From a virus, in the IMG/VR virus record IMGVR_UViG_3300009086_000001: a stretch of DNA of 43,544 bases, one strand, 5' to 3'. This document shows, piece after piece, positions 1-43,544 of this stretch; the stretch's first letter is position 1, and each line of letters starts with the position of its first letter. The position numbers were made by a program, and so were the translations under genes. A model generated the notes under the pieces. The model did not search any database, was not told the DNA's origin, and saw only the letters and a program-made list of their open reading frames with translations.

Positions 1-123
1 CAGGCAGCTATGGAAATACCTGTCGGAATGGGGCAGTTAGCCGTTGGCGCAACTCAATTAGGGGCGGAGATATTAGGAGCAGAAGATTTTGCAGGAAGAA
101 TAGGGCAACAAGTTAAAAAAGAA
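1..123. repeat. Terminal direct repeat, left copy; identical to 43422..43544
   Basis: Bases 1-123 (caggcagctatggaaatacc ... caagttaaaaaagaa) recur base for base at 43422-43544. This is typical of the closure overlap of a circular assembly or of a terminal redundancy. Confidence 0.95.
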
Positions 124-1662
124 AGAGAGGTTGAGGGTGATATAACAACAGCACAAAAAGTAGGTAGATTTATTGGAGAGACAGCCCCATTGTTACCAGT
201 CGGCGCAGGTTCGGGATTGATAAAAGGAGGAATAAAAGCTGGAGCAGCAACGGGATTATTAACCCCCACAGAAGAGGGTACAGCAAAAGAAAGAGTTGTT
301 CAAATAGGTCAATTAGGAGCATTTGGAGGCTTGGCAGGAGGATTATTTAAGGGTATTGGCTCTACTTTAGGTTTAGGAAAGAAGCTTTTAACAGCATCTA
401 CCCCACAAGATGTATTAGCAAGAAGATTAAAGCCAGAACAAGCAAGAGAAGCATTACAGGCTTTAAAAACAAGTGAAGCACCATTAACTGTTGCTGATGT
501 TGCTGGTGATGAAGTGCAAGGTTTAACTAGATCAGTTGCTAAACTACCTAAAGCAAGAGACTTGATTGTTGATGCTTTGGAGGGTAGATCGGAAAAAGCG
601 GTAGAAAGAGTTTCTAGAGAGCTATCAAAAGACATTTCACCAGTTGAAAATTATTTTGCTAATTTAGATGATTTAGCTAAGGCAAGAAGTGAGGTTGCAG
701 CACCTTTATATAAAAAGGCTTTTGATAAGAACACCACTTTAGATATTAATAAAAACAGAGATCTTTTTGATAAAATAGCACCTGATTTAAAAGATGCTAG
801 AAAGAAATTTAGATTAGATGATTCGATTAAAGATGATTCAATAATTATGCTTGATGCTGCTAAAAAGTCACTAGATGACAAGATAGGTAAGGCAATAAGG
901 CAGGGTGAGAGACAGGAAGCGCGAGCTTTAACCGAAATAAAGAATGAGCTTGTGTCAAAATTAGATAATCTAAATCCAGATTACAAAAAGGCCAGAAAAG
1001 TATTTAGCGATTTTGCCTCGATAGAGAGTGCGCAAAAACAAGGTTTACAATTCTCAAAGATGAGGCCACAGGAATTAAAAAGATTTTTAAAGAATTTAGA
1101 TCCCAGTGAAAAAGAAGCTTTTAGAATAGGGGCAAGGGAAAATTTACAAAAAATTGTTAGCTCTACTTCTGAAGGTGCTGATCCTGCAAAAAGAATATTT
1201 GGTAACAGTTTTAAAAGAAATCAAATAAGAGCTTTGTTTGAAAATGATGCACAATACAAGTCTTTTGCAAAAAAAATGCGAGATGAAATAAAAACAGCCG
1301 AGACAAAATTTAAAGTGCTTGGTGGCTCAAGAACAGATATTAATCAAGCAACAGATGCACAATTCATTGATGAGGTGGCACAAGGAGCATCTATTGTTGG
1401 AGGGAATAAAGCTGAATTATTAAGGGCTACAGCAAACACACTAAAAAACAGAGTCGCTGGACTGACTCAGAAAAATGCTACACAATTGGCTAAGATTTTG
1501 ACTGATAGAAAAGAAGGAGCTGAGGCATTACGTTCTATTATCAAAAAAGAAAAGGATGAGTTACAAAAAACACTTATGACAGATTTTATTAAGAGAATCA
1601 GACCAGAATTATTAACGGTACAAACTTTACAAACCGCAAGAGAAAGATCTCCTGCAGAATAA
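1..1662 (+). CDS. Internal virion / ejection-like protein, 3' part of the junction-spanning gene (5' part at 43299..43544)
   Basis: The reading frame is continuous across the overlap (43422 equals base 1, same phase), giving about 594 aa in total. The N-terminus is Gly/Ala-rich and is followed by a long Lys/Glu-rich helical region. It is the third of three large non-enzymatic proteins between the head and tail genes. Confidence 0.5.
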   Translation, partial: QAAMEIPVGMGQLAVGATQLGAEILGAEDFAGRIGQQVKKEREVEGDITTAQKVGRFIGETAPLLPVGAGSGLIKGGIKAGAATGLLTPTEEGTAKERVVQIGQLGAFGGLAGGLFKGIGSTLGLGKKLLTASTPQDVLARRLKPEQAREALQALKTSEAPLTVADVAGDEVQGLTRSVAKLPKARDLIVDALEGRSEKAVERVSRELSKDISPVENYFANLDDLAKARSEVAAPLYKKAFDKNTTLDINKNRDLFDKIAPDLKDARKKFRLDDSIKDDSIIMLDAAKKSLDDKIGKAIRQGERQEARALTEIKNELVSKLDNLNPDYKKARKVFSDFASIESAQKQGLQFSKMRPQELKRFLKNLDPSEKEAFRIGARENLQKIVSSTSEGADPAKRIFGNSFKRNQIRALFENDAQYKSFAKKMRDEIKTAETKFKVLGGSRTDINQATDAQFIDEVAQGASIVGGNKAELLRATANTLKNRVAGLTQKNATQLAKILTDRKEGAEALRSIIKKEKDELQKTLMTDFIKRIRPELLTVQTLQTARERSPAE

Positions 1663-1671
1663 TCTAAGAAA

Positions 1672-2658
1672 ATGGCACAAACTTTTTACATACCAATAAA
1701 TCAAGTATTTAGCAACCTAGGGATAATTGGCGCAGGTTACAAATTAGAGTTCTTTGAGACAGGCACAAGTACGCCAAAAGATACCTATTCAGATGTAGGT
1801 CTAACTGTACCTAATACTAACCCCGTTATTGCAGATTCTTCTGGTAGGTTTCCACAAATATTTGTTGAAAGCTTAGCTGATTACAAGGCTATTTTAAAAG
1901 ATGAGATTGATAATGTTATCTGGACATCAGACCCAGTTGACCCGAAAGTATTTTCTTTAAACGATTTTGACCCAAGGCCAGCTTCATTTTGGGGAACAAC
2001 AGCAGGAACCAACACTGAATATACTTTAAATGCCAATCCTCCAATTAGTGAAAATAAGAACACACACATATTTTTAGTGCAATTCCATATTACTTGTGGT
2101 GATAGTCCATCTTTAGATATTGATGGACAAGGAGCGTTAAATCTCAAAAAGTATAACACTAGTGGTACAAATAAAATTGATATTGTAACAAGTGATCTTC
2201 TGCCAAGAAGATATTGGATTACAAATGACGGAGTAGATTATGTTGTGCTAAATCCAGAGATTCCAGCGACAGAAGATTTTGCAGGTTTATTAGAAATCGC
2301 CACTCAAGCAGAGGTTGATGATGGGACTGTTGATAATAAGGCGGTTGTTCCTAGCACCTTAGAATCGAGATTGTTGGGTATTTTAGCAACAGCAATTCAA
2401 TCTACCAATGGTTATATCCGCATACCTGCGACAGTGGGAGGAATGGAGGAGGAAATTATTATACAGTGGGGTTTTCAAGGTTCATTAGGAGCTTTTAACT
2501 TTCCAATCACTTTTCCAAATGCAGCTTTTTCGATTGCGGTTTGTAGACGCTCAAATGATGGCCAAGAGTCGTTGGGTGTTTCGGCTCTTTCTGCTTCTGG
2601 CGCAACCTTTCAATCAGTAGAGGGAATGTCAGGAAGTTATATTGTTATTGGTTATTAA
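1672..2658 (+). CDS. Tail fibre protein
   Basis: 328 aa. The C-terminal segment 'GYIRIP...IIIQWG...FNFPITFPNAAFSIAV' resembles the gp53-like C-terminal domain seen on many phage fibres. It sits in the tail module. Confidence 0.55.
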   Translation: MAQTFYIPINQVFSNLGIIGAGYKLEFFETGTSTPKDTYSDVGLTVPNTNPVIADSSGRFPQIFVESLADYKAILKDEIDNVIWTSDPVDPKVFSLNDFDPRPASFWGTTAGTNTEYTLNANPPISENKNTHIFLVQFHITCGDSPSLDIDGQGALNLKKYNTSGTNKIDIVTSDLLPRRYWITNDGVDYVVLNPEIPATEDFAGLLEIATQAEVDDGTVDNKAVVPSTLESRLLGILATAIQSTNGYIRIPATVGGMEEEIIIQWGFQGSLGAFNFPITFPNAAFSIAVCRRSNDGQESLGVSALSASGATFQSVEGMSGSYIVIGY

Positions 2659-2670
2659 TTAAAATAAATT

Positions 2671-3243
2671 ATGAGAGAAAATAAAGCAAAGTTTACAGCA
2701 AAATATACTAAATCAAATAATTTCGTTGTTGGTTATTTTCCAAACGATATTAATTATCCAAATGAGTCATTTATTGATACAAACGATATAGGATATATTG
2801 AAATAACAAAATCAGAGTGGGAAAATAGACCGGATCAGGCTATTGTTAATGGAAACACTATTGAAGCTTATATTAAGCCAGATGATGAACTTCTGCAAGA
2901 GGCTAAAGATGCTAAAATAGCACAACTAGCCATTAATCGTGAGAATCTAGCAGAAAAATCAACAGTTGCCTACAATCAAAAGACATACGCTAATTCACAA
3001 AATGCAAGAATAGCCATTTTAAATTTTTTGCAAAAACTAACGGATGATATAACAACAGCTCCTTATTTTACTTATCCAGAAAAAGAAATTGTTAATCTAA
3101 ATAGATTAGATTTTATATCCCTAAGAAATTTAATAGAATCTAATGAATCATCTTTAAGAGTTAATGAGTCTGGATTGATACAAGATATTAATAACTGTAC
3201 GACAGTTGAAGAAGTTAATAATATTAATATAGATTTAAACTAG
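2671..3243 (+). CDS. Hypothetical protein, possibly fibre-associated (DUF4376-like)
   Basis: 190 aa directly after the fibre gene. The central 'EAKDAKIAQLAINRE...YANSQNARIAILNF' recalls DUF4376-type proteins. A/T-only leader aattaaaataaatt precedes the ATG. Confidence 0.35.
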   Translation: MRENKAKFTAKYTKSNNFVVGYFPNDINYPNESFIDTNDIGYIEITKSEWENRPDQAIVNGNTIEAYIKPDDELLQEAKDAKIAQLAINRENLAEKSTVAYNQKTYANSQNARIAILNFLQKLTDDITTAPYFTYPEKEIVNLNRLDFISLRNLIESNESSLRVNESGLIQDINNCTTVEEVNNINIDLN

Positions 3244-3244
3244 G

Positions 3245-4195
3245 ATGACAACAAGTAACTCAACAGATTTCAATCTTGCAAGAGACGAAATAGTGAACGA
3301 AGCCTATAGAGAAATAGGTGTAAAAACTCCCGGAAGAGCTTTAACTTCAGAAGAAATGAATGACGGTGTGCGTTCCCTAAACATTATGATTAAATCATGG
3401 GAAGCGGCAGGAATATATTTGTGGAAAGAAACAGAAGGCACTTTATTTCTAGTGCCAAGTCAAAATAGTTATAGGCTAGATGCGGCCACAGCTAATGCTA
3501 CCACTGAATTTACCCAAACCACTTTGTCAGCCGATGAAATAACGGGAGAAACTACTATTTCTGTTAATGATACAAGTAGTTTTACTTTAGGTGACTTTGT
3601 TGGCATAAAACAAGACAACAACACTCTTCATTGGTCAATTATAAATGCAATAGGAGCGACTACAATTGGTATTAATGATGCTTTAACTAATGATGCCTCT
3701 GAAAACAATGTAGTATATAATTACACAACTAAAATAAATAGACCTCAAAGAATTTCATCATGCAGATTAAGAAATACACAATCGCAAACAGATATTGTAT
3801 TAAAAGAGATATCTAGAAGTACTTATTTTGATTTATCTAATAAATTTTCCGAAGGAAAGCCAACCAAATTTTATTACGATAAACAATTAAATTATGGAGA
3901 TCTTTATTTATGGTCAACCGCTGGTAGTGTTGATGATTTAATTAAGTTCACATTTAGCAGAACTTTTGAAGATTATGATGAACCATTAAACACTTCTGAT
4001 TTTCCTGTTGAATGGCTAGAGGCCATTATTACAAACTTAGCTTATAAGTTAGGTAAAAAGTATGGCATAGGAGCGCAAAGACTAGCGCAAATAAAAGAAG
4101 ATGCTCAAACAACCAAGGCAATTGTTGAAGGTTGGGATAGAGAACCAACATCTATTTATTTTGCACCATATATAGACATTAATAATGATAGGTAA
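3245..4195 (+). CDS. Virion-associated hypothetical protein
   Basis: 316-aa ORF tightly packed in the structural operon. No motif recognised. Confidence 0.5.
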   Translation: MTTSNSTDFNLARDEIVNEAYREIGVKTPGRALTSEEMNDGVRSLNIMIKSWEAAGIYLWKETEGTLFLVPSQNSYRLDAATANATTEFTQTTLSADEITGETTISVNDTSSFTLGDFVGIKQDNNTLHWSIINAIGATTIGINDALTNDASENNVVYNYTTKINRPQRISSCRLRNTQSQTDIVLKEISRSTYFDLSNKFSEGKPTKFYYDKQLNYGDLYLWSTAGSVDDLIKFTFSRTFEDYDEPLNTSDFPVEWLEAIITNLAYKLGKKYGIGAQRLAQIKEDAQTTKAIVEGWDREPTSIYFAPYIDINNDR

Positions 4196-4197
4196 AA

Positions 4198-5619
4198 ATG
4201 GGAGAAACTACACAGATTAATTTTGCAAAAAATTCCTATAAATCAAGAAGCAAATCTTTATCATCCCAAAGAATTGTCAATCTTTATGCAGAAGCAGCAC
4301 CAGATGACTCACCTTTTCCAGTGGCTCTTTTTGGAACGCCAGGCATAAAAGAATGGGTTGATCTTGATACACTCAATTCAATTAATGGTACGATTGTTAT
4401 GGGTGGCGATTTATATGTTGTTAATGGGGTTGAGGTTTATAAAGTAGATAGTAATAAAAACATTACTCTTTTGGGTGATATGCCGGTTAGCCCAGGACGT
4501 GTAATGCTTACAGAAAACGGGCTTCAAGTAGGCATACTAAACCCAGATGGTACTTTATATGTTGCTACTAGTAGTTCATTGACGCAAGTTACTGATCTTG
4601 ATTATTTATTGTCTGATAGTATTACAACTTTAGACGGATTTACCATCCTGACTGCAAAACCAGATATACCAGCCAATAAAGTAAAATTCTTTATTTCGTC
4701 TCTTAGGGACATGACATCTTATGATGCTTTAGAATTCGCCAATGCAGAAGGTGAGCCAGATGTTTTATTAAGGGCTATTTCAGATAATAGGGAGCTTTGG
4801 CTATTTGGTAGCAATACAATACAGGTTTATTTCAATTCCGCAAATGTTGATTTTCCTTTTGAAAGAATTAATGGAGCTTTTATTCAACAGGGTTGTGCAG
4901 CTAAATTTTCTCCAGCAGTAGAAGATAATGCATTTCATTTCTTGGGGAATGACAGGATTGTTTACCAAACTCAAGGCTATGAGCTAAGAAAAATATCCAC
5001 CTACGCCATTGATACTGAAATCGAGTCTTATAATGTGGTGGAAGATGCTTTTGGTTTTATATACACTCAAGAAGGACATAAATTTTATTGTTTAACATTT
5101 CCAACGGAAAAGAGAAGCTGGTGTTATGATTTAACAACAGGATTATGGCATGAAAGACAAAGTCTAAATTTCCAAAGATGGATAGCTAATAGCTTTTCAT
5201 TCTTTGCTGGAAAAAACCTAATAGGCAATCCTGAATCTGGAAAAATCTATGAATTAGATCTTAATACCTACACTGAAGAAGATAGTTATATAGAAAGATT
5301 AGCTGCTTCAGCCAGTCAATTCGCTCTTCAAAGCAGAACGACTATTGATAGATTTGTGTTAGAGATGGATGAAGGAACGGGAATTACACAAGGGCAAGGG
5401 GAAGATCCTCAAGCAATGCTGCAATGGTCAATAGATGGTGGACAAACTTTTTCTTATGAGTTATGGCAGCCAATAGGAAAAATAGGTGAGTATAGAAATA
5501 AAATTTTTTGGTATAGATTGGGACAGGGTCGGGAGTTTATATTTAGAATCAAGATAACTGATCCAATAAAAATAGTAATATTGGGAGCTTATATTAATGC
5601 AACAGTAGGTTATTCGTAA
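4198..5619 (+). CDS. Possible P22 gp10-like packaged-DNA stabilisation / tail hub protein
   Basis: 473 aa (P22 gp10 is about 472 aa). The N-terminus '...SQRIVNLYAE...LFGTPGIKEW' is reminiscent of the phage stabilisation protein family. Recalled from memory, not searched. Confidence 0.4.
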   Translation: MGETTQINFAKNSYKSRSKSLSSQRIVNLYAEAAPDDSPFPVALFGTPGIKEWVDLDTLNSINGTIVMGGDLYVVNGVEVYKVDSNKNITLLGDMPVSPGRVMLTENGLQVGILNPDGTLYVATSSSLTQVTDLDYLLSDSITTLDGFTILTAKPDIPANKVKFFISSLRDMTSYDALEFANAEGEPDVLLRAISDNRELWLFGSNTIQVYFNSANVDFPFERINGAFIQQGCAAKFSPAVEDNAFHFLGNDRIVYQTQGYELRKISTYAIDTEIESYNVVEDAFGFIYTQEGHKFYCLTFPTEKRSWCYDLTTGLWHERQSLNFQRWIANSFSFFAGKNLIGNPESGKIYELDLNTYTEEDSYIERLAASASQFALQSRTTIDRFVLEMDEGTGITQGQGEDPQAMLQWSIDGGQTFSYELWQPIGKIGEYRNKIFWYRLGQGREFIFRIKITDPIKIVILGAYINATVGYS

Positions 5620-6102
5620 ATGTCAAGACTACCTAACAATTCACAAAAAATTAGCGGTAAAAGTGGTATTGTCACTGTGCCGTGGTATAGATTCTTCCAA
5701 CAATTACAAGATGAAATCTCTTTAGATCCTGTAACTTCACTTACAGCAATAGAGTTTGCAGCTAATTGCTCCGTTTCTGAATCTGTAGGTGATGTGGTTT
5801 ATATTGTAAGTTCCAACACAGTTGATAAAGCATCAGCTTTATCTATAAACACCGCCCAAGCAGTAGGAGTTATAGCAGAGAAACCAACGGCCACGACCTG
5901 TGTTGTAAGAGTTAGTGGAACAATAACAGGATATACAGGCTTGACGCCTGGAAGAGAATATTTTTTATCAACAGTTGCTGGTGGGATAACGCTAAATGTT
6001 ACCACTGTACCTGATACCGTTTTATTGCCTGTGGGTTATGCCTTAAGTAGTACGGAGCTATTATTAACAATATCAAATCAAGATTTAACAATAAGATCAT
6101 GA
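5620..6102 (+). CDS. Tail-associated protein carrying a domain shared with 6446..7207
   Basis: 160 aa with a TAAATG junction to the previous gene. Residues about 56-152 align by eye with residues about 148-246 of the protein at 6446..7207. Confidence 0.5.
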   Translation: MSRLPNNSQKISGKSGIVTVPWYRFFQQLQDEISLDPVTSLTAIEFAANCSVSESVGDVVYIVSSNTVDKASALSINTAQAVGVIAEKPTATTCVVRVSGTITGYTGLTPGREYFLSTVAGGITLNVTTVPDTVLLPVGYALSSTELLLTISNQDLTIRS

Positions 6103-6443
6103 AAAAAATAGAAAAAAAAGACTTTTTAGAATTTGAGAATTTAAATTATCAAATAGATATAGAGAAATTAAATCTTAAATATATTAATTTAATGTTGATT
6201 CTTAATGAGTTAAAGGTAAAATATCATGAATCAGAGGCTAAATGTAATCAGCAACTTGCTGTACTTACAATCAACGAAAGGCAAACCATTGAGAATTCTC
6301 TTGATGCCAATAAAAGCAAAATCAAAGAGAAGGAAATCAAATTAGAAGAATTCATAGAGGAACTTGAGAAAAAGAAGAATCTTGATCTAAAGGATTCAAC
6401 AATAAATCCGAAAACTTTAGAAATAAAAAAAATAACTAACTAA
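6099..6443 (+). CDS. Coiled-coil hypothetical protein
   Basis: 114 aa, Lys/Glu/Leu-rich heptad-like sequence. ATGA start-stop overlap with the upstream gene. Confidence 0.5.
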   Translation: MKKIEKKDFLEFENLNYQIDIEKLNLKYINLMLILNELKVKYHESEAKCNQQLAVLTINERQTIENSLDANKSKIKEKEIKLEEFIEELEKKKNLDLKDSTINPKTLEIKKITN

Positions 6444-6445
6444 GA

Positions 6446-7207
6446 ATGGCACAAGTAAAATTATTAAAAATTAGCGCTTCTGGTAGAAGGGCTGAAATGG
6501 ATTCGGCAGCTGATGATATAACTTTAAATAGTTATACAGCGTCAACATCTTTTTCAGTAACCGGTGGTGTAACAATAGATTCAAACATTACGTTTAATGC
6601 CTTAACAGATACAATCGCAGGCATTCAAAATCAGAACTTATTAGACAAAACTGCTAGTGAGACTATCTCTGGTGATTACACATACACTGGTGTAAATGAT
6701 ATTACTGCTGGTGATTTAAGAATTCCGACAGCTATATCAGGCGCACCAGCAACTGGTGATGTATACTTAAACGCTGGTACACAACAAGTATTTGCATATG
6801 ACGGATCAACTTATTTTGATATAGGCGGAACTGGTTCAGCATCTTCGGTTGAAATTACTTACACAGCAGGTACTGGTGGTATTACTATTGGTGATGCAGT
6901 TTATATCTCTGGCGCTGATACAGTTTTACCAGCAAATGCCGATATAGAAGGAACTTCTTCTGTAATTGGTTTTGCAAAAACAACAGAGGCAGCAACTAAC
7001 CCCGTTGTAGTTGTAACAAAAGGTATTGTTCCTGGTGTACTAACTGGGGCAACACCTGGTGCAGTTTACTATCTAGATATCACAAATGGACAAATCACAA
7101 CTACCGTACCAACTGGATCGGCTGATGTAGTGCTTGAAGTCGGTTATGCTAAAAACGCAACTGACCTTCACGTAGAAATCAAAGGTCTAGATATTAGGGC
7201 TGCATAA
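6446..7207 (+). CDS. Tail fibre / spike-like protein
   Basis: 253 aa, Gly/Thr/Ala-rich. The C-terminal domain 'GDAVYISG...TPGAVYYLD...VGYAKNATDLHV' is paralogous to 5620..6102. Confidence 0.5.
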   Translation: MAQVKLLKISASGRRAEMDSAADDITLNSYTASTSFSVTGGVTIDSNITFNALTDTIAGIQNQNLLDKTASETISGDYTYTGVNDITAGDLRIPTAISGAPATGDVYLNAGTQQVFAYDGSTYFDIGGTGSASSVEITYTAGTGGITIGDAVYISGADTVLPANADIEGTSSVIGFAKTTEAATNPVVVVTKGIVPGVLTGATPGAVYYLDITNGQITTTVPTGSADVVLEVGYAKNATDLHVEIKGLDIRAA

Positions 7208-7446
7208 TGGTAGATAAAGTAAGGCCTTTAAAGGTAGAAACCATTTCTAATGGCGGCGGTGTTGACGATATGAGGCGCACTGCCGCTGATCCAGATAGAA
7301 ATTATCTAGCTTGCAAGGGGATTGCTTTTGAAAATGATGATAACACTTTATTAGAAAAAGACACGGACGGTGATATTGTGGCTATATCAAATGGTGAAAC
7401 CACAAAATTACGAAGCCCAATACCATTAATAATTGCATTAGGATGA
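7207..7446 (+). CDS. Hypothetical protein
   Basis: 79-aa ORF with a TAATG overlap to the upstream gene. Confidence 0.5.
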   Translation: MVDKVRPLKVETISNGGGVDDMRRTAADPDRNYLACKGIAFENDDNTLLEKDTDGDIVAISNGETTKLRSPIPLIIALG

Positions 7447-8153
7447 CTAAAGTATTAGTAGGAAATATAGGATCATATACTTTTGACGCTTCGGCCAAAA
7501 CTGTTACTTTAACAGGATTGCCAACGCTAACAATTGAGCAAATTCTATTAATTACTAATGTCAAAGATACTTCTAACGAGGTTATTTATCAGTTTGACCT
7601 ACCATCTAAAAGTGGCACAATATCAGGCAATGTAATTACTCTTGTTTATGACACAGCAGCAATGAGTGATACAGACCCTTTACAAATTTGGGTTGATATT
7701 AATTCTGCAAGTGTACCTAGTGCGTTCTTAATACAAGGTACAAGCGGAAACCAAGCAGATGTTAATGTATCTGGTGAACTAAAAGTAATAAACGCAACCC
7801 CAACTCCTCCACCAGCAACAACTCCAGTATTGGACAGCCATTTAGATAGTGATAATGCTATTTTAGATAATTTTTATCTTATACCTAGTGGTCAAGTATT
7901 AACTCTACAGCTTTTTAGATCTGGTTCAGAAGGTACAGCAATAATTAGTGCTTATATTTGCGATGATGGAACTAACCCAAATGATCTCACAGAGCCACTG
8001 GCAATATCTTACTTGGCAATAAATAATGACACGCAGCCACTTAACATAGACATCACAGGCGATGGAACGCGAACCGTTAGACTTAGGAGAGAGCCAGCAG
8101 GAGGGGGTGGTAATAGAGAAATGTATGTAGCAATAACAGGGTTTTTAACATGA
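7443..8153 (+). CDS. Hypothetical virion protein
   Basis: 236-aa ORF with an ATGA overlap, in the tail module. Confidence 0.5.
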   Translation: MTKVLVGNIGSYTFDASAKTVTLTGLPTLTIEQILLITNVKDTSNEVIYQFDLPSKSGTISGNVITLVYDTAAMSDTDPLQIWVDINSASVPSAFLIQGTSGNQADVNVSGELKVINATPTPPPATTPVLDSHLDSDNAILDNFYLIPSGQVLTLQLFRSGSEGTAIISAYICDDGTNPNDLTEPLAISYLAINNDTQPLNIDITGDGTRTVRLRREPAGGGGNREMYVAITGFLT

Positions 8154-8524
8154 CAGATAATACTTATAAGCTTATATCTTTTACAGAGGATCAAACTATA
8201 TCTAAAACAGAATATACTACTGTTTATAGTTTTACAGGCAAAGGTTTCATTGATTGTATAGTATTTAATGTTGATGATACTGATATGCTTTTAAATATAG
8301 TATTAGATAATGAAAATGTTATTGATGGATTTCTATTAAAAGATTTGGGTTCAAAATATAACTTTAGTGACGATGTTGGCTTGCCTTTAACAGAAGTTGG
8401 CAATAACACCTTTAGGTATAGATTAAGAAGTTTACAGGGATTTAAGCAATCCTTGCAAATAGAGTTAAAACATAACAAGAAAATTAATAAAAAGCTAGTT
8501 GCTGGCTATATAACAAAGGAATAG
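8150..8524 (+). CDS. Hypothetical protein
   Basis: 124-aa ORF with an ATGA overlap. Confidence 0.5.
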   Translation: MTDNTYKLISFTEDQTISKTEYTTVYSFTGKGFIDCIVFNVDDTDMLLNIVLDNENVIDGFLLKDLGSKYNFSDDVGLPLTEVGNNTFRYRLRSLQGFKQSLQIELKHNKKINKKLVAGYITKE

Positions 8525-8527
8525 TAA

Positions 8528-9178
8528 ATGAAAATAAAATTAAATTGGGTAGATTTTAAAGGTGAAGTTTCTGATAGAGCTATGAACCCACAGTGGGTAG
8601 ATGCTAATGATTCTTACTATATTTGTGCTAAAGATGACTTCTTTCAATTTAATTGTGAGTTAGAGCAAGATGAAGGTAGTGATGTAGTAGACTTTGAAGT
8701 TAACTATAAAGATAGTTGGAATAGAGCATTGGAATATCATGATAGAAATGGCTTAAAAAGGTTTCACACCTCCCCACGTCCGAATGGTACAATAACTTAT
8801 TTTGCTGGAGGTGGTGATAATGGGGGTGTTGGTAACGGTGCTGATATGGTTTTTGATATTACCAGTGGCGATACAGAGGTATCTAAAATTCTATCATTTA
8901 GTGAAGATGTTAATGTTAAAGACGGCATTGTAATAACAAAAAATGCTCCATTAGGTTCTAAAATCTCGGTAGAAATACTTGACCCATCAGATAACGTAGT
9001 AATGACCTTTGTAAAGAAGGTTAATTTATTGGGATCTCAAACAATTTATTTAAATAGTGAGGATAGCGAATTGCTTTATTCTTACTTGAAGTTGAAAGTA
9101 ACGGTTTACAATGGAATAACTCCTGTGGATTTTCAGGTAGTAGGTAATATAGAAATGTATAGAACTAACACGGTATAA
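8528..9178 (+). CDS. Hypothetical virion protein
   Basis: 216-aa ORF that looks beta-rich. No motif recognised. Confidence 0.5.
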   Translation: MKIKLNWVDFKGEVSDRAMNPQWVDANDSYYICAKDDFFQFNCELEQDEGSDVVDFEVNYKDSWNRALEYHDRNGLKRFHTSPRPNGTITYFAGGGDNGGVGNGADMVFDITSGDTEVSKILSFSEDVNVKDGIVITKNAPLGSKISVEILDPSDNVVMTFVKKVNLLGSQTIYLNSEDSELLYSYLKLKVTVYNGITPVDFQVVGNIEMYRTNTV

Positions 9179-9181
9179 ATT

Positions 9182-9685
9182 ATGTATTTTATATTCTTAA
9201 AAAGAAAAGTAACATGGTCAAACTGGTTTATCTGGGTTGGAAAATACATCATAAACCTATTTACATGGTCAAAATATCATCACGCCGCCAGCACTTTTTA
9301 TAAAGATGGTAAAATGTACGTTGGCGAGGCCAAGATGTCTGGAGCCAGAATAATTGAGCTTTCCAAATTCAAAAAAGAAGAGGGAAGCCATAACAAGATT
9401 TATGCGTATAAAGTATTACCTATAATTAGTCCAACAAAGCTAATAGAGTTTAACGAAAAAATGGTTGGCTCTGAGTTTGATTTTAAAGGAGCGGCAAGAG
9501 CGGCCATAAGAATTGTTGATGAAGATGATGATAAAGTTTTCTGCTCGGAAAGAGAGGTTATTCTTTGTCAAGAATTAGATTTATTGCCAAAAAATATTGA
9601 TGCATCAACGATTAACCCAAAGGAATTTTTGAAGCTTCTAAAAAAGAATGCTGTGATAGATATTAAACCTGAAATTTGGAGATAA
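9182..9685 (+). CDS. Possible permuted papain-like (NlpC/P60 superfamily, YaeF/YiiX-type) hydrolase
   Basis: 167 aa. The His-containing 'YHHAAS...MYVGEAKMSGARIIEL' lies upstream of the Cys-containing 'KVFCSEREVILCQ', which is the His-before-Cys order of permuted NlpC/P60 enzymes. It is the first gene of the lysis-region chain. Confidence 0.35.
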   Translation: MYFIFLKRKVTWSNWFIWVGKYIINLFTWSKYHHAASTFYKDGKMYVGEAKMSGARIIELSKFKKEEGSHNKIYAYKVLPIISPTKLIEFNEKMVGSEFDFKGAARAAIRIVDEDDDKVFCSEREVILCQELDLLPKNIDASTINPKEFLKLLKKNAVIDIKPEIWR

Positions 9686-10071
9686 TGGAGCAAAGACAAG
9701 TTACACTTTTTGACCAATTAAATACTTATGGTCTGTATGGATTAATAACAGTGGTATCAACTTATTTAATGGCGAAAATATCAAAGTATGTTTTTCATTT
9801 TTTTGGAAAGGGTTTACTTTCCGAACACAAGAGATATATTAGAGAAGAGGCTGCAGTCATGTTTCAAGACGTTAAGGATGATATCCAGAAGGTTGAAAAA
9901 GATGTTAAAGATGTTTTTGAAAAAGTTGAAAAACTTGAAAGAAAACAACATGGGGTAATTGCAAAAAATGAAGGTGTATTAAATAAGGTATTAGACACGG
10001 CGTTAGAACTTGATAAAAAATTAAATGAAAAAACTATTATTAATATTCCTAGTTCTAAGCGCAAAGGCTAA
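9685..10071 (+). CDS. Membrane-anchored coiled-coil protein (holin or i-spanin-like candidate)
   Basis: The ATG at 9685 overlaps the upstream stop (TAATG); the track start at 9676 is TTG. It has an N-terminal hydrophobic helix 'YGLYGLITVVSTYLMAKI' followed by a Lys/Glu-rich coiled coil. Confidence 0.4.
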   Translation: MEQRQVTLFDQLNTYGLYGLITVVSTYLMAKISKYVFHFFGKGLLSEHKRYIREEAAVMFQDVKDDIQKVEKDVKDVFEKVEKLERKQHGVIAKNEGVLNKVLDTALELDKKLNEKTIINIPSSKRKG

Positions 10072-10498
10072 CGCCCTAACATTTGGAACTGGTCTAATTC
10101 ATACTAAAAATGATTTAGTTGAAAGACAGCAATATAAACCTAGTCTAACTGTTGGTGAAAGTTGGAATTATAAAAAGTTTAATATCGCTGTTAATACTAA
10201 TCGTTTAGCGGTTAGAAGCAATGAATTAAAGCTTAAAAATGGATTAAAATTGAAGCAAAAAACAAGATATGATGCTTTACAGCTTGGTTATAGAATAAAG
10301 CGATTTGTTCCAGCTTTATTTATTGCGAATGTGCAGGTTGAAAAGAAGTTTTTAGACCAAAAAATAACTAACAACTTGTTTATTTATGGGGGTGTGCTAA
10401 ACTACATAGTGACTAAAAATTTCTCTATTGGATTTGGTGGTACGACTATAAATGAAGAAGGGCAGAGTTTTTTTACAAATTTTACGTATAGATTATGA
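10025..10498 (+). CDS. Secreted beta-barrel outer-membrane-protein-like protein
   Basis: Signal peptide 'MKKLLLIFLVLSAKANA' has an Ala-x-Ala site and no lipobox Cys. The rest shows alternating hydrophobic/polar strands and an aromatic-rich C-terminus 'FFTNFTYRL'. It overlaps the upstream gene by 47 nt. Confidence 0.45.
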   Translation: MKKLLLIFLVLSAKANALTFGTGLIHTKNDLVERQQYKPSLTVGESWNYKKFNIAVNTNRLAVRSNELKLKNGLKLKQKTRYDALQLGYRIKRFVPALFIANVQVEKKFLDQKITNNLFIYGGVLNYIVTKNFSIGFGGTTINEEGQSFFTNFTYRL

Positions 10499-10638
10499 AA
10501 GATAAATGCGATGTTGCTAAGTCAGTTATTAGCAAAATATTTAAACATACTTGGACGAGAAGAGCCTTTGCAATAAGCATTGTTCTTTGTAGCGTGAGTG
10601 CTACGGTGATAGTAATGTATGAATATGTTATAAAATGA
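10495..10638 (+). CDS. Small membrane protein (47 aa; below the ORF-track cutoff)
   Basis: ATGA overlaps at both ends. The translation 'MKDKCDVAKSVISKIFKHTWTRRAFAISIVLCSVSATVIVMYEYVIK' has one hydrophobic helix. Confidence 0.4.
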   Translation: MKDKCDVAKSVISKIFKHTWTRRAFAISIVLCSVSATVIVMYEYVIK

Positions 10639-10847
10639 TTAAAAAACTAGGGGCTTTGATATTAGCTATATTGGCTATTTTCTTTGCTGGAAAACACAAA
10701 GGGAAACAAGATGCTAAGAACAAACAAAATAAAAAAGATATTGAGCAAGTGCGATCCTCAAGAAGGATTCGTCAAGCTGTTGGTAAGCTTAACGCTAGTG
10801 AGCGTGCTAAATATTACTCAGAGCTGCTCAACAATGCGGACAGATAG
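10635..10847 (+). CDS. Small membrane protein (holin or i-spanin-like candidate)
   Basis: 70 aa. N-terminal helix 'LGALILAILAIFFAG' followed by a highly basic, helical tail. Confidence 0.45.
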   Translation: MIKKLGALILAILAIFFAGKHKGKQDAKNKQNKKDIEQVRSSRRIRQAVGKLNASERAKYYSELLNNADR

Positions 10848-10965
10848 TTTTTGTTTATGGGCGGACACTGAATTAGTAAGTGAGGATGAGTTTATAATTT
10901 TAGGCGAAGAATCACAAAATAAAATTTTACATTATCAATCTAAGTTTAATGAAAATTGCAAATGA
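10834..10965 (+). CDS. Small ORF overlapping the end of 10635..10847 (start uncertain; alternative ATG at 10711)
   Basis: A second open frame runs 10684..10965. The track start is TTG, and in-frame ATGs lie at 10711 and 10834. Confidence 0.25.
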   Translation: MRTDSFCLWADTELVSEDEFIILGEESQNKILHYQSKFNENCK

Positions 10966-11014
10966 TAGGTTTTGATTCCAGTTATGGAGAAATTATTTTA
11001 GAGTTATTAGAATC

Positions 11015-11473
11015 ATGCTAGATATATCAGTTTTGGACAGAAAAAATTTTAATGCGGAAGAGTTTATTGAATCCAGCACAGCAAAAACTGAAAAGATAGA
11101 TAATAATGTCTACGATCCAGTTGTTTTGGCAAATTTAAACAGAACGGCTGATAAAGCACAGGAAATAAGAGACTTCTTGAATCAGCCAATTAAAATAAAT
11201 AGCGGTTACAGATGTTTAAAGTTAAATAGAGAGCTTGGCAGCAAAGACACTAGCCAGCATATAAAAGGGCAAGCAATAGATTTTTACTGTCCTCAGCTTA
11301 GAAATAACGCTCTTGTAGTCCAAAAATTAAAAGAGCATAATATTATTGTAGATCAGTGCTTAATGGAGGGCTCTTGGATACATTTAAGTATTAGAGAATC
11401 TGGTGCGAATAGGAATCAATACGCCTATTTCGAACCAGATGAGAATGGTAAAAGAAAAATAGTTGAATTATGA
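11015..11473 (+). CDS. Endolysin, peptidase M15 family (zinc D-Ala-D-Ala carboxypeptidase / L-Ala-D-Glu peptidase-like)
   Basis: 'SGYRCLKLNRELGS', 'SQHIKGQAIDF' and a later 'WIHLS' match the H-x6-D ... H zinc-ligand pattern of M15 cell-wall peptidases. Confidence 0.8.
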   Translation: MLDISVLDRKNFNAEEFIESSTAKTEKIDNNVYDPVVLANLNRTADKAQEIRDFLNQPIKINSGYRCLKLNRELGSKDTSQHIKGQAIDFYCPQLRNNALVVQKLKEHNIIVDQCLMEGSWIHLSIRESGANRNQYAYFEPDENGKRKIVEL

Positions 11474-11619
11474 GTATTACAAAAGAAATAACAACAGAGA
11501 TAATACGTGAAATAACCTCAAACATCATTGCTGGCGAGGTTGATGACGATAATAATATTTTACTTGAGGATGGTTTTAACCTTCTCTTGGAGGATGGAGA
11601 CAAAATTTTATTAGAATAA
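11470..11619 (+). CDS. Small acidic protein with duplicated LLEDG motif (49 aa; not in ORF track)
   Basis: ATGA overlap with the endolysin gene. The C-terminus reads 'ILLEDGFNLLLEDGDKILLE'. Confidence 0.45.
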   Translation: MSITKEITTEIIREITSNIIAGEVDDDNNILLEDGFNLLLEDGDKILLE

Positions 11620-11639
11620 TAATTTAAATTAAAATAAAA

Positions 11640-12677
11640 ATGGCAGATTTAAAAATAAGTGAATTAACAGACGGCGGTAATCTACAAGATACAGATCAAC
11701 TAGTTGTTAATAGGGGTGGTGCTAATCGTAGGGTGACAAGCAATAATTTGAATCAGAACCAAATTGCATTCGGGAACGCTTTGAACAAAAAAACATCAAG
11801 TTCTAATCTTACTTGGGATGACACAAATAAAAGATTAGCAGCTGGAACAACCAACACTATTAGTGCAGACAATGCGGTTGCGTTAGGTGAGAATAACACA
11901 GCAAGTCAAACTGGTGCAATGGCAGTTAATGGTGAGAATATCGCAAGTGGGTTTTATAGTTTTTCTGGTGGCTTCGCAAACCATTCAACAGGCGATCAAT
12001 CTATTTCTTTTGGTGTAAATACTCAGGCTACAGGCACTAATTCATTTGCAATAGGCGATAAGCCAGTTGCAAGTGGTCGTAATTCGATAGCAACTGGTTT
12101 CCTTTCCGTTGCTTCTGGTGAAAATTCTTTAACGCTTGGTGAGAACTCGCAGGCAAAAGGTAAAAATAGCCTAGCTTCTGGAATTGATACTATATCAACT
12201 TATTCAATGTTAGCTTTGGGTAGATATAATGTTGAGGAGGGTAATCTATTATCTTGGGTAGCTACCGATCCTGCACTTATCATTGGTAATGGCACTAGTA
12301 ACGCCGCACGATCAAATGCTTTAAAGATTTTAAAGAATGGGAATATTGAGACAATAGGAACAATAAAGGCTAGATTAGAGATTGTTCAAGTTACGGCATT
12401 AACAAAATCACTAATTTTAAGTGATGCAAACACTGAACAAGAAATGAGTAATGCTGCCGCTCAAACTTTAACAGTAGAACCAGACTCGACAACTAACTTT
12501 CCAATTGGAACAAGAATTACTGTTATAAATTTTGGCGTTGGTGTCGTAACCATTGCAGAAGGTCCAGGAGTAACCATTGTTAGAGCTAATTCTTTAGTAA
12601 TGAACGGGCAAGGATCTTCAGTTGAGTTAGTAAAAAGATCAGCCAACACTTGGTCATTAGTCGGAGGTGCAGTTTAA
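11640..12677 (+). CDS. Tail fibre with YadA/Hep_Hag-like adhesin head repeats
   Basis: The N-terminus 'MADLKISELTDGGNLQDTDQLVVNRGG' is typical of phage fibres. The centre holds repeats of the form 'NS.A.G..S.A.G.N' (for example 'GRNSIATGFLSVASGENSLTLGENSQAKGKNSLASG'). A strong A/T leader precedes the ATG. Confidence 0.6.
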   Translation: MADLKISELTDGGNLQDTDQLVVNRGGANRRVTSNNLNQNQIAFGNALNKKTSSSNLTWDDTNKRLAAGTTNTISADNAVALGENNTASQTGAMAVNGENIASGFYSFSGGFANHSTGDQSISFGVNTQATGTNSFAIGDKPVASGRNSIATGFLSVASGENSLTLGENSQAKGKNSLASGIDTISTYSMLALGRYNVEEGNLLSWVATDPALIIGNGTSNAARSNALKILKNGNIETIGTIKARLEIVQVTALTKSLILSDANTEQEMSNAAAQTLTVEPDSTTNFPIGTRITVINFGVGVVTIAEGPGVTIVRANSLVMNGQGSSVELVKRSANTWSLVGGAV

Positions 12678-13759
12678 TGACCTCCAAAGCAGCAATTTAT
12701 CAGCAAACAGGATTATTTTTTACCCTAACTGTTGACACAACAGATCAATCAAGGGTTGGAGCTTCAAATACAGATCAATACAGCCTGCCTTTGCAAGATG
12801 TATCTGGTATTTATAGTGCGATTGTTGTTTATAACGACGAAGTTATTCATACAATTAATAGTAGCTCTGATAATTTAATAACTTTTCCAGACGGCGGCGG
12901 TATTAAAACCTTTGAGATAAGAGGTAGGTTAAAAGGCATACAGCATGCAAACGGCGGTGCTGATAATCCTAAGCTTCTTGAATTAAAATGGGGTCAGTGC
13001 GAATTTGCGAATTTTAACAATTTGCGAGACTGCCCTAATTTATCCAAAGTTTCTGGTGTCCCAAATTTATCAAATACACCAGTATTTGCCTTTGTTTTTC
13101 AGGACACTCCAAGTCTTTTGGACATAGAAGACTTAAATGAATATGATGTATCTGGTATTACAGGTGCTACTAATCAATTATTTACAAGATGTCCATTCAA
13201 CACATTTCATGGAGATTGGGATACGAGCCAATGGACTGGTAAATTCAGAATGTATTTGGAAGCTACTAATTACAATCAACCCGACAATCACGATCACACC
13301 AATGTTACCAATTTTAATTCATACAGATTCAGAAATACCGCTTACAATCAAGTTGTAAATATGCATATTCCATCAGCTACTACATTAGGCTTATTTATGC
13401 GTGAATGTATAAATCAAAATAAAGATATTAATTTGACAGGAACGCATAATGTTAGTGATTATAGTGCAGCTTTCCAAGGTTTATCATCTTTTGGAGATGG
13501 TGGAAGTGGTGCAACAATAAGTATTGAAAGCTTTGAAGGAGCAACCAATTTATCTAATATGCTTTTTGGAACTAAATTAACAACAGCTAATATCGATCAA
13601 ATATTAAATCAATGGGTAAATACAATTTCAACAGCCACAGGGTTGCCGATGGCGAATTTTACCACAGACCTAGGCGGAAGTATTCCTTCAGCACAAGGTC
13701 TTTTAGACATAGCAACATTGCAAGGGCGTGGTTGGACAATTAACAATATAGGAGCATAA
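12677..13759 (+). CDS. Surface / receptor-binding-like protein with DUF285 (BspA-type) like repeats
   Basis: The ATG at 12677 overlaps the upstream TAA. Motifs such as 'GDWDTSQWTG', 'TNVTNFNSYRFRNTAYNQ' and 'NLSNMLFGT' recall DUF285 repeats. Confidence 0.4.
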   Translation: MTSKAAIYQQTGLFFTLTVDTTDQSRVGASNTDQYSLPLQDVSGIYSAIVVYNDEVIHTINSSSDNLITFPDGGGIKTFEIRGRLKGIQHANGGADNPKLLELKWGQCEFANFNNLRDCPNLSKVSGVPNLSNTPVFAFVFQDTPSLLDIEDLNEYDVSGITGATNQLFTRCPFNTFHGDWDTSQWTGKFRMYLEATNYNQPDNHDHTNVTNFNSYRFRNTAYNQVVNMHIPSATTLGLFMRECINQNKDINLTGTHNVSDYSAAFQGLSSFGDGGSGATISIESFEGATNLSNMLFGTKLTTANIDQILNQWVNTISTATGLPMANFTTDLGGSIPSAQGLLDIATLQGRGWTINNIGA

Positions 13760-13760
13760 A

Positions 13761-14006
13761 ATGGAAACAGATATAACAAATACAACGGGTCAAAACATTT
13801 ATTGGATTATAATAAATGGAGTTGTTGATTATAATATTTTGTGCGATAGTTGCAAACTAGTTAGCGGAAGGGAGAAGCAAGCTCAATTATTTGAACTAGC
13901 AACTGACGCAGAAGCAAAAGATAAATGGGTCACGGCGTTAAACGCTTTAGGCGTGACAAATGAAGAGATTGAAGAAAGGCTGGGGATGTTAATTTCAGAA
14001 ATGTAA
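13761..14006 (+). CDS. Hypothetical protein (last rightward gene)
   Basis: 81-aa ORF starting 2 nt after the previous stop. Confidence 0.5.
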   Translation: METDITNTTGQNIYWIIINGVVDYNILCDSCKLVSGREKQAQLFELATDAEAKDKWVTALNALGVTNEEIEERLGMLISEM

Positions 14007-14087
14007 TTATTTCTTCTGACTATTCCCTCTTGGATTCTTGACTCTTCAAATTTACTCATTATTATTTATCTAGTTAATAAAGTTGGG

Positions 14088-14119
14088 GAGCTTGGTTTTA
14101 ATTTGCCAAGCTCTTTCTT
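14088..14119. terminator. Hairpin between the convergent arms (putative bidirectional terminator)
   Basis: gagcttgg (14088-14095) and ccaagctc (14106-14113) form a perfect 8-bp stem with a 10-nt loop, followed by tttctt on the + strand. It abuts the ssb stop codon on the - strand. Confidence 0.55.
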
Positions 14120-14567
14120 AAAATGGGATAGAATCATCCAGTTCAACAACCTTAGAACCTTCAAATTGATCTCTAGCAGTTTCTTCAATGCTTTTATTTT
14201 GATCTTGCTCTTTATTTCCACCCTTACTACCCAGCATTTGCAAATTAGAATTAAAGTTTTGTAAAACAATTTCAGTTGTGTATTTATCAACCCCGTCTTT
14301 ATCAGTCCATTTTCTAGTTTGCAAAGCTCCTTCGATATAAAGTTTTGAACCTTTTTTGACATATTGCTTGATAATTCCAACTAAGCCTTGAGAGAAAACA
14401 ACAACTCTGTGCCACTCAGATTTACTTTTACGCTCACCAGTTTGTTTGTCTTTCCAACTTTCAGAAGTAGCAATTGAGAAATTAGCAATCTCTTTGCCAT
14501 CGTTAGTTTTTCTAATCTCAGGATTTTGTCCTAAATGTCCAATTAATTGTACTTTATTTAAACTCAT
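14118..14567 (-). CDS. ssb: Single-stranded DNA-binding protein
   Basis: OB-fold N-terminus 'MSLNKVQLIGHLGQNPEIR...WHRVVVF', a flexible Gly/Gln-rich linker, and the canonical acidic tail 'DDSIPF'. Confidence 0.9.
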   Translation of the reverse strand: MSLNKVQLIGHLGQNPEIRKTNDGKEIANFSIATSESWKDKQTGERKSKSEWHRVVVFSQGLVGIIKQYVKKGSKLYIEGALQTRKWTDKDGVDKYTTEIVLQNFNSNLQMLGSKGGNKEQDQNKSIEETARDQFEGSKVVELDDSIPF

Positions 14568-14746
14568 TTCTTATTCCTCTTAACAACTCTTTTCCATAAG
14601 AGCGATTCAATCTTATTAATATATCTATTAGCATCACTTAATGATTTTTTTAGAGTCTCAATCTCTTTCACTAAAGACCTAATAGCTATTAGGTTAATTA
14701 TAAGTGTAATAAATATAATTGCATTAAAAATCATGATTATTTTCAT
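14564..14746 (-). CDS. Small membrane protein
   Basis: 60 aa. N-terminal helix 'IIMIFNAIIFITLIINLIAI' followed by a coiled coil. ATGA overlaps on both sides. Confidence 0.5.
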   Translation of the reverse strand: MKIIMIFNAIIFITLIINLIAIRSLVKEIETLKKSLSDANRYINKIESLLWKRVVKRNKK

Positions 14747-15039
14747 TTTTTTATTCTATTTTGAATTGATTTATTCAATAGCATCAAATCATTTATAATT
14801 AAATCACTGAATTCTCTTACCTTTTCAATGGTGCTGTTAATTTCTTCTTCGATATCCTTCTTTATATCTCCAAGATAACCCTTTACTTTTAATTGATTTA
14901 CATGGTGAAACGCTAAAGACGTACTACTTAGGTTACACGCATCTTTTATTTCCTGAAATGTTGGTTTAGAAGTTTCGTGTGCCTCAATAAATTTTAGTAT
15001 TTTTTCTTGAGTACTACTTAGTTTTTTAATTTTACTCAT
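14743..15039 (-). CDS. LexA N-terminal-like winged-helix DNA-binding protein without a peptidase domain
   Basis: 'LSSTQEKILKFIEAHETSKPTFQEIKDACNLSSTSLAFHHVNQLKVKGYL' parallels the LexA DNA-binding domain. It is only 98 aa, so there is no S24 domain. SD AAGGAGA lies upstream. Confidence 0.55.
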   Translation of the reverse strand: MSKIKKLSSTQEKILKFIEAHETSKPTFQEIKDACNLSSTSLAFHHVNQLKVKGYLGDIKKDIEEEINSTIEKVREFSDLIINDLMLLNKSIQNRIKK

Positions 15040-15050
15040 TATTCTCCTTA

Positions 15051-15218
15051 TTAAATGGTGGTAAATGTCTCACTCAGAAGCTTATCATAGCGTTTAATCC
15101 TTTCAATAATTAAATCATCTACTAATTGTATAATTTCAGACGGAGTTAATAAATCTAAATTTATCTCACTTACACCAAGTTCTTTTAAGACTTGTTCTAA
15201 TTTTCTTTCTTTACTCAT
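15051..15218 (-). CDS. Hypothetical protein (55 aa; not in ORF track)
   Basis: ATG at 15218 within ATGAGTAA, which overlaps the upstream stop. The ORF is open to the TAA at 15051-15053. Confidence 0.4.
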   Translation of the reverse strand: MSKERKLEQVLKELGVSEINLDLLTPSEIIQLVDDLIIERIKRYDKLLSETFTTI

Positions 15219-15393
15219 TACTTTCCTTTTTTTCTAATTTATTCAATGCTTCCTTTAAAATAGATTGAGCATCTTCTAGATCTTTCTGATTTACTATTTT
15301 AATACCATTTTTTGTAATAATGTAATCAGATAAGCAAGAATTAGCCACAACTATTGCCTCGGTAGCTATTTGTAATTTTTCTTTTAAATTCAT
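15211..15393 (-). CDS. Hypothetical protein
   Basis: 60-aa ORF in the leftward operon. Confidence 0.5.
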   Translation of the reverse strand: MNLKEKLQIATEAIVVANSCLSDYIITKNGIKIVNQKDLEDAQSILKEALNKLEKKESNE

Positions 15394-15404
15394 ATCTTTG
15401 TTTT

Positions 15405-16472
15405 TTAATTCCTATTCTTACTAACCCTCAAAGCCCCTCTTTTATCAAACTTAGCTATGTAATCAGTGCCAACAACACTAATATTTGTGCCCATACCGTG
15501 AATTATTTTACAATTAGTTGATTCTAATTCAGTTTTAAGCTTAGTAAATTCATTATTAATAATGCCTCTTTCACTTAATAAATAATCTAGCTCATTATTA
15601 GCTCTTATTTCACCGTATTTTTCAGGATACATTTTAGCTAACATTTTCTTTTCACGCATCAATTTATCTTTGTTATCGCTTAGACTAGGTAGTATTACTT
15701 TATCCATTGCCTCTTGGAAGCGTTTTAAAGCTAGTTTACAAATGTTTTGAATAGTTTTATTGGCTTTGTAGGTGTAGGTGTAAAGGTTGTAATATTTATC
15801 TAACTCTTGATAACATTCATCTACAGCATCATATTCATGCTCTTTATTATATTCTATATAATTAGCAAAATTTAACTTACCCAAAACCTTGCCTTTAAAG
15901 AAATCATTATCAAATTCTTTTTCTTTTGGTGCTAAACAAGCTAACAATCCCCAATCATTACCACAAACCATCATATTATATTGGAGTTGGAATAGGTATT
16001 GGAATTTAGCCCCTGCCTCTGCTTCAAAATTAAAAGCGTAAGGTGTTGTTTTCACTTCCAACATACCTTTGCTAGCCTCGACCTCTTTTTTATCATAATC
16101 AATAAAATCTTCTTTAGCTTCAACAAAACCATCAGGAGAACAAGCCGCCAACTCGTGAATATCAGAATTAATTATAAAATCTTTTGAACCAGTTGCAACA
16201 AAATTATTGTTTTCTTGGTTGATTCTGTTTATAATATAATCCTCCATTCCTAACCCAAACTCACTACATACTTGACTAATTGGATCTGGTTTTACATCAA
16301 ATTTCTTTTCAAGATAAACCTCAAGAGCAGTTTTAAAGCTTGTCTCGTTTTCAATACCTATTTGAGCCAATTCTTTTTTGCAATAGTGCAGGGCAATTGA
16401 GAATATTTCAGAACCACCAATGTATTTACGCTTTTCTGTTAGCCACTCTTGGCTTTGTTGTTTAATTGTCAT
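15405..16472 (-). CDS. YqaJ-type (lambda Exo-like, PD-(D/E)XK) recombination exonuclease
   Basis: The N-terminal 'QSQEWLTEKRKYIGGSEIFSI' matches the YqaJ signature, and there is a later 'MLEVKTT' E-x-K motif. It lies close to recT. Confidence 0.75.
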   Translation of the reverse strand: MTIKQQSQEWLTEKRKYIGGSEIFSIALHYCKKELAQIGIENETSFKTALEVYLEKKFDVKPDPISQVCSEFGLGMEDYIINRINQENNNFVATGSKDFIINSDIHELAACSPDGFVEAKEDFIDYDKKEVEASKGMLEVKTTPYAFNFEAEAGAKFQYLFQLQYNMMVCGNDWGLLACLAPKEKEFDNDFFKGKVLGKLNFANYIEYNKEHEYDAVDECYQELDKYYNLYTYTYKANKTIQNICKLALKRFQEAMDKVILPSLSDNKDKLMREKKMLAKMYPEKYGEIRANNELDYLLSERGIINNEFTKLKTELESTNCKIIHGMGTNISVVGTDYIAKFDKRGALRVSKNRN

Positions 16473-16722
16473 CTCTTTCTATAATTTCTATTTCTTCATG
16501 TTGTTTATTATCCTTTTCTAGATAATAGAATTGTTTTGACTGATCTGGATTGTAAAAATGAGCTACTGAAAAATAATTTCCAAGTCTTTCACTTGCATGA
16601 TTTCCTATAACTTGCTTATACATATAATGCTTTCTTCTAGAGCCTTTGAAATGATATATCTTTAATACATCTCCAATTTTAATTTTTTTACCTTTTCTAT
16701 CTAAAATAAATTTTTCTTCCAT
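16462..16722 (-). CDS. Hypothetical protein
   Basis: 86-aa ORF overlapping the exonuclease start by 11 nt. Confidence 0.5.
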   Translation of the reverse strand: MEEKFILDRKGKKIKIGDVLKIYHFKGSRRKHYMYKQVIGNHASERLGNYFSVAHFYNPDQSKQFYYLEKDNKQHEEIEIIERDDN

Positions 16723-16730
16723 AATTAATA

Positions 16731-17084
16731 TTATTTACTTATCCAATCTAATAAATTTAAACTACTCTTTGTTAATAACTTCTTAGCTTTATTTTTAAAA
16801 CCTTTATTATCCAAATTTTCAGCAAATAAATAAATTACTGACAAAGGAATATCAAACACTTCTGAATATTTTTGCAAAGTTTCATTAGTTGGGTTTTTAA
16901 TCCCTTTTTCAATTTGTGAAATATAAGAGCGACTTATGTTTAACTTTTCGCTTAATTCTAATTGAGTTAGCTTGTTAAAAGTTCTTATGTGTTTTAATAT
17001 TTTTGGTAAACTACCCACCTGACTTTTTATATTTAAATTAAAAATGTAACTACATATTAACTTAATGTTTCTATATGTCAACAA
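16731..17084 (-). CDS. XRE-family helix-turn-helix transcriptional regulator (start uncertain)
   Basis: 'LKHIRTFNKLTQLELSEKLNISRSYISQIEKGIKNPT' is a classic HTH_3 motif. The maximal ORF begins with TTG at 17084. An in-frame GTG at 17018, downstream of a promoter-like site, may be the real start. Confidence 0.8.
   Translation of the reverse strand: MLTYRNIKLICSYIFNLNIKSQVGSLPKILKHIRTFNKLTQLELSEKLNISRSYISQIEKGIKNPTNETLQKYSEVFDIPLSVIYLFAENLDNKGFKNKAKKLLTKSSLNLLDWISK
17054..17081 (-). promoter_or_regulatory. Putative sigma70-type internal promoter for the XRE gene
   Basis: Minus-strand TTGACA (17081-17076), 16-nt spacer, TAATAT (17059-17054). The -35 box overlaps the TGA stop of the upstream gene. 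Confidence 0.4.
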
Positions 17085-17311
17085 TTAATTTCATATTTTT
17101 TAAGAATTTTATCTAATCTTTTTTCGCTAATAGTTTTAGTGGCAGAATAAAAAGCCTCGTGTTTCTCTCGTTCGTCATCTAAATACAAAGCAGCCCTTGC
17201 AGCCCCTAATATGTAACACATTCCAGTTAATTTTTCCTGTAATTCCAGTATGTCAGAATCCATTTTATGTATTATTTTTAGTAAATCGTAGTGTTTTATG
17301 TTGTTCGTCAT
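17078..17311 (-). CDS. Hypothetical protein
   Basis: 77-aa ORF with an ATGA overlap to the upstream gene. Confidence 0.5.
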   Translation of the reverse strand: MTNNIKHYDLLKIIHKMDSDILELQEKLTGMCYILGAARAALYLDDEREKHEAFYSATKTISEKRLDKILKKYEINC

Positions 17312-17571
17312 ATTTTTTTTCTTGTTATCGTTTCAATTTGTTCTATTAATTCAACTTCATCAAATAGATTTACCTTTGACTGAAAAAGCCTATGCTTGCC
17401 GCCTAAGTCTGTAGTAACATAATCTCCTTCAAAAACATCTTCGCTTTTATCTGTTATCACTCTTGTTACCCTATGGGGTGTTATTTGTATATATTGCAAG
17501 GTATTTTGGTTATGAAAATCACAATATTTTATTACTGAAAAAACTTGCTGTCCTACTTTATATTTACTCAT
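17308..17571 (-). CDS. Hypothetical protein
   Basis: The ATG at 17571 lies within GATGAGTAA, overlapping the recT stop, and is preceded by GAGGGGGGG. The track start at 17583 is less likely. Confidence 0.5.
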   Translation of the reverse strand: MSKYKVGQQVFSVIKYCDFHNQNTLQYIQITPHRVTRVITDKSEDVFEGDYVTTDLGGKHRLFQSKVNLFDEVELIEQIETITRKKI

Positions 17572-18295
17572 CCCCCCCCTCAAATTCTAAATTATCAGGA
17601 ATATTAGCGGTTTTACTAAAATCTTGCAATTCAAAATCTTTATTATCATGTTGTTCTAAATTAGATAATTGTTGAATAGAGCTAAAATGTATCTTGCAAG
17701 CTCTTCTAATTAAAGCCACTTTCGCCTTTTCCTCAAACCAAGCATTCCAAATAAAGGCTTGTTTTGCACAACCTTTAATTTTGTTAATCTCATCAATATT
17801 CATCACCTCGCAAAAGCCTAGTTTCTTTTCGCCAAGTGAATAAGAAATGTAGCAAAACCCCCCTATTATTTTATCTTTTTTTGCAAAAGGATTTTCAACA
17901 TCTAAACTATAAGTTGTAATATCACCCTCTTTTTTTAAAGTAAATTTATCACCTTCATAAACCAACCTACAATCAATATTAGCATCTGGATACGCTCTTT
18001 TAATGGCATAGATAAACCCACGATAACCAACTCGCAATTGAGCTTCATTTTTATATTTTACTAAATGGCAATGCTGCCTCCCATCTATTTCTAAACCTAA
18101 ATCATGAGCTTGTTTAATGCAGCTTACTATGCTATTAACTGTACACTCTGATAAATCTTGTTTACTTCCTTTTGTTTTCTGAATTTCATTCAAAATACTC
18201 GTGATATATTTATCTTTACTGTTAGCAAAGATATTACCTATTACACTAGATTGAGATAATCCATCTTTAATTGTCAATATTCTGTCTTTGCTCAT
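17564..18295 (-). CDS. recT: RecT-family single-strand annealing protein
   Basis: 243 aa. 'CHLVKYKNEAQLRVGYRGFIYAIKRAYPDANIDCRLVYEGDKF' matches the conserved RecT core. A YqaJ-type exonuclease is encoded nearby. Confidence 0.7.
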   Translation of the reverse strand: MSKDRILTIKDGLSQSSVIGNIFANSKDKYITSILNEIQKTKGSKQDLSECTVNSIVSCIKQAHDLGLEIDGRQHCHLVKYKNEAQLRVGYRGFIYAIKRAYPDANIDCRLVYEGDKFTLKKEGDITTYSLDVENPFAKKDKIIGGFCYISYSLGEKKLGFCEVMNIDEINKIKGCAKQAFIWNAWFEEKAKVALIRRACKIHFSSIQQLSNLEQHDNKDFELQDFSKTANIPDNLEFEGGDE

Positions 18296-18449
18296 TTACC
18301 TTTTTATTTAGATTAATATTAGTAATTAACTTCTTAAACTCTTCAACTCCCTCTTTAGAAGTCTCAAATTCAACGTTATTTCCAAATTTACCAGTAGAAG
18401 CGTGCAATAGCATTACTGCCTCTTGTTTGGGTTTATTTATTAATTTCAT
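18267..18449 (-). CDS. Hypothetical protein
   Basis: 60-aa ORF preceded by the conserved 23-25-nt leader element. Its 3' end contains the next copy of that element. Confidence 0.45.
   Translation of the reverse strand: MKLINKPKQEAVMLLHASTGKFGNNVEFETSKEGVEEFKKLITNINLNKKVNEQRQNIDN
18301..18323 (-). repeat. Conserved leader element, copy A (upstream of recT)
   Basis: tttttatttagattaatattagt is identical to 18452-18474 and lies 5 nt from the recT ATG. Confidence 0.8.
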
Positions 18450-18451
18450 TT

Positions 18452-18479
18452 TTTTTATTTAGATTAATATTAGTTAGTA
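18452..18479 (-). repeat. Conserved leader element, copy B
   Basis: The 23-mer is identical to copy A. The 25-mer ttatttagattaatattagttagta matches copy C at 24 of 25 positions. It abuts the ATG at 18449. Confidence 0.8.
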
Positions 18480-18488
18480 AAATTATTG

Positions 18489-18671
18489 TTAATAGATCCT
18501 GCTCCTGCTCCAGCTCCCGCTCCTGCTCCCGCTCCAGCTCCTGCTCCCGCTCCTGCTCCTGCTCCCGCTACAGCTCCAGCTCCCGCTCCAGCTCCTGCTC
18601 CAGCTCCTGCTCCCGCTAATGCTCACGTTGCATCTTTTTTCAAAACCCGAACGAAGTATTGCTTGATTCAT
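18489..18671 (-). CDS. Doubtful ORF across the hexanucleotide repeat, (Gly/Arg/Trp/Cys)-Ser dipeptide repeats
   Basis: This is the only ATG-initiated frame on the operon strand: '[19 protein letters not shown](GS/RS/WS)n..RIY'. The track extends it to an ATG at 18791. The pattern of variable sites argues against this frame (see findings). Confidence 0.25.
18498..18623. repeat. GC-rich hexanucleotide tandem repeat (CCN-GCT) x 20, plus one degenerate unit
   Basis: Counted by eye: 20 consecutive units from 18498 to 18617 (unit 13 is ACA-GCT), then AAT-GCT. Only the third base of CCN varies. Confidence 0.95.
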
Positions 18672-18672
18672 G

Positions 18673-18697
18673 TTATTTAAATTAATATTAGTTAGTA
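18673..18697 (-). repeat. Conserved leader element, copy C
   Basis: ttatttaaattaatattagttagta lies 1 nt from the ATG at 18671. Confidence 0.8.
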
Positions 18698-18803
18698 TTC
18701 CAAATTTTCTTAAAACTATCCGCAATCTTACTTTTCTCCACCTTTGAGCCTTTACGCTTCTTAAATAGTTTGAAAAAGTTCTTGATTGCATTAGTTAGTT
18801 TTC

Positions 18804-18956
18804 TCATTTTCCCAAAAAACTTTTTAGAATTTCAATAGATTTTTGAGCCAATTCTTTTAAGTATGGCTTTTTTTCTTCCTCAACCCTAATATGAGTTGTT
18901 TTTTTACCTCTTCTTTTACGAGGCTTTGAGTCTTTTGACCCTTTAGTTCTAGGCAT
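18804..18956 (-). CDS. Small basic protein (possible DNA-binding)
   Basis: The ATG at 18956 gives 'MPRTKGSKDSKPRKRRGKKTTHIRV...'. The track start at 18995 is GTG and lies inside a promoter-like site. Confidence 0.45.
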   Translation of the reverse strand: MPRTKGSKDSKPRKRRGKKTTHIRVEEEKKPYLKELAQKSIEILKSFLGK

Positions 18957-18985
18957 TTTTTTTAAAAAGTTATTAATAATAATAT

Positions 18986-19013
18986 ATGTTAACACTTAAA
19001 ATAAATAAGTCAA
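18986..19013 (-). promoter_or_regulatory. Putative internal promoter
   Basis: Minus-strand TTGACT (19013-19008), 16-nt spacer, TAACAT (18991-18986). The -35 box overlaps the TGA stop of 19010..19216. Confidence 0.3.
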
Positions 19014-19216
19014 CTACTTTTTTTATTTTTTCGCATATAGCTATGAAACTCTTTTATTTCCTGATTTGTTGGCCTTTCTTGTTGCTTAAATAGTTCTAAA
19101 GTGCTATTATAAGCTTGCATTTCTGCTTGATTAATGGTGAATATTCCTGATTCTGATTGAATGCCTGATCTTTCATTGTAATAATCTCGGTAATCTTCTA
19201 ATTTCCAGTTTGTCAT
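19010..19216 (-). CDS. Hypothetical protein
   Basis: 68-aa ORF starting 2 nt after the rusA stop. Confidence 0.5.
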   Translation of the reverse strand: MTNWKLEDYRDYYNERSGIQSESGIFTINQAEMQAYNSTLELFKQQERPTNQEIKEFHSYMRKNKKSS

Positions 19217-19217
19217 G

Positions 19218-19577
19218 TTAAAAATTTTGAATTATTATTTTACCTTCTTCACCCCACCATTTAGAGGCTTCAAATCTATGAACTACGCTATCATCTTTTA
19301 AAAGTGCATCATTGATAGACTTTACAAGATTATCTAAATCTGGTTTTTCTTGGTGGGGAGTATTTTTCATGTATTCCTTTTTTTTCTTACTCCAACTTCT
19401 TGGCATTGGAATATAAAAGCATATTTTATAATTTCCTCCTAATTCAAAATTTCTTGCTTGTAACCTTAATTCATCACAAAAGGCTCTATAAACTAAGACA
19501 CACTTTCTTTTTTTCCATTTATCGCTTTGTGTCATTCTAGGCTTTGCGACTGGATTTATTTTGATTACTATTGGCAT
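19218..19577 (-). CDS. rusA: RusA-family Holliday junction resolvase
   Basis: 119 aa. 'KPDLDNLVKSINDALLKDDSVV' matches the catalytic D-x-D-N...D-A-L motif of RusA, and the N-terminal 'PVAKPRMTQSDKW' is typical of the family. Confidence 0.75.
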   Translation of the reverse strand: MPIVIKINPVAKPRMTQSDKWKKRKCVLVYRAFCDELRLQARNFELGGNYKICFYIPMPRSWSKKKKEYMKNTPHQEKPDLDNLVKSINDALLKDDSVVHRFEASKWWGEEGKIIIQNF

Positions 19578-19587
19578 TAGAATAGAG

Positions 19588-19728
19588 TTAGTTGCTCCTT
19601 TTATAGTTATTAATTAAAGACCTTACTTTATCTATTAACTGGAGAGGAACTGAAATTCTTTTTGAATCAAGGCTTTTCTTTGTATTGCTTGGTCGTCCTG
19701 CACCGATTCTTTTTCCTCCTCTAGGCAT
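19588..19728 (-). CDS. Small basic protein (46 aa; not in ORF track)
   Basis: The ATG at 19728 overlaps the upstream TAG (ATGCCTAG). 'MPRGGKRIGAGRPSNTKKSLDSKRISVPLQLIDKV' has an N-terminus like that of 18804..18956. Confidence 0.4.
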   Translation of the reverse strand: MPRGGKRIGAGRPSNTKKSLDSKRISVPLQLIDKVRSLINNYKRSN

Positions 19729-20932
19729 TTTCTTTTAATTTTTGTAAGGTTTTTATTTGTTTATATTTTTCATAAGCCTCTGATTTTGGCTGTGTTTGAC
19801 CAAGACCTTTACAATAATAGTCATTTCTTAAAATACAGCGTGCCATTCTCTTCCAAGAGGGAGCCCATTGCTTCACCTCTAGGTCATGAGGTGCTTTATC
19901 TGGTATTGTATTGTAACCTCTTTTCTTCCATCCAACCATAAATTTTTTAAAACGCTCTTTGTAATGATTCTGCATCTTCTGCGGTAACGATCTTAATAGG
20001 TAATTTGTGTATGATTGCCAAGTGTGATTATTTGGCTTTGAAATGTCGTTATATCCATTTATATTCCCTCTCTCTTGGACATATAAAGAACCACTATTTA
20101 CCCCACTTACTCTATTTAGTAGTTTATACCAAATATCTGGCTCTAAAATATGATATAGCCACAACCCCCTTTTTTGGTCATCTCCAAATGGCTGACAAAG
20201 CCTCTGATTACTAAGCTTTACCCCCGCCATAGTCATCATGTCATATATTTTGTTATGTTGTAATTCTTTGTTCTTAGAATGGAAAATCCAGATATCCTCT
20301 GTTCTCCAATCATAAATTGGATAAACATTATATAGATAGTTAGATAATTTCGTTGTCCATTTCCAGCCGTTGTAAGTTAGATCCTTTTTTGATGATGTAA
20401 TAGCTCTATAACGATGTAAACTTTCATCGGCTCTAATCCCAATAAACCCAGCCGTTAATCTATCTTTAGCATACCATTTACCAAATATAACCATAAATTC
20501 TTCAAACTCCATTTTTGGAACATAAAAATCATATTGATCTAAATTTGCCGCTTCTTCTGGTTTGTCTCTTATCCATATATCTTTATTATCCTCATCCCAA
20601 CAAACCCATTTCGGCTGATAATCACTTACAGCATTTCTTAATTGCAATTCTCCACAAAACCAATGTAAATCAATGTTGTCTTTATACTCTTCTACTATTT
20701 CCCTTAAATGATCAATTGTATTCTGGTATTGAGCCTCTAAATCAATAATTAATAAGCCAACTTTCTTATTTCTCTTTCTAGCTTCTTGCATAACTAAATG
20801 AGTCATCACAGAACTATCTTTCCCACCAGAAAAAGAAATGTAGTAATTATCAAAATTATCAAAAACTTTAGATATCCTTTCTCTTGAAGCATTTAATACA
20901 CTTTCTTTTAAGTAATGTTTTTTTACTGTCAT
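19721..20932 (-). CDS. PAPS-reductase / ATP-pyrophosphatase superfamily protein with C-terminal extension (IbrA / YbdN-like)
   Basis: P-loop 'YISFSGGKDSSVMTHLV'. It is 403 aa with a Trp/Lys-rich C-terminal third like DUF3440. It is adjacent to a ParB-like gene, as in E. coli ybdM/ybdN and ibrB/ibrA. Confidence 0.75.
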   Translation of the reverse strand: MTVKKHYLKESVLNASRERISKVFDNFDNYYISFSGGKDSSVMTHLVMQEARKRNKKVGLLIIDLEAQYQNTIDHLREIVEEYKDNIDLHWFCGELQLRNAVSDYQPKWVCWDEDNKDIWIRDKPEEAANLDQYDFYVPKMEFEEFMVIFGKWYAKDRLTAGFIGIRADESLHRYRAITSSKKDLTYNGWKWTTKLSNYLYNVYPIYDWRTEDIWIFHSKNKELQHNKIYDMMTMAGVKLSNQRLCQPFGDDQKRGLWLYHILEPDIWYKLLNRVSGVNSGSLYVQERGNINGYNDISKPNNHTWQSYTNYLLRSLPQKMQNHYKERFKKFMVGWKKRGYNTIPDKAPHDLEVKQWAPSWKRMARCILRNDYYCKGLGQTQPKSEAYEKYKQIKTLQKLKENA

Positions 20933-20933
20933 A

Positions 20934-22067
20934 TTAATATAATTCTATTTGTCTACCAGTGCAAAGAGCGTCATCTAAACTAACGTCATCTCTGCTGTTT
21001 TTTTTTAACCACTCATTAAGATATTCTAGGGCTATTGAATTTGCTTTATCTTGTTGATCTTTTGATAACTTAAACCACGCTCCACTATAAGAAGAAGGTA
21101 TTCCAGAGGCTATGCAAACAGAAGCCTGACCAAGCCACGCTATCCTATTCATTGATTTATTAGTTAAATAATGTTCGCAACTATTATTCCACTCCTCAAT
21201 AACTCTTTTTAATGAACTTCTAAACAAGTTTTCATCTGTTAAAATTCTTATATATTCTAGTTCACACTCTTCATTAGTCCAGCCATCTTTTATATTTTTA
21301 TAAAATCCTGCCTTGTGACATTCCCACTTATCAAAAGTATGAAATATTCTAGTATCATCATTCTCATTTGGTATTTTATAAAGCTTCATTTCTTCGCTCA
21401 CTTCATCAGTTAAGATTTCATAGTTATTTTCCATATAGTCGGACGACTCCCAAGCTCTAGAAAAATCGCCATCATTAAATAAATGTTCTAACCCAGATAT
21501 TTGACAAAGCCTCAAGACTTCTTCTTCATCCATACCCAATTGCTTAGCAATCCTTTTGTTAGCCCAGTTACGATTTTTTAACTCAATAACAATTTCACTC
21601 ATTGCATTGATTTGGTGCTTACCTCTAGCTCTGTTATGTCTAATAGTTGAAGCAATACGGTCGTTTTTATTTTGCTGCTCTTTTCTTATCCCAACAACAG
21701 GTAAATAGCCATTAACTTTTTTTCTTACAATATCAGATTCTCTACCAACTCTATTTCTGTGAAAACCATCTATAACCTCTACTTTTTCTTTTTCTGGATT
21801 CTCCCACGTTACAATTGGCTGAGTATAGCCATCATTAATAATAGAAAGCTCCAAGAGCTGCATTTCTGGCGGGGCTACTTTATTTGGGTTATAATCATTA
21901 GCAACCACATCATCATTAACAATCCACTTAACAAAATCTACTGGCTCACTTTTAAAAGGACATAAATTATGTATATGCTCTCTTATTTCGTTAATAATAT
22001 CTATTTTCTCTTTCAGCTCTTTATTTTCCAACAAATCACTTATCATTTTTTTTATTTCGTTTTTCAT
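20934..22067 (-). CDS. ParB-like nuclease-domain protein (IbrB / YbdM-like) fused to an unrecognised C-terminal domain
   Basis: 'VEVIDGFHRNRV' and 'ASTIRHNRARGKH' are ParB/sulfiredoxin-fold motifs. An HTH-like 'NKRIAKQLGMDEEEVLRL' follows, and the last ~170 aa are Cys/Trp-rich ('WECHKAGFY', 'NRIAWLGQASVC'). Confidence 0.7.
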   Translation of the reverse strand: MKNEIKKMISDLLENKELKEKIDIINEIREHIHNLCPFKSEPVDFVKWIVNDDVVANDYNPNKVAPPEMQLLELSIINDGYTQPIVTWENPEKEKVEVIDGFHRNRVGRESDIVRKKVNGYLPVVGIRKEQQNKNDRIASTIRHNRARGKHQINAMSEIVIELKNRNWANKRIAKQLGMDEEEVLRLCQISGLEHLFNDGDFSRAWESSDYMENNYEILTDEVSEEMKLYKIPNENDDTRIFHTFDKWECHKAGFYKNIKDGWTNEECELEYIRILTDENLFRSSLKRVIEEWNNSCEHYLTNKSMNRIAWLGQASVCIASGIPSSYSGAWFKLSKDQQDKANSIALEYLNEWLKKNSRDDVSLDDALCTGRQIELY

Positions 22068-22075
22068 TTTATAAA

Positions 22076-22110
22076 AATTGGTTAATAACTTTTGATTAAA
22101 TTAACCAATT
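22076..22110 (-). promoter_or_regulatory. Perfect 11-bp inverted repeat just upstream of the ParB-like gene
   Basis: aattggttaat (22076-22086) and attaaccaatt (22100-22110) are separated by 13 nt and lie 9 nt from the ATG at 22067. A TTGACT lies on the minus strand at 22125-22120. Confidence 0.5.
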
Positions 22111-22227
22111 AATTCAAAGAGTCAAGTATTTTTTAATAAATAGTGTTTTTTCTAAAAACAAAACCAACCAGTAATTATTGTTAATAAAAGTAAGTGTATG
22201 TTATAATTCATCTTCTCCTATTTTGAT

Positions 22228-22551
22228 TTATTTAGCATCTCTGTAATCCATATATTTAATAATATCATCAACATTTCTAATAGGAAATTTCTTACCTGCT
22301 TTTAAATGATAATAATAGCTATCACTTTCATCAGTTTCAAATAAAAGATAGCTAGCTAATTCATCGCCTAATATTTCATCAATCAAGCCCGCAACCCCTG
22401 TATAATATTCATCATCTATTGATTGAATGTGAGGCGTAAATTCTGGAATTAAGTCTCTAATTTTATCATTTAGTTTGCTATATTTTTTTTGTTTAGCGTG
22501 TAAAAGTCTAAGTAGTGCTAAAGCTTCTTTTTGTATTTTATTCATATCCAT
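22228..22551 (-). CDS. Hypothetical protein
   Basis: 107-aa ORF. Confidence 0.5.
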   Translation of the reverse strand: MDMNKIQKEALALLRLLHAKQKKYSKLNDKIRDLIPEFTPHIQSIDDEYYTGVAGLIDEILGDELASYLLFETDESDSYYYHLKAGKKFPIRNVDDIIKYMDYRDAK

Positions 22552-22686
22552 TTACTCAAATTAATTACTATTGGTTTATCATAACCAGCATATTTACCAG
22601 CTATAAATCCTACTACAAATATTATTGTCATACATATTATCATATCAAAGATATAATCATGTTAGTAAAAAATACTATTACTGCTA

Positions 22687-22845
22687 TTAGTAGTAATGTT
22701 TCCTCCCTTCGCTTAATTTAGGGTCTTCAATATGTTCTAACTCAATTTTTAATGATTGCTCACTTTGAATTTTACATAAACCTAAACTAATTCTAAATTC
22801 ATGAGCTTTTTTGGCTATTTCTATTTGTTTTAATTTTTCTTTCAT
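22687..22845 (-). CDS. Hypothetical protein (52 aa; not in ORF track)
   Basis: ATG at 22845; 'MKEKLKQIEIAKKAHEFRISLGLCKIQSEQSLKIELEHIEDPKLSEGRKHYY'. It fills an otherwise empty 300-bp stretch of the leftward operon. Confidence 0.35.
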   Translation of the reverse strand: MKEKLKQIEIAKKAHEFRISLGLCKIQSEQSLKIELEHIEDPKLSEGRKHYY

Positions 22846-22858
22846 GATTATTATTGTT

Positions 22859-23089
22859 TTAATTTAATAATGGCTTTCCCTTTAAGCAATCAGGGCAATA
22901 ATACATCCCGCAAGGAGCTTTTACATCTTCTATTTTTTCACCATCCTCAAGTTCTGGCACAAAATCATCACCCCATTGGTTTATTGGTAACTTTTCATGA
23001 ACTAAATTTCCTTTTGAATCAAAAGATTTGTGCGGAGCTACGCCAAAATATGGGTAATATTCGCAACATTCATTTTTACACTTTTTCAT
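22859..23089 (-). CDS. Cys-rich small protein (possible zinc-binding)
   Basis: 76 aa with 'CKNECC' near the N-terminus and 'CGMYYCPDC' near the C-terminus. Confidence 0.5.
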   Translation of the reverse strand: MKKCKNECCEYYPYFGVAPHKSFDSKGNLVHEKLPINQWGDDFVPELEDGEKIEDVKAPCGMYYCPDCLKGKPLLN

Positions 23090-23099
23090 AATTTTTAAT

Positions 23100-23663
23100 T
23101 TAAGTTAATAAAAGTGGTTGTTTATCTCTTGCAATACCCTTTAAAGTATTATAGAATAAGGCTTTATCTTGGTCTAGTTCTTTTTTTAAATAAACTGCCA
23201 TTTTTTTAATGCGCTCATCCGATAATTCTTTTTTTACATTGCAGTAAGTATCAATCATCAATTTAATATGAGAATTAAGGGGGTTTTTATAGCGCTGTGG
23301 AAACGAAATTAATAAATTTAGATCATTACACCAGACACATACTGTGGATGCGTATAGACTTAATTCTTTCTCATAATCTTTCTTTCTTTTCTCAATATCT
23401 TCATCAGTCAATGGTTTTTCAACTAGAATTTCTAGCCATTGGGCAAGAGAGGGGTAACCTCCCCATTGTAAGTTAAATTTTTTATGCCATTCATCATTTG
23501 TCAAAAGCCAAAGTTGCTGGAATTTCTTTCTAATTTTTTCGTCTGGCACTTTGTCAGTTTGAGACTGAATTATATTTAAAATATTTTCAAACCCTTTATT
23601 GAGCTTAAAGTTGAAATTCTCTGCTGTTGTCTCAAATAGTGATTCTAGTTTTAATTTTTCCAT
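23100..23663 (-). CDS. Hypothetical protein
   Basis: 187-aa ORF overlapping the upstream gene by 13 nt. Confidence 0.5.
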   Translation of the reverse strand: MEKLKLESLFETTAENFNFKLNKGFENILNIIQSQTDKVPDEKIRKKFQQLWLLTNDEWHKKFNLQWGGYPSLAQWLEILVEKPLTDEDIEKRKKDYEKELSLYASTVCVWCNDLNLLISFPQRYKNPLNSHIKLMIDTYCNVKKELSDERIKKMAVYLKKELDQDKALFYNTLKGIARDKQPLLLT

Positions 23664-24283
23664 GCTAACCTTGATTTTTCTGTTTTAAAGTTGGTTTTAG
23701 GCTCAAAAACTCCCGTGTAATTGCTTTCAATAGAGTTTTCCAAAGATTCATTTGCTGCGCCTATTTTTTTGTTTTCAAATTTTATTAATTTGTTAATTAC
23801 CAACTCAACCGCTTTTTCTGTCGGTGTTGCTTTTTTCTTTTTTCTCATCTTCAAATATTCATTCCACAATTCAGCATCAACAAAATCTGGAATTTGAATT
23901 TCTTTTTTTTCTATTTTTTTTATTATTTCTTTAGAAATAACATTATCATTATCATTATCATTTACATTTACATTTACATTATAGGCTTTTTTGGGTTTTG
24001 AAAAACCCACTGGGTTTTTTGGGTTTTCGTTTTTTTTAGGCCTTCCGCCCTTTTTGCCGTTGGCTCTGTTGGCGTTTGCTTTATTTTTATATTTAATATT
24101 ATCTAGTCTAAATTGGTTCTTAAAAAATAAAAAAAAGGGATAAATTTTAGAATTAGGTTTTGGCTCTATTTCATCAATTTGATATGTAAAAATTGCATCA
24201 TATAATTCACCTTTTTCTGTGACAGATAAATGCCTAGTTGGTTCATAAAATGATTTAAAAAGTAGGAATGATTCTTTTGACAT
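23651..24283 (-). CDS. Possible replication organiser / initiator-like protein
   Basis: The N-terminus 'FLLFKSFYEPTRHLSVTEKGELYDAIFTYQ' followed by 'RANGKKGGRPKK' resembles DUF6291 / Lin1244-type phage replication-associated proteins. The C-terminus reads 'ELWNEYLKMRKKKKATPTEKAVE'. Tentative. Confidence 0.35.
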   Translation of the reverse strand: MSKESFLLFKSFYEPTRHLSVTEKGELYDAIFTYQIDEIEPKPNSKIYPFFLFFKNQFRLDNIKYKNKANANRANGKKGGRPKKNENPKNPVGFSKPKKAYNVNVNVNDNDNDNVISKEIIKKIEKKEIQIPDFVDAELWNEYLKMRKKKKATPTEKAVELVINKLIKFENKKIGAANESLENSIESNYTGVFEPKTNFKTEKSRLAWKN

Positions 24284-24304
24284 AACCTTAATAATTTTAA
24301 TATT

Positions 24305-24346
24305 CTCGAAACAAGGCGGGGGGAAGGTTTCGAGTACTTACCCCCC
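24305..24346 (-). other. GC-rich element able to form an H-type pseudoknot in the leftward transcript
   Basis: Interleaved complementary pairs: ctcgaaa (24305-11) with tttcgag (24328-34), and gggggg (24318-23) with cccccc (24341-46). It lies 21 nt upstream of the ATG at 24283. Confidence 0.45.
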
Positions 24347-24444
24347 TAAACTTCGTTGTAAGTCTAGGGTTAATCTTAAAACCTTATGTCAATAAAATAA
24401 TTAATTTTTTTTATTTTGTATTGTTTTGATACATAAAAAGTGTA

Positions 24445-24681
24445 TCATTTTGGGGATCTTTGCTTCTTCTTTTTATATGTAGAGTTATGGTGCTTGCGTA
24501 GTAACTGTTGTACTTTAGCTGCTTTGGTGTTGTTTAGATGATCTATTGTAGACTGTTCACATTTGAGACAGTGTGTACTTCTTTTTATTTTGCCATGCTT
24601 CTTAAATTTCTCGTCCATTTCTTCAATTTCTACTTCGTTTTTGCATCCCAAAGTGAGACAGTAGTATTTATCTTTTTTCAT
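24445..24681 (-). CDS. Basic zinc-ribbon-like protein
   Basis: 78 aa with 'CLTLGC' and 'CLKC' pairs and a Lys-rich tail. Confidence 0.5.
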   Translation of the reverse strand: MKKDKYYCLTLGCKNEVEIEEMDEKFKKHGKIKRSTHCLKCEQSTIDHLNNTKAAKVQQLLRKHHNSTYKKKKQRSPK

Positions 24682-24743
24682 TTTAATTAATAATTTTTTT
24701 CACTCGCTCAATTTGAGCGCTGGTGTTTTCTTCCAAGCATAAT

Positions 24744-24962
24744 TTATTTTTCAAAAAACTTTTTATAAACAGGATCAACCTCTTTATCAAGATATTTGGT
24801 AAAATTTCTAACAAGAATAGCTTTCAAGGCTTTTTTTGAAGCTTCGCAATTTCCATCGTTAGAAAATTTATAATGTGTTTCAGTGTTTAGATAGTTGGCT
24901 TTATCAAAAGCTCTACCAACGGAGTGATGTATTTCCTCTTTAAAACGATCTTCTTTTTTCAT
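24744..24962 (-). CDS. Hypothetical protein
   Basis: 72-aa ORF. Confidence 0.5.
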   Translation of the reverse strand: MKKEDRFKEEIHHSVGRAFDKANYLNTETHYKFSNDGNCEASKKALKAILVRNFTKYLDKEVDPVYKKFFEK

Positions 24963-25225
24963 TAATAACCCCCCAAAGCGTTAGGATAACCAACAACAAT
25001 ATCATTGTCATTAGATACACTATCCCAAAATTCCTCAAGGTCATACTCAAGGTTAGATTTTATATCTTGAAGCCAAGCAATATCATTCTCTCGCTTAGCT
25101 TCCTCAAAATCATTTACAGATTCTTGGTCTAGTATTGTATAGCTTTTTAGATCGTCAATTATTGATTCTATTTGCTCAATTAGACTGTCTAAGTCTATTT
25201 GTTTTTTTGATAGTTTATTTTCCAT
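24962..25225 (-). CDS. Hypothetical acidic protein
   Basis: 87-aa ORF, Asp/Glu-rich, with 1-nt overlaps on both sides. Confidence 0.5.
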   Translation of the reverse strand: MENKLSKKQIDLDSLIEQIESIIDDLKSYTILDQESVNDFEEAKRENDIAWLQDIKSNLEYDLEEFWDSVSNDNDIVVGYPNALGGY

Positions 25226-25407
25226 TATCTATAATCCCTTAAATCAATTTTACTATTTGCATTATAACGATTAACATTAGCACAGTTATCTAATATCTCA
25301 TTTTGATCACCTGTGTTTTGTTCTTGAAAGAATTTTTTAAACTCATCTGAATTATCAGATCTTATAAGTTTAATTGCTTTTACCAGCGCATCTATTTTTA
25401 TTTCCAT
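25225..25407 (-). CDS. Hypothetical protein
   Basis: ATG at 25407. The track start at 25440 is TTG and would overlap the upstream gene. Confidence 0.45.
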   Translation of the reverse strand: MEIKIDALVKAIKLIRSDNSDEFKKFFQEQNTGDQNEILDNCANVNRYNANSKIDLRDYR

Positions 25408-25420
25408 TTTTTTATTTAAT

Positions 25421-25606
25421 TTAATTAGTATTAGCTTCAATCAATATATCAACTTCTTTGTAGCATTCTTTCACTTCATTAGCAGTCATCTGCATTTGTG
25501 AAAGCTTGACGATTGATTGAAATACATTATCTTCTCGGATGCGCTTATATTTTAAAGCATTATCACATTTAGATATTAAATCTTTTTTAGTTATTTCTTT
25601 TGTCAT
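25421..25606 (-). CDS. Hypothetical protein
   Basis: 61-aa ORF with GGGGA upstream of the ATG. Confidence 0.5.
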   Translation of the reverse strand: MTKEITKKDLISKCDNALKYKRIREDNVFQSIVKLSQMQMTANEVKECYKEVDILIEANTN

Positions 25607-25684
25607 TACATTCCCCTGTTTTTAAAAAATAAGTTAATTTTGCGGTTTTCCCTGTAGGGTTTAACCTTTAATAATAATAAAGTT

Positions 25685-25948
25685 TTAGTTAAGATACTGA
25701 CCATATATACCCCCTAGTTTTCTTGATTGATTATAAATAGCCTTTTCTTTTGCGAAAAATAATCTTTGAAGAACTGATAATTCACCAATAGTCAGATTAT
25801 CAATACAAAGTGAAGCCTTTTCATCATCTCCTTCTTTATGTCTCACCGCCAGAAGTAAGTCATATTTTACCTTTTCTCTAGTTGATAAATCTTTAAAATT
25901 TACAAGATTATCATCTTCGAGTTTCTTAAATTTTTTTAAAGTACTCAT
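25685..25948 (-). CDS. Hypothetical protein (first leftward gene)
   Basis: 87-aa ORF downstream of the leftward promoter. Confidence 0.5.
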   Translation of the reverse strand: MSTLKKFKKLEDDNLVNFKDLSTREKVKYDLLLAVRHKEGDDEKASLCIDNLTIGELSVLQRLFFAKEKAIYNQSRKLGGIYGQYLN

Positions 25949-26034
25949 AATAATTTCTATTTAAATTAATAAAGTAATCCAACTTTCGCCGCCATGTCGT
26001 CGTAACTGTTAGGCCTTGGCTACTCGTTAAATCC

Positions 26035-26063
26035 ATAATGACACGAATAAATTAAATTGTCAA
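26035..26063 (-). promoter_or_regulatory. Putative leftward early promoter
   Basis: Minus-strand TTGACA (26063-26058), 17-nt spacer, CATTAT (26040-26035). The -35 box lies inside the 15-bp repeat aattgtcaacttaaa (26055-26069). Confidence 0.5.
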
Positions 26064-26098
26064 CTTAAACAATACAATTAGCTGTAATTAATTAAAAT

Positions 26099-26119
26099 CC
26101 TGTGTCAAAATTGTACAGG
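26099..26119. promoter_or_regulatory. Imperfect 21-bp palindrome midway between the divergent promoters (candidate operator)
   Basis: In cctgtgtcaaaattgtacagg, the outer CCTGT/ACAGG arms are perfect. Its centre is about 3 nt from the symmetry axis of the two 15-bp repeats. Confidence 0.35.
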
Positions 26120-26161
26120 TGGGGTAGGGATGCCTTATTAATCAAGAGTGTATGTTTTAAG

Positions 26162-26190
26162 TTGACAATTAAGGTTTAGGGGTTTAAGAT
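26162..26190 (+). promoter_or_regulatory. Putative rightward early promoter
   Basis: TTGACA (26162-26167), 17-nt spacer, TAAGAT (26185-26190). The -35 box lies inside tttaagttgacaatt (26156-26170), the exact inverted copy of 26055-26069. Confidence 0.55.
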
Positions 26191-26203
26191 TGTTTTTGTG
26201 CTA

Positions 26204-26240
26204 GGACTGGATGGACTGGATGGACTGGATGGAACTTGAT
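26204..26240 (+). repeat. 9-bp tandem repeat (ggactggat x 3, plus a degenerate fourth unit)
   Basis: The units at 26204-26212, 26213-26221 and 26222-26230 are identical, followed by ggaacttgat. The array lies between the rightward promoter and the SD/ATG of the first rightward gene. Confidence 0.9.
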
Positions 26241-26273
26241 TAACGTTTTTAACCAACCCAAACAACAAGGAGA

Positions 26274-26477
26274 ATGATGAGTAGAGACCTAACAAATAGC
26301 CCAGAGACTAGGCAAAAGATATTAGATTTATTATTTGATCCTAATAATAAGGAAGCTTTAGAGATAATAAAGAATGAAATAATAATTATACAGAATCGAC
26401 AAGTAGATAAGCAGAATAAAGAAATGCTAGATCATTTTTCTGATTACACCCCAGAGGAGCTTGAGCAAACAATTTAA
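26274..26477 (+). CDS. Hypothetical protein (first rightward gene)
   Basis: 67 aa with SD AAGGAGA 4 nt upstream. Confidence 0.55.
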   Translation: MMSRDLTNSPETRQKILDLLFDPNNKEALEIIKNEIIIIQNRQVDKQNKEMLDHFSDYTPEELEQTI

Positions 26478-26496
26478 ACAATAAGGAGAGTAAATA

Positions 26497-26661
26497 ATGG
26501 AAAATGATATGCTAATGACAATTTTATTAAAAAAAGATAATAAAGTAGGTCAAATAGCTTTAACAAAAGAGCAAAAAAAAGACATTCTTGATTTTATTTA
26601 CTTTTTATGTGAAGAAATAGAGCTTGTGGAATGTCCAGATTTAATAATAGAGAAAAAATAA
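26497..26661 (+). CDS. Hypothetical protein (54 aa; not in ORF track)
   Basis: SD AAGGAGAG lies 8 nt upstream of the ATG at 26497. The ORF is open to the TAA at 26659-26661. Confidence 0.45.
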   Translation: MENDMLMTILLKKDNKVGQIALTKEQKKDILDFIYFLCEEIELVECPDLIIEKK

Positions 26662-26666
26662 ACATT

Positions 26667-27074
26667 ATGACTAAAAGATATTATTACACAGACCCAATAA
26701 AAGCTGCTTACATGGCAAAGGAATTTGATGTTAAATTTGAAGATGTGGATGGTGATAAGATTATATGCTCAAATAATATTGCAAGCGCACTATGGCAATG
26801 GGTTTATGAAGATAGTAGTAAATATTATTCCGGTGATGCCAAGAAATTAGATGATGGAAGAATTGTTGAGCTGCATAAATTTTATGTAGCTAAAGAATCA
26901 GAAGATATTCTTCAATTGAAAAAAGATGATTATTTTATATCAAGTGAACCTTATGATGGTGATGATTCAGTTCTTCAATCAGACTCTCCAGAATATGATA
27001 GTATTTGTTGTAAACAAATAATTATAAGACACAACAAACAATTTTTTATGCCAGAGGTAGAGTATGACAAATAA
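26667..27074 (+). CDS. Hypothetical protein
   Basis: The ATG at 26667 ('MTKRYYYTDPIKAAYMAKEF...') avoids overlap with 26497..26661. The track start at 26631 is the alternative. Confidence 0.5.
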   Translation: MTKRYYYTDPIKAAYMAKEFDVKFEDVDGDKIICSNNIASALWQWVYEDSSKYYSGDAKKLDDGRIVELHKFYVAKESEDILQLKKDDYFISSEPYDGDDSVLQSDSPEYDSICCKQIIIRHNKQFFMPEVEYDK

Positions 27075-27330
27075 AACAATAGAACAAATAGAAAAGGTGG
27101 GGTACGCATATGCGATTTGTGAGCATAATGAAAAAATGGCGCACTGTGATATATGCAGTGAGCCTCAAGATGTTTCTTGTGATGAGATTTTGGAATTAAG
27201 AAAAGAGAATAAAACTTTAAAATTAAACTTAGAAAAGATAGCGAGTCACTTTGATGACCATTCGACCGTAAGCCACCAAGCTAAAACTTTAAAGAGAATG
27301 GCAAGAGTTTATTTAAATAGATTAAAGTAA
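27064..27330 (+). CDS. Hypothetical protein
   Basis: 88-aa ORF containing 'CEHNEKMAHCDICSEPQDVSC'. Confidence 0.5.
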   Translation: MTNKTIEQIEKVGYAYAICEHNEKMAHCDICSEPQDVSCDEILELRKENKTLKLNLEKIASHFDDHSTVSHQAKTLKRMARVYLNRLK

Positions 27331-27331
27331 T

Positions 27332-27724
27332 ATGAAAACATTGGAACAAATACAAGAAGAAAACCGCAAGCTAATTATTCTTGCTAACAATAAAGAGGCT
27401 AAGAGTTATGAGGAAGTAATAAAAAAGATTCATGATGAAAAATTTTTTAGATCAGATTTAGAAGGTGATTTTGAAAGAATGGAACAATATATCAGGAATG
27501 ATTATGATTTAACCCTAGACAAGGTTTTGCTTGGTTTTAAAGACTTGCCATTAAGAATAGCTGTTGAAGGCGATATTATAACAAAAGATAAAATCTTAGA
27601 ATTTAGAGAATATTTAGGATTAGGAGTTAGTGTTAGCTTGTTTGAATGGGACTTAACCAAACCAACCCTAGACCAACAAACCCAACAAACACAAATTGAA
27701 ATAAACAAATTGCTGACAGAATGA
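27332..27724 (+). CDS. Hypothetical protein
   Basis: 130-aa ORF starting 2 nt after the previous stop. Confidence 0.5.
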   Translation: MKTLEQIQEENRKLIILANNKEAKSYEEVIKKIHDEKFFRSDLEGDFERMEQYIRNDYDLTLDKVLLGFKDLPLRIAVEGDIITKDKILEFREYLGLGVSVSLFEWDLTKPTLDQQTQQTQIEINKLLTE

Positions 27725-27792
27725 TAAAAAAATAAATATTGACTTCCTAGTATCAGGAATCCAATGCAAACTTAATAATTCAACAGAATTTG

Positions 27793-28041
27793 ATGAAAAT
27801 CTTACTTAAACAAATCAATATGAAACAATCAGACTTAAACAAATCAAGAATAAAAAGAGCGGACAAAATAAGACTAGCCCTAATTGAAGTAGATCGCAAA
27901 AGATTAACTAGCGAACTATCAAGATTAAGCGGATTACAGAGGTATTGCATTATAAAAATCAGAAATGATCTAGTATCGCCTAGGGCTAAAACTTTAGACT
28001 TGCTTGAGAAGGCTTTGAATGAAATAGACTTACAATATTAA
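27793..28041 (+). CDS. Possible HTH DNA-binding protein
   Basis: ATG at 27793 (the track start at 27790 is TTG). 'LTSELSRLSGLQRYCIIKIRNDLVSPRAKTLDLLEKAL' looks like a Cro/CI-type HTH. Confidence 0.4.
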   Translation: MKILLKQINMKQSDLNKSRIKRADKIRLALIEVDRKRLTSELSRLSGLQRYCIIKIRNDLVSPRAKTLDLLEKALNEIDLQY

Positions 28042-28058
28042 TCAAGATAAATAAAAAA

Positions 28059-28739
28059 ATGACTGACGATAAAAACAACACTGGCGACTGCAACACTGGC
28101 CACTACAACACTGGCTACTACAACACTGGCTACCGCAACACTGGCTACCGCAACACTGGCTACCGCAACACTGGCTACTACAACACTGGCTACTACAACA
28201 CTGGCTACTACAACACTGGCGACCACAACACTGGCCACTACAACACTGGCTACTACAACACTGGCGACCGCAACACTGGCCACTACAACACTGGCGACTG
28301 CAACACTGGCTACTACAACACTGGCTTCTTTAATACCAATACTCCTAAGGTCACTATTTTTAACAAAATTTCAAATCTAAAGTTTGATAGTGAGGAGGTG
28401 ATAAAAATGAAAAATATAATCTTGAATAATATCAAGGGTGTATGTGTTTGGGTTTATGAATCTGATATGACGGATGAAGAAAAAGAAGAAAACCCAACTT
28501 ATAAAACAACTGGCGGTTATTTAAAGAAAAGAGATTATAAATATTGCTGGAAAAAGGGATGGGGAAAAATGAGCAATAAAAATAAAGAGTTTATTAAATC
28601 TTTACCTAATTTCTGCCCTAAAATATTTGAAGAAATAACAGGTATTAATGCTAATACTGATAGCAAAAGAAAAGTTACTTTGGAGTTGAATGATGAGCAA
28701 TTGGATAAAATTAATAAGATTTTACAAGAAAATGATTAA
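28059..28739 (+). CDS. Pentapeptide-repeat protein (17 x N-T-G-x-x) with a conserved C-terminal domain
   Basis: Translation is 'NTGDCNTGHYNTGYYNTGYRNTGYR...NTGFFNT', then 'MTDEEKEENPTYKTTGGYLKK...LPNFCPKIFEEITGIN'. I recall this architecture from other phage and prophage proteins of unknown function. Confidence 0.7.
   Translation: MTDDKNNTGDCNTGHYNTGYYNTGYRNTGYRNTGYRNTGYYNTGYYNTGYYNTGDHNTGHYNTGYYNTGDRNTGHYNTGDCNTGYYNTGFFNTNTPKVTIFNKISNLKFDSEEVIKMKNIILNNIKGVCVWVYESDMTDEEKEENPTYKTTGGYLKKRDYKYCWKKGWGKMSNKNKEFIKSLPNFCPKIFEEITGINANTDSKRKVTLELNDEQLDKINKILQEND
28077..28331 (+). repeat. 15-bp tandem repeat x 17 (aacactggc + variable hexamer)
   Basis: Counted from the sequence. The 9-nt aacactggc part is identical in every unit; the variable part is gactgc, cactac, tactac, taccgc, gaccac, gaccgc or ttcttt. 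Confidence 0.95.
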
Positions 28740-28774
28740 CAAAAAGAAAAAAGCGCAAAAAATTGTGGAGGAAA

Positions 28775-29095
28775 ATGATAAATAAAGCTCAAGAGCATTT
28801 AAGAAACGGATACAAAAACCCTGACCGCTTAGCAGCCATTCACAACTCACCTTGTGCACTTTCCTACAAGCTAGGCATAAGGCAAAAGACAGTAACACAA
28901 GCGCATCACAAAATAGGGCTGGGGCTAGGCTTAAAAGCTAGTGACAACCTAACAATGGCACTAAGTCAAGAATTTCACCAAACAGGACAGCACGCCATTC
29001 ATCACATAGGAACTAAGGCGTTTGAAAGAAAATTTAACACGACTCAAGATGAACTTATTGAAATAACCAATAAATTACTAGAAAAATATTGTTAA
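28775..29095 (+). CDS. Possible DUF968 / Ref-like HNH-family protein
   Basis: ATG at 28775 (the track start at 28763 is TTG). 'SPCALS...QAHHKIGLGLGLKASDNLTMALSQEFHQTGQHAIHHIG' recalls the 'AHH...G.g.K..D...PLC..HH' pattern of DUF968/Ref proteins. Tentative. Confidence 0.35.
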   Translation: MINKAQEHLRNGYKNPDRLAAIHNSPCALSYKLGIRQKTVTQAHHKIGLGLGLKASDNLTMALSQEFHQTGQHAIHHIGTKAFERKFNTTQDELIEITNKLLEKYC

Positions 29096-29100
29096 ACCAA

Positions 29101-29265
29101 ATGAGCGAAATTAAAAGACAAATCAAAGCTACATTCTGGCACATACACAACACAGACAACCCAGATGATTTAGATACATTACTACCTAGATATTGGCTGT
29201 TGTTGAAAGAGTATAATATTGCGCTCGATGAAATGATTCTAGAAAAGCTTAAAAAAAGTAGTTGA
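29101..29265 (+). CDS. Hypothetical protein (54 aa; not in ORF track)
   Basis: ATG at 29101, open to the TGA at 29263-29265. The stop overlaps the -35 box of the next promoter. Confidence 0.4.
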   Translation: MSEIKRQIKATFWHIHNTDNPDDLDTLLPRYWLLLKEYNIALDEMILEKLKKSS

Positions 29266-29290
29266 TTTTACTAATGCTGAGTATTACTAT
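29262..29290 (+). promoter_or_regulatory. Promoter-operator P1 (upstream of the 62-aa HTH gene)
   Basis: TTGATT, 17-nt spacer, TACTAT. The spacer and -10 contain taatgctgagtatta (29272-29286), a 15-bp near-palindrome. Confidence 0.55.
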
Positions 29291-29334
29291 TTATTTAGTA
29301 ACATAAGATTTTTTAATAAAATACTATCTAATAA

Positions 29335-29523
29335 ATGACGCCAGAACAATTTAAACAAAATCGCAAAGAGCTAGGATTAGAACAAAAAGATTTAGCAGTG
29401 CTATTATATTGTTCAACAGTCCTAATAAGCTGTTACGAACAAGGCACAAGAGATATTAATAAAAGCCCCTTGCGCTTAGAAAGATATCAGAAATTAATAA
29501 ATAATGCAAAAAAGATGAAATAA
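29335..29523 (+). CDS. Small XRE-type HTH regulator
   Basis: 62 aa. 'FKQNRKELGLEQKDLAVLLYCSTVLISCYEQGTRDIN' is an HTH_3-like motif. Near-identical promoter-operators flank the gene. Confidence 0.7.
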   Translation: MTPEQFKQNRKELGLEQKDLAVLLYCSTVLISCYEQGTRDINKSPLRLERYQKLINNAKKMK

Positions 29524-29527
29524 AGTA

Positions 29528-29556
29528 TTGACATTACTAATACTCAGTATTATTAT
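29528..29556 (+). promoter_or_regulatory. Promoter-operator P2 (downstream of the HTH gene, upstream of 29595)
   Basis: TTGACA, 17-nt spacer, TATTAT. It contains the perfect 15-bp palindrome taatactcagtatta (29538-29552). Confidence 0.6.
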
Positions 29557-29594
29557 ATATTCATCAACCAAGCAATATTAATCTTAACTAAAAA

Positions 29595-30170
29595 ATGAAA
29601 ATGACAAATTTTACTTATAAAATTGAAAGAACAAAAAGCAGATCAGGCAAAAGAAATCTTTTTTTTCCTTCTTTAAATGGCAAAAGGTTTTCAAAGACTA
29701 ATTTCGCCACTAAGGGGGGAGCTAAAAGTTTAGTTGAGTTTTGTTTGGAAAAGTATGGAGCAACATCAAAAGTAATACAAATATCAACTACTCATTACGA
29801 CACTACTCATTACGACACTAGGCATTGCAATGGAAATGTAACATCTGAAATAGTAACACAAGCATTATGTCAAGATGGTAGTATTTGGGACAGAGTTAAA
29901 AAAGACGAATGGAATTGTATTTTAGAAGCCCACAAAGAGCCAGAAGCAAAACAAGAGCAAAATCAAACCGATAAAATTATTGAGCTTCAAAAGAAGATCA
30001 TTGAGAAGCATGACAATGAAAGAAAGAAAAATAAGGAAGTACAAGAGGCATTACAGGAGTTGAAAGAAGCTGTTGAAAAAGATTGCTGGAGCGTTGGAGA
30101 AGCAAATATACATTTTGGTGTACTAAAGGTTAAGGCTCAAAATCTAATAAACGCCCTAGGCGTAAAATAA
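29595..30170 (+). CDS. Hypothetical protein
   Basis: 191-aa ORF with an internal 15-bp direct repeat encoding 'TTHYDTTHYDT' and a coiled-coil C-terminus. Confidence 0.55.
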   Translation: MKMTNFTYKIERTKSRSGKRNLFFPSLNGKRFSKTNFATKGGAKSLVEFCLEKYGATSKVIQISTTHYDTTHYDTRHCNGNVTSEIVTQALCQDGSIWDRVKKDEWNCILEAHKEPEAKQEQNQTDKIIELQKKIIEKHDNERKKNKEVQEALQELKEAVEKDCWSVGEANIHFGVLKVKAQNLINALGVK

Positions 30171-30175
30171 TTTTA

Positions 30176-30255
30176 TATCGGGTGTATAGTGAATACAATA
30201 CCCTAAAAGGAAATAAACTGTACACGCTAGGTTTGCGTGGTGGTGACTCCCGATA
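30176..30255 (+). other. Structured intergenic element (closing stem plus two hairpins)
   Basis: tatcggg (30176-82) pairs with cccgata (30249-55). Inside are the hairpins tgtat/ataca (30183-97) and cacgc/gcgtg (30223-39). It is relatively GC-rich for this genome. Confidence 0.35.
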
Positions 30256-30271
30256 CCAATACTAATTTAAA

Positions 30272-30478
30272 ATGAAAAAAATGGAAAACTTAATCAGCTT
30301 TGATGCAAAAATATTAGATTTAAAGATCAAAAAATTAATAAAAAAATACAAAGAGATGGATTCATTCTGCTCTGAGCAAATAGATAAATTTGAGGGAACT
30401 CTTTGTGTAGATGAATTAATCTTAAAAAGAGACATTATAGGTCAAGTAATTGATGATTTAAAAGAAATAATTAAATAA
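30272..30478 (+). CDS. Hypothetical protein
   Basis: 68-aa ORF. Confidence 0.5.
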   Translation: MKKMENLISFDAKILDLKIKKLIKKYKEMDSFCSEQIDKFEGTLCVDELILKRDIIGQVIDDLKEIIK

Positions 30479-30480
30479 AA

Positions 30481-30768
30481 ATGAATAATTTTGAAGAAGA
30501 TTTCCTTGCACTAAAGCAAGAGAACGATAAACTTAGGGAGCAATTAAAGGATAAGGAGCAAATATTAAAAGGAGCTATTTTCCTTATAATAAATGATATT
30601 GGCTTAAATTTTGAAGACACATCTGCCGAAGATAAAAAACTTATTGAGTTAGCGATGAGAATGCAAAAAATAGAAATAATATTTGAATACAGCAAAATCG
30701 ATTCAGGCAACGAAAAAGAGATGATAGAATTCTGCAATGAATTTATATCAAACTTTATGAAAGAATAG
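30481..30768 (+). CDS. Hypothetical protein
   Basis: 95-aa ORF with a coiled-coil N-terminus. Confidence 0.5.
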   Translation: MNNFEEDFLALKQENDKLREQLKDKEQILKGAIFLIINDIGLNFEDTSAEDKKLIELAMRMQKIEIIFEYSKIDSGNEKEMIEFCNEFISNFMKE

Positions 30769-30781
30769 GGGATATTGAGGA

Positions 30782-30991
30782 ATGATAAAGATAGAATCCC
30801 TTGATAAAATTAAAAAACTTAAAAAAAGTTTTAATCAACCAGATATGATAAAGGAAGGACGAATTAGTGCAATTGCGGCAGATAAAATAAAGACTGGTGA
30901 CATTGTTAGACTAGAGCGGAAATGGTGGCAACTTAAGCCAAGAGCATTTAAGGTAAGAATTAAACAACCAAGATACAACGACCAGATATGA
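30782..30991 (+). CDS. Hypothetical protein
   Basis: 69-aa ORF with GAGG upstream of the ATG. Confidence 0.5.
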   Translation: MIKIESLDKIKKLKKSFNQPDMIKEGRISAIAADKIKTGDIVRLERKWWQLKPRAFKVRIKQPRYNDQI

Positions 30992-31000
30992 TAAAATAAA

Positions 31001-31117
31001 ATGAAAACATTAACACTACTACTAGCACTAACAACAATCAATCCAGACTTTGCAAACGACAAATGTGAAAAAGTTGAATGTGAGAAAGAGGTTGATTTTG
31101 AGGAGTTGTATGGGTAA
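31001..31117 (+). CDS. Small putative secreted peptide (38 aa; not in ORF track)
   Basis: 'MKTLTLLLALTTINPDFA' is signal-like and is followed by 'NDKCEKVECEKEVDFEELYG'. Confidence 0.35.
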   Translation: MKTLTLLLALTTINPDFANDKCEKVECEKEVDFEELYG

Positions 31118-31147
31118 AAATTTTATTATTAACTTAACTATAAAAAA

Positions 31148-31351
31148 ATGAAAAAAATATTAATAACAATAATAATATCACTAGGTATATCTAGCAATGC
31201 CTATTCCATGAGTTGTGGATTAAGACCTACATTTAAACCACTAGATTGTCCCAATGGACACGCTGTTTGTCAATGTAGTAATGATTACGGATCTTATAAC
31301 AGGTGTCAGTGGTATTGGACAAATTGTGGTTACAATAACTACTATAATTAG
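31148..31351 (+). CDS. Secreted Cys-rich small protein
   Basis: Signal peptide 'MKKILITIIISLGISSNAYS' is followed by a 47-aa mature part with 6 Cys and a Tyr/Asn-rich end ('...CQWYWTNCGYNNYYN'). Confidence 0.55.
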   Translation: MKKILITIIISLGISSNAYSMSCGLRPTFKPLDCPNGHAVCQCSNDYGSYNRCQWYWTNCGYNNYYN

Positions 31352-31394
31352 ACATTATGGGTTTGGGTGAACAATTTAATTGTAAAAAAGATTA

Positions 31395-31661
31395 GTGGCT
31401 AATAAGCATTGTGACTCAATAGAAACTTATAAATTTCTTGACTTAATTGCAGAATTAGGTATGAAAGAAAAAGAAGCTAGAGAGATGATAGGTATTGAAC
31501 GAACACAGTTTTATAACTGGAAAAGAAAAGGAAGAATGCCAACTAAACATTTTTGGGTCTTTCAAAATGCAGTTACAACTTTTCTGCAAAAGGAAATGAT
31601 AAGAAAAATGGCTTTGCTTGGTATTCTTGAAAAAGAATTTTTAAAAGAGTTGATAATATAA
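31395..31661 (+). CDS. Small HTH protein (start uncertain: GTG at 31395 or ATG at 31461)
   Basis: 'EAREMIGIERTQFYNWKRKGRMP' resembles AlpA / excisionase-type HTH motifs. Confidence 0.45.
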   Translation: MANKHCDSIETYKFLDLIAELGMKEKEAREMIGIERTQFYNWKRKGRMPTKHFWVFQNAVTTFLQKEMIRKMALLGILEKEFLKELII

Positions 31662-31668
31662 CAATATA

Positions 31669-31986
31669 ATGGGAGCTATACAACCTACTAATAGTTTTAT
31701 GATGGATGGAATGCCAGAGACAGAGGAGGAATTGTGCCAGACTGACGCAGATTACCAAGCCATGAAAGAAAAGCTGGAAACAAGAACGCAACCAAAACAT
31801 TCGCCAATACCTCAGTTTAAGGCTGAAAAACCAAAATCTCCTAAAAAAACGGAGGCGCTTAAACAAAGGCTCGAGGCAACTTGTCTCACCGCGCTAAGAC
31901 TTATAAAAAAACATAAAAATTTTATGTGTATATTATTAATATTAATGTTTATATATTTTAATTTTAGGCATTTATTTATCGAATAA
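31669..31986 (+). CDS. Hypothetical protein with a C-terminal membrane helix
   Basis: 105 aa with a hydrophobic 'FMCILLILMFIYFNF' near the C-terminus. Confidence 0.45.
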   Translation: MGAIQPTNSFMMDGMPETEEELCQTDADYQAMKEKLETRTQPKHSPIPQFKAEKPKSPKKTEALKQRLEATCLTALRLIKKHKNFMCILLILMFIYFNFRHLFIE

Positions 31987-31992
31987 GAAAAG

Positions 31993-32313
31993 ATGAGTAA
32001 GAAAATTACAACAGCCCTCCAAAATTGGAGTACCGAACAAGATGTGAAGAGTTACATAAAACAAAGACTAGGTATAGAAAAAGAAGGAAAGAAGAATATT
32101 GATGCTATACTTGACAACGCAATAGCAAATGCTAAAGTAGAAGATGAGCCGAAATGGACACCTATGTTATTAAAAAGCATAGAGTCTGATAGTAAAAAGG
32201 CTGAAAACCCAACTAATATATTTATTGCAGCCGAAGCAATGAAAGAAAGAGGGCGTGAAATGGTAGATGTTACGCCTGAAAAAGTATCTAAATCAATTGA
32301 GGATATTATATAA
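31993..32313 (+). CDS. Candidate small terminase subunit (assigned by position only)
   Basis: 106-aa ORF immediately upstream of the large terminase. No motif recognised. Confidence 0.3.
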   Translation: MSKKITTALQNWSTEQDVKSYIKQRLGIEKEGKKNIDAILDNAIANAKVEDEPKWTPMLLKSIESDSKKAENPTNIFIAAEAMKERGREMVDVTPEKVSKSIEDII

Positions 32314-32316
32314 TGT

Positions 32317-33909
32317 ATGAGAATAACAGCTAGTCCATTAAAAAAATATAAAACTGTTAAAGAATATAAAGACTTCCTGACCAGATTTAATAATCTTGAG
32401 GATAATATCGAGAAGATTAAATTTAATCGCTTGTTGTGTAGAACAGATTTGTTTTGGTTGATATGGTATGCTTGCAGTCGTAAAGATGTAGCCCAACAAT
32501 GGCTTTTAGATAGATGTAAAGAAGTGGAAGCAGAGCCAAATGGACACTTAGACTTGTGGGCTAGGAATCATTATAAAAGTACCATCATAACATTTGGAAA
32601 AACCATTCAAGACATACTTGGTTCTCATGGTGAAGAGCCGTTGCCAGAATGGGAAAGAGAATTAACGGCTGGTATTTTCTCTATTACACGACCTTTGGCA
32701 AAAGGTTTTCTTAAGCAAGTAAAGCAAGAGTTTGAACGAAATCAATTATTAAAATCTATATTCCCCGATATTCTTTATGAGAAGCCCGAAGCACAAAGCC
32801 CTAAATGGTCAGAGGATGAGGGTATTATTGTTAAAAGAAAATCAAATCCAAAAGAAGCAACTCTAGAAGCCTGGGGTTTAATTGACGGTCAACCCACGGG
32901 TAAGCACTTTGTTCTACGTATTTATGATGATGTTGTGAACGAAAAGAGTGTAACCACTCCAGAAATGATAGCTAAAACAACCCAACAATGGCAGATGTCA
33001 TCCAACCTGGGGACAAGGGGCGGGATAGTTCGATATATCGGCACTAGGTATCACGCAAATGATACTTACGCCTTTATGTTAGAAAACGAGATTGCAACGC
33101 CCAGATTATATCCAGCAACTGAAGATGGAACGATTGATGGTAAGCCAGTATTTCTTAATCAAGATGAATTGGAGGAGAAAAGAAGAAATCAAGGAAGTTA
33201 CGTCTTTAGTTGTCAGATGCTTCAAAATCCCGTTGCTGATTCAATAGCCAACTTTAAGCAAGAATGGATTAAATACTTTGGCTCATTTCAGAAAGGTGAT
33301 AAGGTTGCCAATATATACATTACAGTTGACCCAGCGCACTCTAAGAAAAAGACTAGTGATTACACAGTTATGTGTGTCATAGCTTGTTGTGCTGATGGCA
33401 ATTACTACTTAATTGACATGATAAGAGATAGACTCTCTTTGAAAGAAAGAACCGAAAAACTATTTGAGTTACATAGACACTGGCGACCAATAGCAGTTGG
33501 CTATGAAAGATACGGGTTACAGTCTGATATTGAGCATATTAGGTGCGAAATGGATAATATCAATTATCACTTTAATGTAATTGAGTTGGCTGGTAAAGTA
33601 AGCAAGGAAGATAGGATAAGAAAGTTGCAACCATTATTTGAGCACGGACGTTTTTGGATGCCTTATCAAATTATCAAGAATAATTATGAAGGAAAAAAGC
33701 AGAATCTTATTGACATTTTCATTAAGCAAGAATATCTTAGTTTTCCAGTATCCGCACATGACGATATGTTAGATGCGATGGCTAGAATACTTGAGGATGA
33801 TTTAAACGTAGTATTTCCGAGTGAAGACTACATTGAGCAAGAGAAAAATAGTCATTATTATGAATCTTATTTATATAATGACACAAGAAGCACAGTAACT
33901 GGTTATTAA
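32317..33909 (+). CDS. terL: Terminase large subunit
   Basis: Walker A-like 'WARNHYKST', Walker B-like 'LRIYDDVV', and nuclease-domain acidic motifs 'ITVDPAHSKKKTSDYTVMCV' and 'SAHDDMLDAM'. It is 530 aa and lies directly upstream of the portal. Confidence 0.85.
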   Translation: MRITASPLKKYKTVKEYKDFLTRFNNLEDNIEKIKFNRLLCRTDLFWLIWYACSRKDVAQQWLLDRCKEVEAEPNGHLDLWARNHYKSTIITFGKTIQDILGSHGEEPLPEWERELTAGIFSITRPLAKGFLKQVKQEFERNQLLKSIFPDILYEKPEAQSPKWSEDEGIIVKRKSNPKEATLEAWGLIDGQPTGKHFVLRIYDDVVNEKSVTTPEMIAKTTQQWQMSSNLGTRGGIVRYIGTRYHANDTYAFMLENEIATPRLYPATEDGTIDGKPVFLNQDELEEKRRNQGSYVFSCQMLQNPVADSIANFKQEWIKYFGSFQKGDKVANIYITVDPAHSKKKTSDYTVMCVIACCADGNYYLIDMIRDRLSLKERTEKLFELHRHWRPIAVGYERYGLQSDIEHIRCEMDNINYHFNVIELAGKVSKEDRIRKLQPLFEHGRFWMPYQIIKNNYEGKKQNLIDIFIKQEYLSFPVSAHDDMLDAMARILEDDLNVVFPSEDYIEQEKNSHYYESYLYNDTRSTVTGY

Positions 33910-35957
33910 TGAGCGTTTCATTAGATTCTGTATTAAAGGCAGACAATATTGTTGAGATTTTGTCAGAAGAAGAACTGACCTCAATTCAACAATTTAATCA
34001 TCAAATCTTTACTCTTGACAAACAATCAAGAGAGGAGAAGGAAAAAGACTTAAAGAAATTCGTTAAGTTAGCGATGCTAGTGGCCGAGGAGAAAAGCACC
34101 CCTTGGGAAAATGCAGCTAACGTTAAATATCCACTGATAGCACAAGCCGCTTTAGATTTTGGCTCTAAATGTTATCCAGAAATAATCAAAGACAATTACA
34201 TAGTTAAACCAAAAATCATTGGTAATGATGAAGGGCAGGCAGCAGTCAATATAAATGGCGTTCCTTTACAAGATGAAGCTGGCCAAGAGATAATGCAGAA
34301 TGTTGGCGTTAAAGAACAAAGAGGACAAAGAGTCTCTGAGTTTATGAACTGGCAGTTATTCGAAGAGATTGATAATTTTGAATGTGACATGGATGTATTG
34401 TGCAACTCCTTACCAGTAGTTGGCTGTATGTTTAAAAAAGTATTCTTTGATAGTAGTCAAGATAAGGCGTGTTCAGAACTTATTTATCCCGATAAGATTA
34501 TTATCAACAATAAAGCTAAAAATCTTTACAACGCAACAATCACTCATATTATAGAGCTATATCCACATGAAGTTGTTGAGAGGATAAGGGCTGGTATATT
34601 TGTTGATTTCCAGAAAGAAGAGTCAGACGATGAAAAGATAGGTGTAATTGTAAATGATGAGAATCAACAAAACTTAGATGACGATAAAACATCAAACAAC
34701 ACAGAGGTATTTCTTGAACAGCACTGTTATTTAGACTTAGATGATGATGGTTATCAAGAACCTTATATAGTAACAATTCATCAACAATCAAACGAAATAG
34801 TTAGAATCGTTAAAAGGTTCGATAAGCAAGATATAGAATACAATGGTAAGGAAGTAAAAAGAATTAATCCGAAACATTACTTCGTGAAGTATGATTTCTT
34901 ACCATCAATAGATGGTAGTTTTTATGGCGTTGGTATCGCTCACTTGTTGTTTAACATCAACGAAACAATGAACAGCACCATTAACCAACTATTGGATGCA
35001 GGCACACTCAATAACACAGGTGGTGGATTTATAGGTCGAGGCGTTAAAATAGCTGGTGGACAGATAAGTTTAAGACCAGGAGAATGGAAAATGGCAGATG
35101 TTGGCGGTGGTTCTCTTAAGGAAAACATAGTGCCAATACCACACCCCCAACCTTCCACTACATCATTTCAATTATTAGGATTATTGAATGAATCAGGCAA
35201 CACTTTAGCAGCATTAAATGATGTACTAGACGGCCAGAATGCAGCTAACATTGCCCCTACAACTATTTTGACTATGGTTGAGCAGGGAATTAAGAAATTC
35301 AAATCTGTATATAAAAGAATACATAGATCGTTAAAAAAGGAAATTAATCTAATATACGATCTAAACTCAGAGCATTTAACGCAAAAAAAATATGCTAAAG
35401 TTTTAGATATTCCTGTTAAAGATGCTAATAAAGATGAGGATTTTAATCTAGATGATTATGATATTGTGCCTGTATCTGATATTGAATCAGTTACAAATAT
35501 GCAAAAGCTTGCTAAAGCTAACTTCTTGTCACAATTTATCAATGACCCATATATTGACCAGATGTTATTGAGGGAGCAAATTTTAGATGCTGCTAATATA
35601 GAAGATATTGATAAATTGCTAGTGCAGCCACCAGCTCCAGAACCTGATCCATTAGTTCAGATGGAGATGGAGAAGAACAAAGTTAGAGCACAGGAATTAG
35701 AGATAAAATCCATTCAAGCCCAAAGCGATATTGAAAAGATGAAGTTTGATATTGAAAAAGAAAAAGCTGAAATCGCAGAAATAAAAACTAAATCCCTACT
35801 TAATATTGCTAAAACAGAAGAGACTAACGTTAATACTGATTTAGCTACGGTTAAGCAACAACTTGAGATTTTAACGCAGGCAGTTGAGAGCCGCGCAAAG
35901 AGCAACAACGGAGAACTAGAGAATGATAGACAAGAGTCAACAACTAGAGGATCTTAA
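33909..35957 (+). CDS. Portal protein
   Basis: 682 aa with a TAATG junction to terL. A long C-terminal coiled coil ('EMEKNKVRAQELEIKSIQAQSDIEKMKFDIEKEKAEIAEIK') recalls the barrel of P22-type portals. Confidence 0.75.
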   Translation: MSVSLDSVLKADNIVEILSEEELTSIQQFNHQIFTLDKQSREEKEKDLKKFVKLAMLVAEEKSTPWENAANVKYPLIAQAALDFGSKCYPEIIKDNYIVKPKIIGNDEGQAAVNINGVPLQDEAGQEIMQNVGVKEQRGQRVSEFMNWQLFEEIDNFECDMDVLCNSLPVVGCMFKKVFFDSSQDKACSELIYPDKIIINNKAKNLYNATITHIIELYPHEVVERIRAGIFVDFQKEESDDEKIGVIVNDENQQNLDDDKTSNNTEVFLEQHCYLDLDDDGYQEPYIVTIHQQSNEIVRIVKRFDKQDIEYNGKEVKRINPKHYFVKYDFLPSIDGSFYGVGIAHLLFNINETMNSTINQLLDAGTLNNTGGGFIGRGVKIAGGQISLRPGEWKMADVGGGSLKENIVPIPHPQPSTTSFQLLGLLNESGNTLAALNDVLDGQNAANIAPTTILTMVEQGIKKFKSVYKRIHRSLKKEINLIYDLNSEHLTQKKYAKVLDIPVKDANKDEDFNLDDYDIVPVSDIESVTNMQKLAKANFLSQFINDPYIDQMLLREQILDAANIEDIDKLLVQPPAPEPDPLVQMEMEKNKVRAQELEIKSIQAQSDIEKMKFDIEKEKAEIAEIKTKSLLNIAKTEETNVNTDLATVKQQLEILTQAVESRAKSNNGELENDRQESTTRGS

Positions 35958-36201
35958 AGACTGGTTACAAAAACCAACCTCTAAAATATTTATCGATGCA
36001 ATTAAAGGTTGTATCAATCAACAAAGTGATAGATTAGTATCTACTTACAACCCCAACACTACGGAAACAGATATTAGTTTAACTATAGGGGGAATAAGGG
36101 CAATGCAAAACCTTATTACTTTTCTAGAATGTACTGAAGAAGCAGACGTTAGAAGCTTCTTACAACTTTATCATCCAAACTTTACAGAAAATGACAAATA
36201 A
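35923..36201 (+). CDS. Hypothetical protein
   Basis: 92-aa ORF overlapping the portal 3' end by 35 nt. Confidence 0.45.
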   Translation: MIDKSQQLEDLKDWLQKPTSKIFIDAIKGCINQQSDRLVSTYNPNTTETDISLTIGGIRAMQNLITFLECTEEADVRSFLQLYHPNFTENDK

Positions 36202-36487
36202 AATAATACCTACTACCTTTAGGGTTCTTGTGGAATCTCAGAAGATAGAAGAGAAAACAAAGGGTGGAATAATTATTCCTGAAGAAAAAAGAAGAAAAGA
36301 CGAAATAGCTGGTGGCTTTGGTGTTATTAAAGACTTAGGGGAAGTAGCTTTCGAGAATTGGGACAATAAGCCTAAAGTTGGCGATACGGTTATGTTTAAA
36401 TCTTACGCTGGAATTAGTGTAAAGATGGCAGACTACGACAATTGTCGACTACTAAATGACGATGAAATAATAGCAATTATAAACTAA
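36191..36487 (+). CDS. groES: GroES / Cpn10-family co-chaperonin homologue
   Basis: 98 aa. 'FRVLVESQKIEEKTKGGIIIPEE...KVGDTVMFKSYAGISVK...DDEIIAII' aligns by eye along the length of E. coli GroES ('[20 protein letters not shown]...KVGDIVIFNDGYGVKSEK...ESDILAIV'). Confidence 0.8.
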   Translation: MTNKIIPTTFRVLVESQKIEEKTKGGIIIPEEKRRKDEIAGGFGVIKDLGEVAFENWDNKPKVGDTVMFKSYAGISVKMADYDNCRLLNDDEIIAIIN

Positions 36488-36492
36488 AACAA

Positions 36493-37458
36493 ATGACAGA
36501 AGAGAATATAAAAGAAGCGGTTAATCAAGAAGTATTGGAAGCAAAAGCAGAAAATACAGAAGCGGTTAATATTGAAAAATATGACATAGCAGAGGAATAC
36601 TCAGAACCTGAAAAAGCATCTTTTACTGAAAAAAGAGAAAAGATGAAAAATTACTATCAAAATCTTGATGGAAAAGAAAAAGTTGCATGGGACAAAGGGT
36701 GGAGACCTCAAGAATTCTTTGCTGGCAAAAATAAAGACGGGTCAGATAGATCGTTTATAAGCGCAGAAGAATACCTAGAGAAAGAAAAGAATGTCCCCTC
36801 TATTGCTTTTGAAAGAAAACAAAACGAGATTGAAAAAAAGAATAAACAAATAGAGAAACTTGAAAAGCAATTAGAACAAGTTTTAAAATATAATCAGGCT
36901 AGAGAAGATAGAGAGGTAAGCACGAACTTAGATTCAATTCAACAAGAAAAAGAGGAGGCTATATTAGATGGCGATCTTGATAAAGTTAAAACCCTTGAAA
37001 AGAGAGCTCAAGAATTGCAAGAGAATAAGTTTAAATTCCAGGAAGAGCCTCAGCAACCAGCTCCAGAAGTTGCGCCTCCTCCACAACCTGCACAATTAAA
37101 TCAATCAGACCAAGAGACTCTAAGTAATTGGTTGTCAGTAAATCAGTGGTATAATAAAGATGCTAAAATGGCTGCTTATGCCAATACATATGTAGAGGAA
37201 GTAAACAGGGAATACCCTTACATGTCTTTTGCTGAAAAGCTAGATCAGGTTAAACATGAAATTGAATCTGTATTTAAAATCAATACACCAAAAGCATCAT
37301 CAGTTGAAAGTGGTAATAATAGATCTTTTGGGGGTCAATTAGGATCGGCCAAAAACTATCAGTCTTTACCTGCTGACGCAAAGAAAGCTTGCGACAGAAT
37401 GGTAAGAGAAGGAGTACTTAAAAATAAACAAGAATATATTAACGCATATTATAAATAA
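36493..37458 (+). CDS. Scaffolding protein (putative)
   Basis: 321 aa, highly acidic and helical, with a Pro/Gln-rich hinge 'EEPQQPAPEVAPPPQPAQ'. It lies between the portal and capsid genes. Confidence 0.5.
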   Translation: MTEENIKEAVNQEVLEAKAENTEAVNIEKYDIAEEYSEPEKASFTEKREKMKNYYQNLDGKEKVAWDKGWRPQEFFAGKNKDGSDRSFISAEEYLEKEKNVPSIAFERKQNEIEKKNKQIEKLEKQLEQVLKYNQAREDREVSTNLDSIQQEKEEAILDGDLDKVKTLEKRAQELQENKFKFQEEPQQPAPEVAPPPQPAQLNQSDQETLSNWLSVNQWYNKDAKMAAYANTYVEEVNREYPYMSFAEKLDQVKHEIESVFKINTPKASSVESGNNRSFGGQLGSAKNYQSLPADAKKACDRMVREGVLKNKQEYINAYYK

Positions 37459-37461
37459 ATT

Positions 37462-37959
37462 ATGGGAAAAAAGACTTTACAATTAAATAATACAAAAGAT
37501 AATGGTTTAGAATCTCTTACTAGAGAAGTGAATGAAATTCGCACAGAGGATTCTAAGGATAATGCCCCGAAGTACACAACTGCTCCCGATGGCACTAAAT
37601 ATCCTATTAGAGAAGTAAAAGAATTAAATCAAAGTGGCTTAAAATTACAAATGCCTTCGCATTTAAAAGAGCCAGGCTATCATTATGTGTGGGCTATCGA
37701 CAGAGGATCGATGGGTTATCAATCCTATGTTGATATGGGTTACACGTTTGTTGAGGGTTCTCCATCAGTTTATGGAGGAACTAAAGTAAACAATGAGCCT
37801 TATTATCATGTTTTAATGAAAATACCATTAGAACTACATCAAGAGAGACAATCAAGAGAACAAAGAGAAATAGAAGAGAAAGAACAAGCGCAGTTAAAAC
37901 CTCAAGAAAAAGGTTTACATGTGCCTGATGGCTATAATAATACAATTGGCCAACGATAA
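37462..37959 (+). CDS. Hypothetical head-module protein
   Basis: 165-aa ORF. Confidence 0.5.
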   Translation: MGKKTLQLNNTKDNGLESLTREVNEIRTEDSKDNAPKYTTAPDGTKYPIREVKELNQSGLKLQMPSHLKEPGYHYVWAIDRGSMGYQSYVDMGYTFVEGSPSVYGGTKVNNEPYYHVLMKIPLELHQERQSREQREIEEKEQAQLKPQEKGLHVPDGYNNTIGQR

Positions 37960-37984
37960 TTCAAACAATTAAATTAAAATAAAA

Positions 37985-38596
37985 ATGGCAAATCAAGATA
38001 CTCCTTTCGGTTTAAAGCCAGTTAGAAATAGATCAGGTGATATTAGAATTAATAAATATTATGTCCCTGCTTCTTACGCAACTGCTTTATTTGTAGGTGA
38101 TCCAGTAGTAAAAACTGGTACATCTAACCCACTAACTACTGTTACTGATGTAAATGCTTACGAAGCTGGTACTTTACCAGTGGTGAATAAAGCAACTGCT
38201 GGTAGCACTAATCCTATTACAGGTGTAATAGTTGGTATTGAACCTAACCCGGATAACTTAAATAGAGCTTTAAACTTTAGACCTGCATCAGAAGAAGCTG
38301 TTCTTCTTGTAGCTGATAATCCAGAAGAAGAATTTGAAATTCAAGATGATGGTGTTGTAGCTTTGACAGTAGATGATATTGGTTTAAACGCTAACTTAAT
38401 CTACACTAATGCTGGTAGCGAATTTACTGGTTCTTCTGGGGCAGAGCTTAACTCAAGCACTGTTGCTGTAACTGCAGCATTCCAGTTAAAGATCAAAAGG
38501 TTAGTCGCAAGACCAGATAACGAATTAGGTGCTAACGGTAAATATCTTGTTACCATTAACAATCATACAGAATCTACTGGCACAGCTGGTATTTAG
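37985..38596 (+). CDS. Abundant head protein (decoration or accessory capsid protein?)
   Basis: 203 aa. It has the same A/T-only leader (caattaaattaaaataaaa) as the capsid gene and lies directly upstream of it. Confidence 0.4.
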   Translation: MANQDTPFGLKPVRNRSGDIRINKYYVPASYATALFVGDPVVKTGTSNPLTTVTDVNAYEAGTLPVVNKATAGSTNPITGVIVGIEPNPDNLNRALNFRPASEEAVLLVADNPEEEFEIQDDGVVALTVDDIGLNANLIYTNAGSEFTGSSGAELNSSTVAVTAAFQLKIKRLVARPDNELGANGKYLVTINNHTESTGTAGI

Positions 38597-38620
38597 TAAC
38601 AATTAAAATTAAAATAAATT

Positions 38621-39529
38621 ATGTCAGGAATTATAGTAAAAGGTAATATACCTAAAGCCCTAAAGCCAGGTGTGGATAAATTTTGGGGTGATTATAGTCA
38701 GCGCAAAATGCAGTGGGAAGAGTTATTTGATAAATACACAAATGACGAAGCTTATGTAGAAGATGTGCTTGTCTCAGATTTTACATCTGCCCCAATTAAG
38801 GAAGAAGGAAGTGGCGTTAAATACACTTCTAATGGTCAAAAATATATCACAAGATATAACCATATTTCTTATGCTCTTGGTTTCCAAGTTTCTCGTGAAG
38901 CTAAAGATGATGGTAAATACTACGATGTAGTAATGAAAAATATGCCACGTCTTGCTGATGCAATGATGAGAACTAAGGAAATTGTTGGTGCTAATGTTTA
39001 CAACAAAGCATTTAATGCTGGTATCACTTATGGTGATGGTGCGCAGTTAATTACGGGAAGTCATAACACTGATGCTGGTTTGCAATCTAACAGATTATCT
39101 GTGGATGCTCCTTTATCTGAAACCTCCATTGAGGATATGTTGATTCAAATTTCTAACACAAGAAGTTTTGACGGTAATTTCATGGCAGTACAAGGTAGAA
39201 AGTTAATTGTACCAAATGCATTACAGTTTGAAGCAGAAAGAATTCTAAAAACAGAATTAAGACCTGCAACAGCTAATAATGACTTGAATGCTATGAAAAA
39301 TATGGGAATGTTACCAGAAGGATTTGTAACAAACCAATATTTGACTAGTCCAACAGCTTTCTTTATTAGAACAGATGTGGCGGATGGAATGAAGTATTTT
39401 GATAGAACTACTCCAGAATTTTCACAAGATGAAGATTTTGACGCAGAAGTTCATAAATACAAAATCTACTCAAGATGTTCTTTTGGTAATACCGATTGGA
39501 GAGCTATCTTCGGCACGACTGGTGCATAA
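38621..39529 (+). CDS. Major capsid protein (putative, HK97-fold size class)
   Basis: 302 aa, downstream of the scaffold gene. It has the conserved strong leader and is followed by a GC-rich terminator hairpin, as is usual for the most highly expressed late gene. Confidence 0.6.
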   Translation: MSGIIVKGNIPKALKPGVDKFWGDYSQRKMQWEELFDKYTNDEAYVEDVLVSDFTSAPIKEEGSGVKYTSNGQKYITRYNHISYALGFQVSREAKDDGKYYDVVMKNMPRLADAMMRTKEIVGANVYNKAFNAGITYGDGAQLITGSHNTDAGLQSNRLSVDAPLSETSIEDMLIQISNTRSFDGNFMAVQGRKLIVPNALQFEAERILKTELRPATANNDLNAMKNMGMLPEGFVTNQYLTSPTAFFIRTDVADGMKYFDRTTPEFSQDEDFDAEVHKYKIYSRCSFGNTDWRAIFGTTGA

Positions 39530-39536
39530 ATTTTAG

Positions 39537-39562
39537 CGAGGGGTTAGCGCCCCTCGTTCTCT
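39537..39562 (+). terminator. Rho-independent terminator / attenuator after the capsid gene
   Basis: cgagggg (39537-43), loop ttagcg, cccctcg (39550-56), then ttctct. An outer pair ttttagcg/cgctaaaa flanks the hairpin. Confidence 0.6.
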
Positions 39563-39584
39563 ATGAACGCTAAAATAAAATAAA

Positions 39585-40280
39585 ATGACTACAACAAGAT
39601 TCATAAATGGCGTAACTAACGTCACAAAACAAAACGTATTAGGGCAATATAAAAACCTTGATCCATCTATTAACCATGAGTTATTTGATGATTTTGATAC
39701 TTATAATGCTGCTGATTGGACTGTTACAACAGTTGGAACTTCTACTGAAGCCTTAGCTAATGAAGACGGCGGTGTATTGGCTTTAACAAATTCAGCTGCT
39801 GATGATGATTCAGTTTTCTTGCAAAAAGCAAGTGCTTCATTTTTAATGGAACTAGGAAAGAAAACCTTTTTTAAAGCTAGATTTAAGCTATTAGATGCTA
39901 CTGAAAGTGACGCTGTAATTGGTTTACAAATTACTGACGCAACACCTCTTGACGTGACTGATGGTGTTTTCTTTAGAAAAGATGATGGTGATGCTAATCT
40001 TGATTTTGTGGTAGAGAAAGATGACACCGCAACTGAAGCAACAGCAATCACAACTTTAGAAAATGATACTTATATCACAGTGGGCTTTGCTTTTGATGGT
40101 AAAGAAAAGATTGAGTATTTCGCAGGAGCAAACAGCAAGAACCCTACAAGATTGGGTCAAGTGACTATTGAGAATTTACCAGATGATGAGGTGTTGACCG
40201 TTTCATTTGGTGTTCAAAATGGTACTACCGTTGCAAATTCTATGAGTATAGATTACTTATTAACTGCAAAAGAAAGGTAA
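39585..40280 (+). CDS. Hypothetical structural protein
   Basis: 231 aa that looks beta-rich, with an A-rich leader. Confidence 0.5.
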   Translation: MTTTRFINGVTNVTKQNVLGQYKNLDPSINHELFDDFDTYNAADWTVTTVGTSTEALANEDGGVLALTNSAADDDSVFLQKASASFLMELGKKTFFKARFKLLDATESDAVIGLQITDATPLDVTDGVFFRKDDGDANLDFVVEKDDTATEATAITTLENDTYITVGFAFDGKEKIEYFAGANSKNPTRLGQVTIENLPDDEVLTVSFGVQNGTTVANSMSIDYLLTAKER

Positions 40281-40281
40281 T

Positions 40282-40605
40282 ATGAGACCTATTAAGATAG
40301 AGCTTGATACTAATCAAGCGCAAAGTCAAGTAATCCCTATTAATTGGAGAGGGGGAATATTAACTATTAATATTGATATTAAGAGTGGATCCCCTAATTT
40401 AACAGTTCAGCAGACTTTTGACGATATACAAAATACTCCTGCTGGAGATGTAAACTGGCAAAATGCGCCTTCTACTAAATTAGTAGGTCTTACAACTTCT
40501 TTAAATGAGGCTTATGAAGGCGTTCCAACGGCTTTAAGAGTGTTAGTAAATAACACTCCTATTACTTCGGTTACTTTTATAACTATAACTCAAAGAGATA
40601 TGTAA
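40282..40605 (+). CDS. Hypothetical structural protein
   Basis: 107-aa ORF. Confidence 0.5.
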   Translation: MRPIKIELDTNQAQSQVIPINWRGGILTINIDIKSGSPNLTVQQTFDDIQNTPAGDVNWQNAPSTKLVGLTTSLNEAYEGVPTALRVLVNNTPITSVTFITITQRDM

Positions 40606-40826
40606 TGGGCTATAACGTAATTTGTGATCGTTCTGGATTTAAAAGAAAAAGAAAGGATTGCAGAAAGCAATGGGATGGTTTGTTGGTTTTGGATAAATTT
40701 TGGGAAAGAAGACAGCCGCAGGATAAATTACCTGCTGCGATTGATAATCTTACTGTCTCAGATCCAAGACCAGAGCCAAAAGATGTTTTTGTTGATCGTG
40801 TAACTGTGGAGGATTTATGCCCTTAA
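40605..40826 (+). CDS. Hypothetical protein
   Basis: 73-aa ORF with a TAATG junction. Confidence 0.5.
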
Positions 40827-40972
40827 AAAAAGGAAAAAGTAAAAAGACAATATCTAGTAACATTAAGAAAGAGATTAAGGCTGGCAAGCCAAAGAAACAG
40901 GCTGTAGCTATTGCATATTCTGTTGCTGGAAAAAGTAAGCGTAAAAAGAAATATGAAGAAGCATTATTTTAA
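40817..40972 (+). CDS. Small basic protein (51 aa; not in ORF track)
   Basis: SD GGAGGA lies 3 nt upstream of the ATG. '[45 protein letters not shown]' resembles a widespread small basic protein family ('...KQAVAIA.S.AG'). Confidence 0.5.
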
Positions 40973-41369
40973 TTTACACAAAGAAAAAGATAGAGAGTTA
41001 TTTTATCCTATTATTAGTAATTGGTGGAAAAAATGGAAACAAACCCCAATTCCACCCAAAGCATTACCAGAAACAGGGTTAATGATTTCTAATAAAGGAA
41101 TATTTATTTGTTGTGGATTTTTATATAAGACTGATAGTATAATGTCTATTATTGGTTGGATAATTAGCAACCCCAACAAAGAACATAGAGAATTAAGAAC
41201 AGGAGCAATAGAACTTCTGATAGAGAGCCTTGAGAACTTAGCAAAACAAATGGGATTTGAGGCTTTTTTTGTACCAGCTCGCAATCCCAATTTAATAAAA
41301 AAGCTAAATTCATTAGGTTACGATCTAGAAAAAGCAGATCGCAATATTAATAATTTTATCAAAATATAA
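40953..41369 (+). CDS. Possible GNAT-family acetyltransferase
   Basis: The ATG at 40953 avoids most of the overlap with 40817..40972. '[29 protein letters not shown]...[10 protein letters not shown]' looks like GNAT motif A and its following strand. Tentative. Confidence 0.35.
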
Positions 41370-42064
41370 TGGGTGGCGGAGTAGGAGCAGCATTTGGTGG
41401 AGCTGGAGCAGGATTAGCAGGTAATCTTATAGGTGGTAATTTTGCAAGTAAAGCAGCAAGTAAACAAAGAAAAGGATTATCCGCTTTAAGCGGACAGATA
41501 CAATCTAGGGTTGCGGAAGATCAAGCAAGATTAGATCCTTTTGCACAAGTAGGGACAGAAGCCTTATCACCTCTTACAGGCTTAATTTTAGGCAAAAGAA
41601 GAACAGAAGAAGGGGAGTTTGAAGATATTTCACCTCAAGAAAGGCAAGCTTTATTTCAAGAATCACCAGCTTTTCAATTTCAACTAGAAGAAGGTCAAAA
41701 AGCATTAGAAAGATTAGGCTCTGCAACAGGTAATATATTTTCTGGTAGACAGATAAAAGCAACGCAAAGATTTGGCCAAGGTTTGGCATCTCAGGATTAT
41801 CAAAATTATTTAGGACAATTAAGTTCATTGGCGAACATGGGGCAGTCAGCAGCAACTCAACAAGGGAACTTTAGTATGAGTGCTTTATCTCCTCTTACTC
41901 AAATTGGTATGGGTACAGTAAGTACGCTTGGAACAGGTACTAGGGCGGCTGGTCAAGCATTCGGTCAATTTGGACAAGACTTAAAGAACATAGGAGGTTT
42001 TGCATCTACAGGTGGTTTTGGAGCGCCCAGCCCAGCTCCAACAACAGGTGCGGGGGGTTTTTAA
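41369..42064 (+). CDS. Gly-rich internal virion / ejection-like protein
   Basis: 231 aa with Gly-rich termini ('[23 protein letters not shown]', '...GGFGAPSPAPTTGAGGF') and TAATG junctions on both sides. Confidence 0.45.
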   Translation: MGGGVGAAFGGAGAGLAGNLIGGNFASKAASKQRKGLSALSGQIQSRVAEDQARLDPFAQVGTEALSPLTGLILGKRRTEEGEFEDISPQERQALFQESPAFQFQLEEGQKALERLGSATGNIFSGRQIKATQRFGQGLASQDYQNYLGQLSSLANMGQSAATQQGNFSMSALSPLTQIGMGTVSTLGTGTRAAGQAFGQFGQDLKNIGGFASTGGFGAPSPAPTTGAGGF

Positions 42065-43314
42065 TGACTAGAGATTTATTAAGTTCATTGGTTGCAGGGT
42101 CACAAGCTCGAGACGCTAGATTAGCCAATCAGGCAAACATAGACTTGCAAAGAGCAAAGTTAAGAAACGAAGTTTTAGCCGAGCAAAAAGCGCAAGCACA
42201 AAATGAATTATCTAATTTAGCAGTTCAGGGGGATTCAGCGGCATTTAATCAATTAGCAGCATTGAACCCTCAGAGAGCTAGTCAGATACAAGATTTTCAA
42301 ACAAGACAATCTGTAAGAAGTGGACAATTAGCGCAAGCAGCTTTAAACGCCCCAGCTCCACAAAGAGCCGCTATTTATCCAAGATTACTAGAGCAAGCAG
42401 CTTCAGAAGGTATTGATATTACAGGATTGCCAGCCCAATACTCACCAGAAGTAGAGCAGCAGTTAAAATTTATATCTAACGCAGGAAGAGGTATTGAACA
42501 GCAAATAGGTCAAAGACAAATTATGCAAACTGGGCAAGGTATAGCAACGATTGACCCACAAACAGGCGAAGCATTACCGGTCACTATGGGAGGTGAACGA
42601 CTAACTCCATTCATTAAGCCGCCTTCAACAGTAGTAAATGTTGGAGCTGGTGAAAAGGAGGAGCAAAAAGAATTGGGTAAAATTAGGGCTAAAAGATATG
42701 AAGCAATTCAACAATCTGGACAATCAGCGCAAAGAGGATTAGAAACATTAGAAACATTAAGACAGGCTGTGTCTAATCCTGACGCATCACAAGGTGCTTT
42801 TGCTGACCTAAAAGCTGAATCCAAGAAAATAGCAAATCTATTTGGAGTGAAAATTGAGGGGTTAGAAGATGATGCAGTTATAGCTGCACTAGGTAATAAA
42901 CTGGCTTTACAATTAAGAAGTCCAAAAGGAGAAGATGGAGGCTTAACAGGCTCAACATCTGATAGAGATTTAAGCTTCTTAGTTGCAGGTGTTCCAAATA
43001 GAAACAAAACTAGATCTCAGAACTTAGCTTTAATTGATATTGGCACAAGAGACAAACAAAGAACAGTTGAGATTGCTAGATTAGCTGACCAATACCTTGA
43101 AGAAAAAGGCACAATGTCTGGGTTTGGTAAAGTAAGAAGACAATTCTTGCAAGATAATCCATTATATCCAGAGGGTAGCCAAGAAAAAGAAGCTATAAAA
43201 AGAGCTTTAGAGGGTATGTCAGATCAACCATCTGTGCAAGAAGGTCAAATTATTCAGAACCCTACAACTGGTGAAAGAATGATATTAGAAGGGGGGCAAT
43301 GGCGGAAAATGTAA
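42064..43314 (+). CDS. Internal virion / ejection-like protein
   Basis: 416 aa, Gln/Ala-rich and helical, with no enzymatic motif. Confidence 0.45.
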   Translation: MTRDLLSSLVAGSQARDARLANQANIDLQRAKLRNEVLAEQKAQAQNELSNLAVQGDSAAFNQLAALNPQRASQIQDFQTRQSVRSGQLAQAALNAPAPQRAAIYPRLLEQAASEGIDITGLPAQYSPEVEQQLKFISNAGRGIEQQIGQRQIMQTGQGIATIDPQTGEALPVTMGGERLTPFIKPPSTVVNVGAGEKEEQKELGKIRAKRYEAIQQSGQSAQRGLETLETLRQAVSNPDASQGAFADLKAESKKIANLFGVKIEGLEDDAVIAALGNKLALQLRSPKGEDGGLTGSTSDRDLSFLVAGVPNRNKTRSQNLALIDIGTRDKQRTVEIARLADQYLEEKGTMSGFGKVRRQFLQDNPLYPEGSQEKEAIKRALEGMSDQPSVQEGQIIQNPTTGERMILEGGQWRKM

Positions 43315-43544
43315 CTATCCCACAAGGTTTTGAATTAGTGCAAGATCAACCAACTATTCCAGCAGGTTTTGAGATTGTCGAGCCAGAAGGCTTTTTAACT
43401 AAAGCTGGAAGATTCGCAGGACAGGCAGCTATGGAAATACCTGTCGGAATGGGGCAGTTAGCCGTTGGCGCAACTCAATTAGGGGCGGAGATATTAGGAG
43501 CAGAAGATTTTGCAGGAAGAATAGGGCAACAAGTTAAAAAAGAA
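43299..43544 (+). CDS. 5' part of the junction-spanning internal virion / ejection-like gene (continues at 1..1662)
   Basis: The ATG at 43299 overlaps the previous gene by 16 nt. 'MAENVTIPQGFELVQDQPTIPAGFEIVEPEGF...' runs in frame into the repeat, and therefore into base 1. Confidence 0.6.
   Translation, partial: MAENVTIPQGFELVQDQPTIPAGFEIVEPEGFLTKAGRFAGQAAMEIPVGMGQLAVGATQLGAEILGAEDFAGRIGQQVKKE
43422..43544. repeat. Terminal direct repeat, right copy; identical to 1..123
   Basis: Same 123-bp string as the start of the window, compared by eye. Confidence 0.95.

Follow-up and report, generated by a model that had tools for sequence, protein, structure and literature searches.

The IbrA/IbrB proteins (YbdN/YbdM in Escherichia coli K-12) are among the most widespread enzyme pairs of unsolved chemistry in phages and enterobacteria, and they routinely receive the wrong label, be it partition protein, 'co-activator' or sulfur-metabolism auxiliary metabolic gene (AMG); in our literature and annotation searches, no paper or database name was found that resolves the biochemistry of the pair, as the first-pass annotation of the present locus had held. 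Among the families to which the pair can be compared, CysH has a degenerate loop and is defined by a C-terminal ECG[LI]H catalytic motif, and the thiolases ThiI and MnmA operate by persulfide chemistry. In the Dnd (DndB/DndC) and Dpd (DpdB/DpdA) systems, the DNA-modifying enzyme is aided by a ParB-type partner (PMC10853773 and PMC12839542), and in DndC and SspD three cysteines ligate a [4Fe-4S] cluster (PMC10853773). Under the Ibr family name itself, the only experimental phenotype, as cited in PMC4541368, is the activation of prophage (eib) gene expression, which counts against the reading that we favour below.

Here, we describe a pair of this type in a stretch of viral DNA of 43,544 nt, referred to as the window, in which an IbrB/YbdM-type protein with a C-terminal extension (ParB-X) is followed by an IbrA/YbdN-type enzyme (Table 1). 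Both open reading frames were recovered with the boundaries originally annotated, together with all of the motifs quoted for them: SFSGGKDSS at residue 33 of IbrA and, in ParB-X, VIDGFHRNRV at residue 98, STIRHNRARGKH at 140, WECHKAGFY at 248 and NRIAWLGQASVC at 307. The genes are co-oriented and leftward and lie 1 nt apart, since their junction reads TAA-T-ATG; they are translationally coupled. Among cultured phages nothing is closely related: the large terminase shares at most 27% identity with any of theirs, and no GenBank phage matched the region in a DNA search at near identity. The exact ParB-X protein occurs on 15 contigs, catalogued solely as 'hypothetical protein', and IbrA homologues 79-88% identical are found across many metagenomes; the window IbrA falls within an environmental clade of its own that is highly conserved. 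The description of this genome as one that encodes no polymerase is uncontradicted by the part of the open reading frames that was scanned.

Table 1. Coordinates of the cassette features in the window.
Feature	Position (nt)	Strand	Description
Inverted repeat	22076-22086 / 22100-22110		Perfect 11-nt arms AATTGGTTAAT, 13-nt loop
Intergenic region upstream of cassette	22068..22227	-	160 nt; compared with related phage contig L005
ParB-X gene	20934..22067	-	377 aa; IbrB/YbdM-type ParB N-domain and HTH, acidic linker, X domain
ParB/Srx N-terminal domain and HTH	21450..22067	-	Residues 1-206; family profile, YbdM/IbrB alignment
Acidic linker	21357..21449	-	Residues 207-237; net charge about -8 (charge calculation)
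X domain	20937..21356	-	Residues 238-377; all-helical model; family of 785 clusters
IbrA/YbdN-type gene	19721..20932	-	403 aa; PP-loop ATP-pyrophosphatase domain and DUF3440
PP-loop (adenine-nucleotide alpha-hydrolase) domain	20231..20932	-	Residues 1-234; SFSGGKDSS at nt 20810-20836
DUF3440 region	19724..20230	-	Residues 235-403; Pfam; basic, pI 9.8, net charge +16
IbrA C-terminal tail module	19751..19969	-	Residues 322-394; alignment to X-fused copies

The N-terminal part of ParB-X (residues 1-206) shares 49.5% identity with E. coli YbdM (E=6e-70), including the HTH at about residues 155-200, and it terminates at FSRAW, exactly the end point of YbdM, with the terminal FS.AW shared. Besides VIDGFHRNRV, its motifs include DGYTQPIV (residue 79) and TIRHNRARGKH (residue 140), and residues D100, G101, F102, H103, R104 and R143-H151 are invariant. 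The ParB label, originally proposed from motifs, held for the family but not for the Pfam search with the window protein alone, which gave no ParB_N (PF02195) match; the same model was matched by 22 of 23 relatives, and ParB-X itself matched phrog_2159 'ParB-like' over residues 29-218 (E=1.1e-65). Sequence searches of ParB-X and IbrA singly against the PDB returned nothing meaningful, and the ParB family profile matched solved ParB/Noc/Spo0J structures (4umk, E=1.5e-6), with DGYTQPIV...VDGFHRNRVG placed on HGLLQPV...AGERRLRA and both box I (G..QPI.V) and box II (G..R.R) aligned. Where CTP-binding ParB proteins have their GxxRxR pocket, window ParB-X has DGFHRNR. Furthermore, the module matched the ParB portion of phrog_498 'DNA methyltransferase', which represents ParB-methyltransferase fusions (E=5.6e-6), and an intein is inserted in the ParB box of one homologue. 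These comparisons show that the first protein begins with a ParB/sulfiredoxin-type nucleotide-binding domain followed by an HTH.

The second protein matched PAPS_reduct (PF01507, E=6.2e-15, 56.1 bits, cut-off 22.5) and DUF3440 (PF11922, E=1.2e-34, 120 bits, cut-off 25), both above the curated cut-offs, as well as phrog_2302 (E=1.5e-89). It is 39% identical to YbdN over residues 1-392 (E=7e-104), 39% to the IbrA of PhiR5_2 and 36% to that of CHPC877; full-length similarity to the E. coli proteins, together with the PP-loop, DUF3440, the ParB motifs and the HTH, confirms the IbrB/IbrA (YbdM/YbdN) pair type first recognized from motifs. The group is large, with at least 7,984 IbrA-related protein clusters and at least about 8,000 protein clusters in each of two separate searches for the pair, and the statement that the pairing is common in phages agrees with the presence of the ParB part in 226 GenBank phage records. 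Across 27 diverse IbrA homologues, 43 residues are invariant, and the PP-loop is invariant in 25, the remaining two reading SAGKDS; with its intact SGGKDS, the window IbrA is a PP-loop ATP pyrophosphatase, predicted to be catalytically competent. The only cysteine universal to these homologues is C374, located in the DUF3440 region; C111 is present in 21 and C246 in 24, and consequently there is no family-wide Fe-S site in IbrA. A DndC-like Fe-S site, considered when a two-clade alignment displayed three invariant cysteines, was dropped as a family feature after broader sampling. IbrA appears to be neither CysH nor CysD nor DndC, as every equivalog model falls far under its cut-off and the ECG[LI]H motif is absent.

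Downstream of the ParB part, the first-pass annotation had set apart a Cys/Trp-rich domain of ~170 aa that it could not place. The domain is real, with similarity far above chance, but its core, hereafter X, comprises only ~140 aa and follows an acidic linker. The first search gave 151 matches to X and an exhaustive one gave 785 clusters at 50% identity (E<=1e-3), and the domain was found on 514 IMG/VR contigs. X has the signature H..DKWE..aGfY ... W..S.E..LtN...N(R/K).A(W/F)LGQA, and the form KWE...G.Y / W..S.E..L.N...N(R/K).A(W/F)LGQA, taken with linkage to ParB and IbrA, places the window protein in the family on two alignments. A confident AF2 model of X (pLDDT 90.3, pTM 0.85) is all-helical; it matched no PDB fold (best E=2.2) and a single, unnamed BFVD entry. 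A profile of 88 X members found nothing among PDB sequences, the same members showed no recurrent Pfam family except fused DUF3440 tails, and X has no PHROG counterpart. A weak match to DUF1367 in one protein did not recur among the 88 members. The Cys-rich character of the domain holds among close relatives, where C27, C74 and H76 are invariant, but only there; a Cys/His metal site was considered and rejected because only E26 and W70 are invariant in distant members, in which the former three residues vary. The domain is a separable and widespread third module rather than a mere extension of the ParB protein.

X occurs in three arrangements. At the 80 close loci it is without exception fused to ParB, with IbrA directly downstream in all 79 that have room for it; it forms a separate gene between ParB and IbrA in Mwe-JY13, L002, L108, L109 and L112, where the gene is split into two at the point of the linker; and in P0136, P0142 and P0174 it is joined to a copy of the basic IbrA tail. 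In the latter arrangement, residues 145-218 of P0142 and 146-214 of P0136 align to the IbrA tail with 35-38% identity (E=2e-10 and 8e-11, respectively), and the fusion proteins give sub-threshold DUF3440 matches. X is found in 6 GenBank phage records against the 226 of the ParB part; it is absent from most IbrAB pairs and is therefore accessory. X is a previously unnamed, separable third module, tightly linked to both ParB and IbrA, and it probably docks onto the latter, as suggested by the gene fusions and by the complementary charges of the acidic X domain and the basic IbrA tail. It is possible, although we hold it doubtful, that X represents a new fold and marks out a sub-class of IbrAB with three components (ParB, X, IbrA), one that installs a novel covalent DNA modification in abundant uncultivated aquatic phages and Gaia-like mycobacteriophages, X either positioning the basic tail or delivering the transferred group.

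With regard to gene context, the window cassette sits between an O-like initiator and RusA/RecT/RecE/SSB. Across 107 loci, the two cassette genes are the only conserved ones, the ParB-IbrA pairing being kept in 101, and proteins of replication or recombination account for 9 of the 10 neighbour families that occur most often. Among the recurrent neighbours at these loci there is no conserved sulfur donor (cysteine desulfurase, ThiS-like), methyltransferase, nuclease or restriction/reader partner, and neither DndA/DndD/DndE nor SspA/B/C were found among recurrent neighbours or window neighbours. In some relatives, the cassette lies just upstream of the terminase (L002) or of a portal gene (XCL1123), and a second cassette architecture has an optional cupin (Ectoine_synth-like) partner.

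Domain logic and context hint at a possible DNA modification or anti-defence activity. We tentatively favour, at somewhat less than an even chance, the reading in which this two-gene, three-module member of the IbrA/IbrB (YbdN/YbdM) family is a putative ATP-dependent nucleic-acid-modifying machine acting on DNA during phage replication. The ParB-HTH part would bring the complex to DNA in a nucleotide-dependent manner and may control its own expression by way of the inverted repeat in the leader; the acidic X domain would grip the basic IbrA tail, thereby coupling the enzyme to the targeting subunit; IbrA would adenylate a position of the nucleic acid, which would then be substituted, sulfur being the most likely nucleophile given the PP-loop and single-cysteine logic of thiolases; and the resulting covalent mark would protect or re-programme phage DNA. 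The ParB box alignment to CTP-binding ParB/Noc proteins, the HTH, the phrog_498 match, the basic DUF3440 half and the ParB-box intein all argue for DNA as the target. Against this reading count the lack of a linked sulfur donor, of a restriction/reader partner and of a family-wide Fe-S site, as well as E. coli K-12, in which the chromosomal ybdNM genes are under a LysR repressor and no DNA modification is known.

An unlikely competitor is that the pair mainly regulates gene expression, the ParB-HTH protein binding specific DNA sites and IbrA acting as a cofactor-sensing or accessory subunit. Both the name Ibr and the annotation go back to a phenotype of genetic activation, that of prophage co-activators (PMC4541368, PMC4490671 and PMC8813620), and DndB, a ParB-type relative, is reported to be a transcriptional regulator (PMC10853773). 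In the window, besides the HTH, an inverted repeat lies directly upstream, ending 8 nt before the ParB-X start codon, within a 160-nt leader that is 100% identical to that of L005 while the flanking genes are ~85% identical. The repeat, which had been noted as belonging to this gene pair, does exist, but it is statistically marginal: it is the sole one of its kind in the window, against ~1.04 expected genome-wide (local P ~0.02), and arms of at least 9 nt precede 8 of 85 related cassettes, against 2.5% of shuffles. It could serve as an operator or form an mRNA hairpin. Its motif does not recur as a repeated operator at additional genome sites above chance, which weighs against regulation; it is not shared with the more distant relatives L007 and L010, and scans for sigma-70 promoters and terminators gave nothing above shuffles. 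Moreover, the invariant PP-loop and the 43 invariant residues of IbrA suggest catalysis over sensing, and the cassette resides in replication/recombination modules, not in regulatory switches. Regulation and modification are not exclusive readings, because a modification enzyme could cause expression phenotypes indirectly.

A second alternative, which we consider improbable, is that IbrA modifies RNA, for instance by tRNA thiolation, to retune translation or evade anticodon nucleases, with ParB-X as regulator or scaffold. The AF2 model of IbrA is confident in the PP-loop domain and of low confidence in the DUF3440 part, for which Foldseek gave no structural match; the N-terminal domain matched CysH, CysD, FAD synthase, NcsA, TtuA, LarE and TilS. 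The presence of the tRNA thiolases NcsA and TtuA, and of TilS, besides CysH among the closest solved folds counts against DNA as the substrate and in favour of RNA; the RNA reading also draws on the PP-loop of IbrA, its one conserved cysteine and its basic C-terminal domain. However, such likeness of fold is common to the whole superfamily, CysH and CysD rank equal or higher among the matches, the obligate partner is a DNA-type ParB-HTH protein, and the neighbours are DNA replication and recombination genes.

Quite improbable in our judgement is an anti-defence module that acts on nucleotides or small molecules, adenylating or consuming a defence signal or nucleotide pool and leaving DNA unmodified. 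PMC10853773 discusses ParB/Srx proteins as effectors that degrade nucleotides in conflict systems, the cupin partner of the second architecture suggests small-molecule chemistry, and the pair is predicted to be expressed from the early module. Conversely, PADLOC models are unmatched beyond weak similarity to DndC and BrxP, the HTH and the basic DUF3440 half favour a nucleic-acid substrate, and a chromosomal copy is kept by E. coli.

Very improbable is a role of ParB-X as a ParB of the partition or packaging type, which would organise the phage genome by binding a parS-like site, with IbrA incidental. The alignment of boxes I and II to chromosomal ParB, Noc and Spo0J would fit such a role, as would the location of the cassette next to terminase or portal genes in some relatives. 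However, the annotated genes of the window and its counterparts at the neighbour loci included no ParA in the part of the open reading frames scanned, the strict coupling to IbrA would lack explanation, and the ParB part, ending where YbdM ends, is without the C-terminal dimerisation region of partition ParBs. Finally, hardly any weight can be given to the usual viromics annotation of IbrA as a CysH-type AMG boosting host sulfate assimilation, which draws on the Pfam PAPS_reduct match, on the name 'phosphoadenosine phosphosulfate reductase' in the source records and on the treatment as AMG of a viral CysH clade with DUF3440 (bioRxiv 10.1101/2021.01.05.425418), as against CysH models that reach 23-30 bits for cut-offs of 154-254 bits (PRK02090, 29.5 vs 154; TIGR02057, 26.4 vs 254.2; TIGR00434, 23.2 vs 165.1), a canonical ATP-binding SGGKDS loop with no ECG[LI]H motif, and the obligate pairing with a ParB protein.

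The present analysis sets IbrA apart from CysH and DndC and adds the hidden module X, with fusion evidence on which parts touch. With mycobacteriophage Gaia (gp103-106), XCL1123 and Mwe-JY13 as tractable cultured carriers, a long-standing annotation puzzle can be turned into well-defined experiments. A DNA modification as the product would mean a new way for phages to protect themselves and possibly a new enzymatic tool; a regulatory pair would mean an unusual transcription system that depends on an enzyme.

Compared with IbrA/IbrB of E. coli ECOR-9 and YbdN/YbdM of K-12, the window pair comprises the same two families, adjacent and translationally coupled. The gene order, however, is reversed, ParB-X preceding IbrA in the window and in all close relatives and IbrA preceding IbrB in the reference loci of E. 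coli K-12, CHPC877 and PhiR5_2; likewise, the 377-aa window protein is extended by ~170 aa, made up of linker and X, whereas the reference IbrB/YbdM proteins are stand-alone and of 171-214 aa. DndB/DndC (also SspD/BrxP) similarly join a ParB-superfamily protein of the DGxHR type to a PAPS-reductase-family PP-loop ATP pyrophosphatase, and DndC acts on DNA. The analogy with DndC-type enzymes drawn by the first-pass annotation is nonetheless weak: the window IbrA gives partial local matches to DndC and BrxP models (PADLOC DndC, E=8e-8) and 23.7 bits on TIGR03183, a local match against a cut-off of 290.4; its family is without the conserved three-cysteine Fe-S ligand set of DndC/SspD, Dnd-type partners are absent nearby, and DUF3440 is no part of DndC. 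CysH and CysD, the best Foldseek matches, share the alpha/beta fold of the N-terminal domain and the Pfam PAPS_reduct family, but the window IbrA has an intact ATP PP-loop, no ECG[LI]H and an added basic DUF3440 half of 170 aa. With the thiolases TtuA, NcsA, ThiI and MnmA, IbrA shares the fold, the ATP-adenylation motif and a conserved cysteine that possibly carries sulfur; in contrast to them, it lacks the conserved Fe-S cysteine triad, THUMP and other RNA-binding domains, and its partner is a DNA-type ParB-HTH protein. Lastly, DpdA/DpdB, which perform 7-deazaguanine DNA modification, and the phage ParB-methyltransferase fusions have in common with the window pair that a ParB-like, NTP-binding module assists a DNA-modifying enzyme or directs it to its target (PMC12839542), the partner here being a PP-loop enzyme instead of a transglycosylase or methyltransferase.

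The extra C-terminal domain of the ParB-X protein (residues 238-377, hereafter X), which the first-pass annotation could not place, is a widespread, unnamed and structurally unmatched third module that is separable from ParB. A search with this region alone (residues ~225-377) retrieved 151 proteins and a profile search 785 clusters at 50% identity, with X encoded on 514 IMG/VR contigs; members are mostly stand-alone proteins of 115-230 aa, and no Pfam domain or informative name was found among them. When 88 members were run against Pfam, no known relative emerged, and a PDB sequence profile search likewise returned none. The AF2 model of X is confident (pLDDT 90.3, pTM 0.85) and consists of seven helices, with no fold match in the PDB (best E=2.2, TM below 0.25) and a sole structural match in BFVD, one unnamed viral protein of 116 aa. 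The deep signature of the family reads KWE...G.Y / W..S.E..L.N...N(R/K).A(W/F)LGQA, in which the invariant positions are limited to E26 and W70 (numbered as in the 154-aa query), the cysteines not being conserved.

The linkage of X to the other two modules was consistent across a broad set of genomes. X was fused to ParB in all 80 closest viral loci, and the IbrA gene lay within ~30 nt downstream of ParB-X in each of the 79 with room for it; further, 23 MAG loci from many phyla kept the order ParB, X, IbrA, with X fused or split, and X has a gene of its own, placed between those for ParB and IbrA, in Microcystis phage Mwe-JY13 and also in contigs L002-L004. A second architecture, in which IbrA is followed by an Ectoine_synth-like cupin, ParB and then X, was found in locus L088, in Pseudoalteromonas phage XCL1123 (L115) and in Mycobacterium phage Gaia (gp103-gp106; L116). 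This cupin is a fourth, optional component, free-standing or fused to ParB. In Gaia, gp103 is IbrA, gp104 a cupin-ParB protein and gp106 X, and gp105 is an additional 124-aa unknown protein located between ParB and X. In three homologues (P0136, P0142 and P0174), X is joined to a copy of the C-terminal ~70 residues of DUF3440, 35-38% identical to residues 322-394 of the window IbrA (E about 1e-10). X is acidic (pI 5.4) and preceded by a linker of charge -8, and the DUF3440 half of IbrA is very basic (pI 9.8, net +16). The association of X with the IbrA tail has fusion evidence, and from the fusions, the splits and this charge complementarity we propose that the two may be in contact. Among 50,697 GenBank phage records, X was present in 6, versus 226 with an IbrB-type ParB; a sub-clade carries X as an accessory.

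The cassette was also observed on contigs binned to Thorarchaeota (L099, L101), Nitrososphaerota (L104) and CPR (L095, L105, L107), which could derive from viruses infecting these hosts or be phage contigs that were binned wrongly; for comparison, the Heimdallarchaeal virus HeimV2 has IbrA/IbrB genes (PMC8813620). In addition, part of a 286-aa ORF in locus L113 (2798-2971) resembles X (query residues 39-96, 57% identity). Neither ParB nor IbrA could be detected on this 7-kb locus, and the fragment may represent the domain in a different context.

The family assignments proposed from sequence for the two cassette genes held, as did their coordinates and their 1-nt spacing, the junction reading TAA-T-ATG. 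Residues 1-206 of ParB-X share 49.5% identity with E. coli YbdM (IbrB type) over the whole length of the latter, the match stopping where YbdM itself stops. Pfam ParB_N matched 22 of 23 relatives, the window copy falling narrowly below threshold, and the family profile matched solved ParB, Noc and Spo0J structures (4umk, E=1.5e-6). In these alignments, DGYTQPIV falls on ParB box I and VDGFHRNRVG on box II, so the GERRxRA nucleotide pocket corresponds here to DGFHRNR; within the family, D100-R104 and R143-H151 do not vary. One 637-aa homologue (P0130) carries in box I, between DGF and TQPIV, a 266-aa intein that begins with Cys, ends in His-Asn followed by Thr, and has LAGFLDGEG as its LAGLIDADG motif; functionally critical sites are typical intein locations.

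The 403-aa IbrA-like protein scored above the Pfam cut-offs for both PAPS_reduct and DUF3440, was matched end to end by phrog_2302, and showed 39% identity to E. coli YbdN over the full length (E=7e-104) and 36-39% to phage proteins annotated as IbrA. CysH, CysD and DndC were rejected as identities, their curated models giving 23-31 bits against cut-offs of 154-400 bits. The family is very large and constrained, comprising at least 7,984 clusters, the best 120 of which share 79-88% identity with the window protein; the source names of its relatives include 'PAPS reductase', 'IbrA family prophage gene co-activator' and 'DUF3440 domain-containing protein'. The PP-loop is the canonical ATP-binding motif SGGKDS. 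Among 27 diverse homologues, C374 is the sole universal cysteine, C111 and C246 being frequent but dispensable; a three-cysteine Fe-S site like that of DndC (PMC10853773) is thus not a family feature. The AF2 model (pLDDT 74.7) is confident only in the N-terminal alpha/beta domain, which matches CysH, CysD, FAD synthase, NcsA, TtuA, LarE and TilS and is predicted to adopt the generic adenine-nucleotide alpha-hydrolase fold; the DUF3440 part, modelled with low confidence, matched no solved structure.

The two ends of the window carry a 123-nt direct repeat without mismatch, which marks it as a complete, circularly closed phage assembly of ~43.4 kb, and this genome (~43.4-43.5 kb) was assembled in several independent public samples. 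Its GC content is ~32%, and it has no close cultured relative, the large terminase being at most 27% identical to that of any cultured phage. The cassette sits in the leftward early module, among replication and recombination genes.

Features of the window relevant to the cassette and its surroundings
Feature	Position (nt)	Strand	Remarks
Direct terminal repeat	1-123; 43422-43544
SSB	14118-14567		leftward module
RecE-like exonuclease	15405-16472		leftward module
HTH regulator	16731-17084		leftward module
RecT	17564-18295		leftward module
ORF, 100 aa	18489-18791	-	contains TCCTGC array
TCCTGC tandem array	18497-18617		~20 copies, 18-nt super-period
RusA	19218-19577		leftward module
Basic ORF, 46 aa (MPRGGKRIGAGRPS...)	19588-19728	-	between IbrA and RusA; no family match
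IbrA-like gene	19721-20932	-
ParB-X	20934-22067	-
Inverted repeat	22076-22086 / 22100-22110		perfect 11-nt arms
Unknown gene, 107 aa	22228-22551	-	between O-like initiator and cassette; no Pfam or PHROG match
Unknown gene, 187 aa	23100-23663	-	between O-like initiator and cassette; no Pfam or PHROG match
O-like replication initiator	23651-24283		leftward module
Pentapeptide-repeat protein, 226 aa	28059-28739	+	rightward early region

When all ORFs of 107 loci were clustered, the only conserved genes were the two of the cassette, each in 101 loci, the third most frequent family occurring in 19. Replication and recombination proteins (exonucleases, Erf, SSB, primase/helicase, O-like or DnaD-like initiators, helicases) accounted for all but one of the ten neighbour families seen most often. 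The very basic 46-aa ORF and the 3' end of the IbrA gene share 8 nt; the ORF was called as a gene in two near-identical contigs (L117, L118) and not called in three others (L119, L120, L122). The TCCTGC array codes for a (Ser-Gly/Arg/Trp)n tract, and for (Pro-Ala)n on the opposite strand. Since pentapeptide-repeat proteins are able to mimic DNA, the one encoded here (Pentapeptide_2, E=2.8e-27; phrog_14105) is a candidate for an anti-restriction or gyrase-protecting role.

The inverted repeat noted upstream of the pair was indeed found, ending 8 nt before the ParB-X start codon; the window has no second repeat of this kind (~1 in all expected by chance genome-wide, local P ~0.02), and the motif does not recur elsewhere. 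Arms of at least 9 nt occurred upstream in 8 of 85 distinct relatives versus 2.5% of shuffles, with differing sequences, and the repeat itself is absent from the related contigs L007 and L010. Between the window and related contig L005, the 200 nt over the leader (22048-22247) show 100% identity, versus ~85% on average for flanking genes and 74-78% for the X-coding part, the most diverged cassette segment. The leader may be under constraint, or the segment may be a recombination patch; a regulatory leader is thus plausible, resting on one relative.

The domain identities, the conservation of catalytic motifs, the three-module linkage, the X-tail fusions and the placement in a replication module are directly supported. 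We tentatively favour an ATP-dependent machine that modifies nucleic acid, acting on DNA with X as adaptor: the ParB-HTH part would target DNA in a nucleotide-dependent manner, X would tether the basic tail of IbrA, and IbrA would adenylate a position that is then substituted, possibly via C374, to leave a protective or regulatory mark. The DNA-modification or anti-defence function suggested in the first-pass annotation is accordingly kept as a plausible candidate only. A regulatory role for the pair appears unlikely. As for E. coli ybdNM, repression of the operon by CitR is all that is known. NcsA and TtuA, among the fold matches of IbrA, are tRNA thiolases, and modification of RNA by IbrA is improbable, a small-molecule anti-defence module being slightly more so. 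That ParB-X is a partition or packaging protein seems very doubtful. The annotated cassette neighbours in the 107 clustered loci included no ParA, sulfur donor, methyltransferase or restriction nuclease. 'CysH' proteins bearing DUF3440 have been treated as AMGs (bioRxiv 10.1101/2021.01.05.425418), a reading hardly tenable for IbrA, as CysH models score far below cut-offs and the ECG[LI]H motif is absent from the window protein.

Precedents for the favoured DNA-modifying reading come from DndC and DpdA, DNA-modifying enzymes with ParB-type helpers (PMC10853773, PMC12839542), and from phage ParB-methyltransferase fusions (phrog_498). Our literature search found no paper that resolves the chemistry of IbrA/IbrB or describes X; the system belongs to an already known but unsolved family. 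Unlike the window, the reference loci of E. coli K-12 and phages CHPC877 and PhiR5_2 are devoid of X and have the opposite gene order, and what is added here to that family is the X domain as a third module, with fusion evidence for its partner.
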